NCBI GenBank assembly: GCA_963787105.1
Contig: CAWBBU010000010.1
Location: forward strand, 4,017 to 68,016
Length of the DNA stretch: 64,000 nucleotides
Direction of reading: 5' to 3'
Source: an uncultured Bacillota bacterium
GTDB lineage: Bacteria > Sysuimicrobiota > Sysuimicrobiia > Sysuimicrobiales > Segetimicrobiaceae
The notes under the pieces were generated by a model that saw nothing but the letters and a program-made list of their open reading frames with translations, was not told where the DNA came from and did no database searches. How positions within the stretch are numbered: position 1 is the first letter of the stretch; every line of letters begins with the position of its first letter. Position numbers and translations under genes: made by a program. This document shows positions 1 through 64,000 of the stretch, one piece after another.

Positions 1-251
1 GCGGGGATCGCGGGGGTCGATGTGTTCGGGCGCCACGTTGGGGTCTCCTGGTTCACCTTCGGTCGCCCGAAAATATTGTAGTGCCCCGACTCGCCGAGCT
101 CGTTCAGCTGCTCGTCCTGGGCGGTCAACCTCCCCCCCGCCTCGAGCCCGACGACATCCAGCCCCGCCTGGGTGAGCACGTATGCGGCGATTCCCCCTCC
201 TGCGCCCAGGCCGATGATGACGACATCCGTCTGTTTCAGCTGCTCGGTCAT
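1..251 (-). CDS. GMC family FAD-dependent oxidoreductase, N-terminal fragment (continues past window start)
   Basis: Reverse translation from ATG 249-251 gives MTEQLKQTDVVIIGLGAGGGIAAYVLTQAGLDVVGLEAGG..., a GxGxxG FAD fold typical of GMC dehydrogenase large subunits. It starts 2 nt after the stop of the subunit-3 gene. Confidence 0.7.
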   Translation of the reverse strand, partial: MTEQLKQTDVVIIGLGAGGGIAAYVLTQAGLDVVGLEAGGRLTAQDEQLNELGESGHYNIFGRPKVNQETPTWRPNTSTPAIP

Positions 252-253
252 GG

Positions 254-1000
254 CTACATCCCCTTTCGGTCGTTGCCGAAGAACCCCACCTGCGTCACCG
301 ACTTGTGCGCCGACGTGATCGTGACGTCGAGCTTCTGCTCGTCCGCGGTGAAGAGCAGCTTGATGCCGGGGAAGCCGAGCATGTTCCAGCCGACGAAGTT
401 GGCGTTGCCGCCGTAGTAGGGATCGCTGAACATGCCCTCCAGCGTGTGCTGGCGAATCAGGTTGAAGAAGGTCTTGGAGTCCGGCGTGAACCCGGTCGCG
501 GAGTTCGCCTGCATGGCGGTGAGAACGGCGTCCTGCGCGGCTGAGCTCAGGCTGGCAAAGGCCCCGCCGTGGGCGGTCTCCGCGTACGCGTCGAGTGCTT
601 GAAGGCCGGCGCGGTAGGCGTCGGTCAAGTCGCTGCCGGGGTTGTTTACGCCGCGGTAGGTGTTGGCCGGGGTCGTCAGCAGCCGGTCGATATAGCGCCA
701 GACGAGTGCGTCTTTGGCCCCCGGGCCGTTGTCGTCGCTGGGGACCAGCCGCTCGACCACGGCCTCGACCGTCCGGGCCTGATCCGGCGTGAAGAAGATC
801 AGCGGCTCCAAGATGCTCGGCGCCGTGGCGCCATACGCCGCGAGTACGCCGCCGGGCAGCGCGACCAGTACGCCCGCCGCCGCACCCCGCCTGATGAGTT
901 CCCGGCGCGAGCCCCTCCAGTGCGTCACGTTCGCTCCCACGGGCGAGCGAGCACTCAACGCTTCGGACTTCGACTGGGCCGAATCCTCGCGGTTCCTCAC
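254..1000 (-). CDS. gluconate 2-dehydrogenase subunit 3 family protein (Tat-exported small subunit of a GMC dehydrogenase)
   Basis: 248-aa ORF with GTG start preceded by GAGGAGGAG. Twin-arginine signal SRRELIRRGAAAGVLVAL, and the body matches the subunit-3 family (FFTPDQARTVEAVVERLVP, DPYYGGN). Directly upstream of the GMC flavoprotein gene. Confidence 0.75.
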   Translation of the reverse strand: MRNREDSAQSKSEALSARSPVGANVTHWRGSRRELIRRGAAAGVLVALPGGVLAAYGATAPSILEPLIFFTPDQARTVEAVVERLVPSDDNGPGAKDALVWRYIDRLLTTPANTYRGVNNPGSDLTDAYRAGLQALDAYAETAHGGAFASLSSAAQDAVLTAMQANSATGFTPDSKTFFNLIRQHTLEGMFSDPYYGGNANFVGWNMLGFPGIKLLFTADEQKLDVTITSAHKSVTQVGFFGNDRKGM

Positions 1001-1092
1001 GTCTCCTCCTCATCACGGTTCACGGCCGCTTCCGTCACGGCTTACCGTTCATTGGCGATCTTGCGCATACTCGTCGGGGTGCTCCTCAACAC

Positions 1093-1170
1093 TGCCTGAT
1101 CGGAGGCTCGTTGACATCGTCGGAAGCGGCATCACGGGATTGGATTGCCTGAAGCGGCAGCGTGGATCTC
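1093..1170 (-). promoter_or_regulatory. conserved leader element, copy A (candidate structured 5' UTR RNA)
   Basis: RNA sense: GAGAUCCACGCUGCCGCUUCAGGCAAUCCAAUCCCGUGAUGCCGCUUCCGACGAUGUCAACGAGCCUCCGAUCAGGCA. Lies about 95 nt upstream of the 254..1000 start codon. One of five homologous copies. Confidence 0.55.
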
Positions 1171-1315
1171 ACAGCGCGTCGTCCGCACCGTTCGATTAGT
1201 AGGACCCGGCCGCGGTAAGGACGGGGCGGGAATCGGCAGACCACTCGATGTGAGGATCGTCCAGATCACGTCCGATGCCGTGCTGAGAGAGGACCAGTTC
1301 CAACTCCACAACGAT

Positions 1316-1564
1316 CTAATCCAGGGCGGCCGTTATCCGCGCCTGCTCGATCACAATACGCTGCTCCTGCTCGCTCAGTGGGCGATGCCGCACCCGCACC
1401 AGGTCAGCCAGAAGCGCATATTCCTCAGGCGTCCATTCCGTTCCAATCTCGTCCAAGTACGGTTGCACGAGTTCATCCGCCGTCGGCGTCGCGCTTGTCC
1501 CGACGGGCCGGGCAGAACTCCCTGCTTCGGACGTCGACTCGGCCGAATCCTCGCGGTTCCTCAT
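1316..1564 (-). CDS. hypothetical 82-aa protein
   Basis: ATG start preceded by GAGGAGGAG. Acidic, non-repetitive sequence (ELVQPYLDEIGTEWTPEEYALLADL). Shares the leader and the first ~24 codons (MRNREDSA...) with the 254..1000 gene. No family recognised. Confidence 0.5.
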   Translation of the reverse strand: MRNREDSAESTSEAGSSARPVGTSATPTADELVQPYLDEIGTEWTPEEYALLADLVRVRHRPLSEQEQRIVIEQARITAALD

Positions 1565-1656
1565 GTCTCCTCCTCATCACGGCTCACGGCCGTTTCCGTC
1601 ACGGCTCACCAGTCATTGGCGATCGTTCGCGTACTCGTCGGAGCGCTCCTCAACAC

Positions 1657-1735
1657 TGCCTGATTCGAGGGCCCGTTGGCATCGTCCGAAGCGGCATCAC
1701 GGGATTGGATTGCCTCAAGAGGCAGCGTGGATCTC
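1657..1735 (-). promoter_or_regulatory. conserved leader element, copy B
   Basis: GAGAUCCACGCUGCCUCUUGAGGCAAUCCAAUCCCGUGAUGCCGCUUCGGACGAUGCCAACGGGCCCUCGAAUCAGGCA, upstream of the 82-aa ORF. Part of a ~235-bp duplication with copy A. Confidence 0.55.
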
Positions 1736-1924
1736 CGGCTCCACAGGCAGTAACACACCCGGCAGTCTTCGCGTAATCAAGGAGCTGATGTCATCGATGG
1801 CACCCTTGTGGAGATCCCGCGAGCGACACGAATCTTCGTGCCCTGCGACCGCGTGCGTCACGGAGGTCTGACCGACGGGATCAGCACTGGTGTCATCCTC
1901 CACGTGGGCGCGGTCTCCGGCCAG

Positions 1925-1970
1925 CCAAAACGCGACACAGCCGGGCGAGATCATCGCATCTCGCCCGGCT
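1925..1970 (-). terminator. probable intrinsic terminator after the small-peptide genes
   Basis: Perfect 13-bp stem agccgggcgagat / atctcgcccggct (1939-1951 with 1958-1970) and a 6-nt loop. On the minus-strand RNA it is followed by GUGUCGCGUUUUGG. About 55 nt downstream of the 2027 stop. Confidence 0.5.
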
Positions 1971-2026
1971 GTACCCTGTTGCGTGACCGCGCGTCCGCGT
2001 GCGCGGCCGCGAGCTACTCGAACCGG

Positions 2027-2224
2027 TTACCGGCCGTTGCCGTCACCCTGCGCGTTACCGATCTCAACAGCTGGAATCTGGGTAACGCTGCCCATCGCGG
2101 TGCCGATTCCGTTGCCGTTGCTCCGATCGTCCTGAGCCAGCGCGGCTCCGGACGTCATGGCCACGACGGTCCCGACCGTCAATACTGCCAGCACGCCATA
2201 CAGTGCCTTCACTACACACTTCAT
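2027..2224 (-). CDS. small secreted protein (65 aa, signal peptide, Gly/Asn-rich)
   Basis: ATG preceded by GGAGGAG. N-terminal hydrophobic signal MKCVVKALYGVLAVLTVGTVVAMTSGAALA, then a polar G/N/D-rich tail. No family recognised. Confidence 0.55.
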   Translation of the reverse strand: MKCVVKALYGVLAVLTVGTVVAMTSGAALAQDDRSNGNGIGTAMGSVTQIPAVEIGNAQGDGNGR

Positions 2225-2326
2225 TGCGATCTCCTCCTCTGGTGGTTCATCATCATTCTCAGTGACGTGACGAACCCCAAGCTGCGTACCGCGAATACCA
2301 CCCCATCACTGCGCGCGGTCTAGTTC

Positions 2327-2507
2327 TTACTGTGCTCCCCGATCGGGGACCAGCTGCGTTCCCTGCGGGTCGACCCAACTGCAGTTCTGACCGCCAGTCT
2401 GAGTCATCATCGCCTGAGGGACGCTGGTGATCTCGTTGGCGAAAGCCGCGGGACGCGCTTACGATGAGGGCTTCGCCCATCAACACGACCGCGGGAATCT
2501 TACGCAC
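2327..2507 (-). pseudogene. small secreted peptide, apparently split by a 1-nt indel in a TTT run
   Basis: GTG at 2505-2507 sits 10 nt after AAGGAG and gives the signal-like MRKIPAVVLMGEALIVSASRGF. Dropping one T in GGCTTTCGCC continues as ANEITSVPQAMMTQTGGQNCSWVDPQGTQLVPDRGAQ* (stop 2327-2329). The uninterrupted 82-aa ORF 2259..2507 turns Arg-rich and implausible after that point. Confidence 0.35.
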
Positions 2508-2567
2508 GGCGGGTCATCTCCTTTCATCGCAGTTCAGAGGCCGCGAAGTCTCTGTTGTTTTAAGACT

Positions 2568-2645
2568 TGCCTGATCGGAGGCCCGTTGACGTCGTCGGAA
2601 ACGGCATGACGGGATTGGATTGCCTACAGAGGCACCGTGGATCCC
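2568..2645 (-). promoter_or_regulatory. conserved leader element, copy C
   Basis: GGGAUCCACGGUGCCUCUGUAGGCAAUCCAAUCCCGUCAUGCCGUUUCCGACGACGUCAACGGGCCUCCGAUCAGGCA, about 60 nt upstream of the small-peptide start. Confidence 0.55.
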
Positions 2646-2894
2646 CGGTCTCGCGATCGGCTGGATCGGTGATGCACCAGGACTACAACGGCGTGGGCCA
2701 TGGGTCCATTCAATCCGGGCTGCTGAATGCTCGGAGCGGGCGGCAAAGCGCAGTAAGACGCCACTGGGGGTTCATAGCCCCGAGCAACAAATGGCGGCCA
2801 TAACTTCCGGCGGTACCGGGAAACCTAGGAGGTGATGGCGAGGCGGTTGATCACGACCCGTCCCCGCGCGCTGCGTGCCTCCCGAGGGCAGGAC

Positions 2895-5436
2895 TCAGAG
2901 GAGTCCGCGTTGGATTGCGACGACGGCGGCATGCGCGCGATTATCGACCCCCAATTTATTCATCGCCGAGGTCAGGTGCGCTCTTACTGTGCGGTCGGCA
3001 ATCGCGAGGGCGGTGGCAATCTGCTTATTCGGCAGGCCCTCGGCGATGAGGCGCAGGACCGCTTGCTCGCGATCGCTGAGGACCGACGGCGACTCCGCAG
3101 TCCCGGTGGCGGCGGTCCGCGGCCTCATGGGCGTGCGCGGCTTGAGCGCGGCCCGCGCGAGGTTGACCGCATCCTCCGCGGAGAGCGCGTGTCCCTCCGC
3201 GACCGCCGTGTCGTACGCCGAGTCCCCCATTTGGTGGCGTGCGCGGGCAGTGATGCCCTGTTGGGCCGCGCTCCCAAAAGGAAAGGCGCGACCCGCCCAT
3301 TCGCTCCGCGCGTCCGCTGCGGCCAGCAGGCGAACGGCGCGGTCGAAGGCGCCGCGGTACGCACTGACTAACGCGGCGGTGCTCACTGCCAGCCATAGCG
3401 CGCTAGTCTCGGTGACGTCTCGTGGGGACATCAACGCCGCCGCCGCCAGCGCGGCGGCTCCCGCATCATCCCGCCGCTTGAGCTTGATGTGGGCGAGATA
3501 GGCTCGAGATGGTCACCGCCACGCGCTTGGTGCCCACGATATGGCAGAGGTCCAGGCTCTCTGCGAAGGTGGCCTCGGCCCGGTCGAGATCTCCAAGACG
3601 CGTGCGCGCCACCCCCAACTGGACCAGCGTGAGCGCCTGCCACCGTAGATCTTGGCACTCACGGCAGAGGGCGAGGCTCCGTTCCAACAGCACCTCTGCG
3701 CCCCGAGCGTCGTCTTCGTTCGTGGCGAGCATGCCGAGGCGGGTAAGGGCACGAGCCGTCGCGGCCGGGTTACCGACGGCGAGCTCCATCGCGTGCTGCA
3801 AGAGCTTCCGGGCTGTTGGGAAGTCGCCCATCAAACCGACGAAGGTGCCGGCGCCCACCAGCGCTTTCGCGCGGAGCTGCGGCGGGCCGTCCGAGTTGAG
3901 TGCGAGGGCGTGCTCCAGCCACCGGCGTCCCTCACGCAGGTGCCCGCTTGCTAACCAGAAGTCAACGAGGGCACCGGCGAGGCGCAGACTGAGTTCGCCA
4001 TCGCCGCGCTCTCGCGGCCCACCGCAGCACCGTTCGGACGTTCTCATGCTCCTGCTCCATCCGGTGTATCCACGTCTGCTCCTCCGGACCCCACCACTCC
4101 GGGTCCGCGTGCTCCGCCAGAGCGAGGTAATAGGCGGCATGTCGCTGTCTCGTCGTATCCAGCTCACTGCTCGCCGCGAGCTGCTCCAGCGCGTACTCAC
4201 GGATCGTCTCCAGCATCCGGTACCGTCGATCCGCGCCGCCTCCTTCGGTCTGCACCAGGCTCTTCTCCACGAGCGACCCAAGCGTCTGCCAACAGGGGGC
4301 CCCCGGCATTCCGCCGCGGGACGATGGCCTCAGCGGCTTCCAGCGTCCAGCCGCCGGCAAACACCGCCAACTGCCGGAACAGCTCCTGCTCGTCCGCCGT
4401 CCAACAGCGTCATGGCTCCATGCGATCGCGTCGCGGAGGGTATGATGTCGAGGCGGGCACGTCGCGCGCCTCTTCCGTGGAGAGCAGCGCCGGCCCCTGT
4501 AATCGCGCCAACATCGCCAGCGGCGACAAGGCGTTACTGCGGGCTGCAGTCATCTGGATCGCCAAGGGTATCCCGTCGAGCCGGCGAAGCAGCTCGGCAA
4601 CGTGCGACCGCGTCCTCCGGTGTTGGGGCAAAGTCTCGGCTGGACCAATCTGGCCCGTTCCGAGAAACAGCGCCCCTGCCGGTGCCTGGGCGACGGCCTC
4701 GGGCGTGGGCCGCGGGGACGTGGGCACCGCGAGGCCCGCGAGGATAAGCCGATGTTCCAGGCGGAGATTCAACGGTTCGCGGCTCGTGACGAGCACGCGG
4801 AGGTGTGGGCAGATCGTGAGCAACTCGGCGATCCGGGTCGCGGCGGGCAGGACGTGCTCGAAGTTGTCCAGGACCAGCAGGAGGCGGCGGGACCGCAGGT
4901 ACGTGGTTACCTGCTCTCGGGGTGGGTGGGCGGCGGCGATCTCAAGCTCGCAGGGCCTGCGCGATGGTGGTGTCGATGTGCGTGGGGTCCTGGAGCGGCA
5001 CCAGATCGACAAACCGGACTCCATCGGAGAAGGTGCCTTCCATGCTGCGGGCCGCTGCGAGCGCGAGGCGGGTTTTGCCGACGCCGCCCGGCCCTAAGAT
5101 GGTGACGAGGCGTCCCGCATCATCGAGGAGGAGGTGGCGCAGGCTCTCCAGTTCTCGATCACGACCGATCAGGGGTGTCGGATCCAACAGGAGGCTAAAC
5201 GGCAAGGTGCCAGGAGTCCGCGGTGGCGTCCTTCGCAGCGTATCATGGGTCCCTCGACCTGGTTTGGGCATCCATCGCTCCGCAGACGACCGCGTGGGGA
5301 GTGGCGCAGTCTCGGGCACGGTACTTCTAGGGGAACGCGATAAAGGTGGCAGGTTCACTGCGGCGATGCGCCGGGGAGATTCCCCCTGGTCAAATACTAG
5401 CAAGCGACATGATCCCGGACAAGGGTGGTTTTTCAA
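2895..5436 (-). pseudogene. large ATP-dependent LuxR-family regulator (P-loop NTPase + TPR + C-terminal LuxR HTH), at least four frameshifts
   Basis: Consecutive minus-strand ORFs read as one protein. 4942..5436 has the Walker A (ILGPGGVGKTRLA). 4410..5024 has LLLVLDNFEH and RRLDGIPLAI. 3962..4360 and 3466..4281 are TPR-like. 2895..3434 has the LuxR HTH (LSDREQAVLRLIAEGLPNKQIATALAIADRTVRAHL). Confidence 0.7.
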
Positions 5437-5599
5437 GCGACATCATTCCCGGCCGCACCTGACCTTGCGGGATCGTGCCCGCGAGTGCGACCACTGGTAC
5501 AAGCGCCGCCGACAGTGAACTCCCGGCATCGACGGCGGTGCCCCGGAGCAGTTGGCGTGGCCGCGCGAAGCCACAGGAGTTCCGTGCCGAGAGGGGAGA

Positions 5600-5627
5600 T
5601 TGACGGGCACGCTACTCGGGCTACCGT
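5600..5627 (+). promoter_or_regulatory. candidate sigma70-type promoter in front of leader copy D
   Basis: TTGACG (5600-5605), 16-nt spacer, TACCGT (5622-5627). Resembles the three stronger TTGACN-N17-TACNAT sites in this window. The predicted start lies a few nt before copy D. Confidence 0.4.
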
Positions 5628-5637
5628 CATGCGCCGT

Positions 5638-5710
5638 GAGATCCGAGCGGCCTCTGTAGGCAATCGTGCGATGCCGCTTTGGACGATGTCAACGGACCTC
5701 GGATCAGACA
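5638..5710 (+). promoter_or_regulatory. conserved leader element, copy D
   Basis: GAGAUCCGAGCGGCCUCUGUAGGCAAUCGUGCGAUGCCGCUUUGGACGAUGUCAACGGACCUCGGAUCAGACA, 72 nt upstream of the peroxiredoxin-like ORF. It is 5 nt shorter than the other copies in the variable segment. Confidence 0.5.
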
Positions 5711-5781
5711 CTGTGGGCAGTACGATGAGGAAGACGCGTTGAGAACCCGACCGCGACACACGCTCCCTGAGCCCCGGCGCC

Positions 5782-6384
5782 GTGGCACCACCGATTGCAC
5801 TACCTGCGGGGTCTAGCCAGATCTGGGACCTGCAGGACCGCCGCGGACGGGCTGTCGTGGTCGCGTTCTGCCCGTTGGATTGGGAACCCGTCTCACCCCA
5901 CCAGCTGCGGCACTATAACGATGTGCTACCGCACTTGCGCAGCCTTGACGCCGAACTGGTCGCCATCTCAGTGGACAGCGTCTACTGCCACCAGGCGTTC
6001 AGGCGGGAAGTGGGGTTAGGGTTCCGCTTGCTGTCGGACGCGCAACCGCGAGGCGCGGTGGCCCGCTCGTATGGAGTGTACCGCCCCCAACAGGGACAGA
6101 GTGCGCGGGCGCTGTTCGTGATCAATGCCACTGGCGTCATTTCCTGGGGCTACGTGGCGCCGCCGATGGTGGACCCGGGCGTCGACGGGATGCTGACGGC
6201 CTTGGAGCGGTTGGCGCGGCACCGCGAAGGCCACAAAGAGGTCACGGCCCGGAGGGGCGCGATCGAGTGGCCCGAGGCTCGCGCCGCCCGCCAGTTGTCG
6301 ACCGGGCGAGGTCGAGCCTCGCGTGTGTTGGGATGCGGTGGCCACAACGGGGCGCGATCCAAGCACGGCGTTTGGCCGAGCTGA
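5782..6384 (+). CDS. peroxiredoxin-like (AhpC/TSA/Bcp fold) protein
   Basis: VVVAFCPLDWEPVSPHQL...AELVAISVDSVYCHQAF...FRLLSDAQPRGAVARSYGV...RALFVINATGVI follows the Bcp/Prx layout. GTG start with a weak RBS. The basic C-terminal ~45 aa may be spurious. Confidence 0.6.
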   Translation: MAPPIALPAGSSQIWDLQDRRGRAVVVAFCPLDWEPVSPHQLRHYNDVLPHLRSLDAELVAISVDSVYCHQAFRREVGLGFRLLSDAQPRGAVARSYGVYRPQQGQSARALFVINATGVISWGYVAPPMVDPGVDGMLTALERLARHREGHKEVTARRGAIEWPEARAARQLSTGRGRASRVLGCGGHNGARSKHGVWPS

Positions 6385-6395
6385 CGGTGCACCTT

Positions 6396-6473
6396 GGGAT
6401 CCACTCTGCCTCTTTAGGCAATCCGGGCTCGTGATGCCGCTTCGGACGATGTCGAGGGCCTGACGATCAGGCA
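6396..6473 (+). promoter_or_regulatory. conserved leader element, copy E
   Basis: GGGAUCCACUCUGCCUCUUUAGGCAAUCCGGGCUCGUGAUGCCGCUUCGGACGAUGUCGAGGGCCUGACGAUCAGGCA. Begins 12 nt after the Prx-like stop and ends 88 nt before the SPW gene start. Confidence 0.55.
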
Positions 6474-6561
6474 TTCTAACGGTGCACGGAAACGCTCGTC
6501 GGTGAGGGTGGGGCGGAAGGCAACCGGCGGGACGCGCAGGGATGAAAGGAAGTGAGTGTCC

Positions 6562-6924
6562 ATGATCTGGGCGAATGTCGTCAACGCACTGCTTGGCATT
6601 TGGTTCATCATTGCTCCATTTGTCCTAGGAGTGTCATCGTCCGTTGGAGAGGTGTGGACCAGTGTCATCGGCGGAATCATTCTGTTAGTTCTTGCCGGTT
6701 CTGCGGTGTCCAGTGATACGGCCAGACGGCAGGCCTGGATTCAGTACGTGAACGGACTTGTTGGCGTCTGGTTCATCCTGGCGCCGTGGATCCTCTCGAT
6801 GGCCACGAACGCAGGCGTGACGTGGACCTCGGTCATCGGAGGGCTCATCGCGCTCGTGCTTAGTGTGTGGCTTCTCACCGGGGCCATGTCCAGGGCCCCG
6901 GCGACTACCAGTTCTGTGCGCTAA
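6562..6924 (+). CDS. SPW repeat membrane protein
   Basis: Two repeats of a 2-TM unit with APF/APW motifs (LLGIWFIIAPFVLG and LVGVWFILAPWILS). The ATG at 6562 sits 9 nt after AAGGAAG; the track start at 6556 is too close to the SD. GC is visibly lower than in flanking genes. Confidence 0.7.
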   Translation: MIWANVVNALLGIWFIIAPFVLGVSSSVGEVWTSVIGGIILLVLAGSAVSSDTARRQAWIQYVNGLVGVWFILAPWILSMATNAGVTWTSVIGGLIALVLSVWLLTGAMSRAPATTSSVR

Positions 6925-7203
6925 AAGCCGCGGACCCTGGCCGCCTTCCGCCCCGTCAACTGGTCGAGCGCGGTCGAGCCCGACCATGTGTTACACGAAG
7001 ACGTCGGAGGGCCGACCGCAGTGTCGGCCGAGCCCGATCGGTCGTCCACCGCTCGTCGCTTGGCGGCGAACTCGAGGCGCACTCCGAAGACTACACGCAA
7101 GGCCGCTACTGGACGGTAAGCCATGATGGAACCGGCGGATGGCGGCACGCTCGGCACGCGCGTCGGCGCTCTGGTGGGCCGCAGTGGGAGGACTGAGTGA
7201 CGT

Positions 7204-7848
7204 ATGGAACGGCATGCCACACACGCTTCGCCCCTGGCTGTTGCAATCAACGGAAACGGGCGCTCCTCGGTCCGAGCGCGGGCGTCAATCCTGCGGCGCA
7301 CCGGCCTGATGTGGACGCTGACCCTGGCACTGGCAGGCTGGAGCGTCGCAGGAGTTGCGGTCCTCGGTGATGTGCAGGAGCATCATGTCGCGCGCCGCTT
7401 GGCCACTGCGGCCGGGTTGACCGCGCTCTCCGGGCCCGGCATCGACATTGTGCTCACCGACGCCCCCGGGGCGCTCTCATCGAGTGCAGATCCCAGCGCC
7501 GCGTTGGTGCAAGATGCAGACGTGGTATTGCTGAACATGACGTTGTGGTATGGCGGTGCGCGGGCGGTTGCCGTCAACGGAGCACGCATCAGCGCCCAGA
7601 GCACGATTGTGTCGTCTGGTCCGACCCTCCTGATTGACGGACGCCGAATGGTTGGGCCATTTCACGTGACGGCGATTGGCGACCCCGTGGTGCTCCTCGG
7701 AACGGTAGGGGCACGCGGCGGGATTCTTGACGGGCTGCGCCGAGATGGGCTTGGCGTGCGCGTCACCGCGAGTCGGGCCATGGTCGTGCCGGCCGGAACC
7801 GGTGACCAGTGGGACCCCGTCTCCTTACCATCCCCATCGCGCCTATAG
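7204..7848 (+). CDS. DUF881 domain-containing protein
   Basis: N-terminal TM segment followed by GPGIDIVLTD...VQDADVVLLNMTLWYGGARAVAVNGARISAQSTIVSSGPTLLIDGRRMVGPFHVTAIGDP, the DUF881 signature. Confidence 0.65.
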   Translation: MERHATHASPLAVAINGNGRSSVRARASILRRTGLMWTLTLALAGWSVAGVAVLGDVQEHHVARRLATAAGLTALSGPGIDIVLTDAPGALSSSADPSAALVQDADVVLLNMTLWYGGARAVAVNGARISAQSTIVSSGPTLLIDGRRMVGPFHVTAIGDPVVLLGTVGARGGILDGLRRDGLGVRVTASRAMVVPAGTGDQWDPVSLPSPSRL

Positions 7849-8026
7849 CGGGGGCGAATCGATCTTCGGCGAGTGGACGGTCCGGTCCTCACCGCTGCTG
7901 CGGTTGCCAAGCCATGTGCGGCGTCGGGGAGCGCAGTCTGCACTCCGAGGGGTGGATCGCATCAGCCGCAAACAGCGCCGCGTCCTCTCACTCCCGGAGG
8001 ACATCTTCGAACCTGGGCGAGGCGAT

Positions 8027-9201
8027 CTACCAGATGTGTATCGGTGCGTTGCTCCCTATGTCGCCCGTTACGCAACTAGGCTGTCCGTTCGGACCAATGA
8101 CGACGAAGTCCTCGACATGATACATCGGCCCCTGGCTGTGGAAAATGGATTCAACGGATAGCGCCATGCCGGGCTCCAAGACCAATTCCTCCATCGGGTG
8201 ACACCACGGGCGCTCATGCGCGCCGAGCCCGAGACCGTGAGCAATCATCCCCCAGGGCACTCTGCCCACCGCCGCGGTAAAGAGCCGAGACGCCGTGCTG
8301 AACCACTGCGCACCTGTCTGCCCGCCGGTCGTCGCCTGGATCAACGGCAGGTGCACTTCCGTGTATAATCGGCGGTATGTATCCTCTACGGCGCGGTTGG
8401 CGCGGCCAACGATTGCCATTCGAGCCATATCTGCCAGGTAGAGATCGAACCAGCCGAAGAAGTCGACACGTAGGACGTCCCCGGGTGTCAAATCGAGCGC
8501 GCACGGCGCGGACTCGAATACAGACACTGGCTTGCCGCTACGGAAGACCTCCATCTCGACGTGTCGGAGCTGACGCGCACCCAGGTGAGCCGTCAGGTAT
8601 CCTAGCCGATGAGCCAGTTGCTTGATTGGCTCACCAGGCCGCGCGCTTTCAAATGTCGCCACGGCCGCACGCGCGACTGTCTGTGCGGCCCGCGTCAGCA
8701 GGTCGAGCTCAGCGGGGGTCTTCACCATGCGCACGACCTCGAAAAAGATGCTACAGTCGACGAGCGTCGCTTGAGGAAGCATCCGGCCAAGTTCTAGGAA
8801 GTGCTCCGGCCGCATGTCCTGGTACTCAACACCGATCCTGCCCCGCGCCAATCCACGTTCACGGAGCGCATCGACAAGTGCCGGCACTGGGGATCGGTCA
8901 ACCCGTACGTATCCGGTCGCGTCACGTTCCGCGGGGTGCTCGCGCGCGTAGAAGTCGTACTGGCGGATGTCCTGACAAAACGTTGCACTTGCATCTCGAT
9001 AACTCGGGGCGACCCACGCGGGTTCACCGTTGCGGTCCAGACCGCGAAATACTGGCGTTCCTTCAGTATGGACTGTTCAGGGCCACGGTAGCCGGAGCAG
9101 TACGCTACATTCTCAACAGAAGACGCGACGACCGCATCAAAGGGCGCGTGGTGCCCTTCCGCGGGGTCAAGCCCCACCAGCCAGATGTCGCCTCGCTGCA
9201 T
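8027..9201 (-). pseudogene. M24 family metallopeptidase (Xaa-Pro aminopeptidase/creatinase-like), frameshifted near 8950 and carrying a mazF/pemK-derived start
   Basis: 8794..9201 encodes a creatinase-type N domain (FDAVVASSVENVAYCSGY). 8027..8887 encodes the pita-bread catalytic domain (DFFGWFDLYLADMARM, HGLGLGAHE, SVESIF). The frames join around QRFV/DIRQYDFYAREHP. The first 17 aa, MQRGDIWLVGLDPAEGH, are a PemK/MazF N-terminus. Confidence 0.7.
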
Positions 9202-9356
9202 CAGATCAACTCATTGCCCGCAGGCTTGCTCTCGAGCCATTCACGCTCTTCCTTGGTGCGCGCAGCCCTTGGGTGACACTGGGCGAGGAGTTCCTCCAAT
9301 GTATAACGTGGCTGCTTCCGGACCTCCACGACCACTCGCCCACGTTCAATTCCCAT
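9201..9356 (-). pseudogene. MazE/PemI-type antitoxin, C-terminal fragment
   Basis: MGIERGRVVVEVRKQPRYTLEELLAQCHPRAARTKEEREWLESKPAGNELI matches the C-terminal half of AbrB-fold MazE antitoxins. The N-terminal DNA-binding strand is absent. Its TGA overlaps the ATG of the mazF-like start (TGATG). Confidence 0.5.
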
Positions 9357-9468
9357 GCCTAAAATCTTACTATGAGCCGCATCGTTGGACGCTTCCGGTT
9401 CCCGAGGGCAACGTGGGCCTAAGATAAGGAGAATATAGCGAGCATTGCCGAACTGATAGAAGCCGTAC

Positions 9469-9545
9469 TGGTCGGGGAGGGGGGACTTGAACCCCCGGCC
9501 TCAGCGTCCCGAACGCTGCGCGCTACCAAGCTGCGCCACTCCCCG
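9469..9545 (-). tRNA. tRNA-Pro (anticodon CGG)
   Basis: Reverse complement CGGGGAGTGGCGCAGCTTGGTAGCGCGCAGCGTTCGGGACGCTGAGGCCGGGGGTTCAAGTCCCCCCTCCCCGACCA folds as a cloverleaf: 7-bp acceptor stem, anticodon loop UUCGGGA, GTTCAAGT T-loop and encoded CCA. Confidence 0.92.
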
Positions 9546-9555
9546 ACGCCGTCCC

Positions 9556-9584
9556 ATTGTAGCATCGGCGTTATGTGATGTCAT
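9556..9584 (-). promoter_or_regulatory. sigma70-type promoter of tRNA-Pro
   Basis: On the minus strand: ATGACA, 17-nt spacer, TACAAT. The -10 element ends 10 nt before the mature tRNA 5' end. Confidence 0.5.
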
Positions 9585-9787
9585 CCCTGCGTGACGAACG
9601 CCCAACGATTTCGCAAATGGGTTTGGGAAGCAGGCGCCCCAGGCTATTTTAGGGGCTTTTAGCGCCGAGCGCACTGAGGTGGTTTTTGGGTGCCGTCGCC
9701 GGCGGAGATCTGCCAGGAGTACCGTCGGTTGAGGCGCGTGATGGACACGCGCGCCCCTTGCCGGGGGGACCGTTGGAAACCGGCGAG

Positions 9788-11038
9788 CTACCCCGAGTCC
9801 AGCCCGGCGACGCTCACGCTCAGCTTCAAGTGCGCGGCCAGCGCGAGGAACGTGAGCCGGCGTACGCGGGTATGGCTCAGCACCTGCCGATGATAAAAGA
9901 CCAACATCAAGGTGTAGGCTAAGACCCGAATCATGGTCAGCACCACCAATGCATGGCCGTGCTGCTGGTGGACCGCCAGATGCTTGAGGCCACATTCCTT
10001 GCTCAAGGTCTGGAACACTTCCGTGTCGATCCGCCACCGGCTCCGTCCCCACGCCGCCACCTGCGCGAGCGATACGAGCCCCGGGGTGAGATTCGTCGCG
10101 AACACGTTGCGGTGGAGAGTCTCCTGCAACACGGTGCGGGAGCGCCGGCGCCCTTCATCGTGGACGATGGTCCGCCGCGGCCGCTGCACGCGCTCCACCG
10201 TTTTCACCACCCGGATCGCCCGCTGTGCCGCCGGCCAATACACTTCCGGCAGGTCCCAGTGCTGCGCTTCCCGCCGGGCCCCGGCCGTCAATTGCGGCGG
10301 CCGCTGCACCGTCAGCCGCTCGACTTCTGCCAGCAACTCGGCTTGGTTCTCCTTCACGGTACACACCCACGACCAGCCCCACGTTTCCATCTGTGTCACA
10401 AACGGCGTGCTCAAATAGAGCGCGTCGCCGACCAGCACATCGAGAAACCGGGGCCCCAGCGCGGCCACGAGCGTCTCCAGCAATGCGCGGGCGCACTCCA
10501 CTTCGCCTTCGCCCTTGCGCTGAAACCGCACGCCCAACGGGATGGGAAACGGCGTGCTCACCACCGCGACGACCACCACGCGATGATAGTATTGCGTTTC
10601 CCGATGCCCGTGCCGGTCCACGAGGCGCTCCTGACACCGGTCACAACAGCGCACGGAGGAATGGCCCAACTCGATGCCGTCCACCGCCGCGACGATCAGC
10701 CCGCCGGCCGTCGGCGTACGCAGCAGCCCATTGCGCTTGAGCTGTCGCGCGACCGCACACCCAAGCGCGAACACCTCGTCCGGCCCCATGCGGTCTAAGA
10801 CATAGCGCACCGTGTCTTCACTGAGCGCCCCGATGCGGCGGGCCAGGGCGCCCGCGCCGCATTCCCACTCCAGCTGATGCACACTGCCAATCTGCAGCAC
10901 GGCGCCCATGAACACGGCCTCAAAGACTTTGGCGCACGGATGCTGCGACCGCTGGCGGGTATCCCGCAGTCGACGCACGCGCGCCGACCAATCGAAGACC
11001 TTCTCGAGGTACCGCGCAAACGAGCGGTACCCGCCCAT
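9788..11038 (-). CDS. DDE transposase (IS4/IS701-like, DDE_Tnp_1 type)
   Basis: Start MGGYRSFARYLEK overlaps the upstream ORF stop (TAATG). DDE landmarks are VAAVDGIELGH, LVGDALYLSTPFV and the YREK-type tail RWRIDTEVFQTLSKECGLKH. The track ORF 9788..11164 only adds a GC-rich N-terminal extension. Confidence 0.8.
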   Translation of the reverse strand: MGGYRSFARYLEKVFDWSARVRRLRDTRQRSQHPCAKVFEAVFMGAVLQIGSVHQLEWECGAGALARRIGALSEDTVRYVLDRMGPDEVFALGCAVARQLKRNGLLRTPTAGGLIVAAVDGIELGHSSVRCCDRCQERLVDRHGHRETQYYHRVVVVAVVSTPFPIPLGVRFQRKGEGEVECARALLETLVAALGPRFLDVLVGDALYLSTPFVTQMETWGWSWVCTVKENQAELLAEVERLTVQRPPQLTAGARREAQHWDLPEVYWPAAQRAIRVVKTVERVQRPRRTIVHDEGRRRSRTVLQETLHRNVFATNLTPGLVSLAQVAAWGRSRWRIDTEVFQTLSKECGLKHLAVHQQHGHALVVLTMIRVLAYTLMLVFYHRQVLSHTRVRRLTFLALAAHLKLSVSVAGLDSG

Positions 11039-11373
11039 TACGGCGGCGGCTCCTTCGCCGTGTTCCGGCGGACAAACTCGCGCACATTCAATTGACAGAT
11101 CTGCCCCAGCAGCGCCTGCGCGCGTTTGTGCATGGCGACCCGCTCGCGCACATACGCCGCCCACGCCGCCGGGACGTGGATCGCTTGGGGCTTCCCATCA
11201 ATCAGCAGCGACAAGCGGAAGCCATGATGCAGATGCACGCCATCCGCACACCGGCAATTGGGTTTGCCGCACCGGAAGTGCCGCTCGACGAATGAGCCGG
11301 GCAGCATCTCCCGCAACTCGCTCAGCTGCCGCACGAGATCGCCGCGCCGCTGCTTCGCCGGATCCCCCCGCAC
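11038..11373 (-). CDS. IS accessory protein with CGKPNCRC motif (DUF6788-like, from memory)
   Basis: 111-aa ORF immediately upstream of and overlapping the transposase start. Contains FRCGKPNCRCADG followed by HGFRLSLLIDGK. The family name is recalled, not verified. Confidence 0.55.
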   Translation of the reverse strand: MRGDPAKQRRGDLVRQLSELREMLPGSFVERHFRCGKPNCRCADGVHLHHGFRLSLLIDGKPQAIHVPAAWAAYVRERVAMHKRAQALLGQICQLNVREFVRRNTAKEPPP

Positions 11374-11561
11374 CGCGTCCCTCCGGTGGTGGATGCCCGT
11401 GTCTATCTGCTCCTAATAATAGGGTCAGATTCCCCTCTTGTCTAGTCCCCGCCGCAATTTGCAAAAATGACCATTCGGGAGAGAAACGCGGAAAGCCCCT
11501 CATCTCGGGGCTCTCCGCTTACCTACTGGCCTTACTTACGAAATCGCTGTAGTGCGGTGTA

Positions 11562-12985
11562 GTAGGCCAATGAATCTGTCACCGGCTAACGGGCCAATGA
11601 ATCTGTCACCCTGGGATCATGACCAGGGAGATGATCGTCATGAGCAAGAGAGAACAACACCGCGTACACGTGCTTACCCAGGTGCAACACGGGCGGCTTC
11701 ACGCTCCGGCGGCGGCCCAACTCCTCGGGCTCTCTCTGCGCCACCTCCGCCGGCTCTTGGCTCGGCTGCGTCAGCAAGGTCTCGGGGCGCTTACCCATGG
11801 GAACCGCGGTCGTCCCTCGCCGCGGCGCCTCAAAGAAGCGATCCGCAGCCGGGTGCTCACCCTCGCGCGCACGACCTATGCCGGTTTCAACGATCATCAC
11901 TTCACGGAAATGCTTGTGCGGCACGAAAGCCTGAAGCTGTCGCGCCGGACGGTCCAGCGTCTGCTCCGCGCCGCCGGGCTTGGCAGCCCACGCACCCGAC
12001 GCCCGCCCCGCCATCGGCGCCGGCGCGAACGGATGCCGCAAGCCGGCCTCCTCGTCCAGATGGACGGCAGCCACCATCCCTGGCTGGAGGACCGCGGACC
12101 CCGCTTGGTCCTCCTCGCAGCCATTGATGATGCGACCGGACGCGTCGTCGGGGCCATCTTCCGGCTCGAGGAGGACACGCACGGCTATCTGCTCCTCCTC
12201 CGCCAGCTCCTGCGCCGCTATGGCATCCCCGGGGCCATCTATACCGATCGCAACAGCATCTTTCGCGCGCCGACGCGGATGGAGCCCACACTGCAGGAGC
12301 AACTCGAGGGCCAGCGCGATCACACGCAGGTCGGCCGCGCGCTGACGGAACTGGGCATTCGGTGGATAGCAGCTCAATCGCCGCAGGCCAAGGGTCGTAT
12401 AGAACGGCTCTTTGGCACCTTTCAAGACCGCCTCGTCGCGGAACTCCGCCTCGCCCGCGCGTGCACCCTTACCGACGCGCAGCGCATCGTGGACCGCTTT
12501 CTCCCGCGCTACAATGCCCGCTTCGCACGCCGTCCTGCGGATCCCACGTCCGCCTGGCAGCTTGTCCCCGACGCGGCGACGCTCGAATCTATCTGCTGCC
12601 TCAAATCCCGGCGGACGGTCGCCAACGACAACACCGTACAGGTGGGAGATCGGCTGCTCCATCTCCGTCCCGGTCCCAGCGGCCGGAGCTATGCGCAGGC
12701 CCGCGTCGATGTCCACACGCGCCTCGATGGTACGCTTGCCGTCTATTATCAGGGCCAGCGCCTCACCGTGCGCCTCGGACGGCGGTCCGCGCGACCCACT
12801 CCCCCGCACACTCTCCGCGGCCGCACGCCACTACCCGCTCCTGCCATCCCCAAACCGCCCTCTGCGGTCGCCCCTCCCGCCACGCATCCATGGCGACGGT
12901 TTGGCTCGTTTGCCCGACGAAAGGAACCGCAAGACCCAGGGTGACATTTTCACAAACCGTTAGGGTGACAGGATCACTGGCCTAC
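11562..12985 (+). mobile_element. IS element with integrase-core (rve) transposase, ISNCY/IS481-like
   Basis: The terminal inverted repeat GTAGGCCAATGAATCTGTCACC (left) matches rc GTAGGCCAGTGATCCTGTCACC (right). Each end also has a second subterminal copy of ...TGTCACCCTGGG. Starts about 12 bp after the right end of the neighbouring IS. Confidence 0.75.
11619..12944 (+). CDS. IS transposase (HTH plus rve integrase catalytic core)
   Basis: 441 aa. N-terminal HTH (AAAQLLGLSLRHLRRLLARLRQQG). DDE core LVQMDGSHHPW ... AIYTDRNSIF ... QAKGRIERLFGTFQDRL. Confidence 0.85.
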   Translation: MTREMIVMSKREQHRVHVLTQVQHGRLHAPAAAQLLGLSLRHLRRLLARLRQQGLGALTHGNRGRPSPRRLKEAIRSRVLTLARTTYAGFNDHHFTEMLVRHESLKLSRRTVQRLLRAAGLGSPRTRRPPRHRRRRERMPQAGLLVQMDGSHHPWLEDRGPRLVLLAAIDDATGRVVGAIFRLEEDTHGYLLLLRQLLRRYGIPGAIYTDRNSIFRAPTRMEPTLQEQLEGQRDHTQVGRALTELGIRWIAAQSPQAKGRIERLFGTFQDRLVAELRLARACTLTDAQRIVDRFLPRYNARFARRPADPTSAWQLVPDAATLESICCLKSRRTVANDNTVQVGDRLLHLRPGPSGRSYAQARVDVHTRLDGTLAVYYQGQRLTVRLGRRSARPTPPHTLRGRTPLPAPAIPKPPSAVAPPATHPWRRFGSFARRKEPQDPG

Positions 12986-13029
12986 GACAGGGCCCGGGGG
13001 GGCCCGAGGGGCCGCGCGGCTCCGGAAGC

Positions 13030-13788
13030 CTATCGCACGGCGGCCCGGACGATCGCGGCGAACGCGGCGGCGTTCAGGCTGGCACCCCCGACGAGCGCCC
13101 CATCGATCTCCGGCTGACCAAGAAATTCCGCGGTATTGTCCGGCTTCACGCTGCCGCCGTACAGCACCCGCACTGCCCGGGCCGCATCCGCGCCGCCGGC
13201 CGCCGTAAGACGGTCCCGAATCAGCGTCGCAATCTCGTCGGCCTCGGGCCCGGCGGGCGTGCGGCCGGTGCCGATCGCCCAGACCGGTTCGTATGCGATC
13301 ACCAACCGCGCCACCGCGCCCGCGGGAACGAGTCCGAGCACAGCCCCGAGCTGCCTCGAGATCACGGCGGCGGCCTCCCCCCGCTCGCGCTCGGCGAGAA
13401 CCTCGCCGACGCAGACGATCGGCGTCAGCGCGTGTGCGAGCGCGGCCGCCGTCTTGCGCGCCACCTGCTCGTCCGTCTCGCCGAACAGGAGCCTCCGCTC
13501 CGAGTGTCCGAGAATCACGACCCGGCAGCCCAGGTCCACGAGCATCGGCGCGCTGATCTCGCCGGTGTACGCGCCCTGCGCCTCCCAATGCATGGTCTGC
13601 GCGCCGAGCAGGACCCGGCTCCCTTCAAGTGCCCGGCTCACCGCGTCGAGCGCGGTCGCGGGCGGACACAGCGCGACGTCCACACCGGACACGTCCCGCA
13701 CCAGCGACACGACCTCGCGCGCGAGGCTGACGGCCGGCCCCCGCTCGAGATGCATCTTCCAATTTCCGGCGATCAGCGGTGTCCGCAC
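13030..13788 (-). CDS. tpiA: triose-phosphate isomerase
   Basis: MRTPLIAGNWKMH..., ILGHSERR, AYEPVWAIGTG and LYGGSV motifs. Last gene of gap-pgk-tpiA. Confidence 0.95.
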   Translation of the reverse strand: MRTPLIAGNWKMHLERGPAVSLAREVVSLVRDVSGVDVALCPPATALDAVSRALEGSRVLLGAQTMHWEAQGAYTGEISAPMLVDLGCRVVILGHSERRLLFGETDEQVARKTAAALAHALTPIVCVGEVLAERERGEAAAVISRQLGAVLGLVPAGAVARLVIAYEPVWAIGTGRTPAGPEADEIATLIRDRLTAAGGADAARAVRVLYGGSVKPDNTAEFLGQPEIDGALVGGASLNAAAFAAIVRAAVR

Positions 13789-13791
13789 GGC

Positions 13792-14973
13792 CTACGCGTC
13801 CTGGAGGACCGCGACGCCCGGGAGCGTCTTGCCCTCCATGAATTCCAGCGACGCGCCGCCGCCGGTGCTGACGTGGGTCATCTTGTCGGCGTAGCCAAAC
13901 GCCTCGACCGCCGCTCCGGTGTCGCCGCCCCCGACGATGGACTCGCCGGGCGATTCGGCGACCGCCTTCGCGATCGCGCGCGTCCCCTCGGCAAACGCGG
14001 GAATTTCGAAGACTCCCATCGGCCCGTTCCACAGCACCGATCCGGCGCGCGCAATCGGCGCGCTGAACGCGGCGATGGTCCGGGGTCCGATATCCACGCC
14101 GGCCCAGCCGGCCGGGATCGCCCGCGCGTCGACCGTGCGGGTGGCCGCCCCCGCCTCGATGCGCTGCACCGCCACCACGTCAACGGGCAGCAGCAGCTCA
14201 ATCCCGCGCCGCTTCGCGTCCTCCATCAGGCTCCGGGCAAGATCCAGCCGATCGACTTCGCACAGCGATGAGCCGATCTCGGCCCCGGTCGCCCGCAGAA
14301 ACGTGTAGCACATCCCGCCGCCGATCAGCATGGTCTGCGCGAGCCGGAGCAGATTTTGGATCACGCCGATCTTGTCGCTGACCTTCGCTCCGCCGAGGAT
14401 CACGACAAGCGGAGGCCGGGGCTGTTCGAGCACCCGTCCGAGGAATTGCAGCTCGCGCTCCATCAGGAGGCCCGCGACGGCCGGCAGGAACGCCGCGATT
14501 CCGACGGTGCTGGCATGGGCGCGGTGCGCCGTGCCGAACGCGTCGTTCACGTACACGTCGGCCAGCGACGCGAGCTGGCGCGCGAACGCGGGGTCGTTCG
14601 CCTCTTCCTCCCGATGAAAGCGAAGGTTTTCGAGCAGCACCACGTCGCCCGGCTTCATCGCGGCCACCGCCTGCTGCACGGCCGGCCCCACGCAGTCATC
14701 CAGCATCCGCACCGGTTTGCCCAGCAGCTCGCTGAGGTGCGCGGCGACCGGGGCCAGCCGCAGCGCGTCGTCCACCCCTTTCGGCCGCCCGAGGTGTGAC
14801 GCGAGGATCACGGCCGCGCCGTGGTCGAGCAGGTACCGGATCGTCGGAAGGGAGGCCACGATCCGGTGGTCGTCCGTGATGTGCCCGTGATCCAGCGGCA
14901 CGTTAAAATCCACGCGGACGAAGACCCGACGTCCGCGGACGTCGATGTCGCGGATGGTCTTCTTCCGCATCAC
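13792..14973 (-). CDS. pgk: phosphoglycerate kinase
   Basis: 393 aa with [38 protein letters not shown] and STGGGASLE. Confidence 0.95.
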
Positions 14974-15974
14974 ACGCCGCGCTCGATCAGATAGGTCGCC
15001 AGGTCAACGACGCGGCACGAGTATCCCCACTCGTTGTCGTACCAGGACAGCACCTTGGCCATGTCGCCGGACGCCATCGTCGACAAGGCGTCGATGATTC
15101 CGCTGCGCGGGTCACCCTTGTAGTCCGTCGACACGAGCGGTTCCTCGGAGTAGCCGAGATACCCCTTGAGCTCGCCGTCCGCCGCCTGCTTGAACGCCCG
15201 ATTGATCTCCTCCGCGCTCGCCGGCTTCTCGAGCGAGACCGTCAGGTCCACGAGCGACACCGTGGGCGTCGGGATCCGCAGCGCCAAGCCGTTCATCCGG
15301 CCCTTGAGTTCGGGCAGCACGAGCGAAATCGCCTTCGCGGCGCCCGTCGTCGTCGGAATGATGTTCAGCGCGGCGGCGCGCGCCCGCCGCAGGTCCTTGT
15401 GTACCACGTCGAGGACCACTTGGTCGTTGGTGTACGAATGCACGGTGTTCATCAGGCCCTGACGGATTCCGAACGACTGGGAAAGCACCTTCGCGGTCAC
15501 CGAGAGACAATTGGTCGTGCACGAGCCGTTGCTGATGATCCGGTGCTTCGCCGGATCGTACGTGGTGTGGTTGACGCCCATATTGACGGTCAGGTCCTCC
15601 CCCGTCGCCGGCGCGCTGATCAGGACGCGCTTCGCGCCCCCGGTCAGGTGGCCCGCCGCCTTGGCCGCCTCCGTGAATATGCCGGTAGACTCGATGACGA
15701 GGTCCACCCCGAGATCGCGCCACGGCAGCTTCGCCGGGTCGCGCTCGGACAACACGGCGATCGTGCGTCCGTCGACCACGATCGCGCGATCGCGCGCCTC
15801 GACGGTCCCGGGAAACGCTCCGTAGGCGCTGTCGTGCTTGAACAAATGGGCGTTGGTGCGGACGTCCGCCAGGTCGTTCACCGCCACGATCTCCAGCTTC
15901 GGCGCGCGCTCGAAACACGCCCGCAGGGTCTGCCTGCCGATTCGACCGAACCCGTTGATGCCGATCCGCGCCAT
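14970..15974 (-). CDS. gap: type I glyceraldehyde-3-phosphate dehydrogenase
   Basis: [14 protein letters not shown], active site [10 protein letters not shown], and WYDNEWGYS near the C-terminus. Confidence 0.95.
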
Positions 15975-16043
15975 CTCCCGCCTCCTTGTTCTTCCCGCGC
16001 CGACGCGCTGAACGATCCGCCCTGCCCGACGAGTCCCTCCCGC

Positions 16044-16409
16044 CTACGTCTCACCCGCCTCGATCGGGCGCGTGCGCCAAATCAACCCGATCAGGTCGCG
16101 CCGGATGAAGCCGATGTTGTTGAAGATACGAATGCTGAACGCCACGACGGCCCCGAGGTAGATGTCGAGGCCGAGCAGATCGCCGAGCGCCGTCAAGAGC
16201 GCCGCGAACAGCGTGTTCACGATAAACCCGGACAGAAACACGCGGAGATCGAACCGCCCCGCGACCTGGGCGCGCATCCCGCCGAGCAGCGTGTCGACCG
16301 CCGCGAGGATCGCGATCGCGCTGTATTTCACGTACGTCAGCGGCACCTGGACGCTGACGAGCAGGCCGAGGGCCAAGCCGGCCGCGAGCCCCAGAATCGG
16401 CAACCACAT
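16044..16409 (-). CDS. sbp: small basic protein Sbp (DUF1290)
   Basis: ATG at 16407-16409 lies 5 nt after GGAGGGTAA. MWLPILGLAAGLALGLLVSVQVPLTYVKYSAIAILAAVDTLLGG is typical Sbp. In the track it is fused to the upstream gene only because of a frameshift there. Confidence 0.8.
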   Translation of the reverse strand: MWLPILGLAAGLALGLLVSVQVPLTYVKYSAIAILAAVDTLLGGMRAQVAGRFDLRVFLSGFIVNTLFAALLTALGDLLGLDIYLGAVVAFSIRIFNNIGFIRRDLIGLIWRTRPIEAGET

Positions 16410-16414
16410 CGTGC

Positions 16415-17144
16415 TTACCCTCCTTTGTCCACCGGCCGAGCGAACTGGTGCACGAAGGTCCCCGTGTACGCCGGCAGCCGGATCGTCGCGCTCCATCTCC
16501 ACTGTGACCGGAAAGTCGAACGCCCGCAACTCGTCGAGAATCCCGCCCCGCGCCGTCACGGCCGCATTGAGCACCGCCGGGTCGCCGATGGCTTCGATCC
16601 GGTACGGCGGCGCGAGTCGCCGGGTGTTGCACAGAATCGTCGTCCCGACGCACGAGATCCCGGTCGTGCCGGCGATGCGGTCCTGGTTCACCGCCACCGC
16701 GTCGGCGCCGGCCGCGAACAGCGTCGCCACAACCGCGTGCACGTCGGAGTAGTGGATCAGCACCAGATTCGGATCCTCGCCGGGCCGGAGGCGACGGTCG
16801 CTGTCCGTGATCGTCACCCGCACCCCAGGGCCGGAGACGGGGGTCAGCCCGGCGAGGGCCCGCAGCCGGGCCAACTCCGGGGCCAGCGCAGCGGTCGCCT
16901 GGCGCCCGGCGGCGGCCCGCAGCTCTTCGTCGGCGATCTCCTGACGCAGCGAGACGAGCTGATCCCTCAGCACCGCGTCCTCGCGCTCCGCCTGGCGGTA
17001 CCGGTACGCGACCTCACCGAGCCTGCCGGAAGGCACCTGAAGGCCCGTCTCAATCGAGTGTTCGGTGCGCACCTGCACGACCAGCGCAAACCCCACGGCG
17101 ACCGCGACCGCGCAGAGCAGCACCTGCCAGGGATGCACGCGCAT
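16415..17144 (-). pseudogene. DUF881 domain protein (division-associated), 1-nt frameshift near 16485
   Basis: MRVHPWQVLLCAVAVAVGFALVV (TM), a coiled-coil region, then GPGVRVTITD...HYSDVHAVVATLFAAGADAVAVNQDRI...YRIEAIGDP. After the indel the natural C-terminus IRLPAYTGTFVHQFARPVDKGG* appears in the adjacent frame (TAA 16415-16417). Confidence 0.75.
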
Positions 17145-17158
17145 GATGCGTCCCGCCG

Positions 17159-18073
17159 TCACGCCGCCCCCGCGGCGCGGCGCTCCTCCCGGCCGTCCGG
17201 TGCCACCTGCATCGCGCCCCACTGAATCATCGTGGTCCGGCCGACGATGCCGAGAGGTGCGACCACATCGATCTCGCCCACGGCCGGACGCACGGCGACA
17301 ATCGTTCCGAGCCCGAGGAGATCCCCCGCATCGTCTGTGAGCCCGACCAGCCGGTGCCGGATCGCCCGCGGCGGCAGGGCCTCGATGACGCGGTCGGGCG
17401 CGACACGGCGCCCGGCGTGGATGACAGATCGCTCCGCGCGCACCGCCCCGAGCGTTATGGTCGCAGCACGGGCGTTTCGGAAGTAGCGCGCGAACTGCTG
17501 CTCACGAAACGCGCGGCGCTCGCGGGGCGATCGCTTCCGGACGTCTGGGGATGGACGGAGGCGGTGGATCGCGGTGACCGTCGGCACCTGATTCAGAATC
17601 GGTTCGAGCTCCTCGCCCCGCTGAATCGCGATGAGATGCCGCGGTGCGAGCCGGCGAATCTTGCTCAGCTTCGCGGCGACCGCGGCCCGGCCTTCGATCC
17701 AGCCCGTCGTGTCCACAATCACGACCGCCGCCCCGAGCTCCTGGGCGCGGCCGACAAGACGCGCGGTGCCCTCAAGCAGCGCTGGGAAAACGGTCATCGG
17801 GGACGTGTCTCCGGCAAAATACGCCGCGGTCAGCGGAATCTGCAGCATCTGCCGCGCCGGGCGGTCCACCATGCCGAGCCCGACCGTCGTCGGCGGGCCG
17901 ATGTCCGATTGTCCGATGTCGGCGTCGACGACCCCCGGCGGGCGGCCCGCCCGCACGGCGGCGATGGCCAACGCGGTCGCGGCCGTGGTCTTACCGACGT
18001 CAACCGCTCCGAGAAACATGACGATCCCGGGAGCGCTCAACACCGCCGCGACCGTCTCACGCCACTCCGCCAT
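17159..18073 (-). CDS. Clp1/Grc3-family P-loop protein (putative polynucleotide 5'-hydroxyl kinase)
   Basis: Walker A FLGAVDVGKTT, DADIGQSDIGPPTTVGL, Walker B AAVVIVDTTGW, and HLIAIQRGEELEPIL. This order matches the Clp1 P-loop domain (COG1341-like). Intact 304-aa ORF. Confidence 0.6.
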   Translation of the reverse strand: MAEWRETVAAVLSAPGIVMFLGAVDVGKTTAATALAIAAVRAGRPPGVVDADIGQSDIGPPTTVGLGMVDRPARQMLQIPLTAAYFAGDTSPMTVFPALLEGTARLVGRAQELGAAVVIVDTTGWIEGRAAVAAKLSKIRRLAPRHLIAIQRGEELEPILNQVPTVTAIHRLRPSPDVRKRSPRERRAFREQQFARYFRNARAATITLGAVRAERSVIHAGRRVAPDRVIEALPPRAIRHRLVGLTDDAGDLLGLGTIVAVRPAVGEIDVVAPLGIVGRTTMIQWGAMQVAPDGREERRAAGAA

Positions 18074-18130
18074 CTCGCCACCACTCCGGCGCCCGCGGCC
18101 GGACGCCCGATCCCCGGAGCCCGCCGGCGG

Positions 18131-18778
18131 CTATGCGTCGGCCGTCTTCGCCTTGGCCTCCAGCTTGGCCTTGATCCGCTTCAACCGGAACACGTCCTCG
18201 CGCGCGCGCTGCTCGAGCACGTCTCGGATGTACCGGATCTCGCCCCGGATGCGCGGGATGACGACCTGCTCGAGGGCGTTCACGCGGCGGGTCGTCTTCC
18301 TGATCTCCTCGCCGATCTTGCGCAGCGTCACTTCGGTGCTCGCCACCTCAAGCAGCGCGGCCACGATCTCCTCGAAGCGGTCGGCACTCTCGACCGTGCG
18401 CGCCGTCACCGCCACCGGATCCTGACCGCGGGCCAGCACGCTTCGCCGGACCTCGCTCGTGGTGATCGTGGGGATCCGTGTCCCCCACACGTTTCGCGTT
18501 TCGATCCCGACCTCGAGGCGCCGCGAGTCGGCGAGCGCCGCCGACTCGAGCACCTCGCGGCCTTCAACGGCCTTGGCCAGGCTGAGCAGCGTGTAGCCTT
18601 CGCCCGCGTTCAGCATCAGCCGCTCGCGCGCGGCGAGCGCCCGGCGCACGATGTTGAAAAAGTCCGCGACCAGCGCGTCGCGCTTCTTTTTGAGCAGGTC
18701 CACCCCCTGTTGCGCCAGCTTCACCTGATTCTGGCGCTGCAGGAGGTTCATCCGAGTCGGGCTTACGGTATCAGCCAT
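18131..18778 (-). CDS. ntpD: V-type ATP synthase subunit D
   Basis: MADTVSPTRMNLLQRQNQVKLAQQGVDLLKKKRDALV... and ...RRVNALEQVVIPRI are canonical subunit D. Confidence 0.9.
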   Translation of the reverse strand: MADTVSPTRMNLLQRQNQVKLAQQGVDLLKKKRDALVADFFNIVRRALAARERLMLNAGEGYTLLSLAKAVEGREVLESAALADSRRLEVGIETRNVWGTRIPTITTSEVRRSVLARGQDPVAVTARTVESADRFEEIVAALLEVASTEVTLRKIGEEIRKTTRRVNALEQVVIPRIRGEIRYIRDVLEQRAREDVFRLKRIKAKLEAKAKTADA

Positions 18779-18847
18779 CGCCTCATCCGCTCCACGCGTC
18801 GTATGCCTTGCCCAGCCGCTTCGTGAGCCGCCGCAGGGCGGCCGACC

Positions 18848-20806
18848 CTAGCTCTCGAGGACGTTCACCTTCGCCGGGTTCAACTTATCCATCTCGGCCC
18901 CGAAGTAGTACTTGTCCACGTGGTCCTTGCTGATCCGCGTCAGCGCCGTCTTCGGGAACATCGAGAGCAGCTTCCAGCCGAGCGTCAGCGAATCATCGAT
19001 CGACCGGTCCGCCCCGCCCTGGTTGATGAACTCCTGCTCGAACGCGTCCGCGAAGCGGAGGTACATGCGGTCGTTCTCCGTGAGGGCCTCCTCGCCGATG
19101 ATTGCCACCAGCCGTCGAAGATCCAGGCCCTGCGCGTACGCCGCGTACATCTGGTCGGCAACTTGCCGGTGGTCCGCGCGCGTGCGCCCCTTGCCGATAC
19201 CGTTGTTCATCAGCCGCGACAGGCTCGGCAGCGGGTTGATCGGCGGGAAAATGCCCTGCCGGTGCAACGGGCGGCTCAGCACGAGCTGGCCCTCGGTAAT
19301 GTAGCCGGTCAGGTCGGCGATCGGGTGCGTGATGTCGTCGTCCGGCATCGTCAAAATCGGCACCTGCGTGATCGTGCCCTTCTTGCCCTTCAACCGGCCC
19401 GCGCGCTCGTACAGGCTGGCCAAGTCGGTGTACATGTAGCCCGGATAACCGCGCCGGCCAGGGATTTCTTCGCGCGCGGCACCGATTTCACGAAGCGCTT
19501 CACAGTTCGACACGACAAGGCCATTTTCGATCAGAAAGTTGTGCGTGCCTTCGACCGTAAAATCGTAGACGTATCCGTCGTAGTGAATCGGCTCAATGCT
19601 CGTGATCGCATCCAGCACGTACTCCTCCGGACGGCGCCGTTCCAGAACCGCAACGGCCGTTGACGACCCGCCGGCGTGCCGGCTCGCCCCGACCACCGCC
19701 GAGGCCAGACCCGGCCCGGCGGCGTAGATACCGTTTCCGACGGCCAATTCGCCGGCCGGCGTCATGACCGGCCCGTCGGGGGTATCGATCAAGATCTTGT
19801 GGTCAGGCGTGGCCGAAAACTCCGACCCCGAGGCGGTCCGAATGCGCAGCATGCGACCGCGGTACCGGAGCTTCTGGACGTCAGTGATCGCGGCGGGCAC
19901 CGCCGCGCGGCCGTTCCACGACAGCACAGGTGGCAGCGACCCGAGATCGCACTCCCTCGCAACCACGCGGTCGACCAGCCCGCCGATGGCCGCGACCGTC
20001 CCGTCCGCGAGCAACACCTCGGTCTCCGGCGCGAGACAATAGTTCGTCATATCGGTCAGGATCACGAGCACCTGCATATCGAGCTCGTACGCCAGATACT
20101 CGGCGGTGGTCAGCGCCGCGCGCGGCGTCATCAACCGCTCGATCGTCGGGTCGTCCGCGAGGTTCATGAACACGACGCTGCGCGCGAGCGCCCCGGTGCT
20201 CTCGAACTCGTGGATGAAGAACGACGCCTCGCGCTGCGTGATCCCCATCGCGCCGAACACGACCGAAAACTGCTCCGCCTCGCCGAGCACCTTTGCCTGG
20301 CGGGTGATCTGCGCCGCGATCTCGTTCGCCGGCAGGCCGGCGCCCGAGAAGATCGGCAGCTTCTGTCCCCGCACGAGCGTGTTCATCACGTCGATCGTCG
20401 AGATGCCGGTCTGAATAAACTCCGCGGGCTTGTCCCGGGAGACCGGATTCATCGGAGCGCCCAGGACCGGCAGGCGCTTCTCGGGGATGATCGGCGGCAG
20501 CCCATCGATCGGATCGCCGAGTCCGTTGAAGCGGCGGCCGATCATCTCACGGCTGACCGCGATCCGGGCGACGTTCTCGCGCAGGCTGATCGAGGTCTTC
20601 GCGAGATCCATCCCGCGGGTCTCCTCGAACACCTGGATCACCGCGTTTTTGTCCGAGACTTCGATCACCTGGCCGCCGCGCACGCTGCCGTCCTGCACGT
20701 GGATCTCGACGATCGCGCCGTACGACAGGTCGCGCGCGCCCTCGACAAAGAGGAGCGGACCGGAGATGTAACTCACACTGGTGTAGCTCTTCGTCGCGAG
20801 GTTCAT
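18848..20806 (-). CDS. ntpB: V-type ATP synthase subunit B, containing an in-frame mini-intein
   Basis: 652 aa. The exteins total 474 aa ([18 protein letters not shown]..., [14 protein letters not shown], ...[11 protein letters not shown] | [28 protein letters not shown]...), interrupted by 178 aa. Confidence 0.9.
19505..20038 (-). other. class-1 mini-intein (178 aa, no homing-endonuclease domain) inside ntpB
   Basis: Starts [13 protein letters not shown] (block A, Cys1). Has SATPDH (block B TxxH) and [23 protein letters not shown] (blocks F/G, terminal Asn) followed by a +1 Cys. Removing it restores the conserved DMTNY-(C)EALREI junction. Confidence 0.85.
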
Positions 20807-22602
20807 CGGGCCGCCTCCTTGGCCTGTCCGTTGCCGGCGACCGGCACCGCCGTCTTGCCGCTGCCCTTGAACGCGTCCGGCAGCGTCTTCAAAAACTCGT
20901 CGATGTGCGCCCGGAACTTATCGTTCGGCACCTCTTTGAACCGGGCGATGACCTCATTCTGCGGCAGGTTGATGACTTCGTCGATCGTGACGTCACCGCG
21001 CTTGAGCGCGGCGCCCGCCTGCTCGTAAAACGCCCGCATTCCCCGGATCATCCAGTACGCCTTGTCGAGCGAGCAAAACGCGTCGACCTCGCTGAACGCG
21101 CTCTGCTGGAGGAAGAACTCGCGGATCATGCGCCCGAGCTCGATCACGAGGCGATCCTCGTCCTGCAGCGCGTCGGGACCCACCAGCTGCACGACCTCCT
21201 GCAGCCCCGCCTCGCGCGCGAGCATCGAGCTGAGCCAGGCGCGCTGCTCGGTAAAGTCCTTGGCGACGTGCTCGCCGTACCACGCGTTCAGCAGCGTCTC
21301 GTACAGGCTGTACGACCGGTTCCAGTTGATCGACGGGAAGTGGCGGCGATAGGCGAGCTGGGCGTCGAGCGACCAGAACGCGCCGACGATCCGCAGCGTG
21401 CTCTGGGTGACCGGCTCGGACAGGTCGCCGCCGGGCGGCGAGACCGCGCCGACGACCGTGACGGCGCCCACGCGCTCGTCCTTACCGAGCACGACCGCCC
21501 GGCCCGCCCGCTCGTAAAACGCCGACAGGCGGCTCGCGAGGTACGGCGGGTAGCCTTCCTCCGCGGGCATCTCCTCGAGGCGGGACGAGATTTCGCGCAA
21601 CGCCTCCGCCCACCGGCTGGTCGAGTCGGCCATGAGCGCGACCCGGTAGCCCATGTCGCGGAAGTACTCAGCCATCGTCACGCCCGTGTAGATGCTGGCC
21701 TCGCGCGCGGCGACCGGCATGTTGGAGGTGTTCGCGACCAGGATCGTCCGCTCCATCAGCGGCCGGCCGTTGCGCGGGTCCTCCAGCTCGGGAAACTCGA
21801 TCAGCACGTCGGTCATCTCGTTGCCGCGCTCGCCGCAGCCGACGTACACGATGATGTCGGCGTTGGACCACTTGGACAGCGTCTGCTGCACGACGGTCTT
21901 CCCGCTGCCGAACGGGCCGGGGACGGCAGCCGTCCCGCCCATCGCCACCGGAAACAGGACGTCGAGCACGCGCTGCCCCGTGACGAACAGCTCGGTCGGC
22001 TCGAGCTTGCGCGCGGCGGGGCGCGGGACGCGCACCGGCCACGTCGTCATCAGCCGTATCTCGCGGCCGCTCTTGAGCTTGGCGACCACCTCGGTGACGG
22101 TGAACTCCCCGCCGCGGATCTCCTGGACCTCGTCCGCGTCCGCGTCCGGCGGCACCATGATGCGGTGGGCGTACGAATACTCCTGGACCTCGCCGATGAT
22201 GTCACCCGGGCCCACGCGGTCGCCCGCCTTGACCTTCGGGACGAACGTCCACTTCCGCTCGCGGTCGAGCGAGTTCACGATGGCGCCGCGCGAGATGAAG
22301 TCCCCCTGCAGCTCGCGGATCTTGTCGAGCGGGCGCTGGATGCCGTCGTAGACGCCGCTCAGCATCCCTGGGCCGAGCTCGAGCTGCAGCGGCGCGTCGG
22401 TCGACTCCACGGGCTCGTCGACGAACAGCCCGGACGTGTCCTCGTAGACCTGCACGAACGCGGTGTCCCCGTCGAGCCGGATGATCTCGCCGATCAGCTT
22501 TTCCTTGCCGACCCGGACGATGTCGTACATCCGGGCGCCGGCGAGGCCCTTCGCGATCACCGCCGGGCCCGAGATGCGGGTAATCTGACCTACGACCGCC
22601 AT
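20803..22602 (-). CDS. ntpA: V-type ATP synthase catalytic subunit A
   Basis: 599 aa with P-loop [21 protein letters not shown] and [19 protein letters not shown]. Overlaps the ntpB start by 4 nt. Confidence 0.95.
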
Positions 22603-22636
22603 GGTTCCGTCCTCCTCACGCGCTCCGGTGTGGTTC

Positions 22637-22954
22637 CTACTTCATCTTCACGGCGAACCCAATGCACTCTTTCACGAGCCGCGCGATGTACGCCTCGCCG
22701 CTCTCCTGCGTCGCCCGCGCGGGCGGCAGCGGGACGATGATCGGCAGGTCGCGGCCCCGCATGAGGCGCGCCCGCGCGTCCTCCGTCCCCTTGAGCAGAT
22801 CCTCGTTGACGGCGACGACCCCGTAGCCCGCCGCGACGTACTCCCGCAGCTGCTCGAGCGCCTGGGCCGGCGTCTCCGCCTCGCGCACCTCGACACCCGC
22901 GAGCCGAAACCCGGTCGCCGTCTCGCCGTCCGTGATCACCGCGAACTTAGACAC
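22637..22954 (-). CDS. ntpF: V-type ATP synthase subunit F
   Basis: 105 aa. [23 protein letters not shown]...VAVNEDLL is the typical subunit F pattern, in the correct position between C and A. Confidence 0.85.
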
Positions 22955-23967
22955 CGACGATCTCCCGGCGCGCCACGTCCTCGGGGATCCCGAGCTGGCG
23001 CGCGTGCGCGATGACGCGCAGGTTGCTGACCTCCGCGGCCTTGCGCGCGAGATAGCCGATCACGACGCCCACGCCGAGCGGATCCGACATGTACATCCGC
23101 GCGGCCATCCGCTGAAACGCCTGCTCGATCGCGCGCTCAATGTCGGACAGCGACTCCGTGCCGGACAGTTCGGCCCCGAACAACCGCATCGAGGCGATCT
23201 CGGACAGGCTCGACTGCGGGTCCGCGAGGGCGAGGAAGCGTTCGAGCGGCAGCGTCCCGCCGGGCACGAAAAAGCGCTCGCGCTCTTCGCGGGGCAGGTC
23301 CTTGATCCGCCGCAGCTTCAGCGCCGTCATCGCGTTCGTCATGGTCACCTCCGCCTGCAGATACCGGCGGAGGTCCCCGTCGCCTTCGGTGTCCGCGATC
23401 CGCCTGCCGTACCGCACGTAGGCGCGGTCGAGCGCCGACTCGACGTCGATCAGGCTGCCGCCGCGCTGCAGCGCGTCCGCGCCCTCGCGCATCGCGCGGG
23501 CGAGCGGGTGCATCCAGGTCGTGAGCGTGTCCGCGATCGCCCGGACGTCAGGCAGCTGCACCAGCTCCCGCAGCTTCACCTCGGTCAAGAGGCCGCCGGG
23601 AAACACCGTGCCGAGGATCTCGTCCTGACTGCGGCCGGTGAGCTTGCCGCGGACGATCGCGCGGAGACTCTGCAGGTCGTAGCGCAGCAGGACGACCTCG
23701 ATCAGATCGCGCGCCTCGCCGTCGGCGAAGCTCAGGATCCGCTGCGTCGTGTGGGAGAAGTTCTGCGACAGCCCCTCGTCCACGGCGCGCACGCCCGTGA
23801 AGCGGCTGAGCGCTTCCGCGAGCTCCACGTTGTACGGGGTATCGGCGAGGGCTTGGATCACCGCGTCGAGATCGGGGGCGCGGAACAGCTCATCGAGACG
23901 GGCCGCGGGCGAGCAGGCGCGACTTCATCACCTTGACGCGGGCGTTGATGTACGCGAAGTCACCCAT
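22947..23967 (-). pseudogene. ntpC: V-type ATP synthase subunit C (d-like), 1-nt frameshift near 23900
   Basis: ATG 23965-23967 gives MGDFAYINARVKVMKSRLLA and then hits a stop. The neighbouring frame continues LDELFRAPDLDAVIQALADTPY... (ORF 22947..23861). Total length is 3n+1. Confidence 0.8.
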
Positions 23968-23994
23968 CGGTCGAACGCTCGCCGCTGCGGAGGC

Positions 23995-24577
23995 TCATGC
24001 GCCCCACAGCACCTCGGCGACCCGGGACACGAACTCCCGCCGCGCGCGCGCGAGCCGGCCTTCCAGCGCATTCTCGACCACCGACCGGCCGTCGGCGCTG
24101 ACGAGCCGCACGCCGTCGGAGAGGCCCGGGTTCTCGCGCACCTCGACGTCGAGCCCGAGCGTCTTCGCGGCGTCGCGCGCCGCCGTCCGCGTCTCCGGGC
24201 GACACCTCCAGCGCGTGACCGGGCGTCAGGTCCCGTGCCGCCTCGCCGAGGAACGTCGCGATCATCGCCCGGCGCCGCACAGGATCCGCGGCCGCCGCGC
24301 GCAGGTCGGCTTCCGCCCGCTCGAACACGGTCCGGATCGCCTCATCCTTCGCGGCGAGCACGAGCGCCGCCGCGCGCAGGCTCGCGGTGCTGGTCGCCCG
24401 CGCGATCTCCTGCGTCCGTTCCGTGGCGAGGCGCCGCCGCGCCGCCTCGAGGAATCCGTCGGCGTCCCGGCGGGCGGCGGCGAGGATCTCCTCCGCGCGC
24501 ACGCGCGCATCGGCGAGGACCTTGTCCTTCTCGCCCTTCGCCTCAGTTTCCAGCAGACGGCTCAGCTCGGTTGCCAT
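23995..24577 (-). pseudogene. ntpE: V-type ATP synthase subunit E, 1-nt frameshift near 24195
   Basis: MATELSRLLETEAKGEKDKVLADARVRAEEIL... runs to LEVSP. The adjacent frame then gives ETRTAARDAAKTLGLDVEVRENPGLSDGVRLVSADGRSVVENALEGRLARARREFVSRVAEVLWGA* (TGA 23995-23997). Length is 3n+1. Confidence 0.8.
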
Positions 24578-24599
24578 GGCGACGCGACCTCCCGGCGCG

Positions 24600-24924
24600 C
24601 TAGATCTTGCCGTAGAGGAAGAACGCGAGCGCCGAGCCCCAAGATGACGAGCGTCTCGGGGAGCGCGAACAGCACGAGCATCAGGCCGAACATCTCCGGC
24701 CGCTCCGCGATGACGCCCGCGGCGGCGCCCAAGAGGCGCGACTGCGCGATCCCGGTGCCCACGGCGCCGAGGCCGATCGCGAGGCCCACGCCGATGCCCA
24801 TCGCGCCCGCGCCGGGGCTGAGTTCGGGCTTCGCGCCCGGCTGCTGTGCCGACGCGGCCAGCGCAAACCCGATCACGCAGAGAGCCGCGACGCTCAATCC
24901 TAGCAGGAGCTTCCGGTGCTTCAC
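24600..24924 (-). pseudogene. ntpK: V-type ATP synthase proteolipid subunit K, 1-nt insertion in a C4 run near 24637-24640
   Basis: GTG 24922-24924 lies 6 nt after GGAGGTGG. ...GAGAMGIGVGLAIGLGAVGTGIAQSRLLGAAAGVIAERPEMFG... After the indel the natural end GSALAFFLYGKI* is read (TAG 24600-24602). Confidence 0.8.
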
Positions 24925-26881
24925 GAGACCCCACCTCCGGTGCGTTGAAATGGACGATAGCGATGTCCGGTGTCGTCGTAGTACCTGAACGCCGAGAAGA
25001 ACTCCACCCAGTAGAGACGGGCCGGTTGGAGAACGTGCCCGATGATCGTGATCGCCGAAGAAGATGAGGTGGCAGAGCAGCCCGACGAGCAGGCCCAAGA
25101 TCAAGATGCTGAACCCGCCCCCGACGGTATCGGCGACGATCGCGAGCGCCACCGCCGCCATGCCGACCCCGAAGATTCGCGCGTACGAGACGAACGCGCC
25201 GAACGTGGAGATCGCCTCCATGACCCACATCAGGCTGCTGAGCGACCACGACACGACCACCGCCAGCACGAACAGCACCACGGCGCCCAGGATCAACGGA
25301 CTGAAGAACGCCGTCGGCAGCACCTGCGCCTGGGTCGCCACCCAGAGGAACATCGCCGTGCCGCCGCTGAGGAGCGCGATCGCCTCCAAGAGCCCCGCCG
25401 GTCGTGGTGCCGGACCGCCTTCATCATGTGCATGATCTGGCCGAGATACACCTGCGCCAGCCCGAACCCGACGGACAGGTACAGATACGTCGTCAGGCCC
25501 GTGACCCGGTCGAAGATCGGGTGAAAGCCCGGAATCACCTGCTCGGGAATCTGGCCGAAGAACTCTCCGAAGATCACGCCGAAGATCATGATCCACACGG
25601 TCATCCAGATCAGCAGCGTCGTGACCTGGCGCAGCACCGCCGGGGGCAAGGTAAACCCCAGGTCCAGCCCCGCGATCACGGCCCGCCACGGCTTGCCCGC
25701 CCGCGCCTTCCCGGCGAAGAAGAGCGTCATCGCCACCCAGATCAGGCCGTACCCGACGTCGCCGACGATCAGGCCGACCCACAACGGCAGGGCGACCGCG
25801 AACCAGATCGTCGGATCGAACTCGCCGTACCGCGGCGGATCGAAGATCCCCATGAACAGCTGGAACGGACGCAGCCACGCAGGGTTGTCGAGCAACACCG
25901 GGACCTTCTCGGCGTGCTGCACCGGCGCCGGCTCGTCGTACACGACGATGTCCTTCGAGAACCGCTTCGCCATCTCGGCGCGGACCGCCGCGACCTCGCG
26001 CGTCGGCACCCATCCGTACAGGAGAAACGCGTGCGCCGACTGCGGCGTCTGCAGCATCAGCTCGAAGCGGTGCACCGCGTCGCGTGCGACGGTCGCGATC
26101 GCGACCACCTCCGCGCGGGACTGCTGGGACAGGCGCATCAGGCGCCCGCGGATCTCCTCGAGCTCGCCGGGCAGCCGCCGGCCGCGCTCCTCGAGGAACG
26201 GCACGGCCTCGCGCAGCGGCATCCCCTGGACGCTCGCGGGCAGCCGGAGCTCGCTCGCGCCCGCGCGGGTCAGCGTCGCGCGCACCGCGTCGGCGTCCTC
26301 CGGGGCAAACGCCACGACTACTCCGATCCGCCGGTCGTCCACCGGGCGCATCACCACGACCGCCCGGTTCTGCGTGGTCCTGGCGAGCTCGCTCCGCACG
26401 GCCTCCGCGGCGCCCGGCTTCGCGTCGAGCAGGAACCCAGCGGACTCGACCCGCGTGCTGCCTTCGAGCAGCGCGAGCAGCGGGCCCACCACCCGAATCG
26501 TCGATCCGTACGCGCGGAGCAGCTCGAGCTCTTCCTCGGCGTCCAGCAGCTGACGGGTCAGGTCTTTCGCCTGCGCGTCCACCGGCGCCACGCGCTCCCG
26601 CAGGGCCTCGGGGGATCTGCGTCGAGGTACGACCCCGTTTCCACGGGGGGAATCTCGATCACGGGCAGCAGCGCGAGCACGCCCTCCGCGAGCGCACGCA
26701 CGCCGTCCCACGCCGCGCGCGTGCCCTGATCGGCCTCAGACAGGGGACGCGGGGCGAACGTCTCGTCGGCGGGGCGGACATGGTCCACGTGGAGCGCGCC
26801 CAGGTCCTGCACCGATTCGACCACCTGCCGCTGCAGGCGCCGGGGACCGACGACGGTGACCCGGCTCATCGAAACGATCAC
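24921..26881 (-). pseudogene. ntpI: V-type ATP synthase subunit I (a-like), three frameshifts (near 26612, 25400, 25055)
   Basis: N-terminus MIVSMSRVTVVGPRRLQRQVVESVQDLGALHVDHV (26558..26881). Middle part in ORF 25293..26711. Membrane part LLEAIALLSGGTAMFLWV...SYARIFGVGMAAVALA in the 24562..26013 frame. The last segment AITIIGHVLQPARLYWVEFFSAFRYYDDTGHRYRPF... ends in a TGA overlapping the ntpK GTG. Confidence 0.8.
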
Positions 26882-27229
26882 GCACGACCCCCAAGAACCT
26901 CACGCACAACCAGCTCGACCGCCTGCGGGATGTGATTCGCCGCGTGCGCGCGGATCGTCGCCGCCTCGGCTCTCGGCGCGCACCAGCACGTCCGCGGTGG
27001 TCGCCTTCGTCTCCGTCTCGACGGTGGACGCGGCGGCGGCCTCCTCGCGCGCGACCTGTTCGCGCGCGGCCGCGCGAATGCCGTCCGCCTCGCGCTGCGC
27101 CTGGTCCACGATCTGGACGGCCTCGGCGTGAGCGCGGGCAAGGTCTTCCTGAAGCGTACGTTCTGTTGCGGCTATCTCGTGGAGAATGCGATCGTCAGAG
27201 GACAGGTTGGAGGTGTCGGATTGCGCCAT
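26878..27229 (-). pseudogene. ntpG: V-type ATP synthase subunit G (peripheral-stalk coiled coil), 1-nt frameshift near 26972
   Basis: ATG 27227-27229 follows GGGAG. MAQSDTSNLSSDDRILHEIAATERTLQEDLARAHAEAVQIVDQAQREADGIRAAAREQ... is coiled-coil. The C-terminus AEAATIRAHAANHIPQAVELVVREVLGGRA* is in the adjacent frame. First gene of the operon, as in Thermus atpG. Confidence 0.7.
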
Positions 27230-27245
27230 GAACACTCCCATAGAC

Positions 27246-27305
27246 AAAAAAATAACGTCCGTGAACCGAGCGTCATCTCGGACACGCGGCCCGTAGACCA
27301 CGGAC
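27246..27305 (-). promoter_or_regulatory. terminator-like hairpin plus U7 tract inside the V-ATPase operon leader (possible attenuator)
   Basis: RNA: GGUCCGUGGUCUACGGGCCGCGUGUCCGAGAUGACGCUCGGUUCACGGACGUUAUUUUUUUG. A 7-bp outer stem GUCCGUG/CACGGAC, an inner stem CCGAG/CUCGG, and an alternative GUCCG partner. The U7 run ends about 16 nt before the start codon. Confidence 0.4.
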
Positions 27306-27320
27306 CGTTCGCGTGAATCG

Positions 27321-27349
27321 ATCGTAACAAACACGTGAAGGGGTGTCAA
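27321..27349 (-). promoter_or_regulatory. sigma70-type promoter of the V-ATPase operon
   Basis: On the minus strand: TTGACA (27344-27349), 17-nt spacer, TACGAT (27321-27326), about 90 nt upstream of the ntpG ATG. Confidence 0.55.
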
Positions 27350-27385
27350 GACAGAACGCACGAAAGCCCCGTAAAGATAACGGGT

Positions 27386-28825
27386 CTACGGACGGAGCAG
27401 GATCGACGCCGTCTGTGCGAGCCGCACGAACCGCTCGGGAAAGATGCCGAGCACGAGCGTGCCGGCGACCGTCAGGCCGAGCACGGTCCGCACGAGCGCG
27501 TCCTCCGGCAGGGGCGACGGATCGGCCGGACTCTGCGCGTACATCACCCGGACGACCCCCGCGTAATAGTAGAACGAGGCGGCGCTGTTCAGGATCCCCA
27601 CGATGGCAAGCCAGCCAAATCCGCTCTGCAGCGCCGCGGCGAACAGGTTGAACTTGCCCCAGAACAGCGCGGTCGGCGGGACGCCGGTGAGCGAGAGCAT
27701 GAACACCGCCATCGCCAGCGCCGTCCACGGTGCGCGCTGCGCGAGCCCGGCGTAATCGCGAATGGCGTCCGACCCGAGGGCGCGCTCCACGGCGATCACG
27801 ACGCAGAACGCGCCGACGTTCGTGAAGACGTACGCCATCAGGTAGTAGACGAGCGCGCCGGTCCCGGCGCCCATCGGCGTGGGCGAGGCGGCGAGCGCGA
27901 CGACGCCGATCAGCATGTACCCCGCCTGGGCGATCGAGCTGTACGCCAGCATCCGCTTGATGTTCTGCTGGGACAGCGCGGCGAGGTTCCCGAGGCTCAT
28001 CGTCACGGCGGCGATCGCGGCGAGGATCGGCACCCACGCCGCGGGCGGCAGCGCGACCTCGAACACGCGCAGCAGCGCCGCGAACGCCGCGGCCTTGCTG
28101 CCGACCGAGAGCATCGCCGTGACCGGCGTCGGCGCGCCCTCGTAGACGTCGGGCGTCCACTGGTGGAACGGGACGAGCGAGGTCTTCCACCCGAGGCCGG
28201 CCAGCACCAACACCGACCCCACGACCAGGAACGGCGTCGGCAGGCTGCCGAGCGCGTGCCCGAGCGCGACCAAATTCGTCGTGCCGCCGGCGCCGTACAA
28301 GAGCGAGAACCCGTAGACCAGCGCGGCGGACGCGGCCGCGCCGTAGAAGAAGTACTTGACCCCCGCCTCGCTGCTCTTCCGGTCCGCCTTCAGCGAGCCG
28401 GCGAGCACGTACGAGATCAGCGACACGAACTCGATCGCCAGGAACAGGACGATCAGGTCCGTCGCCGCGGCCATCGCGGCGAGCCCGAGGACCAAGAACA
28501 CGATCAGCGCGTACGTCTCGCCCTCGTGCGCCGACGGCCGGCCCCGGAAGAACTCCATCGCGGACAGGATCACGAGCACGCCGGACACCACCGCGATGAG
28601 CTTGAAGATCGCCGCGAACGGATCGACCGCGTAGCTGCCGGCGAACGCCGTGCGCGGGGCGCCGACCAAGAGCGCCGCGGACGGCACGAGGACGACCAGC
28701 AGACCGACCACGGCGACCCAGCCGACGATCCGCTTCTCCTCGGGCGCCGTGCACAACTCGAGCACCAGGAGCGCGAGCCCCAGGCCGCCGAGCAGCAGCT
28801 CCGGCAGAATCAACTCCAAATTCAC
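27386..28825 (-). CDS. nuoN: NADH-quinone oxidoreductase subunit N
   Basis: 479-aa polytopic antiporter-like protein (EFVSLISYVLAG, KYFFYGAAASA, LAYSSIAQAGYM). Last gene of the nuo cluster. Confidence 0.9.
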   Translation of the reverse strand: MNLELILPELLLGGLGLALLVLELCTAPEEKRIVGWVAVVGLLVVLVPSAALLVGAPRTAFAGSYAVDPFAAIFKLIAVVSGVLVILSAMEFFRGRPSAHEGETYALIVFLVLGLAAMAAATDLIVLFLAIEFVSLISYVLAGSLKADRKSSEAGVKYFFYGAAASAALVYGFSLLYGAGGTTNLVALGHALGSLPTPFLVVGSVLVLAGLGWKTSLVPFHQWTPDVYEGAPTPVTAMLSVGSKAAAFAALLRVFEVALPPAAWVPILAAIAAVTMSLGNLAALSQQNIKRMLAYSSIAQAGYMLIGVVALAASPTPMGAGTGALVYYLMAYVFTNVGAFCVVIAVERALGSDAIRDYAGLAQRAPWTALAMAVFMLSLTGVPPTALFWGKFNLFAAALQSGFGWLAIVGILNSAASFYYYAGVVRVMYAQSPADPSPLPEDALVRTVLGLTVAGTLVLGIFPERFVRLAQTASILLRP

Positions 28826-28838
28826 GCGCGCCCTCCCG

Positions 28839-30338
28839 TCACCGGACGAGGCTCAAGATGCCGACGATCGCCTGGTTGATCACGTCCACGAGCGGCCGCG
28901 GATACACGCCGATGAGCACCATCAGCGCGCCGAGCGGCACGACCGCCCAGCGCTCGCGCCCGTCCATATCCGGCAGCGCCGCCCAGCGGGGATTCGGCGG
29001 CCCGAAGAAGAGGCGCGAGATCGCCCATAGCAGATACACGACGGTCAGGACGACCCCGGCGAGCGCGAATACCGTCAGCACGGGATAGATCTGGAACGCG
29101 CCGAGGAAGATCAAGAACTCCGCGACGAACCCCACGAGACCCGGCAGCCCGAGCGACGCCAGCATGACCACCATCGTCAGGCCGGTGAACACCGGCAGGC
29201 GCGCGCCGAGCCCGCCGAACTCCGACAGGTTGCGGGTCCGGGCCTCGCCGTCGCCGAGCACCCCGGCGAGAAAGAAGAGCGCGCCGGTGATGACGCCGTG
29301 CGCGACCATCAGCAGCGTCGCCCCGGTGAGGGCGATCGTCGCCGCCTGGGTGGCGCCCCCCGCGGCGGCCGCCGCCGCGATGCCGAGCATCACGTAGCCG
29401 AGGTGGCCCACGCTGCTGTACGCGATGAGGCGCTTGAGGTCCGTCTGGGCCGTCGCCACGAGGCCGCCGTAGACCGCGCCGATGACGGCGAGCACCGCGA
29501 CGAATCCCGCCATCGGGCGAAACGCCTCCGGCAAGAGGGGGAGCGCGATCCGGATGAACCCGTACGCGCCGAGCTTCGACATCACGCCGGCGAGCAGCAC
29601 GCTGCCGGACGTCGGCGCCTCCGCGTACGCGTCGGGCAGCCACGTGTGGAACGGCACGAGCGGCACCTTGACGCCGAACCCGAGGAAAAACCCCCAAAAC
29701 GCGAGCGCCGCAAGGGGCAGGTCGCCGGCCAGCGCGTGCTGGCCGACGAGCGCCGGGAGGTCGAACGTCCTCGGGGTCGAGTGCAGGTACACCACCAGGA
29801 TCGAGAGCAGCATCGCGAGCGACGCGGCCAGCGTGTACAGGAAGAATTTCGTCGCCGCGTACGCCCGCTTGGGCCCGCCCCAGATCGCGATCAGGAAGTA
29901 CATCGGGATGAGGCTGACCTCCCAGAACACGTAGAACAGGAACAGGTCGACGGCCAGAAACACGCCGAGCATGCTGCTCTCGAGCAGCAGCAGGACAATC
30001 ATGTACTCCTTGACGCGCGTCTCGACCCGCCACGAGTAGATCACGCAGAGCGCGACGAGCAGCGCGGTGAGGACGACGAGCGGCAGGCTCAGCCCGTCCG
30101 TGCCGAGATGGTAGCTGATCCCGATGGACGGGATCCAGGGCACCTGCTCGACGAACTGCAGCGTGCCCGCGTGGGCCCGGTCGAGCGCGGCGCCGGCCCA
30201 GCACGCCGCCGCGAGGTCGAGGAGCGCGGTCGCGAGCGCGACGCCCCGGAGCGCGGCGAGCCGCTCCCGCGGCACGACCAGCAGGGCCGCGGCACCGGCG
30301 ACCGGCAGCCACACGATCACGCTCAGCAGGCCGCTCAC
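28839..30338 (-). CDS. nuoM: NADH-quinone oxidoreductase subunit M
   Basis: GTG 30336-30338 overlaps the nuoL stop (GTGA). SGLLSVIVWLPVAGAA..., FYVFWEVSLIPMYFLIAIWGG, HTWLPDAYAEAPT and IAYSSVGHLGYV. The track ORF adds a spurious Arg-rich N-terminus. Confidence 0.9.
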   Translation of the reverse strand: MSGLLSVIVWLPVAGAAALLVVPRERLAALRGVALATALLDLAAACWAGAALDRAHAGTLQFVEQVPWIPSIGISYHLGTDGLSLPLVVLTALLVALCVIYSWRVETRVKEYMIVLLLLESSMLGVFLAVDLFLFYVFWEVSLIPMYFLIAIWGGPKRAYAATKFFLYTLAASLAMLLSILVVYLHSTPRTFDLPALVGQHALAGDLPLAALAFWGFFLGFGVKVPLVPFHTWLPDAYAEAPTSGSVLLAGVMSKLGAYGFIRIALPLLPEAFRPMAGFVAVLAVIGAVYGGLVATAQTDLKRLIAYSSVGHLGYVMLGIAAAAAAGGATQAATIALTGATLLMVAHGVITGALFFLAGVLGDGEARTRNLSEFGGLGARLPVFTGLTMVVMLASLGLPGLVGFVAEFLIFLGAFQIYPVLTVFALAGVVLTVVYLLWAISRLFFGPPNPRWAALPDMDGRERWAVVPLGALMVLIGVYPRPLVDVINQAIVGILSLVR

Positions 30339-32194
30339 CAGACCAACCTCACGACGACGATCACGAGGGCGCCGATCGCGGCGAGCAGGAGATAGGTCTC
30401 TTCGCGCCCCGTCTGCAGGGCGCGCGCGCCGAACCCCACCTGCCGCGCGAGCCACCCGATCAGGTTGACGATCCCGTCAATCACGTAGCGGTCGAACGCG
30501 TCCGCGATCCACACGATGACCGCGCCCACGCGGACGAACACCCAATCGTACACCACGTCCACGTAGTACTTGCGCACGAGGAGCGTGTACAGCCACGGCA
30601 GTCCCTCCCGGAGCGCGGCCGGGGAGACGAGGCGCCAGGGGTAGAGCGCGCCCGCCGCGGCCCACCCGAGCAACGCCGCGGCGAGCGAGACGGCCACCAC
30701 GCCGATCGCCGCCGACGGCACGGGCGCGCCGGCAAACACGATGAAGCGGCCGAACGGATTGCCGAGCATCTCCGCCCCAACCCAGCCGAGCACGATGGCC
30801 AGCGCCGCCAGAATCACGAGCGGGACCGTCATGACACGCGGACTCTCGTGCGGCGCCCCGTGCGCGGCCTCGGGGTCGCCGCCCCGGTAGTCGCCGGCGA
30901 ACGTGTACCAGCAGAGGCGTCCCATGTAGAGCGCCGTCAGGAAGGCACCCGCGATGCCGGCGCCCCACAGCAGCGTGTTGTGGGTATAGGCCGCGACCAG
31001 GATCGCGTCTTTGCTGAAGAACCCCGCGAACGGCGGGATCGCCGTGAGCGCCAGCGTCCCGATGAGGAACGTCCAGAACGTGACCGGCATCGCGCGCGCC
31101 AGGCCGCCCATCCGCTTCATGTCATTCGTGTTGACCGCGTGGATGATGCTGCCCGCCGCGAGGAACAAGAGCGCCTTGAACACCGCGTGGGTCAAGAGAT
31201 GGAACATCCCGGCCGCGTAGCCGAGCGTGCCGAGGCCGAGGAACATGTAGCCGAGCTGGCTCATCGTCGAGTAGGCCAGCACCCGCTTGATGTCGTTCTC
31301 GACCAGGCCCATCGTCGCGCCCGCGAGGACCGTGATCGCGCCCACGTACGCGACGATCGTCAGCGCCTGATGGCCGGGCGTCAGGAAAAACAGCGGATAC
31401 GCGCGGGCGACGAGGTACACGCCGGCCGCGACCATCGTCGCCGCGTGGATCAGCGCGCTGACCGGGGTCGGGCCTTCCATCGCGTCCGGCAGCCAGACGT
31501 GCAGCGGCACCTGCGCCGATTTGCCCACGGCGCCGCCGAACACCAAGAGCGCCGCGAGCGTCAGCGTCGGCCCGCCGAACGTTCCGGCGCCGAGCGCCCG
31601 GAAGATCTCGTCGAAGCGCAGCGAGCCCGTGTGCAGGAACAGGAGCAGGATGCCGACCATCATGGAAAAGTCGCCGACGCGGGTCACGACGAACGCCTTC
31701 AGCGCCGCGCGCGACGCGGCCGGCCGCTCGAACCAGAACCCGATCAGGAGGTACGAACACAGGCCGACGAGCTCCCACCCGGCGTAGATGAACAGCAGGT
31801 TGTCGGCGAGGACCAGGAACAGCATCGAAAACTGGAACAGCGAGAGGTAGGCGAAAAACCGCGGGAAGCGCGGGTCGCCCGCCATGTACCCCACGGAGTA
31901 GATCGTGATGAGCGAGGCGACGACGCCGACCATGGCGAGCATCACGGCGCTGAGCGGATCCACCACGAAGCCCACGACCAGCGGGCGGCTCCCGAGGGTC
32001 ACCCACGTGTACGTCACGTCCGCCCGGACGCCGCCGATCACCTCGGCGAGGACCACGAGCCCGGCCACCCCGGCAAGCACGATGCCGGCGATCGAGACGT
32101 ACGCGCCGCGCCCCGGCAGGCGCTCGCCCCAAAACGTCACCGCGACGAACGCGGCGAGCGGGAGCAGCGGGATCACCCAGACGAACGAGGCCAT
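30335..32194 (-). CDS. nuoL: NADH-quinone oxidoreductase subunit L
   Basis: 619 aa with YSVGYMAGDP, FIYAGWELVGLCSYLLIGFW, HVWLPDAMEGPTPVSALIHAATMV and LAYSTMSQLGYM. Confidence 0.92.
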   Translation of the reverse strand: MASFVWVIPLLPLAAFVAVTFWGERLPGRGAYVSIAGIVLAGVAGLVVLAEVIGGVRADVTYTWVTLGSRPLVVGFVVDPLSAVMLAMVGVVASLITIYSVGYMAGDPRFPRFFAYLSLFQFSMLFLVLADNLLFIYAGWELVGLCSYLLIGFWFERPAASRAALKAFVVTRVGDFSMMVGILLLFLHTGSLRFDEIFRALGAGTFGGPTLTLAALLVFGGAVGKSAQVPLHVWLPDAMEGPTPVSALIHAATMVAAGVYLVARAYPLFFLTPGHQALTIVAYVGAITVLAGATMGLVENDIKRVLAYSTMSQLGYMFLGLGTLGYAAGMFHLLTHAVFKALLFLAAGSIIHAVNTNDMKRMGGLARAMPVTFWTFLIGTLALTAIPPFAGFFSKDAILVAAYTHNTLLWGAGIAGAFLTALYMGRLCWYTFAGDYRGGDPEAAHGAPHESPRVMTVPLVILAALAIVLGWVGAEMLGNPFGRFIVFAGAPVPSAAIGVVAVSLAAALLGWAAAGALYPWRLVSPAALREGLPWLYTLLVRKYYVDVVYDWVFVRVGAVIVWIADAFDRYVIDGIVNLIGWLARQVGFGARALQTGREETYLLLAAIGALVIVVVRLVW

Positions 32195-32201
32195 GGGACG
32201 G

Positions 32202-32510
32202 CTAGCCCTTCATCGTGTCGAGTTCGTCGACGTACGTCGTCTCGAAGCGGCGGTACGCGGCGAGGATCAGCGCCAGCCCGACCGCGGCCTCGCACGCCGC
32301 GATCGTGATCACGATCAGCGCGAAGATCTGCCCCTGCATCGCCCCCGGCGCCGCGTACTTGTTGAACGCGACGAGGTTGATGTTGGCGGCGTTCAGCATC
32401 AACTCGATCCCCATCAGCATCGCCACAGAGTTCCGGCGCGTCAGGACTCCGTACAGCCCGAGGCCGAACAAGAGCGCGCTCAGGACGAGATAATGGGTCA
32501 GCGTGATCAT
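32202..32510 (-). CDS. nuoK: NADH-quinone oxidoreductase subunit K
   Basis: 102 aa. MITLTHYLVLSALLFGLGLYGVLTRRNSVAMLMGIELMLNAANINLVAF is canonical NuoK. Confidence 0.92.
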   Translation of the reverse strand: MITLTHYLVLSALLFGLGLYGVLTRRNSVAMLMGIELMLNAANINLVAFNKYAAPGAMQGQIFALIVITIAACEAAVGLALILAAYRRFETTYVDELDTMKG

Positions 32511-32512
32511 CG

Positions 32513-33007
32513 TCAGTCCTCTTTCCGGGCGATCAGAATCGCGCCGACGAGCGTCACGAGCAGGACGACCGAGGTCCCCTCGAACAGCAGCAGATTCGGC
32601 CCGAGGAAGCTCTCCCCGATCGCACCCGGCGTGTACGACGGCAGGACGCCGCCCCCGTGGGCCCAGGGCGTGCGGTTCGCGACCGCGATCAGGATCGCCG
32701 CGACCGCCCCCGCCACGGCCGCCCCGATCGGCCCCTGCTCGTTCCGCTGCGGCACCCGGAGCCCGGTCGCGCCCTCTGTCAGCATGATCACGAACAGGAT
32801 CAGGACCGTGATGCCGCCCGCGTAGATCAGGACCTGGACGCCGGCCAGGAACTCCGCGTTCAGGAGAATGTACAGACCGGTCACGCCGAGCAGCGCGGGG
32901 ACGAGCGCGACCGCGCTGTGGACGAGGTTCGGGCTCGTCACCACGACGAGCCCCGCGAGGAGGGTGATCGCCGCCAGCACGTAGAACGCGAGCGCCTCTC
33001 CGAACAT
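32513..33007 (-). CDS. nuoJ: NADH-quinone oxidoreductase subunit J
   Basis: ATG 33005-33007 overlaps the nuoH stop (ATGA). MFGEALAFYVLAAITLLAGLVVVTSPNLVHSAVALV...VQVLIYAGGITVLILFVIM. Confidence 0.88.
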   Translation of the reverse strand: MFGEALAFYVLAAITLLAGLVVVTSPNLVHSAVALVPALLGVTGLYILLNAEFLAGVQVLIYAGGITVLILFVIMLTEGATGLRVPQRNEQGPIGAAVAGAVAAILIAVANRTPWAHGGGVLPSYTPGAIGESFLGPNLLLFEGTSVVLLVTLVGAILIARKED

Positions 33008-33993
33008 CAGTGCACGACCATCACGAAGAACGCCGTCACGACGAGGTTCGCCAGCGCCACGGGGATCAGGACCTTCCACGAAAAGTTCAGCAGCTGATCG
33101 ATCCGAAAGCGCGGATAGGTCCAGCGCACCCACATGAAGACGAAGACGAGCACGTACAGCTTGATCAGAAACCAGACGACCGACGGCAGCACCGGCCCCT
33201 GCCACCCGCCGAAAAACAGCGTCACCGCGAGCGCCGCGAGCGCAAACATCTCCCCGTATTCCCCGAGCTGAAACAGCGCGAAGCGCATCCCGGTGTATTC
33301 GGAGAAGTATCCCGCGACGAGCTCGCTCTCGGCCTCGACCAGGTCGAAGGGCCCACGGTTCGTCTCCGCGATCGCGGCCACGAGGAAGATCACGAACGAG
33401 ACCGGCTGCGAGACGATGAACCAGAGCCGCGTCTGCGCGTTCACGATCGTCACGGTCGAGAGCGATCCCGCGAGCATCGCGATCGTGATCAGCACGAGGC
33501 CGATCGGGATCTCATAGCTCACCATCTGCGCGGCCGACCGCAGGCCGCCGAGGAGCGCGTACTTGTTGTTCGATCCCCAGCCGGCCATCAGGATCCCGAC
33601 GACGATCAGCGACGAGGTCGCCGCGAAGTACAGCACGCCGATGTTGAGATCCCGGTAAATCAGCGGCCCCGCCCGCGTGATGCCGAACGGCAGCACGACG
33701 TAGTCCAAGAGCGCCGCCAGCGGGACCACGATCACGGCGCTCGAGAAGATCACCGCGTCGGCGTTCCGGGGCAGAATGTATTCCTTCTGGAGCAGCTTGA
33801 ACGTATCGGCGACGGTCTGCAGCATGCCGCGGGGGCCGACGTGCGTCGGGCCGATCCGGCTCTGGATCCACGCGCTGATCCGCCGCTCCAGGAGCACGCC
33901 CAGCATCGCGGTCACGATCGCCACGCCGCTGAAGATGATGATCGTCCCGACGACCGCCCGCAGCACCTCGATGTACCAGGGCATCACGTCCAT
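33007..33993 (-). CDS. nuoH: NADH-quinone oxidoreductase subunit H
   Basis: MDVMPWYIEVL...LLERRISAWIQSRIGPTHVGPRGMLQTVADTFKLLQKE...AETNRGPFDLVEAESELVAGYFSEYTGMRFALF. Start chosen at the ATG after GGAAGGG. Overlaps the nuoA end by 10 nt. Confidence 0.9.
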   Translation of the reverse strand: MDVMPWYIEVLRAVVGTIIIFSGVAIVTAMLGVLLERRISAWIQSRIGPTHVGPRGMLQTVADTFKLLQKEYILPRNADAVIFSSAVIVVPLAALLDYVVLPFGITRAGPLIYRDLNIGVLYFAATSSLIVVGILMAGWGSNNKYALLGGLRSAAQMVSYEIPIGLVLITIAMLAGSLSTVTIVNAQTRLWFIVSQPVSFVIFLVAAIAETNRGPFDLVEAESELVAGYFSEYTGMRFALFQLGEYGEMFALAALAVTLFFGGWQGPVLPSVVWFLIKLYVLVFVFMWVRWTYPRFRIDQLLNFSWKVLIPVALANLVVTAFFVMVVH

Positions 33994-34340
33994 TCGAGCG
34001 CGCCCTTCCGCCACGCGTACGCGAGGCCGAGGACCAGGATCGCGAGAAAGACCACGATCGAGTAGAACGCCGGCGCGCCGAGGCTGCGCGCCACCACCGC
34101 CCACGGATATAGGTAGATGATCTCGACGTCGAACACGACGAAGATCAGCGAGAAGAGATAATAGCGGACGTTAAACTGCGACCACGCCTGCCCGATCGGC
34201 TCCATCCCCGATTCATACGTGTCCCGCTTGTGGGGGTAGGAGCTTCGGGGGCTGATGAGTGCGATGATCGCGAGCGGCATCGACACCATGCCGGCGCCGA
34301 CGAGCGCGAAGATCGCGACGTATCCCCAGTCGAGCAGCAT
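33984..34340 (-). CDS. nuoA: NADH-quinone oxidoreductase subunit A
   Basis: 118 aa with YESGMEPIGQAWSQFNVRYYLFSLIFVVFDVEIIYLYPWAV, preceded by GAGGAG. Confidence 0.9.
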   Translation of the reverse strand: MLLDWGYVAIFALVGAGMVSMPLAIIALISPRSSYPHKRDTYESGMEPIGQAWSQFNVRYYLFSLIFVVFDVEIIYLYPWAVVARSLGAPAFYSIVVFLAILVLGLAYAWRKGALEWT

Positions 34341-34534
34341 CTCGTCTCCTCAGCCGCACGCCGTCCGGCGGGAACACCGGGACGGCGGCATCGTTGCTGG
34401 CTCCGGCCGGGGCCGGCCGGAACGCCTGGATCGTCTGTCAGGGGCGGCCGGCGCGCTCCGGTCCCGCCCTCCCGGACGGAACGCGCCGCGCGGCCGTCAA
34501 TACGCGCATGGTTCGCGCAGCGCTGGCAAACCTC

Positions 34535-35896
34535 CTACACGCGCGCGACGGCCCGTGCCTCGGGCGACACCGTCGCCAGCAGCTGAATCAGCACCGCGGA
34601 GATCTTCCAGGGGTCGTGGCGCACGAGCGCCTCTTCGCTGATCAGATCGTCGGGGACCACCCGCAGGCCGAGCGCGCGAATCGCCTCGACGTCCGGCTCC
34701 ACCGGCGCCGCGCCCTCGTGGCCATACCGCGCGAGCAGCGCCTGGTTCCGCGGCCGGCGGTTGTTGACGAGCACGTATTCGAAGAGGCCCGCGCCCGCCT
34801 GCTCGAGGAGGACGCGCACGTGGTCGGACGCGGTGAATCCGAGCGTCTCGCCCGGCTGCGTCATGACGTTGCAGATATAGACCTTGAGGCCGCGCGCGCG
34901 GCGGATGGCCTCGGTCACCCCGCCCACGAGCAGGTTCGGCAGGACGCTCGTGTACAGGCTGCCGGGCCCGAGCACGATGAGGTCGGCCTCCGCGATCGCC
35001 TCCAGCACGCCCTCGAGCGCCGGCACGCGCGACGGCTGCAGGAACACGCGCCGGATCGTCCCGCCGGCGCGGGTGATCGCGGATTCCCCTTCGACGACCG
35101 ACCCGTCTGCGAACTCGGCGCACAGCGTGACGTCGTGCAGGGTCGTCGGCAGCACCCGTCCGCGGATCGCGAGCACCTTGCTGCACTCCCGCAGCGCGGT
35201 CTCGAGATCGCCCTCGACCTGCAGCATGCTCGCGATGAACAAGTTCCCGAAGCTGTGCCCGTCGAGCGCGCCGCCCGTGAACCGGTGCTCGAACAGCCGC
35301 GTCAGGAGCGGCTCCGCCTCGGAGAGCGCGACGAGGCAGTTGCGAATGTCGCCCGGCGGCAGAATCCCCTGTTCGCGCCGCAGGCGCCCCGACGAGCCGC
35401 CGTCGTCGAACACGGTGACGACCGCGGTCAGGTTCGTGCTCTCCCGCTTGAGCCCCCGCAAGAGCGTGCTGAGGCCGGTGCCGCCGCCGAGGACGACGAT
35501 CTTGGGCCCGCGCTGCAGCTGCCGCTGCTGCACCAGCATCTCGACAAGCCGGCCGTCGCCGCGCGGAAGAAAGACGTCGACGAACGATCGGATCGTCTCC
35601 CGCAGCCCGTAGACGAACACCGCGGCGCCGAGCAGCAGCAGCAGCAATCCGCCGAGCACCGGCGAAAAGACGTGCCCGGTGACCCGGTAGGCGACGTCGA
35701 TCGCCTGGATCAGCGCGAGCTCCAGCACGTCGAGCAGCTTGACGTTCACGATCAGCGCCGCCCCGGAGCTGACCAGAAGAATGCCGACGGCCATGACGGC
35801 GACCCACCGCTTCACGCCGAGCCCGGGCTCGAGCCAGCGCAGCCACGCCCGCAGCCCGTCGAGCGGCGACCCGTTCCCCGAGCCGTTCTGGCTCAT
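34535..35896 (-). CDS. yvcK: gluconeogenesis factor YvcK family protein (CofD-like, UPF0052)
   Basis: The start MSQNGSG overlaps the rapZ stop (ATGA). N-terminal TM segments, then IVVLGGGTGLSTLLRGLK, VVTVFDDGGSSGRLR, PPGDIRNCLVAL and LGPGSLYTSVLPNLLV. Confidence 0.88.
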   Translation of the reverse strand: MSQNGSGNGSPLDGLRAWLRWLEPGLGVKRWVAVMAVGILLVSSGAALIVNVKLLDVLELALIQAIDVAYRVTGHVFSPVLGGLLLLLLGAAVFVYGLRETIRSFVDVFLPRGDGRLVEMLVQQRQLQRGPKIVVLGGGTGLSTLLRGLKRESTNLTAVVTVFDDGGSSGRLRREQGILPPGDIRNCLVALSEAEPLLTRLFEHRFTGGALDGHSFGNLFIASMLQVEGDLETALRECSKVLAIRGRVLPTTLHDVTLCAEFADGSVVEGESAITRAGGTIRRVFLQPSRVPALEGVLEAIAEADLIVLGPGSLYTSVLPNLLVGGVTEAIRRARGLKVYICNVMTQPGETLGFTASDHVRVLLEQAGAGLFEYVLVNNRRPRNQALLARYGHEGAAPVEPDVEAIRALGLRVVPDDLISEEALVRHDPWKISAVLIQLLATVSPEARAVARV

Positions 35897-36798
35897 TCTT
35901 TCCTCACATCCCGGTGCTTGATGCGGACGGGGTAGCCGGCGGCGCGCAGAAACTTGGTCAGGTCGTCGCCGATCACGACCGACCGGTGCTTCCCCCCGGT
36001 GCACCCGATCGCGATCGTGAGGTGCGTCTTGCCCTCCGCGGTGTACTGCGGCAGCAGGTAGGCGAGCAGGTCGTGGAAGCGGCGCTCGAACTCCCGCGTC
36101 TGCTCCCACTGCAGCACCCACTCCCGCACCTCGGGACTCTGGCCCGGGAGCGCGCGCAGCGCCTCGACGTAGTACGGATTCGGCAGGAACCGGACGTCGA
36201 ACACCAGATCGGCGTCGATCGGAATCCCGTACTTGTAGCCGAACGTCGCGACGCTGACCGTGAGCGTGTTGGCACCGGCCGTGCGCAGGAAGGTGTCGGC
36301 GAGCTCTTCCCGCAGCTCCCGCGCGCTCAGTCCGCTGGTGTCGATGATCTTGTGGGCGCGCTCCTTGAGCGGCTGGAGCCGCTTGCGCTCGCTGCGGATC
36401 CCATCGAGCACGCTGCCGCCGAGCGGGTGTTTCCGCCGCGTCTCCTCGAACCGCCGGACCAGCACCTCGTCGGAGGCATCGAGGAACAGGATCTGGTAGC
36501 TGATCCCGAGCGCGCTGAGGGCGGCCAGGGCCGCGTCGAGCGTGTTGAAGAACTCGCCGCCGCGCACGTCGATCACGAGCGCGACGCGGCGGATGCGGCC
36601 CTGCGATTCTTGGATGATCTCCGCAAACTTCGGGATCAGCGCCGGCGGCAGGTTGTCGACGCAGAAGAACCCGAGATCCTCGAGCGCGTGCGTGGCCTGC
36701 GACTTGCCCGCCCCGCTCAGCCCGGTCACGATCAGGAACTCGACGCGGTCGGCGAGCGCGCCGCCGCTCGGGCCGGCGACCGGCTGCGGATGGCTCAC
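35893..36798 (-). CDS. rapZ: RNase adapter protein RapZ (YvcJ)
   Basis: GTG 36796-36798. FLIVTGLSGAGKSQATHALEDLGFFCVDNLPPALIP, VIDVRGG and IAIGCTGGKHRSV. The track ORF 35893..37119 only adds an Arg-rich extension. Confidence 0.9.
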   Translation of the reverse strand: MSHPQPVAGPSGGALADRVEFLIVTGLSGAGKSQATHALEDLGFFCVDNLPPALIPKFAEIIQESQGRIRRVALVIDVRGGEFFNTLDAALAALSALGISYQILFLDASDEVLVRRFEETRRKHPLGGSVLDGIRSERKRLQPLKERAHKIIDTSGLSARELREELADTFLRTAGANTLTVSVATFGYKYGIPIDADLVFDVRFLPNPYYVEALRALPGQSPEVREWVLQWEQTREFERRFHDLLAYLLPQYTAEGKTHLTIAIGCTGGKHRSVVIGDDLTKFLRAAGYPVRIKHRDVRKE

Positions 36799-37139
36799 TA
36801 GTCGACCACCGCGCGTGAGAGCACGAAGCTGATAATGCTCAGCACAAGCGCGCCGATGAACGCCGACAGGAAATTGTCGATGAAGAGGTGGTGGGTCACC
36901 GCGGCCACGACGTAGAGCATGACGGCGTTCACGATCAGCGCGAACAGCCCGAGCGTCACGATCGTCAGCGGCAGGGTGAACAGCAGCACGATCGGCCGCA
37001 GCAACGCGTTGACGATGCCGAGCACCAGCGCGGCGATGATGAGCCCCCGGATCCCGTCGACGCGGATGCCATGGACAAGCAGCGTCGTCAGATAGAGCGC
37101 CACCGCGTTGATTGCCCAACGAATGAGCAGTCCAGCCAT
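36798..37139 (-). CDS. phage holin family IV-like 4-TM membrane protein (DUF360-like)
   Basis: MAGLLIRWAINAVALYLTTLLVHGIRVDGIRGLIIAALVLGIVNALLRPIVLLFTLPLTIVTLGLFALIVNAVML... is typical of this family. An alternative GTG start lies at 37178. Confidence 0.65.
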   Translation of the reverse strand: MAGLLIRWAINAVALYLTTLLVHGIRVDGIRGLIIAALVLGIVNALLRPIVLLFTLPLTIVTLGLFALIVNAVMLYVVAAVTHHLFIDNFLSAFIGALVLSIISFVLSRAVVD

Positions 37140-37257
37140 CGACTCATTATACCCGCGAAGCCCCGCGGCTGCATACACCGGGGCGCGGCGGCGGACCTGG
37201 TCAGCGACCCCGCGTGCGTCGGGACAGCAGCCTCGCGAGTCTCCAGGGGACGGTCTG

Positions 37258-38124
37258 CTACAGGCGGTCTTTGACCAGCGCCGCGACGCCGCTTGGAAGC
37301 TCGGCCACGCGTGCGCCGGCCGCCTCGAGGGCTTTGATCTTGTGGTCCGCCGTGCCCTCGGTCCCGGAGATCACGGCCCCGGCGTGTCCCATCCGCTTGC
37401 CGACGGGCGCCGTGCGGCCGGCGATGTAGGCGACCACCGGCTTCTTGACCTCTTTGGCGATGTACCGCGCGGCTTCTTCCTCCGCGCTCCCGCCGATCTC
37501 GCCGAGCAGCACGATCGCGTGGGTCTCGGGGTCCCGGTTGAATAGCTCGAGCGCCTCGACGAACGAGGTCCCGACGACGGGATCGCCGCCGAGCCCCACG
37601 GCCGTCGACTGGCCGAGTCCGGCCTGCGTCAGGCCCCACACCACTTCGTAGGTCAGCGTCCCGCTGCGCGACACCAGCCCGACCGGGCCCGGCCGAAACA
37701 GATGCGTCGGCATGATGCCGACGCGGCATTGTCCCGGCGTCGTCACCCCGGGCCCGTTGGGCCCGAGCAGGCGCACGTGATGCTGCCGGGCGTACGCGAC
37801 CACCTCGATCGCATCGTGGACCGGCATGCCCTCGGTGATGATCACCACCGGGTTGAGGCGGCTGGCGATCGCCTCGAGCGCCGCTTCCCCCGCGAACCGC
37901 GCGGGGACGAAGATGCAGCAGGCGTTCGCGTGCGTCTCCCGCACGGCTTCGTCGACGGTGTCGAACACCGGGACGCCGTGCACCCGCTCCCCGCCCTTCC
38001 CGGGCGTGACACCCGCCACGACCGCGGTGCCCGCCTCGAGCATCTGCTTCGTATGGAAGCCTCCCTGGTACCCGGTGATCCCCTGGACGAGCAGACGCGT
38101 GTGCGCGCCGACGATCACCGGCAT
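37258..38124 (-). CDS. sucD: succinate--CoA ligase subunit alpha
   Basis: [33 protein letters not shown]..., SRSGTLTYE and GHAGAVISG. The ATG overlaps the sucC stop. The longer track ORF is an artefactual upstream extension. Confidence 0.93.
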
Positions 38125-39251
38125 CAGCGTGCGCCCCGCTTGCCGGACGCCGCCTTCGCGAGTTCCACCGCGACGCGCGCCCCCTCGTTGGGATCCAGCC
38201 CCGCGGCGATGCCCGCCTCGCGGAGGATCCGTTGCCCTTCCACTTCGTTCGTCCCGGTCAGTCGGATGCTCGCCGGCACCTTCGGCGGGTTGTCGACGAT
38301 GCCGCGCGCCACGTCGTCGCACCGCGTGATCCCGCCGAAGATGTTGATGAAGATCGCCCGCACCCCGGGCTTTCGCTGGACGATCCCGAGCGCGGTCTGC
38401 ATCGACTCGGCGCTCGCGCCGCCCCCGATGTCGAGAAAGTTCGCGGCACGGCCGCCGAAGTGCACGAGGAGATCGAGGGTGCTCATCACGAGCCCGGCGC
38501 CGTTGCCGATCACGGCGATGTCCCCGTCGAGCTCCACGTACGAGAGCCCGTGCTTCTTGGCCTCGGCTTCCAACTCGGTCATCTCCTCGTTGACCGGCAG
38601 GTCCGCGTGCCGGTACGCCGCGTTGTCGTCGAGGACGAGCTTCGCATCGACGCACAAGAGGTGGCCGCCGACGCGGGCGAGCGGGTTGATCTCCGCGAGG
38701 TCCGCGTCCTCGGTCCAATACAGCCGGTACAGCGCGGTCGCGATCTTGACGAACTCGTCGAGCAGCGCCCCAGACAGCCAGAGGCGCCGCCCGAGCGCGC
38801 GCGCCTGGAAGACGCGAAACCCGAGGAACGGCTCAATGTCGGCGCGGGCGATCTTTTCCGGATCGGTCTGCGCGATGGTCTCGATCTCGACGCCGCCCTC
38901 GGCGGACGCGATCGCGACGACGTGCCCGGACCGCCGGTCGGTGACGAACGCGAGGTAGTACTCGGTCTCGATGTCCACGGCCTCGGCCACCAGCACGCGC
39001 GTGACGCGCTCGCCCTTGATGTCCATCCCGAGGATCGCCGTCGCGCGCTCCTGCGCCTCGGCGGGCGTCGCGGCCAGCTTGATGCCCCCGGCCTTCCCGC
39101 GGCCCCCGACCAGCACCTGGGCTTTGACGACAACGGGATAGCGCAGCGAGAGCCCGCCAACCTGGTCCGACCGCTCGATGACGACCCCGTTCTGAATGGG
39201 GAGCCCGTAGCGGGCGAAGAACTCTTTGGCCTGGTACTCATGGAGTTTCAT
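38124..39251 (-). CDS. sucC: ADP-forming succinate--CoA ligase subunit beta
   Basis: [22 protein letters not shown]..., [20 protein letters not shown] and [10 protein letters not shown]. Confidence 0.93.
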
Positions 39252-39255
39252 CGGA

Positions 39256-40195
39256 TTACCTCTTGACCAGCCCGACGTTCTCGCGGATGTTCTTGACCGC
39301 CTCGTCGAACGCCGCGCGTTCCGTCGGGTCGAGCGGGACGTCGTAGATCCGCTCGACGCCGCCGGCGCCGAGCAGTGCCGGCACGCCGACAAACAGATCC
39401 TTGACGCCATACTGCCCGGTCAGGTACGCCGAGAGCCCCATCAGGCGCTTGCGGTCGAGCAGGATCGCCTCGACCATCTGCGCGATCGCCGCCCCGGGGG
39501 CGAAGAACGCGCTTCCGGTCTTGAGGAGGGCCACGATCTCGGCCCCGCCCTTGCGCGTGCGCTCGACGATCGCCCGAATGCGGTCCGGCGGCAAGCAGCT
39601 CGCGCAGCGGGATGCTGCCGACCGAGGCGTAGCTCGCGAGCGGCACCATATGGGTGTCGCTGTGCGCGCCGATCACCATCGCCGAGACGTCCAGCACCGA
39701 CACCCCGAGCTCGCGGGCGATGAAGGTGCGGAACCGCGTGCTGTCGAGCGCGCCGCTCTGGCCCATCACCCGCTCGGGCGGAAAGCCGCTCGCCTGATAC
39801 GCGAGGTACACCATGACGTCGAGGGGATTCGTCACCACGAGCAGCACGGAGCGCGGCGACCGCCGGGCGACCTCCTTGGTGACGCTCGTGACGATGCCGG
39901 CGTTGACGTTGAGCAGGTCCTCGCGCGTCATCCCGGGTTTCCGGGCCACGCCGGCGACGATCACCACGACGTCGGAGCCCGCGGTGTCGTCGTAGCTGTT
40001 GCTGCCGGTGACGCTGACGTCGAAGCCTTCGATCGGCCCCGCCTGGCTCAGATCGAGGGCCTTGCCCTGCGGCATCCCCTCGACGACATCCACGAGCACG
40101 ACGTCGGCGAGCCGGTGCGACACGATCCACTGCGCCGCGGAGTGTCCGACGTTGCCGGCGCCGACGATGCTGACCTTTGGGTGCGTGGCTGGCAC
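39256..40195 (-). pseudogene. mdh: malate dehydrogenase (LDH-like family), 1-nt frameshift near 39595
   Basis: GTG 40193-40195 follows [28 protein letters not shown]..., [19 protein letters not shown] and [13 protein letters not shown] run to IPLRELL. The adjacent frame then gives [32 protein letters not shown]... (ORF 39256..39594). Length is 3n+1. Confidence 0.85.
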
Positions 40196-40217
40196 GGGCT
40201 GCTCCCCTTCCCCTGCG

Positions 40218-41464
40218 ACTACAGCTCGCCGATCACGGCGGTCGCGAACTCGCTCGTCTTGACCTCGCGCGCGCCGTCCATGAGGCGCGCGAGGTCGTAG
40301 GTCACGATCTTCTTGCGGAACGTCGCCTCGAGCGCGCGAACGATGGCGTCCGCCGCCTCGTTCCAGCCGAGGTGCTCGCAGCATCATCACGCCCGACAGG
40401 ATCAGCGACCCGGGGTTGACCTTGTCCAGGTTGGCGTACTTGGGCGCGGTCCCGTGGGTCGCCTCAAACACCGCGTGGTGGTCGCTCAGGTTGCCGCCGG
40501 GAGCCATCCCGATCCCGCCCACCTGCGCCGCGACCGCGTCCGAGAGATAGTCGCCGTTCAGATTGCTCGTGGCGATCACGCTGAACGACTTGGGCCGCGT
40601 CAGCACGTGCTGGAACGTGACGTCGGCGATGTAGTCCTGGATCAGCACCTTGCCGGCCGGCGTCTTGCCGCCGTGATGCTTCTCGACGTCGTCCCACGAG
40701 ATCGTCTGGCCGCCGAACTCCTCGCGGGCCAGCTCGTAGCCCCAATCCTTGAACGCGCCTTCCGTGTACTTCATGATGTTGCCCTTGTGCACCAGCGTGA
40801 CGCTGGGCCGCCGGTGATCGATCGCGTACTGAATCGCCTTCCGGATCAGCCGCTTGCTGCCGTACGGGCTCATCGGCTTGAGGCCGACGCCCGCATCCGC
40901 ACGGACCTTCCACTTGAACTCGCGGTTGACGAAGTCGATGAGCTTCTTCGCGTCGGCGGTGCCGCTCGCGAACTCGTACCCGACGTAGATATCCTCCATG
41001 TTCTCGCGGAAGATCACCATGTCGACCTGGTCGGGGTGCTTGACCGGGCTCGGGACGTTCTCGAAATAGCGGACCGGCCGGACGCACGCGTACAGGTCGA
41101 GCAGCTGCCGGAGCGCGACGTTCAGGCTGCGCATCCCGCCACCGATCGGGGTCGTGAGCGGCCCTTTGATGCCCACGACGTAGTGGGAGAACGCGCGCAG
41201 CGTGTCCTCGGGCAGCCAGGACTTGAACCGCTCGTGCGATTTCTCGCCGGCGAACACCTCGAACCACACGATCCGGCGCTTCTTCGCATACGCCCGCTCG
41301 ACGGCGGCGTCGAGGACGCGCACCGTCGCGCGCCAGATGTCGGGGCCGGTGCCGTCGCCCTCGATGTAGGGGATGATCGGCGTGTCCGGCACGAGCATCT
41401 TGCCGTCCTTGATCTCGATCCGTTGGCCCTCTTTGGGAGGGGTGAGCGTGTCGAGCGTCAGCAT
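40218..41464 (-). pseudogene. icd: NADP-dependent isocitrate dehydrogenase, two 1-nt frameshifts (near 40380 and 40260)
   Basis: ATG 41462-41464 follows [56 protein letters not shown] and [11 protein letters not shown] run to LILSGVMML. The text continues as [39 protein letters not shown] and [13 protein letters not shown] in shifted frames. Length is 3n+2. Confidence 0.85.
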
Positions 41465-41516
41465 CGAACGTGCTCCTTTCAGGCGCCGCCCCGATCGGAC
41501 GCCGCGCCCGCGTGGA

Positions 41517-42269
41517 TCAGGTTCCGCGCGGCTCCTTGCGGCCTCCGAAGACGCGCAACAGGGCGCGCCACGGGTCGAAGAAATCGTCTGCCACGCGCTC
41601 CTTGAGGGGGATGATCGCATTGTCGGTGATGTGGATGTGTTCGGGGCAGACCTCTTCGCAGCACTTCGTGATGTTGCAGAACCCGAGGCCGCCGCGCCCA
41701 TGGAGCAGTCCGGTGCGGGACTCGACGTCCTTGGGGTGCATCTCGAGGCTGGCGATGCGGACCATGAAGCGCGGCCCGTAATACTTGTCGGTGTCGTGGT
41801 GCTCGCGCAGCACGTGGCAGACGTCCTGGCAGAGGAAGCACTCGATGCACTTGCGGAACTCGAACAGCCGCTCCACGTCCTCCGGGTACATCCGCCACGG
41901 CCCGGTATCGCCCGGCGCGTGCGTGAACGGCGGGATCTCCTTATTGACGCGGTAGTTCCACGACACGTCCGTCACGAGGTCCTTGATCAGCGGGAACACC
42001 TTGATCGGCCGGACCGTGATCGGCTCCGTGCCCAACGCATCGAGGCGCGTCTTGCACATGAGCCGCGGCTTGCCGTTGACCTCGGCGCTGCACGAACCGC
42101 ACTTCGCGGCTTTGCAGTTCCAGCGGCAGGCGAGCGTCGAGTCCTGGTGCGCCTGAATGTAGTGGATCGCATCGAGGACCACCATGCCCTCGACCACCGG
42201 CACCGTGTAGGTGTGCAGATCTCCGCCGGACTGATCGCCGCGGAAGACTTGGAACGTCGCGTCCGCCAT
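41517..42269 (-). CDS. sdhB: succinate dehydrogenase/fumarate reductase iron-sulfur subunit
   Basis: 250 aa with three Cys clusters ([13 protein letters not shown]; [11 protein letters not shown]; [12 protein letters not shown]). Confidence 0.9.
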
Positions 42270-42278
42270 TGCCGCCTC

Positions 42279-44000
42279 CTAGGCCTTCGGCTCGAGCAGC
42301 CGAGCCAGCTCCGGGGGCATCTGCGGCACCGGGGCGGTCGTCACCGTCATGCCGCTCGCCTCGCGCTTCACGACGAGGTTCTTGCGCCCCCACTCGGGAT
42401 CCTGATCGGGATAGTCGAGCCGCCAATGCGAGCCCCGGCTCTCGGTCCGCTCGATCGCGGCCCGGAAGATCGCTTCGCACAGCTCGAGCATGAACCGCAC
42501 GTCCCGGCACGTGTGCCAGCCCGGGTTGAACAGCATCGAGCCGCCGACGTGCATCTGTCCCGCGCGTTCCTGGAGCACGAGGATCTTCGCGAGCCCCTCC
42601 TTCAGCTGGTCGGCCGTGCGGGCGATGCCTGCGTGCACGCCCATCACGTCCTGCAGCTCCTCGTGCAGCTGGTAGGGGTTCTCCTTGCCGGCGCTCTCGA
42701 ACGGCGCGAGCAGGAGTCGGCGCTCCGCCTCGGCCTGGGCGTCATCCACCGCGGGCTCCTGCGCCAGTTCGTTCGCGTACCGCGCGGCGTGCTCGCCCGC
42801 GCGCTTGCCGAAGACGAGGAGGTCGCCGAGCGAGTTGCCGCCGAGCCGGTTCGACCCGTGGAGCCCCGCGGCCACCTCGCCGGCCGCGTACAACCCGGGA
42901 ATGCTCGTCTCGCCCGTGCCCGGGCCGACCCGCACCCCGCCCATCACGTAGTGGATCGTGGGGGCCACTTCCATCGGGGTCTTCGTGATGTCGATGTCGG
43001 CGAGCGTGAGGAACTGGTCGTACATGCTCGGGAGCTTCTTCTTGATGTACTCGGCGCCCCGCTGCGAAATGTCGAGGAACGCCCCGCCGTGCGGGCTGCC
43101 CCGTCCGGCCTGGACTTCCTTATAGATGGAGCGCGCGACGACGTCGCGGCTGCTCAGCTCCATCTTCTTCGGATCATAGACCTGCATGAAGCGCTCGCCC
43201 TTGGAGTTCAGGAGGATGCCGCCCTCGCCGCGCACCGCCTCGGTGACGAGGATGCCGCGCACACCCGACGGCCAGACCATCCCGGTCGGATGGAACTGCA
43301 CCATCTCCATGTCCATCAGCTCGGCGCCGGCCTCGTACGCCATCGCGCAGCCGTCCCCGGTGCACTCCCAGGAGTTGCTCGTCACTTTGAAGACCTTGCC
43401 CCACCCGCCGGTCGCCAGCACCACGGCCTTCGCCCGCATCAGGACGAAGCGTCCGTCCTCGCGCCGGTACCCGATCGCGCCGGCGATCCGGTCGCCGTCC
43501 TTCAGGAGGCGCGTCAGGGTCACTTCCATGTGGACCTCGACCCCGGAGTGCACGACCTTGTCCTGCATCGTCCGGATCAGCTCGAGCCCGGTCCGGTCGC
43601 CGACGTGGCACAGCCGCCGGTACGTGTGCGCGCCGAACGGCCGCTGCATGATGCGCCCGTCGGGCGTCCGGTCGAACAACCCGCCCCACCGCTCGAGCTC
43701 GTAGACCCGGTCGGGGACTTCCTTGGCGAACAGCTCGACCATCCGGTAGTCGTTGATCATCTGGCCGCCGCGCATCGTGTCGGCGAAATGGACCCCCCAG
43801 TTATCCTGCGGGTCCACGTTGCCGAGCGCCGCGGCGATGCCGCCCTCGGCCATCACCGTGTGCGCCTTGCCGAGCAGGGACTTGCAGACCAGGCCGACCG
43901 ACACGCCGGCCTCCGCGGCGGCGACCGCCGCGCGCAGGCCGGCACCGCCCGCGCCGATGATCAGCACGTCGTGCTGGTACGTCTCGTACCACTCAGCCAC
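42279..44000 (-). CDS. sdhA: succinate dehydrogenase/fumarate reductase flavoprotein subunit
   Basis: 573 aa with DVLIIGAGGAGLRAA, HTVMAEGG (FAD His), FHPTG, and HGSNRLGGNSL. Confidence 0.93.
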   Translation of the reverse strand: MAEWYETYQHDVLIIGAGGAGLRAAVAAAEAGVSVGLVCKSLLGKAHTVMAEGGIAAALGNVDPQDNWGVHFADTMRGGQMINDYRMVELFAKEVPDRVYELERWGGLFDRTPDGRIMQRPFGAHTYRRLCHVGDRTGLELIRTMQDKVVHSGVEVHMEVTLTRLLKDGDRIAGAIGYRREDGRFVLMRAKAVVLATGGWGKVFKVTSNSWECTGDGCAMAYEAGAELMDMEMVQFHPTGMVWPSGVRGILVTEAVRGEGGILLNSKGERFMQVYDPKKMELSSRDVVARSIYKEVQAGRGSPHGGAFLDISQRGAEYIKKKLPSMYDQFLTLADIDITKTPMEVAPTIHYVMGGVRVGPGTGETSIPGLYAAGEVAAGLHGSNRLGGNSLGDLLVFGKRAGEHAARYANELAQEPAVDDAQAEAERRLLLAPFESAGKENPYQLHEELQDVMGVHAGIARTADQLKEGLAKILVLQERAGQMHVGGSMLFNPGWHTCRDVRFMLELCEAIFRAAIERTESRGSHWRLDYPDQDPEWGRKNLVVKREASGMTVTTAPVPQMPPELARLLEPKA

Positions 44001-44015
44001 CGCGGCGCCCCCTCC

Positions 44016-44759
44016 TCAAAACAACCTGGGGTCCGTGATCGCGCCGGAGAGCAGCAGCCGGATGTAGATATCGACGAAGCTCACGGAGAACAGGCTCGCC
44101 CACGCCCAGAACGCGTGGCGGTAGTTCAGCGGATTCACCCACTGCCAGAACCGAAACCGGACCCGGCCGCCCCGTGCGCACGAAAAGCAGTCGAGGTTGC
44201 CGCCGACAATATGCCGCAGCGCGTGGCAGCCCAAGGTGTACCCGCTCAGCAGCAGCACGTTCAGCAAGAACAAGAGCGACCCGAGGTGCACGCCGAACTG
44301 CCCGTTGAAAAAGAACGCGTCGATCGCATCGCGCCACAGGAACGCGAGCACGATGATGGCGAGATACAGCATGTAGCGGTGCAGGTTGTTCAAGATGAAC
44401 GGGAGCTTCGTCTCGCCCGCGTACCCGGCCCGCGTCTCGGGGATCATGCACGACACCGGGTCGCGGAAGAACGACCGGAAGTAGGCCTTCCGGTAGTAGT
44501 AGCACGTCGCGCGGAACCCCGCCGGCACCCAGACGACCCAGAACGCCGGCGAGATCGGGATCCCTCGGATCGACACCGGCGGCGAGTAAAACGGCGACAG
44601 GTACGGCGCGAAGTAGCCGTGTCCCTGGAGGGCCGCCCAGATCGAGTAGACGACAAAGCCGCTGAGAATGACGACGGTGGCGATCGGTTGAAGCCACCAC
44701 GGATACGCGGGGGCGTGCGAATGCGATACAGCCTGATCAGCCATGGGAACTCCAGACAC
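44016..44759 (-). CDS. sdhC: succinate dehydrogenase cytochrome b subunit (b558 family type)
   Basis: 247-aa five-TM protein with conserved His residues (NNLHRYML, GCHALRHI), located first in the sdhCAB order. Confidence 0.75.
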   Translation of the reverse strand: MSGVPMADQAVSHSHAPAYPWWLQPIATVVILSGFVVYSIWAALQGHGYFAPYLSPFYSPPVSIRGIPISPAFWVVWVPAGFRATCYYYRKAYFRSFFRDPVSCMIPETRAGYAGETKLPFILNNLHRYMLYLAIIVLAFLWRDAIDAFFFNGQFGVHLGSLLFLLNVLLLSGYTLGCHALRHIVGGNLDCFSCARGGRVRFRFWQWVNPLNYRHAFWAWASLFSVSFVDIYIRLLLSGAITDPRLF

Positions 44760-44917
44760 CTGACCTTGGGAACCTGGGGGGGTGTTCGGGCCTGGCTCCG
44801 GCGTTTCCTCCCCCGCCGTCCGCCGGAGCCGCGCGCCGCAGGATCGCGCCGCGCGCCCGCCAAACAGTCAGGTGCCCACCGCGCACCGGCACGGCGGCGG
44901 CGATCGGGGAGGGCCCC

Positions 44918-45955
44918 ATGAATTTTTCCAACGTCCTCTGGATCCTCTTCCTCGTGTCGATCCTCCAGCCGATTCTCGCCCGCCAGTTTCAGCAGATGTC
45001 GCGCTACCGTCTGCTGCAGCAGCTCGAGCGGCAGCGCGGAAGCCGCGTGATCGCGCTCATCCACCGCGAGGAAACGGTCAACTTCCTCGGCATTCCGATC
45101 GTCCGCTACATCGACATCCAGGACTCGGAGGATCTCCTGCGGGCGATCCGGCTCACGCCGCCCGACCTGCCGATCGACGTCATCCTCCACACGCCGGGCG
45201 GCCTGGTGCTGGCGTCCGAGCAGATCGCGTGGGCGCTCGGCGACCACCCGGGCCGCGTCACGGTCTTCGTGCCGCACTACGCGATGTCCGGGGGCACGCT
45301 CATTGCGCTCGCGGCCGATCAGATTGTGATGGACGCACACGCCGTCCTGGGCCCGGTCGACCCCCAGTTAGGCCAGTATCCGGCGGTCTCGATCGTCGCG
45401 GCCGTGAGCCGCAAGCCGATCGAGCGGGTCAGCGACGACACGCTGATCCTGGCCGATGTCTCGAGGAAAGCGCTCGCCCAGGTCCACGCCGCGGTCGTCA
45501 CGTTGGCGAGCCGGCGGCTGCCGCCGGACCAGGCCGAATCGCTCGCCGCCGCGCTGACGGGGGGCACCTGGACACACGACTATCCGATCAGGGTCGCGGA
45601 GGCGCGCACGCTCGGCTTCGATGTCAGCACCGACATGCCGCGGGTGATCTACGATCTCATGCAGCTCTATCCGCAGAGCGGCCGGCGGCGTCCGTCCGTC
45701 GAATACATCCCGATGCCCTACCGGACCCCGGCGGCCCCGCCCACCGCACGACCCCGGGCACGAGTAGCCGAGCGCGCACGGCGCGGACGGCCCGGTGCCT
45801 CGGGGCCTGACGCGTCCGCCCGCCGGGGCTATCGGCGCCGCGCACCGAGCTGGTGCCAGCTCGTCTCCCGCATCTCGACGCCAAAATGCCTCGCCGCCGC
45901 TTCAATGTTCGCGAACGCGAGGTCGCGTTCGTCGTCGGTGACGTCCTGCACCTGA
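44918..45955 (+). CDS. SDH-family Clp-fold serine proteinase (DUF114-like); 3' end uncertain
   Basis: N-terminal TM segment, then RVIALIHREE..., ILHTPGGLVLASEQIA and YAMSGGTLIALAADQIVM (catalytic Ser). The basic tail after about 45740 overlaps the convergent gene 45829..46119 and is probably not real. Confidence 0.65.
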   Translation: MNFSNVLWILFLVSILQPILARQFQQMSRYRLLQQLERQRGSRVIALIHREETVNFLGIPIVRYIDIQDSEDLLRAIRLTPPDLPIDVILHTPGGLVLASEQIAWALGDHPGRVTVFVPHYAMSGGTLIALAADQIVMDAHAVLGPVDPQLGQYPAVSIVAAVSRKPIERVSDDTLILADVSRKALAQVHAAVVTLASRRLPPDQAESLAAALTGGTWTHDYPIRVAEARTLGFDVSTDMPRVIYDLMQLYPQSGRRRPSVEYIPMPYRTPAAPPTARPRARVAERARRGRPGASGPDASARRGYRRRAPSWCQLVSRISTPKCLAAASMFANARSRSSSVTSCT

Positions 45956-46119
45956 TCGAACCTTGCGATCGCATTGCGCACGTGCGCCGCGTCCGTCATC
46001 GGCTCTTTGCGCGCGCGGGGAAACGCGAAGGCGCTCTCTGGGAGCGCATTGGTCTCGGCGGCGTTCAGGCGGCCGGGCATTTCAGAACCTTCCTGCGGCT
46101 TCCACGTAGCCTGCGGCAT
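45829..46119 (-). CDS. DUF6582-like small protein
   Basis: 96 aa with LPESAFAFPRARKEPMTDAAHVRNAIARFDQVQDVTDDERDLAFANIEAAARHFGVE. The family name is recalled from this motif, not verified. Confidence 0.55.
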   Translation of the reverse strand: MPQATWKPQEGSEMPGRLNAAETNALPESAFAFPRARKEPMTDAAHVRNAIARFDQVQDVTDDERDLAFANIEAAARHFGVEMRETSWHQLGARRR

Positions 46120-46282
46120 GTCGTGACCCTCCCTGTGAGTGCCGTGCCTCTAGAGATGACTCGCCATCGATATGATGGTACCCCGTCCGGACGCCAGTGA
46201 CACCGATCCACGGGTGGTGGATGTGAGGGTAGATTTTCATCCGGCGGGCCCTCGGCGCCCCGTGCGGCTCGGCGCGCTGGGA

Positions 46283-48295
46283 TCAGCCGTCCGGCGTCAG
46301 GCCGAGATGGGTGCGCAGCGAGGCCTCGACCTTTTGCAGGGCGTCGCGCCACGTCGCCCGGTGCGTAAACAGATGTGTCTCGCCCGGATAGTAGTGGGTC
46401 TCGAACGTTTTCCCGTGACGCACGCAGTCTTCCACGATCAGATCGAGCTGCTTGAACGGCACCGCGGTGTCCCGGGTGCCGTGGAAGTTAATCAGCGGCA
46501 CGCGCATCTGCTCGACGAGATGCCGCGGGGAGGCGTTCCGCCACACGTCCGGCGCCTGCTCGCGCGTGCCGCCCGCGCGGCCGAGGAAGTAGTCGTACGG
46601 CGGGCGGTAGAACTCCTTGGCCCACTGCATCCACCGGTCGAAATCCCAGATGCCGGCCATGTTGATGCCGAGCGCAAACGTCCCGGGCGAGCGGCAGAGC
46701 GACGCGAGCGTCAGCCAGCCCCCGTAGCTGAGGCCCCAGACGCCGACACGGTCCGGGTCGACGAACGGCAGGCTCTTCACGTACTCGCCCGCGCCGACGC
46801 AGTCCTCGCACTCGCGGACGCCGAGCCCTCTCGAATTGCCCTGCTCGAACGCGCGGCCGTATCCGATCCCGCCGCGGTAGTTGACCATGTAGGTGACCAT
46901 GCCGAGCCCGGCGAGCCACAGCGACACCGCGTAGAAGAACGCGTACGCCTCTAGCGGCGGAAAGCCGTCGCGCATCTGCCGGTGGCCTCCGCCGTGCACA
47001 TACACCAGCGCCGGATACCGGCGGCCGGGCTCGAGGGGCTCCGGTGTGAGGAGATAGCCGGGGATCTCCCAGCCGAGCGCCCCGCGGGTCGTGGCGGCCT
47101 TCGGCTGCGGGAACCGCGCAGGGTCGACGCCCGGCGGCATCGCGCCGACCAGACGGCGCATCTCACGCCCGCCGCGATCCACCACCCAGATCTCGGGGGC
47201 GTGCTGCACGGTGCTGTGCTTGAATGCGATCTGACCGCCCGAGGGAGCCCACTCCGGCTCTACGCTCGTCCCGGCGGGACGCGTCACCTGGCGCAGCGCG
47301 CCGCTGTCGAGATCGACGCTGAAGAGATGCCGCTGCCCTAAATTGAGCCGGTTCGTGGAGAAGACGACCTCACGCCCGTCGGGGCTGATCCTCGGCGCGT
47401 CGACCGAGTGACCGACGTCCTCGGCATCACCCCCCGTGAGCGTCCTGAGCGCGCCGGTGTCCGTGTCGATCAGGTAGAGGTGCCACCATCCCTCGTGGCG
47501 CAGCACGAGGACTGCGTGCCGCCCGTCGGGATGCGGCTGCGGCACGAAGTCGCCGCCGAGCCCCTCGGGCTCCTCCTCGCGGTGCACGACGCGCGCCACG
47601 GGCGCCGGCGACGTCCCGGCCACGTCCAGCACGCACCACTCCCGGAGCGTATACGGCACCGACGTCCGGACGAAGAGGAGGCGTCCCGGGCGCAGCCAGA
47701 CAGCCGATCCCTCAAGCTCCTCGGTGTCGGTGCGCCAGAGCACCCGGCCCGTGGCCGACACCACGGCGAGGTCCCACCGCTCGCCGGCGACGATCGCCAC
47801 CGCCAGCATCGCGCCGTCCGGCGACCACGCGAGCGGGGCCTCATGGTACAGGGCCCGCACCGCCCACGGCAGCTTGAGCGCGCGCAGCGCCGGCCGGTCG
47901 AGGTCCAAGATCCAGGCTTGTGACGACGCGACGAACGCGCAGCGGGCCCCCTGCGGCGCCCAGCACAACGCGGTCACCGGACTGGAGCCGGCATACAGCT
48001 CGACGCGGGCCCACCCGCCCACGCCGTCGGCCCGATGCGGGCGCGTGGCGGCGAGGAGGCGGCCTCCCTGGACGTACCCGATGCGGCCGTCCGGCGCCCA
48101 CGCGAACGCGGTGACCGGCGGGTCCCCCTCGGAGATCTCGGTCACGCGGGCGCTGGCCGCGTCCACCATCCGGAGCGTGAACCGGCCGCCGTCGTCGTGG
48201 ATGTACGCGATCGACCGGCCGTCGGGCGACCACGCGTGGCCCGCCGTGAACGTGATGCCGAGCACCTGGTCGAGCGTCAGCGCCGGGCCCGTCAT
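46283..48295 (-). CDS. S9 family peptidase (beta-propeller plus prolyl-oligopeptidase-type alpha/beta hydrolase)
   Basis: Intact 670-aa ORF. N-terminal WD40/TolB-like repeats (WSPDG, ISPDG) and a C-terminal catalytic domain with the nucleophile elbow GLSYGGW followed by FHGTRDTAVP. Confidence 0.85.
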   Translation of the reverse strand: MTGPALTLDQVLGITFTAGHAWSPDGRSIAYIHDDGGRFTLRMVDAASARVTEISEGDPPVTAFAWAPDGRIGYVQGGRLLAATRPHRADGVGGWARVELYAGSSPVTALCWAPQGARCAFVASSQAWILDLDRPALRALKLPWAVRALYHEAPLAWSPDGAMLAVAIVAGERWDLAVVSATGRVLWRTDTEELEGSAVWLRPGRLLFVRTSVPYTLREWCVLDVAGTSPAPVARVVHREEEPEGLGGDFVPQPHPDGRHAVLVLRHEGWWHLYLIDTDTGALRTLTGGDAEDVGHSVDAPRISPDGREVVFSTNRLNLGQRHLFSVDLDSGALRQVTRPAGTSVEPEWAPSGGQIAFKHSTVQHAPEIWVVDRGGREMRRLVGAMPPGVDPARFPQPKAATTRGALGWEIPGYLLTPEPLEPGRRYPALVYVHGGGHRQMRDGFPPLEAYAFFYAVSLWLAGLGMVTYMVNYRGGIGYGRAFEQGNSRGLGVRECEDCVGAGEYVKSLPFVDPDRVGVWGLSYGGWLTLASLCRSPGTFALGINMAGIWDFDRWMQWAKEFYRPPYDYFLGRAGGTREQAPDVWRNASPRHLVEQMRVPLINFHGTRDTAVPFKQLDLIVEDCVRHGKTFETHYYPGETHLFTHRATWRDALQKVEASLRTHLGLTPDG

Positions 48296-48360
48296 CGCCG
48301 CGTCCTCCTCGTCGAGCGGGGTTCAACCTGCGCGCCTGTCGCGGGACCCGCCGGAGGGAC

Positions 48361-48921
48361 TCAGCCGGTCCGCGTCCAGACGATGTCCGCGCGCCCCGCG
48401 GCGTGATTGGCCGCGCGGGCGAGCACGAACAAGAGATCTGAGAGACGGTTGACGAAGCGGAGGAGTTCCGGGTTGAGCGCCTCGCGCGCGCCGAGCGTCA
48501 CGATCTCCCGCTCGGCGCGCCGTGACACCGTCCGGGCCAGATGGAGGGCCGCCGCCGCCGCGGTCCCGCCCGGAAGAATGAACGTCCGGAGCGGCGGCAG
48601 GGCGTCCTCGAACCGATCGATGTCGCGCTCGAGCGCCTCGACCCACGCCGCCGCCACGCGCGGTGCGTGGGCCGAGGCGCCGGACGACGCCGCGGGCGGC
48701 GTGGCGAGCTCCGCGCCGAGGTCGAACAGATGGTGCTGCAGCCGCTCCAGCACCGCGTCGATGTCCGAATCCGGACCGGCGGCGCGCGCCACCCCCAACA
48801 CGGCGTTCGTTTCGTCGATCGTGCCGTACGCCCGCACGCGCAGGTCATCCTTCGAGACGCGCTCGCCGCCGAAGAGGCCCGTCTCTCCGGCGTCGCCCGT
48901 CCGCGTGTAGATCCGCGTCAT
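48361..48921 (-). CDS. cob(I)yrinic acid a,c-diamide adenosyltransferase, PduO type
   Basis: MTRIYTRTGDAGETGLFGGERVSKDDLRVRAYGTIDETNA..., LPGG and RLSDLLFVLAR. Confidence 0.88.
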   Translation of the reverse strand: MTRIYTRTGDAGETGLFGGERVSKDDLRVRAYGTIDETNAVLGVARAAGPDSDIDAVLERLQHHLFDLGAELATPPAASSGASAHAPRVAAAWVEALERDIDRFEDALPPLRTFILPGGTAAAAALHLARTVSRRAEREIVTLGAREALNPELLRFVNRLSDLLFVLARAANHAAGRADIVWTRTG

Positions 48922-48933
48922 GAACGGAATCCG

Positions 48934-50995
48934 CTATGCATCCGCGGCGACGCTTTCGACCCGAGTCTTCGACTTCGCCGCGCCCGCGCTGTCGGCGGCC
49001 AGGTAGGTCCGGAACCACGCCAGGATGTGCCGCAGCTGCTCGATGCGGTGCTTGGGCTTGCCCGTGCTCGACATGTCGTGGCTCTCGCCGGGAAACCGTA
49101 CGAACACCGTCGGCATGCCCTGCTTCTCCAGCGCGACGAAGAGCTGCTCGGACTGCGAGATCGGGCAGCGTAGGTCGTTCTCGCCGTGCGCGAGGAGGAG
49201 CGGCGTCCGCATCTGCGCCACGTAGGTGATCGGCGAGCGCTCCCGATAGAAGTCGGCCGCCGTCCAGGGATCGCCCGGGAAACTCCCAGCGCCCGTTTTG
49301 CACGCCATGTCGGAGGTGCCCCACTGGCTGTAGCGGTCGCAGGTGCTGCGCAGCGCGACCGCCGCGCGAAACCGCTGGGTGTGGCCGATCATCCAGTTGA
49401 CCATGTAGCCGCCGTAGCTGCCGCCCGCGACGCCGAGCCGGTCGGGGTCGATCCAGCTGTTCGCGCCCAGCGCGTGATCGAGCGCGAGCATGAGATCCTC
49501 GTAGTCCTTCCCGCCCCAGTCGTGGTGGGTCGCCGCGGTAAACGCCTGCGTGTAGCCGTGGCTGCCGCGCGGGTTTGAGTAGATCACGCCGTAGCCGGCG
49601 GCGCACAGCAGCTGGAACTGGTGCATGAATCCGTTGCCGTAGGTGCTGTGCGGGCCCCCGTGGATCTCGAGCACCGCCGGCACGCGCGCGCCCGCCGCGA
49701 TCCCCGCGGGCTTCATCACCCAGCCCTCGATCGGCCAGCCGTCGGCGCCGCGGCACTCGAAGCGCTCGGGCCGGCGAGGGCGAGGCCCTCGGCGAGCGGG
49801 CGCGTTGTACCGCGTGAGACGCCGAGCGGTCCCGTTGCCTCCGAGCTCGGCGACCGCGACCTCGCCCGGGGGCACCGGATCGCTCTCGACGCAGGCGACG
49901 CGGCGCGCCGCGCGGTCGATCGAGCACCCGACCAGCTCGTGCTCGCCGCGGGTCTCGAGGCGCACGGCCCGCCGTCCGCGGTCGAGACGAGACGACCTCG
50001 GTGTTCCCGCCGTCGGTGACGAGGAAATAGATCCGCGCCGCCGCCGGGCGCCCACGTGAGCCCCCCGGACGCCGGTGTTGGGCGGATGTCGCCGCTCAGG
50101 TGATGGCCGATGCTGCGCTCGGTCTCGGCCGTGAGGCACGCCGGCGTCGCCGCCCGCCGCCGGCACGAGCCACAGCCGAAGATGTGTCGCGCCGCCAACA
50201 GGCGTTGTCGTGCCCGAGGTACGCGATCGTGGCTGCCATCCGGCGACCAGGCCGGCTGCTGCACCGGCCCGCGGCCGTCGCGTCACGCGGCGCGCGGTTC
50301 CCGCCGTCGGCCGGCACGACCCAGACGTCGCTCACGCCGGTCAGGTCCGCGTCCGGCTCCGGGTTTCCGGTGTAGGCGAGGGACTGCCCGTCGGGCGACC
50401 ACGCCGGACCGACGTGATCGTGCTCGCCCCGCGTCACCTGGCGGGGGGCGCCGCCGTCCGCGGCGACGACGAAGATCTGCTTCCACCGGCCGTCCCAGAA
50501 GCCCTCGCCGTCCTGCTTGTAGCGCAGCCGCGTGATCACCCGGACGTCGACTGTCCTCACGCGCACCGGCTCGGGCTGCGGCTTGCCGACGAACGCGATC
50601 GACCGGCCGTCGGGGGACCACACGAGGATCCGCCGGCGCCAGCTTCCCGGACGTCAGCGCGCGCGCCTCGCCGCCCGCGGCCGCGAATCACCCACAGCTG
50701 CTTGGCCCCGCCGCGGTCGGACACAAACACGAGGCGCGCGCCGTCCGGAGACCAGCGCGGGCCGGTCTCCCGGGCGCGGGCCGTGGTCAATTGACGCGGT
50801 CTCACCGCCCCGCGTGGGCACGAGCCAGAGGTGCGAGCGGTAGACGTTCGCGTCCCGGTCCACCACGGTCAGCGTGTAGGCGATCTGCGAGCCATCAGGC
50901 GACATCTGCGGGTCGCCGGCGACCGGGAGCGCGAGCAGATCCTCGCCTGTGATCGGCCGGCGGCCGGTCTCCGTCTCTTTGTGCGCCACGAGCAT
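48934..50995 (-). pseudogene. second S9 family peptidase, at least three frameshifts
   Basis: The pieces 50654..50995 (DPQMSPDGSQIAYTL), 50557..50805 (WSPDGARLVFVSDRGG), 50096..50623 (WSPDGRSIAFVG, WSPDGQSLAY) and 48934..50286 (catalytic GGSYGGYMVNW, LLAHGENDLRCP) read as one propeller plus hydrolase protein. Confidence 0.75.
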
Positions 50996-51157
50996 CCCTC
51001 CAAAGTCCGCCGCGAACGTACGGCCGCGACTAGACGGCGTCTTGAGCGTTCAGTTTCGGCGATTCCAAAAGGGCTCCCTCCTGTCCGGCGCCGCCTCCCA
51101 GCAATCGGCCCGAGGTCAACGAACGATGCCGTCTGACGGCCCTCGCGCGCTCGAGGT

Positions 51158-51290
51158 CGGCACGGGTGGCACAGGATCCGCGCCCAGGAGTACAGTGGTG
51201 GTGGATGCGCCGATCGCGACCGTCCTCTTCGGAGTGGGCCGCACGTCGCGACCGTGCCTGTGTCGCGGCGGATCCGCCGCACCCGTGCCG
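51158..51290. repeat. long interrupted inverted repeat in the divergent intergenic region
   Basis: CGGCACGGGTG (51158-51168) pairs with CACCCGTGCCG (51280-51290), 11 bp. GGATCCGC (51174-51181) pairs with GCGGATCC (51268-51275), 8 bp. They enclose about 86 nt that include a CUC-UUCG-GAG hairpin and a direct repeat GCGACCGT. Confidence 0.6.
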
Positions 51291-51361
51291 CCGACAGGCG
51301 CGGCTCGACATCATCACGCCCGCCGCGGCGATCGGCGGCGATCACGTCATCGGAGGGCACC

Positions 51362-53025
51362 ATGTCGTCTCAGCCGCTGCCCGGCGAATTTGACGCACGG
51401 ACGCACACGTACCCGGTCCTGACCGAGGAGCAGATCAGTCGCATTCGTCCCCTCGCGAAACTCCGGCGCGTCGCGAAGGACGAGACGCTGTTCGACGTCG
51501 GAGACACGAACGTCCCCTTCTTCGTCGTGCTGTCCGGCGGCGTGGCGGTCGTACAGCCGGACCTCTTGGGCGAGCGCACGGTCACGACGTACGGCCCGGG
51601 CCAGTTTACGGGCGAGATGACGATCATCTCCGGGCACGGGGCGCTGGCGCGCGGGCGCGTCACCGGAACCCGGTGAGCTGCTCGAACTCTGCGGCGACGA
51701 CCTACGGTCACTCGTCGCCACGGACGCGCAGTTGGGCGAGATTTTGATGCGCGCCTTTATCCTGCGCCGCCAGATGCTCATCAGCAGCGGGCAGGGCAAC
51801 GTCATTCTGCTCGGATCGCGCCACTCGGCCAACACGCTGCGTCTCCGCGAATTCCTGACCCGCAACGAACATCCGCACACCTACCTCGATCTCGATACCG
51901 ATGCGAGCGCGCAGGCGTTCCTCGATCGGTTCGAGGTGACCCCGGACCAAATTCCCGTGGTCATCTGCAACGCCCGCTCCGTGCTGCGGAATCCGTCGAT
52001 CCAGGAACTGGCCGACTGCCTGGGTCTCAACCGCACGATGAATGACGCGGAGATCCGCGACCTGATCATCGTGGTGCCGGACCCGCGGGCCTGGCCGCGG
52101 CCGTGTACGCCGCATCGGAAGGCCTGAATGTGCTGGTGATTGAAGCGGCCGCTCCCGGAGGGCAGGCGGGATCGAGCTCCAAGATCGAGAACTATCTCGG
52201 GTTTCCCACCGGTGTCTCCGGACTGGAATTGGCGGACCGCGCAATCGCGCAGGCGGAGAAGTTTGGAGCGAATTGTGGTCGCCCATCGCGGCCGCGCGGC
52301 TGGACTGCGGACGATATCCCTACGCGATCGTCCTGGACAACGGCACCAGCCTCCCGACCCGGGCCGTCGTCATCGCGACCGGGGCCCAGTACAACAAGCC
52401 GAGCATCCCGGGGCTGGAGCAGTTCGACGACCGGGGCATCTACTACGCGGCGACGCACATGGAGTCGCAGCTGTGCGGGCAGGAGGAGGTCATCGTCATC
52501 GGCGGAGCAAACTCCGCCGGGCAAGCGGCGGTATTCCTCTCAGAGACGGCGCGCCGGGTCCATATCCTCGTGCGGTCGGGCAGTTGAAGGACACGATGTC
52601 GCGCTATCTGGTGCAGCGCATCGAAAAGAACCCCGCCATCGAACTGCATTACCACACGGAGCTGGTCGGCCTCGCGGGCGACGCGCAGCTCGAGCGCGTC
52701 ACCTGGCGGGACAAATCGACCGGGGAGACGTCCGAGCGACCCATTCGCCACGTGTTCATTATGGCGGGCGCGTCGCCGCGCACCGAGTGGCTGCGCGGCT
52801 GCGTCGCCCTCGATGACAAGGGATTTATCCTCACGGGACGCGACCTCGATCCCCGCGACCGGGACCCCGGCGCCGGGCCGTCCGGTGCAAATGCTGGAGA
52901 CCAGTCGTCCGCGGGTGTTCGCGGTGGGCGATGTTCGCGCCGGAAGTGTGAAGCGCGTGGCGTCGGCGGTGGGCGAAGGCGCGATCGTGATCTCTCTCGT
53001 GCATCGCGCCTTGGCGGAGGCGTAA
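51362..53025 (+). pseudogene. cyclic-nucleotide-binding domain / thioredoxin-disulfide-reductase-like FAD oxidoreductase fusion, at least five frameshifts
   Basis: cNMP domain (LFDVGDTNVPFFVVLSGGVAVV...GPGQFTGEM), then a linker, then TrxR-like blocks spread over three frames: [88 protein letters not shown]. Confidence 0.7.
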
Positions 53026-53077
53026 CGCCGAGGCGTCGCCGGCCACGCCGCACGCGATCGGCAGCGACCGGTCTCCC

Positions 53078-53812
53078 CTACCGGCCGTGCTGCAGGCGGT
53101 CGGCGAGATCCTCGGGCAGTCCCGCCGCCCGCATTTTCGCCTGCGTGAACGCCACCGAATAGGCGACGCGCACCAGGGTCACCGTCTCCGGCTGGGTGTC
53201 AAAGAGCGCGTACGCCGCGCGCGGATCGCCGTCCCTCGGCTGGCCGACGCTGCCGACGTTGATGATGTAGCGCGCATCCGGGCGCAGCGGCACGGGCGCG
53301 CCCGCGAGCAGTCCGGCCGCGGCGACACGGCCGTCGCGCTCCAGCACGTAGACGCCGGGGACGTGCGTGTGCCCCACGAAGCACCGCACGAACGGGTCGG
53401 CGGCGAAGTTCGCGAGCGCGGTCGGCAGATCGAAGATGTACTCCGAGACCGGATCGCGCGGGCTGCCGTGGACGGCGAGAAAGCCGCGTGGGCATGCGCG
53501 CGGCGGGAGCGCCGCAAGCCACGCCCGCGCATCCGGGGTCAGGACATGCTGCGTCCATTCGATCGCCGCGCGCGCGAGCGGGGTGAACGTCTCCAGATCC
53601 ACATCCCCAACGGCGGCGCGGTCGTGATTCCCCGCGACCGTCTCGGCTCCGAGCGCGCGCACGCGCGCCACGCATTCATTGGGATCGGGTCCGTAGCCGA
53701 CGACGTCGCCGAGGCACAGATACGCATCGGGCCGGCGCCCCTCGGCGTCGGCGAGGACGGCATCGAGCGCCGTGAGATTCGCGTGCACGTCGGAGAAGAT
53801 GGCGTACCGCAT
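53078..53812 (-). CDS. metallophosphoesterase family protein (YfcE/MJ0936-like)
   Basis: MRYAIFSDVHANLTALDAVL, LCLGDVVGYGPDP, GNHD, GHTH and NVGSVGQPRDGD. Confidence 0.85.
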   Translation of the reverse strand: MRYAIFSDVHANLTALDAVLADAEGRRPDAYLCLGDVVGYGPDPNECVARVRALGAETVAGNHDRAAVGDVDLETFTPLARAAIEWTQHVLTPDARAWLAALPPRACPRGFLAVHGSPRDPVSEYIFDLPTALANFAADPFVRCFVGHTHVPGVYVLERDGRVAAAGLLAGAPVPLRPDARYIINVGSVGQPRDGDPRAAYALFDTQPETVTLVRVAYSVAFTQAKMRAAGLPEDLADRLQHGR

Positions 53813-53878
53813 CAGCGCGCGGCTCCGGCGTCCCACGCCGCGGGCCTCGCGCGCCGGAGGAGGCTCACCTGCGCGGAC

Positions 53879-54547
53879 TCAGCGGCGGCGCCGCGCAAGC
53901 TCGTCGAACACCGCGGCGGGCTCGATCCCCTGGTACACGAGGAGCGCCAGGCTGTGGAACCACAGGTCGGCCGTCTCCTCGACGAGCCGGTCCGGCGTCT
54001 CCTTGCGCGCCGCCCGCGACACCTCGGCGGCCTCTTCCATGACTTTTTCGTTGAGGCGGGCCAGGCCCTCGGCAAACAACTCGGAGACATACGAGCCCGT
54101 CCGGGGCGTCCGCCGACGGTCGGCCAGGACCGCGGCCACCTCGAGCAGGACCGCGGGCCCCGCGTCAGGCGGTCCGGGCGCGGCGCGGGGGACCGGCGCC
54201 TCGCCGACGCGAACCGACGTCCCCTCGATCGTGACGCTTCTATAGAAGCACGTCGGATGGCCGGTGTGGCAGGCCGGCCCCGTCTGGTCGACCGTCAGGA
54301 CGAGCGCGTCGCCGTCGCAGTCCATCCGCACGCTCCGGACGCGCTGGGTGTGGCCGGATTCCTCGCCCTTCCGCCAGAGCCGGCCCCGGCTGCGGCTCCA
54401 GTACCACGCCTGCCCCGTCGCCAGCGTCCGCTCGAGCGCCTCCCGGTTCATGTGCGCCACCATCAGCACGGCGCCGGTCGACGCGTCCTGCGCGACCGCC
54501 GTGACCAGCCCCGAGGCGTCGAACGTCACGGTCTCGGCTGTACTCAT
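53879..54547 (-). CDS. hisI: bifunctional phosphoribosyl-AMP cyclohydrolase / phosphoribosyl-ATP diphosphatase
   Basis: The start MSTAETV overlaps the hisF stop (ATGA). [38 protein letters not shown] and CDGDALVL, followed by the HisE part SYVSELF...KVMEEAAE...EETADLWFH. Confidence 0.9.
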
Positions 54548-55320
54548 CGCCCCGCTCCCTCCACCGGGCGCACGGGGACCCCGTGGGCCGCTATGAATTC
54601 TTTTACCGCGGCGATGCGGTACGTCCCGAAGTGGAAGATCGAGGCCGCCAGCACCGCGTCCGCATCCGCCTGCTGAATCGCATCGAGGAGGTGCTGCGGG
54701 GTGCCGGCGCCGCCGGACGCGATCACCGGCACCCGGACCGCGTCCGTGACCGCGCGGGTCAGCGCGAGATCGTAGCCGTCCGCGCGGCCGTCCTCGTCCA
54801 TGCTGGTCAGCAGCAGCTCGCCCGCCCCGAGCGCGGCCGCCTGCCGCGCCCACGCCACCGCGTCCAGCCCCGTCGGCGTCCGGCCGCCGTGCACGTAGAC
54901 CTCCCAGCGCCCGGCGCCCGCCCGCTTCGCGTCGATCGCCACGACAATGCACTGGCTGCCGAACTGGCGCGCGGCCTCCCGGATCACCTCCGGCCGTTCG
55001 ACCGCGGCCGTGTTGAGCCCCACCTTGTCTGCCCCGGCGAGCAGCATCCGGCGCAGATCGTCGACGGAGCGAAGCCCCCCGCCGACGGTGAACGGAATCG
55101 TCAGCACCTCGGCCGTCCGGCGGACGACATCCTCCATGATCCCCCGACGCTCGTGGCTCGCGGTGATGTCCAGGAACACCAGCTCATCCGCGCCCTCGCG
55201 GTCGTACTGCACCGCGAGCTCGACCGGATCGCCGGCGTCGCGGAGGTTCACGAAGCGGATGCCCTTCACGACACGGCCGTCGGCGACGTCGAGGCACGGG
55301 ATCACGCGGCGCGCCAGCAT
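54544..55320 (-). CDS. hisF: imidazole glycerol phosphate synthase cyclase subunit
   Basis: [20 protein letters not shown]..., [17 protein letters not shown] and IASGGAG. Confidence 0.95.
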
Positions 55321-55323
55321 CGG

Positions 55324-56046
55324 TCAGGCCGCCGCCTCGAGCAGGTCCTCGAGCGTCACGCGCGCCTCGTACAGCGCGCGTCCCACGATGACCCCTTCGA
55401 GCCCCGCGGAGGCGAGCGCCCGCAGGCGGCGCACGTCGTCGGCCGATGCCACGCCGCCGGACGCGATCACGGGCACGGACGCGACCGCGAGCATCGCCTC
55501 GAACGCGGCGAGATTGGGGCCGCCGAGCATGCCGTCCCGGCTCGTGTCCGTGTAGATGATGCGGCGCGCGCCGCTCGCGACGACCCGCGACGCCGCCGAG
55601 AGCGCCGGCTCCCCGGTCGACGTCACCCAGCCCTCCGTCACGACCGCGCCGCCGCGCGCGTCGATCCCGACCGCCACGCGGTCGCCGAACTCGCGACACG
55701 CGTCGCGCAGCACGTCGGGGGCCGAGGCCGCCGCGGTGCCCAAGATCACCCGCGCGGCACCGGCCTCGAGATAGCGCCGCATCGTCTCAAGGTCGCGGAT
55801 GCCGCCCCCGACCTCGACCGGCACGCGCAGCGCCGCGATCATCCGCGTGATCACCGCGTCGTTGCGCGGCCGGCCGTCGAACGCGCCGTCCAAGTCGACG
55901 ACGTGCACCCACGCGGCGCCGGCCTCCTGCCACCGCATCGCGGCCGCGACCGGATCGTCGCCATACACGCGCTCCTGGTCGCGAACGCCCTGGACGAGGC
56001 GCACGCACCGGCCGCCGCGGATGTCAACGGCGGGGAGTACCAGCAC
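55324..56046 (-). CDS. hisA: 1-(5-phosphoribosyl)-5-[(5-phosphoribosylamino)methylideneamino]imidazole-4-carboxamide isomerase
   Basis: [20 protein letters not shown]..., [16 protein letters not shown] and IASGGV. Confidence 0.93.
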
Positions 56047-56651
56047 CGACGGCCCACCTCGCGAAGCTCTCGATCATCCGCACGCCGACCGCGCCCGACT
56101 TCTCCGGATGGAACTGCGTCGCCCACACGTTGCCGCGGCCGACGACCGCGGCGAGCTCGCCCCCGTAGGTCGCCGTCGCCGCGATCACGTCTGCGTCCGC
56201 GACCTCCGCATAATACGAGTGGACGAAGTACACATACGCCCCGGACGCGACCCCGTCGAGGAGCGGCGACGGAGCGCAGCACGCGCAGCTGGTTCCAGCC
56301 CATGTGCGGCACCTTCACGCGGTCCGGCAGGCGCACCACGCGGCCGCGCAGGATGCCGAGGCCGCGGTGCATGCCGTCCTCCTCGCTCTCGTCGAACAGG
56401 AGCTGCATGCCGAGGCAGATCCCCAGGAGCGGACGTCCCGACTGGACAAACGCGCGGATGCGGTCGGCCCACCCGAGCGCCTCCAGGCGCTCGATCGCCG
56501 GGCCGAACGCCCCGTCCCCCGGCACGACGACCGCGGCCGCCGCGTCGAGCGATGCCGGATCGGCCGTCACCCGCGCGTCCACGCCCTGGCGGAGCAGCGC
56601 CTGGCGGATGCTGTGCAGGTTTCCGGCGCCGTAGTCGGTGATCGCGATCAC
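56024..56651 (-). pseudogene. hisH: imidazole glycerol phosphate synthase glutamine amidotransferase subunit, 1-nt frameshift near 56258
   Basis: MIAITDYGAGNLHSIRQAL..., PGDGAFG, GICLGMQLL and VPHMGWNQL, then the adjacent frame PLLDGVASGAYVYFVHSYY...ATQFHPEKSG. Length is 3n+1. Confidence 0.88.
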
Positions 56652-57238
56652 GCGAGCGTCCCCTTGGTCGACGGCACGTCGGTGATCCGCGGGTCGAGCT
56701 CCGTCGCGCGGTCAAGCGCGAGCGCACACGCCTTGAACGCCGCCTCCACGATGTGATGCGCGTTCCGACCGTGGGTCAGCACGACGTGCAGCGTAATGCC
56801 CGCGTGCATGGCGAACGCGCGGAAAAACTCCTCCGTGAGGTCGGTGTCGAACGCCCCGAGGCGCTGCCGGGGCACCGGCACCGCGTAATGGAGGAACGGC
56901 CGTCCGCTCACGTCCACCACCGCGAGCACCAGCGCCTCATCGAGCGGCGCGTATGCGGACGCGTAGCGCCGGATACCGGCGCCATCGCCCAGCGCCTCGC
57001 GCAGCGCGCGGCCGAGCGCGATGCCGACGTCCTCCACCGTGTGGTGGGCGTCGATGGCGAGGTCGCCGGTCGCCGCGACCGACACGTCGAACCGGCCGTG
57101 GCGCGCGATCTGGGCCAGCATGTGGTCGAAGAACGCGACGCCGGTCGCGATGTCACACCGGCCCGTGCCGTCGATTGCCCACGCCGCCTCGACGCGCGTC
57201 TCCCCCGTGGCCCGCTGCGCGCGGCCCTGGCGGCTCAT
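56648..57238 (-). CDS. hisB: imidazoleglycerol-phosphate dehydratase
   Basis: RATGETRVE..., GVAFFDHML, DAHHTVEDVGIALG and NAHHIVEAAFKA. Confidence 0.95.
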   Translation of the reverse strand: MSRQGRAQRATGETRVEAAWAIDGTGRCDIATGVAFFDHMLAQIARHGRFDVSVAATGDLAIDAHHTVEDVGIALGRALREALGDGAGIRRYASAYAPLDEALVLAVVDVSGRPFLHYAVPVPRQRLGAFDTDLTEEFFRAFAMHAGITLHVVLTHGRNAHHIVEAAFKACALALDRATELDPRITDVPSTKGTLA

Positions 57239-58543
57239 CGCTCCTCCCGCGCCGTCACGGCGAGGACGTGCGCCGGGAAATCCTCGTACCGCCCGAGGCG
57301 CTCGACGACCGGACGGGCCGCGGCGAGCCCGCGCGCGTCGAGATACGCGACCGACGTGGCCTTGAGAAAGCTCAGCACCGTCACGCCCGAGCCGACCCGC
57401 GCGGCGCCCCCGGTCGGCAGCGCCGCGGGCACGCCGAGGGCGTAGTTCCCCGCGGAGAATGGCGTGTCTTGACCGACCAGCACTTCGCCGGCGTTGCGGA
57501 TCTGGATGAGCGTCGCAAACGGGTCCCGGGTCGCGATCTGGAGATGTTCAGGCGCGTACAGGTTCACGAACCCGATCGCCTCCTCAATCGTCCGCGTGAC
57601 GACGGCCCCCCCGTAGTCGCTCATCGCGGCCTCGGCGAACTCCCGCCGCCAGGCGGGGAGCTGCGCGAGATAGCGCGGCAGCGCCGCCTGCACCTCCTCG
57701 GCGAGCAACGCCGACGGCGTCACGAGGATCGCCGCGGAGTCCTTGCCGTGCTCGGCCTCGTTGATCAGATCGAGCGCGGCGCGGGCCGGATCGGCGCCCT
57801 CGTCGGCGAGAATCATCGACTCGGTCGGACCCAGCACCGCGAGCAGCCGCACGCCGGACGCCTGCGCCGCGATCTGCGCGGCGGTAATGTAGGGGTTGCC
57901 GGGCCCGCCGAGGACTCGGACCGCGGGGAGCGTGGCCGTCCCGAAGACCAGCCCCGCGATGCCCGCAACGCCATTGCACCGAAAGACCTGCGTCAGCCCG
58001 AGCAGCTCCGCCGCCACCAGCAGGGCGGGATCCGCGCTTCCGTCCTTCCGCGGCGGCACCAGCACCGCGATCTCCTCCACCCCGGCGACCACCGCGGGGG
58101 TCGCCATCGTGATCAAGGTCGAGGGAAACGCGCCCTTGCCGCTCGGGATGTAGAGGCCGACGCTCTCCACGGGCGTCCAGCTTAATGCCGACCGTGGTGC
58201 CCGGCGCGAGCTCGTCGAGCGACAGCGCGGGCGGACGCAGCCACTCGCTGTACCGCCGGGCGCGCTCGATGCTCGTCGCGAGCGCCGTCCGGAGGCCGTC
58301 GTCCACCTCGGCGTGCGCCGCCGCGAACTCGTCGGGGCCGACGCGGAGGCGGTCCGCGGTGAGCTCGACCCCGTCGAAGCGCTGCGTGCATTCGACAATC
58401 GCCTGATCGCCGCGGCGCTGGACGTCCTCCATGATGCCGCGCACGTGCGCGACCCGCTCGGGACCGAACACCTCGGCGCCCGACCGGCGCAGCATGCGCC
58501 GCAGACGCTCCGGCGTGATCTCGTGCAGCTTCACCACATCCAT
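57235..58543 (-). pseudogene. hisD: histidinol dehydrogenase, 1-nt frameshift near 58186
   Basis: The N-terminal frame (57584..58543) runs MDVVKL...VECTQRFDGV to PGTTVGIK. It then shifts to SWTPVESVGLYIPSGKGAFPSTL...NEAEHGKDS...YAPEHL...VGQDTPFSAGNY (57235..58398). Length is 3n+1. Confidence 0.88.
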
Positions 58544-58555
58544 GCGCGGCCCCCG

Positions 58556-59212
58556 CTAGACCGACGTCGCGGCGGTGCGCTTCGCGACCGCGGCCCGGAT
58601 GCGCTGGACGACCCCCTGCACCGCGTCCGCGCGGCTGCGCAGGCTCACGCGGTTGACGACGAGCCGCGCGGTTGACCGGAACAGCTCCGCGACCTCGACG
58701 AGATGATTTTCCGCGAGCGTGCGCCCGGTCATCACGAGATCCATGATCCCGTCGGCGAGCCCGACCTGCGGCGCCAGCTCGACGCTGCCGTGCATCGCGA
58801 TGATCTCGACCGGCCGGCCCTGGCTCCAGAAGTATCGTTCCGTCACGTGCGGGTACTTCGTCGCGATGCGCAGCGGGCTCTTGGCCTCCCACCCGTCTGC
58901 GGTTGCGGCGGGAAACGCGACGATGCCGCGGCAGAAGCCGAAGCCGAGATCCACCAGCTCGTAGACATCCTGCGCCTGCTCGAGCAGCGTGTCCTTCCCG
59001 GCGACACCGAGGTCCGCCGCGCCGTACTCGACGTAGGTCAGCAGATCGACGGGCTTGGCGATCAGGCATCGGATCGCGCCGTCGGTGCTCGGCAGGATCA
59101 GCCGCCGCGTCGTGCGCCACTCACCCGGCGCGAAGTACCCCGCGGTCTCCAGGGTCTCGAGCGTGCCTTCCAGCAGGCGGCCGGATGGAATCGCGATCGT
59201 CACTGTCTCCAT
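58556..59212 (-). CDS. hisG: ATP phosphoribosyltransferase, short (HisZ-dependent) form
   Basis: 218 aa. TIAIPSGRLLEG, DLLTYVEYGAADLGVAGKD and IATKYP. There is no C-terminal regulatory domain, consistent with the adjacent hisZ. Confidence 0.92.
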   Translation of the reverse strand: METVTIAIPSGRLLEGTLETLETAGYFAPGEWRTTRRLILPSTDGAIRCLIAKPVDLLTYVEYGAADLGVAGKDTLLEQAQDVYELVDLGFGFCRGIVAFPAATADGWEAKSPLRIATKYPHVTERYFWSQGRPVEIIAMHGSVELAPQVGLADGIMDLVMTGRTLAENHLVEVAELFRSTARLVVNRVSLRSRADAVQGVVQRIRAAVAKRTAATSV

Positions 59213-59226
59213 CGTACGTCCTCCTC

Positions 59227-60471
59227 TCAGCGCCCTCGCGTCACGTCGTCGAGCGCCATGGTCCGTTCCTCGCCGCCGCGTTCGCGGACGACGACCATCT
59301 GATCCCGCACCAGCAGCGCGCGGCCCGTCCCGCGGGCGAGCGCCTCCTCCGCAACCTCATCCCACCCGCGTCCCTGGACCTCCACCGCGACGGTCAGCCC
59401 GCGGGCCCGAAGCGCCCGTGCGCACGCGAGCGCCGCGTCGCGGCTGCCGTTGTCGAACGCGACGACCGCATCCGGCGCCCAGCCGCCGGCGCCGTTCTCG
59501 TCGGCCGACAGGACGCGCTCGACGCGGACCGCGAACCCGGTCGCCGGCCAGGACACGCCGAAGCGCTCGAGCAGCCGGTCGTACCGGCCGCCGCCGAGGA
59601 GCGGGACCCCGAGCGCGGCGGTGTGTCCCTCGAACACGATCCCCGTGTAGTAGTCGAAGTCCCGAATGATGCTGAGGTCGACGGTCACGGCGTCCCACAC
59701 GCCGTAGGCGCGCAGCATCCGCTCGAGTCCGGCGAGATCGCTCATCACCGCCTGGACTTCCGGCGCGTCCACGAGGCGCCTCGCTTCGTCGAGCGCCGCG
59801 GGCCCGCGCAACGTGGGGAGGGAGAGCAGCGCGTTCACGTGCGACGCATCGGCATGATGGCGCTCGAGCAGCGCGCGGAGCCCCACGAAATCCTTCTGAT
59901 ACAGCAGCGTCTGCGCGTCGTCCAGGTCGGACTCGGGCAGGTGCAGCCCGGCGAGCAGACCGCGGAGGAACCCCACGTGCCCGAGGCTGATCGAGAACTG
60001 ACCCACGCCCGCGGCCGCCAGGGCCTCAACCGCGAGCGCGACAATCTCCGCGTCCGCCTCGAGCGAGCCCGCCCCGATCAGCTCGCAGCCGACCTGAGGA
60101 AACTCCCGCAGCCGCCCCGATCCGGCCTCGCGCCAGCGAAACACCTGTCCGGCGTAGGCGAGGCGCAGCGGAAGCGGCGCCGTCCGCAGCCGGGTCGCGA
60201 CGAGCCGCGCGACGGATGTAGTCATCTCCGGGCGGAGCGCCAGGATCTCGCCGCCGCGATCCACGAGCTTGAACAGCTGATCACCGGCCGCGCTTCCCTC
60301 ACCCAACACCAGCACATCGAGGTACTCGAGGGTGGGGGTGGTCACCTCGCGGTAGCCCCACCCGCGCATGCACTCGAGCACGCCTGTCGCGACCTGCCGC
60401 ACCCGCGCCGTCTCATCGGGAAGCAGGTCGCGCGTGCCCGTGGGGATCTGCTGCCAGCGTTCCAGCCGCAT
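59227..60471 (-). CDS. hisZ: ATP phosphoribosyltransferase regulatory subunit
   Basis: Start MRLERWQQIPTGTRDLLPDE. HisRS-like core (LRPEMTTSVAR, RLAYAGQVFR, DFDYYTGIVFEG) without an anticodon-binding domain. The longer track ORF adds 46 implausible residues. Confidence 0.88.
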   Translation of the reverse strand: MRLERWQQIPTGTRDLLPDETARVRQVATGVLECMRGWGYREVTTPTLEYLDVLVLGEGSAAGDQLFKLVDRGGEILALRPEMTTSVARLVATRLRTAPLPLRLAYAGQVFRWREAGSGRLREFPQVGCELIGAGSLEADAEIVALAVEALAAAGVGQFSISLGHVGFLRGLLAGLHLPESDLDDAQTLLYQKDFVGLRALLERHHADASHVNALLSLPTLRGPAALDEARRLVDAPEVQAVMSDLAGLERMLRAYGVWDAVTVDLSIIRDFDYYTGIVFEGHTAALGVPLLGGGRYDRLLERFGVSWPATGFAVRVERVLSADENGAGGWAPDAVVAFDNGSRDAALACARALRARGLTVAVEVQGRGWDEVAEEALARGTGRALLVRDQMVVVRERGGEERTMALDDVTRGR

Positions 60472-60565
60472 CGAGCCGCGTATCCTCTCTTCTGGCCCTT
60501 GCCCGGCCACCGATCGCGCCGGTACTTTACTCAGATAAAGCACTACAGTACCAAAGACGCGGCCT

Positions 60566-60594
60566 ATCGTAGCATACTGGCACGACACCGTCAA
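60566..60594 (-). promoter_or_regulatory. sigma70-type promoter of the his operon
   Basis: On the minus strand: TTGACG (60589-60594), 17-nt spacer, TACGAT (60566-60571), about 95 nt upstream of the hisZ ATG. Confidence 0.5.
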
Positions 60595-60612
60595 CCGCCT
60601 GAAGCGCACTCT

Positions 60613-60705
60613 GTTACTGCTCAGCGATTCCGTCCAGCTAACTGCTCAGTGATTCTGTCCCTGCTCAACTGCTCAGTGATTCTGTCACCCTGGGAGGATG
60701 ACGGG
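60613..60705 (+). mobile_element. solo IS terminus (remnant) related to the left end of the IS at 11562..12985
   Basis: Three tandem ~25-bp units (TACTGCTCAGCGATTCCGTCC; AACTGCTCAGTGATTCTGTCC; AACTGCTCAGTGATTCTGTCACCCTGGGAGGATGACGGGA). The last unit aligns with AATGAATCTGTCACCCTGGGATCATGACCAGGGA of the intact IS. No transposase follows. Confidence 0.6.
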
Positions 60706-60781
60706 AAAGGTCCGCGAGAGTGCGGCACGGAATTCATCGGACCTACGTGTCTCTATCAAGAACACCAGGAGGACGATCGGA

Positions 60782-61303
60782 ATGAAGACAAGTGGAACGC
60801 TGTTGCTCGTCGTGGCGCTGATCTCTGGCATGGCCGTGTTTGCCGGCCCGGCGCGGTCGCAGAACGCCCAGCAGACTCCCCCGGCGAGCAATCCCGGCAA
60901 CGCCCCGGCGAACAACATGGACATCGTCCGCCAGCAGATCCAGGCGGACAAGAAGTCGTTCGTCGCCCAAAACATGCAGCTGACGCAGTCGGAGGCCACC
61001 GCGTTTTGGCCGCTGTACGACTCGCTCCAGAAGGGCCTGGTCGCCCTCGGCGACCGCCTCGCCGCCGACGCCCAAGAATACGCGGCGAACTACCAGACCC
61101 TCTCCGACGCCACGGCGAAGCGGCTCACGCAGGACTTTCTCGCCGTCCAGATCCAGCGCGTCCAGCTGCTGCAGTCCTATATGCCGAAGTTCGAGGCCGT
61201 GCTTCCCGAGAAGAAAGTGGCGCGCTACTACCAGCTCGAGAACAAGGCGTACGCGATCGTCAACTTTGATGCGATGAAGCAGATCCCGCTGGTGAAGTAC
61301 TAG
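60782..61303 (+). CDS. secreted hypothetical protein (173 aa, helical, signal peptide)
   Basis: ATG 60782 lies 8 nt after AGGAGGA. Signal MKTSGTLLLVVALISGMAVFAGPARS, then a helical Q/A/L-rich body. No family recognised. The track start at 60698 is upstream of the RBS. Confidence 0.6.
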   Translation: MKTSGTLLLVVALISGMAVFAGPARSQNAQQTPPASNPGNAPANNMDIVRQQIQADKKSFVAQNMQLTQSEATAFWPLYDSLQKGLVALGDRLAADAQEYAANYQTLSDATAKRLTQDFLAVQIQRVQLLQSYMPKFEAVLPEKKVARYYQLENKAYAIVNFDAMKQIPLVKY

Positions 61304-61334
61304 GCGCGCGCCGGATCAGACACCGGGGGCGGGG

Positions 61335-61814
61335 TCAGCGGTCGCGCGCGTCGAGCTCACGCGCGAGCCGCGCGAGATCGGCGGCGTCCGGCGCGGCCGC
61401 GATCTCGACGGGCCCGACCCGGCGGCCGGCCCAGCGTCGAATCACGAGCGCCGCGATCCCCAGCCCGATGAGCAGCGCCGTCAGCGGACCGAGATATAGG
61501 AGCCAGGACACGCCCCGCCGCGGCGGCTCGGCCAAGATGCTGTCGCCGAACTGCCCGACGAAATACTGGAGAATCTGGTCGGACGTCTCACCCGCCTCGA
61601 GCTTCTGCCGGATGATGACGCGCATCTCCTGGGCCACCGTCGCGTCGCTCTCGGCGACGGTCTGGCCCTGGCAGACGGGACACAGCAGCTGCCGGGCCAC
61701 CGCGTAGACACGATCGTCGAGCGTCTGCGCGGCCGCGGTCCCAGCGAGCAGGCAAACGACCGCGATCGCCATCAGGATTCGCGCGCCCGCCGTCCGGCGG
61801 ACCCGCTCAGGCAT
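61335..61814 (-). CDS. ccmH: cytochrome c-type biogenesis protein CcmH/NrfF family
   Basis: Signal peptide, then RQLLCPVCQGQTVAESDATVAQEMRVIIRQKLEAGETSDQILQYFVGQFGDSILAEPP and a TM anchor. This includes the CcmH CxxC motif. Confidence 0.8.
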   Translation of the reverse strand: MPERVRRTAGARILMAIAVVCLLAGTAAAQTLDDRVYAVARQLLCPVCQGQTVAESDATVAQEMRVIIRQKLEAGETSDQILQYFVGQFGDSILAEPPRRGVSWLLYLGPLTALLIGLGIAALVIRRWAGRRVGPVEIAAAPDAADLARLARELDARDR

Positions 61815-62217
61815 GGCCCTCCCGCGCCCCGTTGCGGCGCGCGTCGCCGCGGGATCCGCGGCGTCCGCGGGCCGCGCGCTCGATGCGTCCCAGGCGCGTG
61901 AGCACCAGCGCGTATCCGTCCGCGCCGTAGGTGAGGAACCGGCGCACCCGGCTGATCGTCGCCGAGGATGCACCGGTGCGCGTCTCGATCTCCTGATAGG
62001 TCTTCCCCTGGTCCAGCATCCGCGCGACCGCGAATCGCTGAGCGAGCGCCTGCAGCTCTCCGATCGTGCACAGATCCTCAAAGAACCGGTAGCACTCGTC
62101 CACCGTGCGCAGCTGCAGCACGGCCCGAAACAACGAATCGGCGAGCGGGCCCCGAAGCTTCGGATTGACCACGGCGTCGGCCGCCTTTCCACGCTGACGC
62201 GTCACTGTGTGAAACAC
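61807..62217 (-). CDS. YerC/YecD-like TrpR-related protein
   Basis: LFRAVLQLRTVDECYRFFEDLCTIGELQALAQRFAVARMLDQGKTYQEIETRTGASSATISRVRRFLTYGADGY matches the YerC family. The exact start is uncertain. Confidence 0.7.
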   Translation of the reverse strand: MFHTVTRQRGKAADAVVNPKLRGPLADSLFRAVLQLRTVDECYRFFEDLCTIGELQALAQRFAVARMLDQGKTYQEIETRTGASSATISRVRRFLTYGADGYALVLTRLGRIERAARGRRGSRGDARRNGAREGHA

Positions 62218-62229
62218 CGCCCTGTTCGG

Positions 62230-63084
62230 TTACACGAGCGCCTCAACCTGCCGCGCGTCCCATTCGCAGCCGAGCGCGCGAAACTCGGTGGCGGCCGCGG
62301 TGATCAGGTCGAGCGCGTCCGGCCGATCGGCGGCCAGCGCGGCGTGCGCCTCGGCCCGCCGCGCCCGCGCCAGGAGATAGCGGTTCGTGGTAGGACGCAG
62401 CGCCTCCACCGCGTCGCGCGCGAACCGCTCCGCGCGGGACGCCTCGCCCGCGTCCGCCAGTACCTCCGCGAAATCGCACAAGACGGCCGCGCGGCCTTCG
62501 ACGTCACGCGCCGGCCACCCCTCGAGCGCGGCCGCGAACAGCCGCAGCGCATCGCGGCCGCGCCGCGGCCCTCCGGACGAGTCCCCGAGCTTTGCGCGCC
62601 GGGGCAGCAGCGCGGCCTTCGTCGCCTGGGACGCAGGCACCGCGGCGGGTTCGTGCAGCCGCCGCGCGAGCGCGAGCGTGCGGTCGCAGGCCTCGATCCC
62701 CTCTTCGACCGCGCGCAGCGCCGCGTCCCGCTCCTCCACGTCGGCGAGGTCCCGATACGCGGCCTCTAGCGTGGCACGGTAGGACAGCGCCTCGGCGTCC
62801 CCGCGGTGGCGGCGCACGATGTTCACCATCTCCTGTGCCAGCACCACCGCGTGCCGGCCGTCGTCAGGATCGCGCTCGAGGCGCAGCGCCAGCGAGAGAC
62901 CGAGGAGGGTGTTGACCAACTCCTCGCCCCCGCCCGCCGCCCGCTGCGCCCGCTCCGCCTCTCGGAACGCCGCGATCGCCTCCGGCAGATGGCGGGCGCC
63001 TTCTCGGAAAAACGCCGTGAGATGGCGCCACCCCTCCGCGACCCGGTCCTGAGCGGCGGAGCCGTCGGCGGCAGGGCCATTCAT
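62230..63084 (-). CDS. hypothetical helical-repeat (TPR-like) protein
   Basis: Its ATG overlaps the upstream stop (TAATG). 284-aa alanine- and arginine-rich helical sequence with repeated A-x-x-A-L/F patterns. The N-terminal half of track ORF 62230..63705 is a shadow of the membrane-protein gene. Confidence 0.45.
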   Translation of the reverse strand: MNGPAADGSAAQDRVAEGWRHLTAFFREGARHLPEAIAAFREAERAQRAAGGGEELVNTLLGLSLALRLERDPDDGRHAVVLAQEMVNIVRRHRGDAEALSYRATLEAAYRDLADVEERDAALRAVEEGIEACDRTLALARRLHEPAAVPASQATKAALLPRRAKLGDSSGGPRRGRDALRLFAAALEGWPARDVEGRAAVLCDFAEVLADAGEASRAERFARDAVEALRPTTNRYLLARARRAEAHAALAADRPDALDLITAAATEFRALGCEWDARQVEALV

Positions 63085-63791
63085 TACGCGGGAGGATCCT
63101 GGACCGCAGGCGCCGGCCGCGCGCTCAGCACGACGGCACAGGCGAGAAGGGCTAGGCCCACAACGACGCTGAGCACGGTCCACACGGTGATCGCGAACAA
63201 CTGGAGCGAGAACAACACACTGAGGAGGCCGTACAGCGTCTGGTACGCAATCGCCGCGAGCAGATAGACCACGAGGCCGCCGCGGGTCGCCCCGTACGCG
63301 GCCAGTGCGGTCGACCCGGCGTTCACCGCGACAAACCCGAGCTGCTGCGCGAGCGGCGTCGCCAAATTCTCGGGCGTCCCGATCTGGAGTCCGCGGGCGA
63401 TCAGGGCAAACGCGATGACTTGGTAGGCGCCGACGGCCCCAAAGCCCGCGCCGACCGCGGCGCCGTACACGGTCCCGTCCTGATCGGCGTGATCCCGGGA
63501 CGCGGCGAGCAGGGCGACGGCGAGCTTGAGGATTTCGTTGATCGCGGCGGCGATGAGGGCGCCCACGATCCCAATGCCGAGGCTGGAGCCGAACGAGTCC
63601 ACGTCCCAGCCGAACAGAACGGCGATCAGCGTCTGGATGGAGTTCACGAGAAAGACACTGAGGGGGAACAGGAGCGCGCCCGCCGCGAACGCGGCGAGCA
63701 ACCACGGACGGCGGAACCGCCCTCGGGCGACCACCGCGGCCACCGCGAGACCGTAGCCCACAGCGATCGCGGCTGCCGCGAGCCCCCTCAC
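63084..63791 (-). CDS. integral membrane protein (about seven hydrophobic segments)
   Basis: 235 aa, strongly hydrophobic with short polar loops (AAINEILKLAV, SRDHADQDG). No family assigned. Confidence 0.6.
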   Translation of the reverse strand: MRGLAAAAIAVGYGLAVAAVVARGRFRRPWLLAAFAAGALLFPLSVFLVNSIQTLIAVLFGWDVDSFGSSLGIGIVGALIAAAINEILKLAVALLAASRDHADQDGTVYGAAVGAGFGAVGAYQVIAFALIARGLQIGTPENLATPLAQQLGFVAVNAGSTALAAYGATRGGLVVYLLAAIAYQTLYGLLSVLFSLQLFAITVWTVLSVVVGLALLACAVVLSARPAPAVQDPPA

Positions 63792-63867
63792 GATGTACGA
63801 CCCGTGCGCACGACAGGCGTATTGTATGCCGAGGGGCCGATCAATGCAAGTAAACCGAGGAGACGGC

Positions 63868-64000
63868 TCAGCGGGCCGCCGCGGCGCGGCGTTCGTGGGG
63901 CCGCAGCACCGCGACGACGGCGAGGCTGAACGGCGTCGCGACGCTGGCGTCGCGCCCCATCCGGACGACCGCCCCGCAGAGCGCGTCGAGCTCCATCCGC
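63868..64000 (-). CDS. C-terminal fragment, possibly 2-dehydropantoate 2-reductase (starts beyond window end)
   Basis: The reverse frame reads ...MELDALCGAVVRMGRDASVATPFSLAVVAVLRPHERRAAAAR*. This resembles the E-x-D-x-x-x-G-x-VVR-x-G...TP C-terminal helix of PanE/ApbA. Only 43 codons are visible. Confidence 0.35.
   Translation of the reverse strand, partial: RMELDALCGAVVRMGRDASVATPFSLAVVAVLRPHERRAAAAR

Follow-up and report, generated by a model that had tools for sequence, protein, structure and literature searches.

A lineage-restricted intergenic element, probably a gene-control signal, repeated around a STAND/LuxR-type regulator gene

Why would one gene cluster carry the same short sequence in front of several unrelated genes? 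In the window, the whole 64-kb stretch of DNA analysed here, we find five copies of a non-coding element of ~95 nt, each facing the next ORF, and this number is far beyond chance. We consider the element probably a new gene-control signal. The reading we favour is a cis-acting leader or intercistronic RNA restricted to one lineage, to which we give slightly less than an even chance.

Five copies of the element and the genes they face

1077..1173 (core 1093-1170), minus strand: copy A, module 1, long form; covariance model 88.4 bits, nhmmer 7e-27; 92 nt upstream of the GTG at 1000
1641..1738 (core 1657-1735), minus strand: copy B, long form with one extra base; repeat finder, nhmmer and covariance model; 92 nt upstream of the ATG at 1564
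2552..2648 (core 2568-2645), minus strand: copy C, long form; repeat finder, nhmmer and covariance model; downstream of the regulator gene, same strand
5635..5726 (core 5638-5710), plus strand: copy D, short form; nhmmer and covariance model; in the divergent region that separates the regulator from the peroxiredoxin-like (Prx-like) gene
5640-5647/5698-5705: closing stem of copy D, 8 bp, GATCCGAG/CTCGGATC
6393..6489 (core 6396-6473), plus strand: copy E, long form; nhmmer and covariance model; 12 nt past the Prx-like stop codon, its end 88 nt ahead of the SPW start codon
1001..1092, minus strand: module 2 after copy A, a second conserved leader block, GAGGWGCACTCCGAMGAGTAYRCGCAAGGCCGC...
1565..1656, minus strand: module 2 after copy B; repeat finder and alignment
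7071..7136, plus strand: module-2-only site upstream of a DUF881 gene; inverted repeat I4, 78% over 63 nt; alignment
254..1000, minus strand: gene after copy A, Gluconate_2-dh3 subunit (PF13618) with a Tat-like N-terminus
1316..1564, minus strand: gene after copy B, an 82-aa ORF; its opening residues are a duplicate of those in the Gluconate_2-dh3 gene
2027..2224, minus strand: 65-aa signal-peptide-like ORF downstream of copy C, among small ORFs
2898..5271, minus strand: regulator, STAND (NB-ARC/AAA plus TPR) with a C-terminal LuxR/GerE helix-turn-helix
5600..5627, plus strand: TTGACG-N16-TACCGT, before copy D
5725..6384, plus strand: gene after copy D, peroxiredoxin-like, AhpC/TSA-like (PF00578)
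6562..6924, plus strand: gene after copy E, SPW repeat membrane protein

The five copies had been predicted at these positions, and four methods recover them. With the repeat finder, the three minus-strand copies form one family (1093-1168, 1658-1733 and 2568-2643; 83-89% identity) and the two plus-strand copies appear as its inverted partners. The core patterns ATGCCGYTTYSGACGAYGYC and GATCCNNNNNGCCNCTNNAGGCAATC each match exactly the five copies with 0 mismatches; allowing 3 mismatches, chance alone would give 0.35 and 0.08 matches, respectively. The nhmmer E-values of the copies range from 7e-21 to 7e-27. Run with filters off over the 64 kb, the covariance model returned the five outer intervals listed above and no sixth copy, leaving the remaining 57 kb of the window empty.

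Copies A and B are not independent, because both lie in a common 185-nt duplication (922-1106 versus 1486-1670, 84%) that spans the leader and the first ORF codons. Module 2 after copy A aligns with the sequences after copy B, at loci L142 and L132 and at 7071-7136; the last site has no covariance-model match to module 1. A segment of variable length between GGCAAUC and GAUGCC had also been pointed out: it does look like a hairpin loop, and the difference between 9 nt and 4 nt is explained in A, B and C by a tandem CAATC duplication. Copy E is also 5 nt longer, though its added sequence differs, and the short form of copy D is the form of all copies outside the window genome.

The ORFs downstream of A to E confirm the predicted sense orientation ahead of unrelated genes. 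Of the supposed GMC-dehydrogenase pair after copy A, the first member is Gluconate_2-dh3; the GMC partner runs off the end of the window, so that its dinucleotide-binding N-terminus alone is visible, and stays below Pfam thresholds. The Prx-like gene has Ser in place of the catalytic Cys (DWEPVS), and an in-frame TGA (5740-5742) comes after its ancestral ATG (5725), with the next start a GTG at 5782. The window regulator is readable in at least 4 different frames and aligns in several frames to residues 5-792 of an intact 792-aa orthologue; its orthologues are intact in L164, L167 and L169. Across all loci, the genes downstream of the copies encode Gluconate_2-dh3, AhpC/TSA-like, SPW, cupin and ADH_N proteins, small peptides and unknowns, and one encodes a putative hydrolase (sub-threshold Abhydrolase_6 match, E=0.007). 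The cluster adjoins tRNA-Pro and two transposase-like genes.

Conservation in relatives and the case for a mobile repeat

Beyond the window, four other metagenomic sources contributed six strong copies, and there were four weak ones besides. Each of the 11 strong copies, in the window and in the fetched loci, is intergenic and sense to the next ORF, and wherever a start codon can be placed it lies 53-130 nt downstream of the element. The four weak copies (L164/L165, L167, L169 and L170), likewise intergenic, occupy the D position in the same orientation, and the D-position copies have their most conserved block interrupted by 23 inserted nt. Wherever the upstream side of a non-D copy is on the contig, the copy follows a co-directional ORF, and no terminator-like site was found between that ORF and the copy. 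We take the element family to be restricted to one lineage, that of this uncultured high-GC bacterium and its relatives.

L164 and L167 both have copies at positions orthologous to C and E around a regulator/Prx-like pair whose Prx-like protein is 68-73% identical to that of the window. The 80-nt flanks of these copies are at the random level (50-62% identity versus 59% for random 90-mers), and despite these randomised flanks the covariance model gives the element 3e-19 to 2e-24. Because the flanks are randomised while the element is kept at orthologous positions, we conclude from these alignments that it is under purifying selection across genomes. The regulator and the Cys-less Prx-like gene are the conserved pair around which the element repeats, and the genes beyond the element differ among genomes.

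An improbable alternative is that the element is a REP/BIME/MITE-type intergenic repeat or a recombination hotspot, spread by transposition or gene conversion with little regulatory role, whose orientation reflects the assembly of flanking cassettes. Like such repeats it is modular, with modules 1 and 2 found together or apart, and intergenic. Copies of one genome are closer to each other than to same-position copies elsewhere (C and E of the window are 74% identical, versus 62-66% with the L164/L167 copies), and A, B, C and E have the 5-nt insertion that D lacks. Synteny also tends to break at the element: the outer genes change while the regulator/Prx core is kept, and a 94% identical relative (L123) loses its homology to the window precisely where copy B has its 5′ edge. 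A perfect direct repeat of 9 nt, ACGGTGCAC, stands on either side of copy E (4/500 shuffles), and the tRNA-Pro and transposase-like neighbours would suit a mobile origin. However, an inverted-repeat search of four copies found no shared terminal inverted repeat, and we rejected a MITE defined by such repeats or by a strong palindrome. A target-site-like duplication is missing in 10/11 copies, which is the chance level. Unlike REP/BIME/MITE repeats, the element has a strict orientation and start-codon distance, and its mere five copies in 64 kb all belong to one cluster, with 0 copies inside genes. Orthologous positions amid randomised flanks point to selection rather than recent spread.

We also rejected an integron attC site, taking as the test R″/R′ core sites (RYYYAAC / GTTRRRY) at both ends together with a neighbouring integron integrase. 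The one candidate pair, GTCAAC..GTTGAG, is present in A and B alone, copies lie on both strands, and none of 10 genes scanned beside the cluster has an integrase-like domain.

Pairing within the element and known RNA classes

If the element acts as part of a transcript, its anatomy may be described in four parts. It would begin with AUCC at the 5′ end, followed by a hairpin UGCCU-N4-AGGCA (hairpin 1) and a hairpin GGCA-loop(5-18 nt)-UGCC (hairpin 2) that would be rivals for one GGCA strand. Next would come a nearly invariant unpaired stretch, GCUUYGGACGAUGUC, and then a 3′ domain in which CCUC would pair with a downstream GAGG and, together with UGUC:GRCA, possibly form a small H-type pseudoknot.

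Thermodynamics lend this fold little distinction. Single-copy folding energies give z of -0.5 to +1.25 in 10/11 strong copies, no better than shuffled sequence, and only copy D reaches z -3.1. The RNAalifold consensus fold is -3.7 kcal/mol with a covariation term of ~0, and an unbiased scan of all column pairs yields 3-4-bp helices only. Some compensatory change is seen in three short helices, among too few independent sequences.

Hairpins 1 and 2 compete for one GGCA strand, and where this strand is mutated one of its two partners is compensated in 13/13 copies (permutation p ~2e-4, uncorrected for relatedness); each copy retains one or both of the two pairings. Hairpin 2 has 96% of its cells paired (5/500 shuffles), includes a switch of its outer pair from G:C to C:G in three relatives, and has a loop of 5, 9, 10 or 18 nt; L169, if homologous, brings it two further compensatory pairs. 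Hairpin 1 switches from C:G to G:C in L164C, from C:G to U:A in the L167 D-position copy and from U:A to C:G in L170. Its stem had been described as kept while the loop varies, and the copies do not support this: it is broken in 3/13 copies at each variable pair, and the whole hairpin is no better than shuffles. The 5-nt and 23-nt insertions fall exactly in or beside loops.

In the 3′ domain, CCUC:GAGG is replaced by UUUA:UAAA in the same register in L167C, with three to four compensatory changes; this covariation comes mainly from one copy, and the helix is unpaired in 27% of cells. We modelled it as a helix that could form a small pseudoknot. The original prediction had the four UGCC/GGCA tetramers pairing in mutually exclusive ways (1:2 plus 3:4, or 2:3). 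The competition of 1:2 with 2:3 is upheld, whereas 3:4 is lost in relatives, and the last GGCA fits UGUC better. A combined model of hairpin 2 and the pseudoknot pairs 87.9% of cells versus 82.0 +/- 1.8 in shuffles, with a covariation score of 0.245 versus 0.154 +/- 0.029, and 0/500 shuffles exceed either value. These shuffle statistics are optimistic, because the structure was picked after viewing the same sequences and the copies are related, A/B and L164E/L167E being near duplicates. We regard the evidence for RNA structure as modest.

The element matches no Rfam family. Rfam 15 at gathering thresholds reports tRNA only in the whole window; no match falls on any copy in region 900-7300 at E<=10, or on six homologous loci at E<=1. 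The search spans TPP, cobalamin, SAM, FMN, glycine, c-di-GMP, ZTP, fluoride, guanidine, Moco and preQ1, so the earlier failure to match the element by eye is confirmed. Attenuator- or riboswitch-like expression platforms had been proposed; we find no conserved terminator or Shine-Dalgarno-occluding pairing that links element to output. Terminators in the sense direction are absent after the window copies and absent anywhere in L164, and a terminator-like site follows the L167 C-position copy only. Folds of the full leaders have no shared Shine-Dalgarno pairing and no conserved sequestering platform, and the downstream genes point to no single metabolite or ion. From the ordinary energies, the weak consensus fold and the missing platform, therefore, a riboswitch or attenuator is possible rather than established.

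Small H-type pseudoknot riboswitches include preQ1-I/II, SAM-II/V, guanidine-III and fluoride. The candidate 3′ domain (UGUC..CCUC..GRCA..GAGG) resembles them in its ~35 nt, its two 4-bp stems and its purine-rich last strand, GAGG. However, the Rfam models for these classes give no match up to E<=10, no start codon follows the GAGG, the real Shine-Dalgarno being 50-80 nt further on, and the associated genes suggest no ligand. Processive antitermination RNAs (phage HK022 put and EAR) act in cis on the transcript and, like the element, are ~70-100 nt, always sense, present more than once per transcription unit and located ahead of long or multi-gene units; they differ in that Rfam finds no sequence or structure match and no downstream terminators needing override were seen. 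Another parallel is with orphan cis-regulatory RNA motifs, candidate structured leaders without a known ligand that come from intergenic comparative genomics. These too are conserved over 80-100 nt, sense, upstream of several unrelated genes and narrow in taxonomic range, with few compensated helices, variable-length loops and no family match. The element differs in its short helices (4-5 bp) without thermodynamic signal, in having several copies per gene cluster, mostly between co-directional genes, and in its mixed regulon (Prx-like, SPW, cupin, Gluconate_2-dh3, ADH, putative hydrolase and small peptides).

The element is coding on neither strand. In a very improbable alternative, a conserved AUG within it would start a short regulatory uORF (M-[P/R]-[L/I/V/F]-x-T-M...) whose translation or stalling would control the downstream gene, with hairpin 2 hiding the AUG and hairpin 1 freeing it. 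The AUG never varies in the 11 strong copies or at the D position of L164 and L167; its only substitutes are UUG in L170 and GUG in L169, start codons in their own right. Codon 3 is limited to Leu, Phe, Ile and Val, and the U and G of this triplet AUG are part of the 3′ strand of hairpin 2. However, the summed entropy at codon positions 1/2/3 is 4.7/6.1/4.0, with most variation at second and least at third positions, the reverse of what coding selection produces. A stop ends the frame after 6 codons in L167C and after 9 in E; copy B displaces it by 1 nt and the D-position copies by 23 nt. No Shine-Dalgarno precedes the AUG, whereas the main genes here have strong ones. For the same early stops, frameshifts and entropies, and for want of a conserved terminator, a leader-peptide attenuator was rejected.

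Operator DNA or transcribed RNA

The regulator gene is the one constant neighbour of the element, and copies flank it in the window, L164 and L167; a weak D-position match in L169 also lies just downstream of it. The element could be a DNA operator, either promoter-proximal or an upstream-activating array, for this MalT/AfsR-like ATPase with its NarL/GerE-type helix-turn-helix, the leading rival explanation, which we rate as somewhat unlikely. The flanking genes would then form one regulon, probably with an alternative-sigma promoter just downstream of the element. The GerE DNA-binding domain is most similar to those of VraR, NarL, DevR and ComA, and conservation mainly of primary sequence, without thermodynamic signal, fits a protein-bound DNA site. 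The short-form GGCAAT-N6-ATGCC is a 17-bp imperfect palindrome of the size of a LuxR-type-dimer site, in which symmetric change of both half-sites would mimic covariation. In module 2 after copy A, GAGTAT is a candidate sigmaB/F-like -10; such a GRGTAY lies 20 nt past the element in A, B and L132, which would place the element at ~-37 to -115.

Several features do not fit an operator. The arm spacing varies by 4, 5 or 13 bp, and 23 inserted bp divide the most conserved block of the D-position copies, changes that a fixed-geometry dimer site would not tolerate. We accordingly rejected a LuxR/GerE operator with a fixed-spacing inverted repeat, the GGCA/UGCC arms being 5, 9, 10 or 18 nt apart. 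The element has neither an array of internal direct repeats nor a 10-11-bp periodicity in its conservation, and GRGTAY is missing or at another distance in most copies. The triple compensatory UUUA:UAAA change across a 17-nt gap has no obvious DNA explanation. Although the window regulator is split over at least 4 frames, the five copies keep their invariant blocks. MalT-type STAND/LAL target promoters similarly place a large ATPase-TPR-LuxR regulator beside genes with a common upstream sequence; the element, in contrast, is one 80-95-nt conserved block with variable block spacing, not an array of repeated 10-bp boxes. As far as the gene order tells, the relation of regulator to element is one of adjacency only.

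The element is not a sigma-70 promoter, judged by a -35/-10 pair with TANNNT at a constant position. A promoter scan was negative for sigma-70 at every copy, and it did not report the TTGACG-N16-TACCGT sequence that had been taken for the promoter of copy D; 5600-5627 sits in a ~95-nt window-specific stretch without a counterpart in L164 or L167. From ~110-160 nt upstream of the element's AUG to the start of the next gene, TANNNT is absent in 6/11 copies and has no common position in the other 5. The lack of a sigma-70 -10 in most copies would suit activator- or alternative-sigma-dependent promoters; the lack of TANNNT in or before most copies also fits an element that is transcribed through.

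For the cis-acting RNA that we favour, we infer the following action. The element would be carried in the transcripts of two divergent multi-gene units as a 5′ leader or intercistronic segment, and would mark the genes on both sides of the STAND/LuxR-type regulator and Cys-less Prx-like pair. A trans-acting factor, whether protein, small RNA or ligand, may recognise the invariant stretch, and the alternative pairings may relay this signal so that translation, processing or read-through alters the expression of the next gene. A bolder version, which we hold to be unlikely, is a new class of ligand- or protein-binding sensor RNA with a hairpin switch and a pseudoknot, standing before each cistron of two divergent stress-type operons and co-inherited with the regulator and the Cys-less Prx-like protein. 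The regulator at the transcriptional level and the repeated RNA at the post-transcriptional level would then control one portable gene set.

If it is a functional leader RNA, the element would bring a regulatory motif still to be characterised from a high-GC lineage that is uncultured and poorly sampled. Its layout is unusual: several unrelated genes around a STAND/LuxR regulator each have the element in front, which amounts to a natural set of reporter constructs with a candidate partner protein. If it is an operator, it would supply a candidate recognition sequence and regulon for an uncharacterised large LuxR-type regulator; known targets are scarce for such regulators, many of which are uncharacterised. 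In both cases it is one candidate in a large field of orphan motifs, and by itself it does not settle a long-standing question. Among the products it precedes in the window, the SPW protein has closest homologues of 61-64% identity only, and the 65-aa ORF at 2027..2224 is itself in the protein collection, along with relatives of at least 90% identity.

Copies in the window and their surroundings

The leader element is a real, previously undescribed non-coding element that is under selection. The original prediction of five copies, A to E, was reproduced by a repeat finder, core patterns, a profile HMM and a covariance model, and every copy is in the sense orientation toward its next ORF, as had been proposed:

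1093-1170, minus strand: copy A, next ORF Gluconate_2-dh3 (Pfam)
1657-1735, minus strand: copy B, next ORF of 82 aa
2568-2645, minus strand: copy C, next ORFs small
5638-5710, plus strand: copy D, next ORF AhpC/TSA-like (Pfam)
6396-6473, plus strand: copy E, next ORF SPW (Pfam)

The repeat finder places 1093-1168, 1658-1733 and 2568-2643 in one direct-repeat family with 83-89% identity, whose inverted partners are 6380-6487 and 5661-5714. Each of two core patterns matches without mismatch at exactly the five copy sites, where chance would give 0.35 and 0.08 matches even with 3 mismatches allowed. The profile HMM assigns the copies E-values of 7e-21 to 7e-27, and the covariance model, run with filters off, finds no sixth copy in the 64 kb. 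The putative "GMC" partner earlier named for copy A is truncated by the window edge. Copies A and B are parts of one 185-nt direct duplication (922-1106 and 1486-1670, 84% identity) spanning the element copy, the leader behind it and some 16 initial codons (MRNREDSA...). Copy B is therefore followed by a chimeric 82-aa ORF with a Gluconate_2-dh3-like start.

The cluster adjoins a tRNA gene and two transposase-type genes, which separate it from the core genes tpi-pgk-gap:

9469-9545: tRNA-Pro(CGG)
9791-11164: DDE transposase gene
11619-12941: IS-like HTH gene

Core genes beyond the cluster are tpi, pgk, gap and V-type ATPase. The G+C content is 0.61-0.67 at 1-10 kb and 0.66-0.74 in most of the remaining window. 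This setting suggests that the cluster region is a variable island. Farther along, a V/A-type ATPase subunit gene at 18851-20806 (minus strand) contains an intein splicing domain (PF14890).

The element itself (module 1) is ~95 nt long, with the consensus GAGAUCC-N4-7-UGCCU-N4-AGGCAAUC-loop-AUGCCGCUUYGGACGAUGUCRRCGGRCCUCCGAUCAGGCAGUGUWGAGG. The loop has 5 nt in copy D and in all copies outside the window; it is enlarged by a tandem CAATC duplication in A, B and C, and by 5 extra nt of different sequence in E. A second conserved leader block, module 2 (GAGGWGCACUCCGAMGAGUAYRCGCAAGGCCGC...), lies downstream of module 1 in A, B and the copies at two metagenomic loci, L142 and L132. Module 2 also occurs without module 1 at 7071-7136, ahead of a DUF881 gene.

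Distribution and conservation in relatives

At gathering thresholds Rfam 15 reports only a tRNA in the window, in keeping with the original by-eye comparison, which matched the element to none of the riboswitch motifs it named; it yields no match on any window copy at E<=10, and six homologous loci searched at E<=1 likewise give none. The element was not found in plasmids (blastn) or in viral contigs, where 4 pattern-scan matches were due to chance, and its core sequence as a text string gave no match in a literature text search. A genome-contig scan is uninformative on presence in sequenced genomes, its pattern, the 20-mer core, being too short: it returned at least 119 chance loci, with the element in none among the matches listed. 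With a stricter 21-base gapped pattern, 29 metagenome loci were obtained, and only two hold true copies:

L142, 1197-1289, minus strand: copy preceding a cupin gene
L132, 1036-1128, minus strand: copy preceding a small Arg-rich ORF and a baeRF-like ORF

The loci of SPW homologues (61-64% identity, at most 64%) lack the element. The informative route to relatives was through orthologues of the Prx-like gene that follows copy D. Loci L164, L166 and L167, with Prx-like orthologues 68-73% identical, carry strong copies in two places: after the Prx-like gene, which is the position of window copy E, and, matching copy C, behind the gene of an NB-ARC/TPR/GerE regulator of 788-793 aa. Weak matches also precede the Prx-like gene, as copy D does, in L164/L165, L167, L169 and L170, with E-values of 0.004 to 3.4 that vary with the sequence searched. 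In the D-position copies of L164 and L167, AUGCC is separated from GCUU by an insertion of 23 nt (L164 ~5150-5172, L167 ~3415-3437), which folds into its own hairpin, AGCAUU-GGCA-AAUGCU.

Across loci the element thus flanks both the regulator and Prx-like genes, which form a conserved core. The genes beyond it vary by genome: where one has SPW another has a putative Tat-type hydrolase (Pfam match sub-threshold), and the small peptides give way to a 423-aa protein or an alcohol dehydrogenase. The 80-nt flanks on each side are 50-65% identical, which is the random level (59% for random 90-mers), while the element is still highly significant across the same genomes; we infer that it is under purifying selection.

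Coding does not account for this conservation. The sense-strand AUG within the element is invariant, but variation in its frame is highest at second and lowest at third codon positions, the frame halts after 6-9 codons in two copies, and indels of 1 and 23 nt shift it. Several copies have an open antisense frame, which a G+C content of 65% leads one to expect; it is broken by 5-nt and 1-nt indels, and its translation has no relatives among 5.8 billion proteins.

A mobile or repeat-type element is improbable, but several observations point that way. The window copies are closer to each other than to their positional counterparts elsewhere, and synteny breaks at the element. A and B are unchanged in a Logan contig of the same species (L122, 99.4% identity). 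In the 94% identical L123 (JGI 3300079084), the point where homology to the window is lost coincides precisely with the 5′ edge of copy B, marking a rearrangement breakpoint there. Additionally, copy E is flanked by a perfect 9-nt direct repeat, ACGGTGCAC, at 6384-6392 and 6479-6487 (4/500 shuffles), which is unique among the copies; since GTGCAC is palindromic, the two arms can also pair. Against mobility, terminal inverted repeats are absent, the ten other copies lack flanking duplications, and orientation and spacing to start codons are strict, the start codon lying 53-130 nt past module 1 wherever it can be placed. A closing stem or target duplication was rejected as a general feature, being seen in D, E and L142 only. 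In the alignment of L123 1-1410 with window 2388-1732, ~270 nt past the edge of copy B are divergent and similarity resumes in the 3′ third of Gluconate_2-dh3.

Candidate RNA structure

Our leading reading, held tentatively and short of probable, is that the element works in cis within the transcript. It would do so through two short hairpins that compete with each other and through an unpaired stretch that does not vary, with a small pseudoknot as a possible further part. A label of riboswitch or attenuator exceeds the evidence: an expression platform, a coherent regulon and robust multi-helix covariation were all looked for and none was found.

Thermodynamic evidence for RNA structure is negative. 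Folding z-scores of the 11 strong copies range from -0.5 to +1.25, except for copy D (-3.1), the RNAalifold consensus reaches -4.9 kcal/mol with 7 sequences and -3.7 kcal/mol with 11, a scan of all column pairs gives helices of 3-4 bp only, and the folds of full leaders differ from copy to copy. Comparative evidence speaks more in favour of structure. For hairpin 2 (GGCA..UGCC), 96% of cells are paired, the outer pair being G:C in 8 copies and C:G in 3 (5/500 shuffles), and the loop measures 5, 9, 10 or 18 nt. At the hairpin 2 site L169, if homologous, has GCCAC..GUGGC. Hairpin 1 (UGCCU..AGGCA), proposed from stem conservation among the window copies, is indeed kept there but is partly broken in relatives and partly compensated: L164C has G:C, the D copy of L167 has U:A and L170 has C:G. 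The GGCA strand is common to both hairpins. Its first base is changed in five copies, each of which leaves exactly one of the two partners complementary, so that at least one pairing is kept in 13/13 copies (permutation p ~2e-4, or 9e-4 without near duplicates, by a statistic that ignores phylogeny).

The 3′ half has a pairing of CCUC with a GAGG that follows 17 nt later, and the corresponding columns of L167C read UUUA and UAAA. RNAalifold proposes a further pairing, UGUC:GRCA, whose variable pair (U:G, U:A or C:G) is unbroken in all copies. Together the two helices would be an H-type pseudoknot, beyond scoring by the folding programs used. The combined model exceeds 500/500 shuffles in percent paired and covariation score, a result to be read with the structure having been chosen after seeing the data, with the sequences being related, and with such excesses occurring in 5-25% of unconstrained alignments in the tool's own trials. 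The predicted pairing of the third and fourth UGCC/GGCA tetramers fails in relatives, and a GCCU:AGGC hairpin and a long-range GAGAUC:GAUGUC helix were rejected, as neither is retained there.

Regulator, Prx-like gene and promoter context

As its constant neighbour the element has the gene of a STAND-type ATPase/TPR protein that carries a helix-turn-helix of the NarL/GerE type; this gene is intact in L164, L167 and L169. The window regulator (2898-5271, minus strand) aligns over its full length to intact orthologues of 788-793 aa, with the alignment spread over at least 4 reading frames; since no such disruption affects the window's other long ORFs, it is likely a pseudogene, the alternative being an assembly-indel artefact. 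The Prx-like gene is linked to the STAND/LuxR regulator in 4/4 loci with upstream sequence. Its subfamily has Ser at the site of the catalytic Cys (DWEPVS), and homologues P0083-P0094, orthologues of window 5782-6384, are likewise AhpC/TSA-like proteins with Ser for the peroxidatic Cys (FYPADWEPVS). The N-terminus conserved in orthologues is in frame from ATG 5725 and is interrupted by a TGA at 5740-5742, after which the ORF (plus strand) reopens at GTG 5782.

The main rival to a cis-acting RNA, a DNA operator or promoter module for this adjacent regulator, is in our view rather unlikely. An operator or activating array would account for adjacency to the regulator, for conservation as primary sequence and for the missing sigma-70 -10 motif: TANNNT is missing in 6/11 copies, from ~110-160 nt upstream of the element AUG to the next gene start. 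The lineage does use TANNNT-type promoters, as exemplified by TGCTAGTAT, conserved upstream of the regulator gene in 3/3 genomes. However, the spacing between conserved blocks varies, repeated boxes and helical periodicity of conservation are absent, and the UUUA:UAAA change in L167C also speaks against a DNA module.

For all non-D copies with their upstream side on the contig, the preceding ORF is co-directional, and no terminator-like site lies between the two. A GRGTAY motif, which we take to resemble sigmaB/F-type -10 boxes, occurs 20 nt past module 1 in three copies (A, B and L132); in the E-position copy of L167 this distance is 46 nt. Sigma-54, ECF and sigma-70 promoters inside the element were rejected for misfitting spacings, as judged by eye from the sequence.

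A plus-strand terminator-like hairpin with a T-run (2535-2554) stops 13 nt short of copy C's 3′ end and faces the element in antisense. In L167, a terminator-like hairpin with a U-run (391-377, minus strand) lies ~20 nt past the C-position element and before the ADH gene; it is the sole such hairpin downstream of any copy, with ~3 such sites expected in this locus by chance. The conserved block upstream of the regulator (window 5394-5452, plus strand; L164 ~5035-5080; L167 ~3290-3335) shows on its minus strand TGCTAGTAT, which resembles an extended -10 motif, and the window has a direct repeat, CAAGCGACAT(G/C)AT(T)CCCGG, at 5401-5418 and 5434-5452.

Follow-up and report, generated by a model that had tools for sequence, protein, structure and literature searches.

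The gene for the non-catalytic subunit B of a rotary V/A-type ATPase in the 64,000-nucleotide stretch of DNA analysed here (the window) is interrupted by an in-frame insertion that is, as judged by its sequence and predicted fold, a class-1 mini-intein lacking a homing endonuclease. This assignment was based on matches to intein profiles, invariant residues, a confident HINT model and the contiguity of intein-free homologues over the insertion site. In the reading that we prefer, with a rough probability of 0.85, the mini-intein is active in the B-subunit precursor and arose from a LAGLIDADG intein of ~520 aa by one internal deletion of ~356 aa. Splicing activity and its chemistry are what we infer here; anatomy, homology, fold, constraint and distribution were observed. 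The mini-intein is a genuine but fairly ordinary example of its kind: a larger intein occupies the same site in dozens of database sequences, and the window copy is a reduced form of it.

Precursor gene and insertion site

Coordinates of the precursor gene, its segments and the frame changes found elsewhere in the operon are collected in Table 1. The start ATG of the precursor gene overlaps the stop codon of the A-subunit gene (ATGA). The translated precursor matched the NCBIfam model for V-type ATP synthase subunit B (NF003235, 747 bits) in two parts, separated at residues 259/431, and the Pfam families PF02874, PF00006 (in two separate stretches) and PF22919. PF00006 is split at approximately profile positions 115/116 of 213. 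The N-extein spans the N-terminal beta-barrel and half of the nucleotide-binding domain, from its start (PF00006 to approximately profile position 115). The sequence-only reading had described a 178-aa insertion in a 652-aa ntpB product, and its limits proved exact: excision in silico left a 474-aa protein that matches subunit B and aligns without a gap over the junction to the Thermus thermophilus subunit (3a5c_D, 768 bits).

Table 1. Positions, in window coordinates, of the subunit B precursor gene and its segments, the A-subunit gene and the operon frame changes.
Feature	Position	Strand	Remarks
V/A-ATPase subunit B precursor gene (atpB/ntpB)	18848..20806	-	652 codons plus stop
N-extein	20039..20806	-	precursor residues 1-256
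Mini-intein	19505..20038	-	178 aa; precursor residues 257-434
HINT N-terminal lobe	19718..20038	-	intein residues 1-107; block A Cys1, block B T77-P-D-H80
Linker, ~28 aa	19634..19717	-	intein residues ~108-135; boundaries approximate
HINT C-terminal lobe	19505..19633	-	intein residues ~136-178; blocks F and G
C-extein	18848..19504	-	precursor residues 435-652 plus stop; first residue is the +1 Cys
A-subunit gene	20803..22602		
Subunit I frame changes	~26615, ~25396, ~25045		relative to L084
Subunit K frame change	~24634		relative to L084
Subunit E frame change	~24190		relative to L084
Subunit C frame change	~23910		relative to L084

The insertion point lies between ...LTDMTNY and CEALREI of the B subunit (Tyr263/Cys264 in T. 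thermophilus subunit B numbering; here and below, a slash within a site marks the insertion point), in the core of the nucleotide-binding domain and immediately past the ...VLVILTD strand. At the DNA level, the empty B-subunit site reads CTGACCGACATGACCAACTAC/TGCGAGGCGCTGCGCGAGATC. The +1 Cys is native to the host protein, as 74 of 79 intein-free loci read ...NY-C-E... at this position and the others carry Ala or Ser. The GC content of the intein (66.9%) is near that of the extein (64.5%) and the whole window (68.8%) and therefore gives no sign of recent arrival.

Intein motifs, profiles and predicted fold

Comparison with intein models, which the sequence-only reading had proposed as a check, was carried out, and all three models scored above their cutoffs: Pfam Intein_splicing at 53.2 bits (cutoff 35.8), TIGR01445 (intein N-terminal region) at 55.6 bits (cutoff 24.5) and TIGR01443 (intein C-terminal region) at 31.8 bits (cutoff 15.6). 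These scores are far beyond chance. Block B of the intein reads SATPDH, block F reads YVYD159FTVEGTH166NF and block G reads LVVSN (Ser177, Asn178). In an alignment of 25 family sequences, Cys1 (precursor C257), T77, H80, D159, H166, S177 and N178 were invariant. Sequence, profiles and alignment thus confirmed the Cys start, the TxxH block within SATPDH, the Cys following the insertion and the lack of an endonuclease, all of which had been noted earlier; in a Pfam search, no match to endonuclease families (LAGLIDADG, HNH or other) was obtained in the insertion at E<=1. Careful alignment of blocks A, B, F and G likewise located the expected residues, with a single deviation that had gone unflagged, namely that the penultimate intein residue is Ser177 rather than the canonical His. 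Ser at this position is common to the whole B-subunit family, endonuclease-bearing members included, and inteins without a penultimate His are known to splice. The WCT triplet that marks class-3 inteins (Trp in block B, Cys in block F, Thr in block G) was absent from the insertion, in which block F has no Cys, block G reads VVSN and Cys1 is present.

An AlphaFold2 model of the intein, built from the 25-sequence family alignment, had a mean pLDDT of 86 and a pTM of 0.78. Disorder in the model was confined to the linker (residues 116-129 and 132-135, pLDDT <50), and the N-lobe was modelled at pLDDT >90. When the model was searched against the PDB with Foldseek, the top 12 matches were all inteins and the rest were inteins or HINT-fold proteins (Hedgehog, BIL). 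The best Foldseek matches were PhoCDC21-1 (6rpq, E 4e-10), Pho RadA (2lqm/4e2t), TvoVMA (4o1s, TM 0.76/0.79) and Mja KlbA; by sequence, the best match among solved structures was the Pyrococcus horikoshii RadA mini-intein (E 1.6e-7).

The same-site intein family

Inteins at the identical Tyr/Cys site of subunit B were found in at least 53 protein clusters (90% identity), and the junction in all 53 listed clusters reads D[ML]T[NS]Y/C ... SN/CE[AS]LREI. Approximately 47 of these clusters comprise B subunits of 944-1008 aa whose inteins, 496-535 aa in length, contain PF14528 LAGLIDADG_3. Two clusters (P0011 and P0013) have a partly deleted endonuclease, with inteins of 393 and 427 aa, and two carry mini-inteins of 178-180 aa: P0007, which is the window's own protein on a contig of 266,794 nt, and P0008 (654 aa with a 180-aa intein, 92% identical; members P0134-P0138; locus L083). 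The window copy is one of two mini clusters that, together with the frameshifted contig L001, share one deletion. Named members of the family are MAGs (Armatimonadota, "bacterium", an Anaerolineales-labelled fragment, the Thermoplasmatales archaeon MDA8056308.1, the Korarchaeota member HIE22712.1 and Micrarchaeia), and the databases annotate same-site members just as 'V-type ATP synthase subunit B'. The earlier impression that an insertion in subunit B is unusual therefore held for the literature searched (see below) but not for the sequence databases, where the survey of homologues showed the site to be already common in bacterial and archaeal MAGs; the novelty of the site was lost with this result, and the intein itself stands.

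An exhaustive HMMER search of the 178-aa intein against 1.84 billion representatives returned 251 matches at E<=1e-3 and one at E<=1e-30, the latter being the representative of the full-length B-subunit intein family. The next-best matches (35-40% identity) were inteins in archaeal-type MCM, TPP-enzyme, Fe-S oxidoreductase, hydrogenase and TruB proteins. Recent cross-domain transfer was considered and was unsupported, given that the window and the Thermoplasmatales allele are no more alike in their HINT lobes (~54% identity) than in their exteins (~60%).

A first search with the intein alone gave six matches, all of them fragments of IntC plus C-extein that start 40-60 residues before ...SN/CEALREI, which suggested a naturally split intein, of which the insertion would be one half, or an artefact of gene calling. 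The likelihood of either is close to nil. The window ORF is continuous, full-length single-ORF homologues are abundant, and the fragments were traced to artefacts, the L002 frame reaching the contig end and the L001 frame being broken by a frameshift.

Origin of the mini form and sequence constraint

Alignment of the full-length protein P0016 to the window with tblastn recovered P0016 residues 1-363 and 720-984. In intein numbering, residues 1-107 and 464-520 of the P0016 intein are kept in the window and ~356 aa, including both LAGLIDADG motifs, are missing, and the C-terminal half of the window linker can still be matched with the linker that follows the endonuclease in full-length relatives. 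Judged from this alignment, the ~28-aa linker is the scar of a lost LAGLIDADG endonuclease and accessory region. The deletion architecture is common to the window, L083 and L001 (a 90.6%-identical syntenic contig), which are separate assemblies, and the linker is divergent among these three mini alleles, with several indels.

Segment-wise dN/dS was calculated by the Nei-Gojobori method from a single pairwise comparison (window versus L083) with few codons per segment, and gave 0.057 for the N-extein, 0.060 for the C-extein, 0.035 for the HINT N-lobe, 0.081 for the HINT C-lobe and 0.76 for the linker. The HINT lobes are constrained like the exteins, and the linker drifts almost neutrally. Constraint on the lobes is the pattern expected if splicing were still required, and so argues, indirectly, for active splicing. 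Single linker residues are uncertain because the window assembly is seemingly error-prone.

Operon context and frameshifts

The operon has the gene order I-K-E-C-F-A-B-D and is followed by genes for CLP1_P, DUF881, DUF1290, GAPDH and PGK; the order is identical in the intact locus L084 (GCA_030157125.1). Relative to L084, the window has frameshifts in half of the eight operon genes, namely I, K, E and C (Table 1); the other four (F, A, B and D) and all five genes downstream are intact. At 80-83% identity, the host B subunit resembles those of MAGs that bear the label Armatimonadetes/Armatimonadota, and also those of Candidatus Fervidifonticultor and Candidatus Sysuimicrobium (phylum Candidatus Sysuimicrobiota). 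In alignment with L001, four of the window frameshifts corresponded to single extra C's and one (~25392) to a missing base; the sixth (~26615) lies outside L001. In the L001 contig, scattered single-base indels likewise disrupt E, C, A and B, at positions that differ from those in the window. The simplest account of the six window frameshifts is assembly error, although all of them fall within ~2.9 kb, a clustering that this account does not explain. The B-subunit ORF had been described as intact even though most neighbouring operon genes carry indels. Its intactness and the indels were both observed, but the remark on the neighbours was correct only in part; given that the frameshifts look like assembly errors and that A, D and F are also intact, the intactness of atpB is unremarkable.

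The frameshifts could also be taken to mean that the insertion is a degenerate, splicing-dead remnant in a pseudogenising operon whose B subunit is never matured, a reading we consider improbable. Such decay would fit the presence of six frameshifts across I, K, E and C, set against an intact syntenic locus (L084) and clustered unlike uniform random error, and would also fit the missing penultimate His. On the other hand, every catalytic position is intact and invariant, the dN/dS of the HINT lobes (0.035-0.08) is as low as that of the exteins, and the mini allele of P0008 (L083), at 92% identity, is carried by an intact ORF in a different assembly. The presence of 1-nt indels elsewhere (E, C, A and B) in the close relative L001 makes both assemblies look error-prone, and wherever L001 covers them the window frameshifts amount to four extra C's and one missing base. 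The penultimate Ser, moreover, is found in endonuclease-bearing members as well. Genuine frameshifts would mean a decaying operon, in which constraint at the level of the lineage would be no guarantee of present-day function.

Empty, full and mini alleles among relatives

Genomes of GTDB species representatives were scanned, and the best 80 of at least 587 confirmed B-subunit loci were compared. N- and C-extein matches were contiguous, with a gap of 0 nt, in 76 of 79 junction-spanning loci (82 related loci). The remaining three comprised one second-site intein and two frameshifts, and had no insertion at the Tyr/Cys site. The closest relative among the matches listed (L003, 93% identity) is intein-free and contiguous across the site, and the only same-site carrier among the best 80 of at least 587 loci was L004, an endonuclease-bearing, partial locus from the soil MAG "ANGP1". 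The second-site intein (L056, a Methanobacteriota MAG) is a 530-aa LAGLIDADG intein at ...TGYI/C...SSN/CEGQIVLSR; it is homologous end to end with the same-site family (33% identity to the Thermoplasmatales intein, E 7e-74). Matches of ~2.2 kb in Deinococcus, Coriobacteriia, methanogens and others were initially candidates for further inteins and were rejected because in nearly all loci the two extein matches directly adjoin each other (gap 0); the extra length is the paralogous upstream A-subunit gene.

Endonuclease-bearing, empty and mini alleles are interleaved at 89-92% extein-only identity to the window. This sporadic pattern fits a homing cycle of invasion and endonuclease decay, followed by persistence of the mini form or its loss. 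The interest of the window copy lies mainly at the level of the family, since the B-subunit gene of one lineage displays empty, endonuclease-bearing, partly deleted and mini stages, archaeal MAGs carry an intein at the same site, and a second site in the B-subunit gene holds a related one. Together these constitute a ready data set for studying how inteins are gained and lost in a host protein whose role is bioenergetic and not replicative.

Proposed splicing and maintenance

Under the preferred reading of an active mini-intein, both HINT lobes would fold after translation, and Cys1 would attack the carbonyl of Tyr(-1) in an N-S acyl shift helped by Thr77 and His80 of block B. The N-extein would then move to the +1 Cys by trans-thioesterification, and cyclisation of Asn178, presumably helped by Asp159 and His166 of block F with Ser standing in the place of the penultimate His, would free the intein. 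A final S-N shift would yield the native 474-aa B subunit reading ...DMTNY-CEALREI.... Lacking an endonuclease, the mini-intein could no longer home and would be kept by vertical descent, as its imprecise loss would destroy part of an essential, highly conserved nucleotide-binding domain. It would thus represent a late stage of the homing cycle, following endonuclease loss.

Splicing could alternatively be conditional (on redox, temperature or pH) and gate maturation of the B subunit, in which case the intein would be a domesticated post-translational switch for V1 assembly. We regard this as a slim prospect. The splicing lobes have remained under purifying selection long after endonuclease loss, Cys1 and the +1 Cys could in principle form a reversible disulfide trap, and the location of the site in the core of the nucleotide-binding domain means that the precursor would probably be inactive. 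An entirely selfish intein in an essential gene would, however, be expected to come under the same purifying selection, since any failure to splice would abolish function. Alleles without the intein are also common in the closest relatives, so the host has no need of it, and no regulatory feature was detected. If conditional splicing did operate, the mini-intein would be a switch on a bioenergetic enzyme and not a mere remnant of a parasite.

Comparison with known inteins

The nearest comparators of the window intein are the full-length same-site inteins (P0016 from GCA_030157125.1, P0129 = MDA8056308.1 from a Thermoplasmatales archaeon, and P0287 = HIE22712.1 from Korarchaeota). These share an identical insertion point, HINT lobes 40-73% identical to those of the window intein, a Ser-Asn C-terminus and a native +1 Cys, and differ in having ~340-370 extra residues that include PF14528 LAGLIDADG_3 with both LAGLIDADG motifs; they are presumably mobile.

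InBase reportedly lists an intein of the Methanopyrus kandleri A-ATPase subunit B, 'Mka VatB', catalogued in the early 2000s. It would lie in the same subunit as the window intein but would be archaeal and large, and not a bacterial mini-intein.

Classical V-ATPase inteins reside in the catalytic A subunit at the vma-a and vma-b sites, both at or beside the P-loop (PMC8966425, PMC2814812). Among these, Sce VMA1/PI-SceI occupies vma-a and the Pho, Tli and Tvo VMA inteins occupy vma-b. They resemble the window intein in belonging to the same enzyme complex, in residing in a paralogous P-loop subunit, and in HINT fold and homing-cycle biology; the TvoVMA mini-intein (4o1s) resembles the window intein model at TM 0.76/0.79. 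They differ in occupying the other subunit at non-homologous sites, with sequence identity of ~24%, and the B-subunit site lies ~75 residues further along the domain than vma-a/vma-b. An A-subunit mini-intein (P0208) is inserted at GTGK/C...HN/T, in the P-loop. The window A subunit is uninterrupted at GPFGSGKT and VYVGCGERG, and also at the position aligned to the B site (...STSRW/AEALREI, ~residue 332). With subunit B as host and no insertion in the window A subunit, the window intein belongs to neither vma-a nor vma-b. Placement of vma-b at ADS/TSRW, near the aligned B site, was considered and found to be wrong, as vma-b lies in the P-loop (PMC8966425; P0208).

Among the archaeal intein hosts listed by Novikova et al. 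2016 in their Table 2, the V-ATPase is represented only by subunit A (PMC4760082). A full-text literature search found no paper describing a B-subunit intein, and none is described in Swithers 2009, in the part of Novikova 2016 consulted, in Beyer 2022, in the Anaeramoeba paper or in the arCOG paper. Intein surveys appear to under-report the B-subunit family. To the known inteins the window copy adds a natural example of 178 aa with a Cys/Cys pair and an unusual Ser-Asn end, from a high-GC uncultured relative of Candidatus Sysuimicrobiota, which could serve as a scaffold for protein engineering.

The closest solved structures were those of the Pho RadA mini-intein (2lqm, 4e2t) and PhoCDC21-1 (MCM, 6rpq), with fold E-values of 4e-10 to 3e-9. 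Both inteins reside in other host proteins and are 21-24% identical to the model in structural alignments. The Pho RadA intein ends in the canonical His-Asn, whereas the window intein ends in Ser-Asn.

Intein sites in the A and B subunits

Within a Methanobacteriota MAG, the V/A-ATPase subunit B gene at locus L056 carries an endonuclease-bearing intein at a second position (see table), with junctions ...DLTGYI/CLHGDTEV...NGIISSN/CEGQIVLSR (slashes mark junctions); intein-free proteins read YITEGQ there. This intein is homologous end to end (33% identity, E 7e-74) to the family that occupies the Tyr/Cys (Y/C) site, the insertion point of the window's mini-intein and its LAGLIDADG-bearing relatives. 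Judged from this sequence homology, the presence of two sites in one gene suggests intein movement between them. A mini-intein of ~170 aa was also found in the P-loop of a catalytic V/A-type ATPase subunit A (P0208, JGI, 753 aa), where its junctions, GGFGTGK/C...LLHN/TVTEQ, place it at vma-b; its match to the window's intein is one of the weaker ones (E 1.9e-7).

Positions of the second-site intein and of frame changes in the ATPase operon (frame changes are judged against L084, GCA_030157125.1, a syntenic operon that is intact)
Feature	Position	Strand	Source	Details
Stretch with second-site intein	L056:4548-6344		Methanobacteriota MAG, JACRDV010000115.1	530 aa, LAGLIDADG
Subunit I gene	~26615, ~25396, ~25045	(-)	window	frame changes
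Subunit K gene	~24634	(-)	window	frame change
Subunit E gene	~24190	(-)	window	frame change
Subunit C gene	~23910	(-)	window	frame change

Shortened endonucleases and flanking codons

Two database proteins, P0011 (899 aa) and P0013 (865 aa), are B subunits nearly identical to P0010, but each lacks a different internal part of the endonuclease region, so that their inteins measure 427 and 393 aa versus 521 aa. They look like intermediate stages in loss of the endonuclease; the deletions may instead be artefacts, as the source of both is given only as 'src', with no contig.

Codons flanking the Y/C site were compared between the window (20039-20059 and 19484-19504) and the related loci L001, L083, L084, L004 and L002. 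In this small sample, occupied and empty alleles use different synonymous codons beside the intein. Among independent occupied alleles, the four in which the -1 Tyr codon is readable all have TAT, versus TAC in 6 of the 7 empty neighbours read, including all five closest (the other, L012, has TAT). On the C-terminal flank, again in a small sample, most occupied alleles have GAA GCx CTT, even though the host is GC-rich, and most empty ones GAG GCG CTG. This signature may represent a co-conversion tract, a mark of endonuclease immunity or shared ancestry alone.

Frameshifts and synteny

By comparison with L084, V/A-ATPase frameshifts are confined to 2.9 kb of the window (23900-26850 (-)), and the F, A, B, D, CLP1_P, DUF881, DUF1290, GAPDH and PGK genes in the adjoining ~10 kb are intact. 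Alignment to L001 attributed four of the window's frame changes to a single extra C each. The frameshifts in the I, K, E and C genes are probably assembly errors, although uniform random error would not be expected to cluster them in this way.

Downstream of the operon (window 16044-18073 (-)), a CLP1_P/CbiA-like ATPase, DUF881 and DUF1290 genes and then GAPDH-PGK(-TIM) are kept in all related contigs (L001, L002 and L084), and this gene order may serve as a lineage marker.
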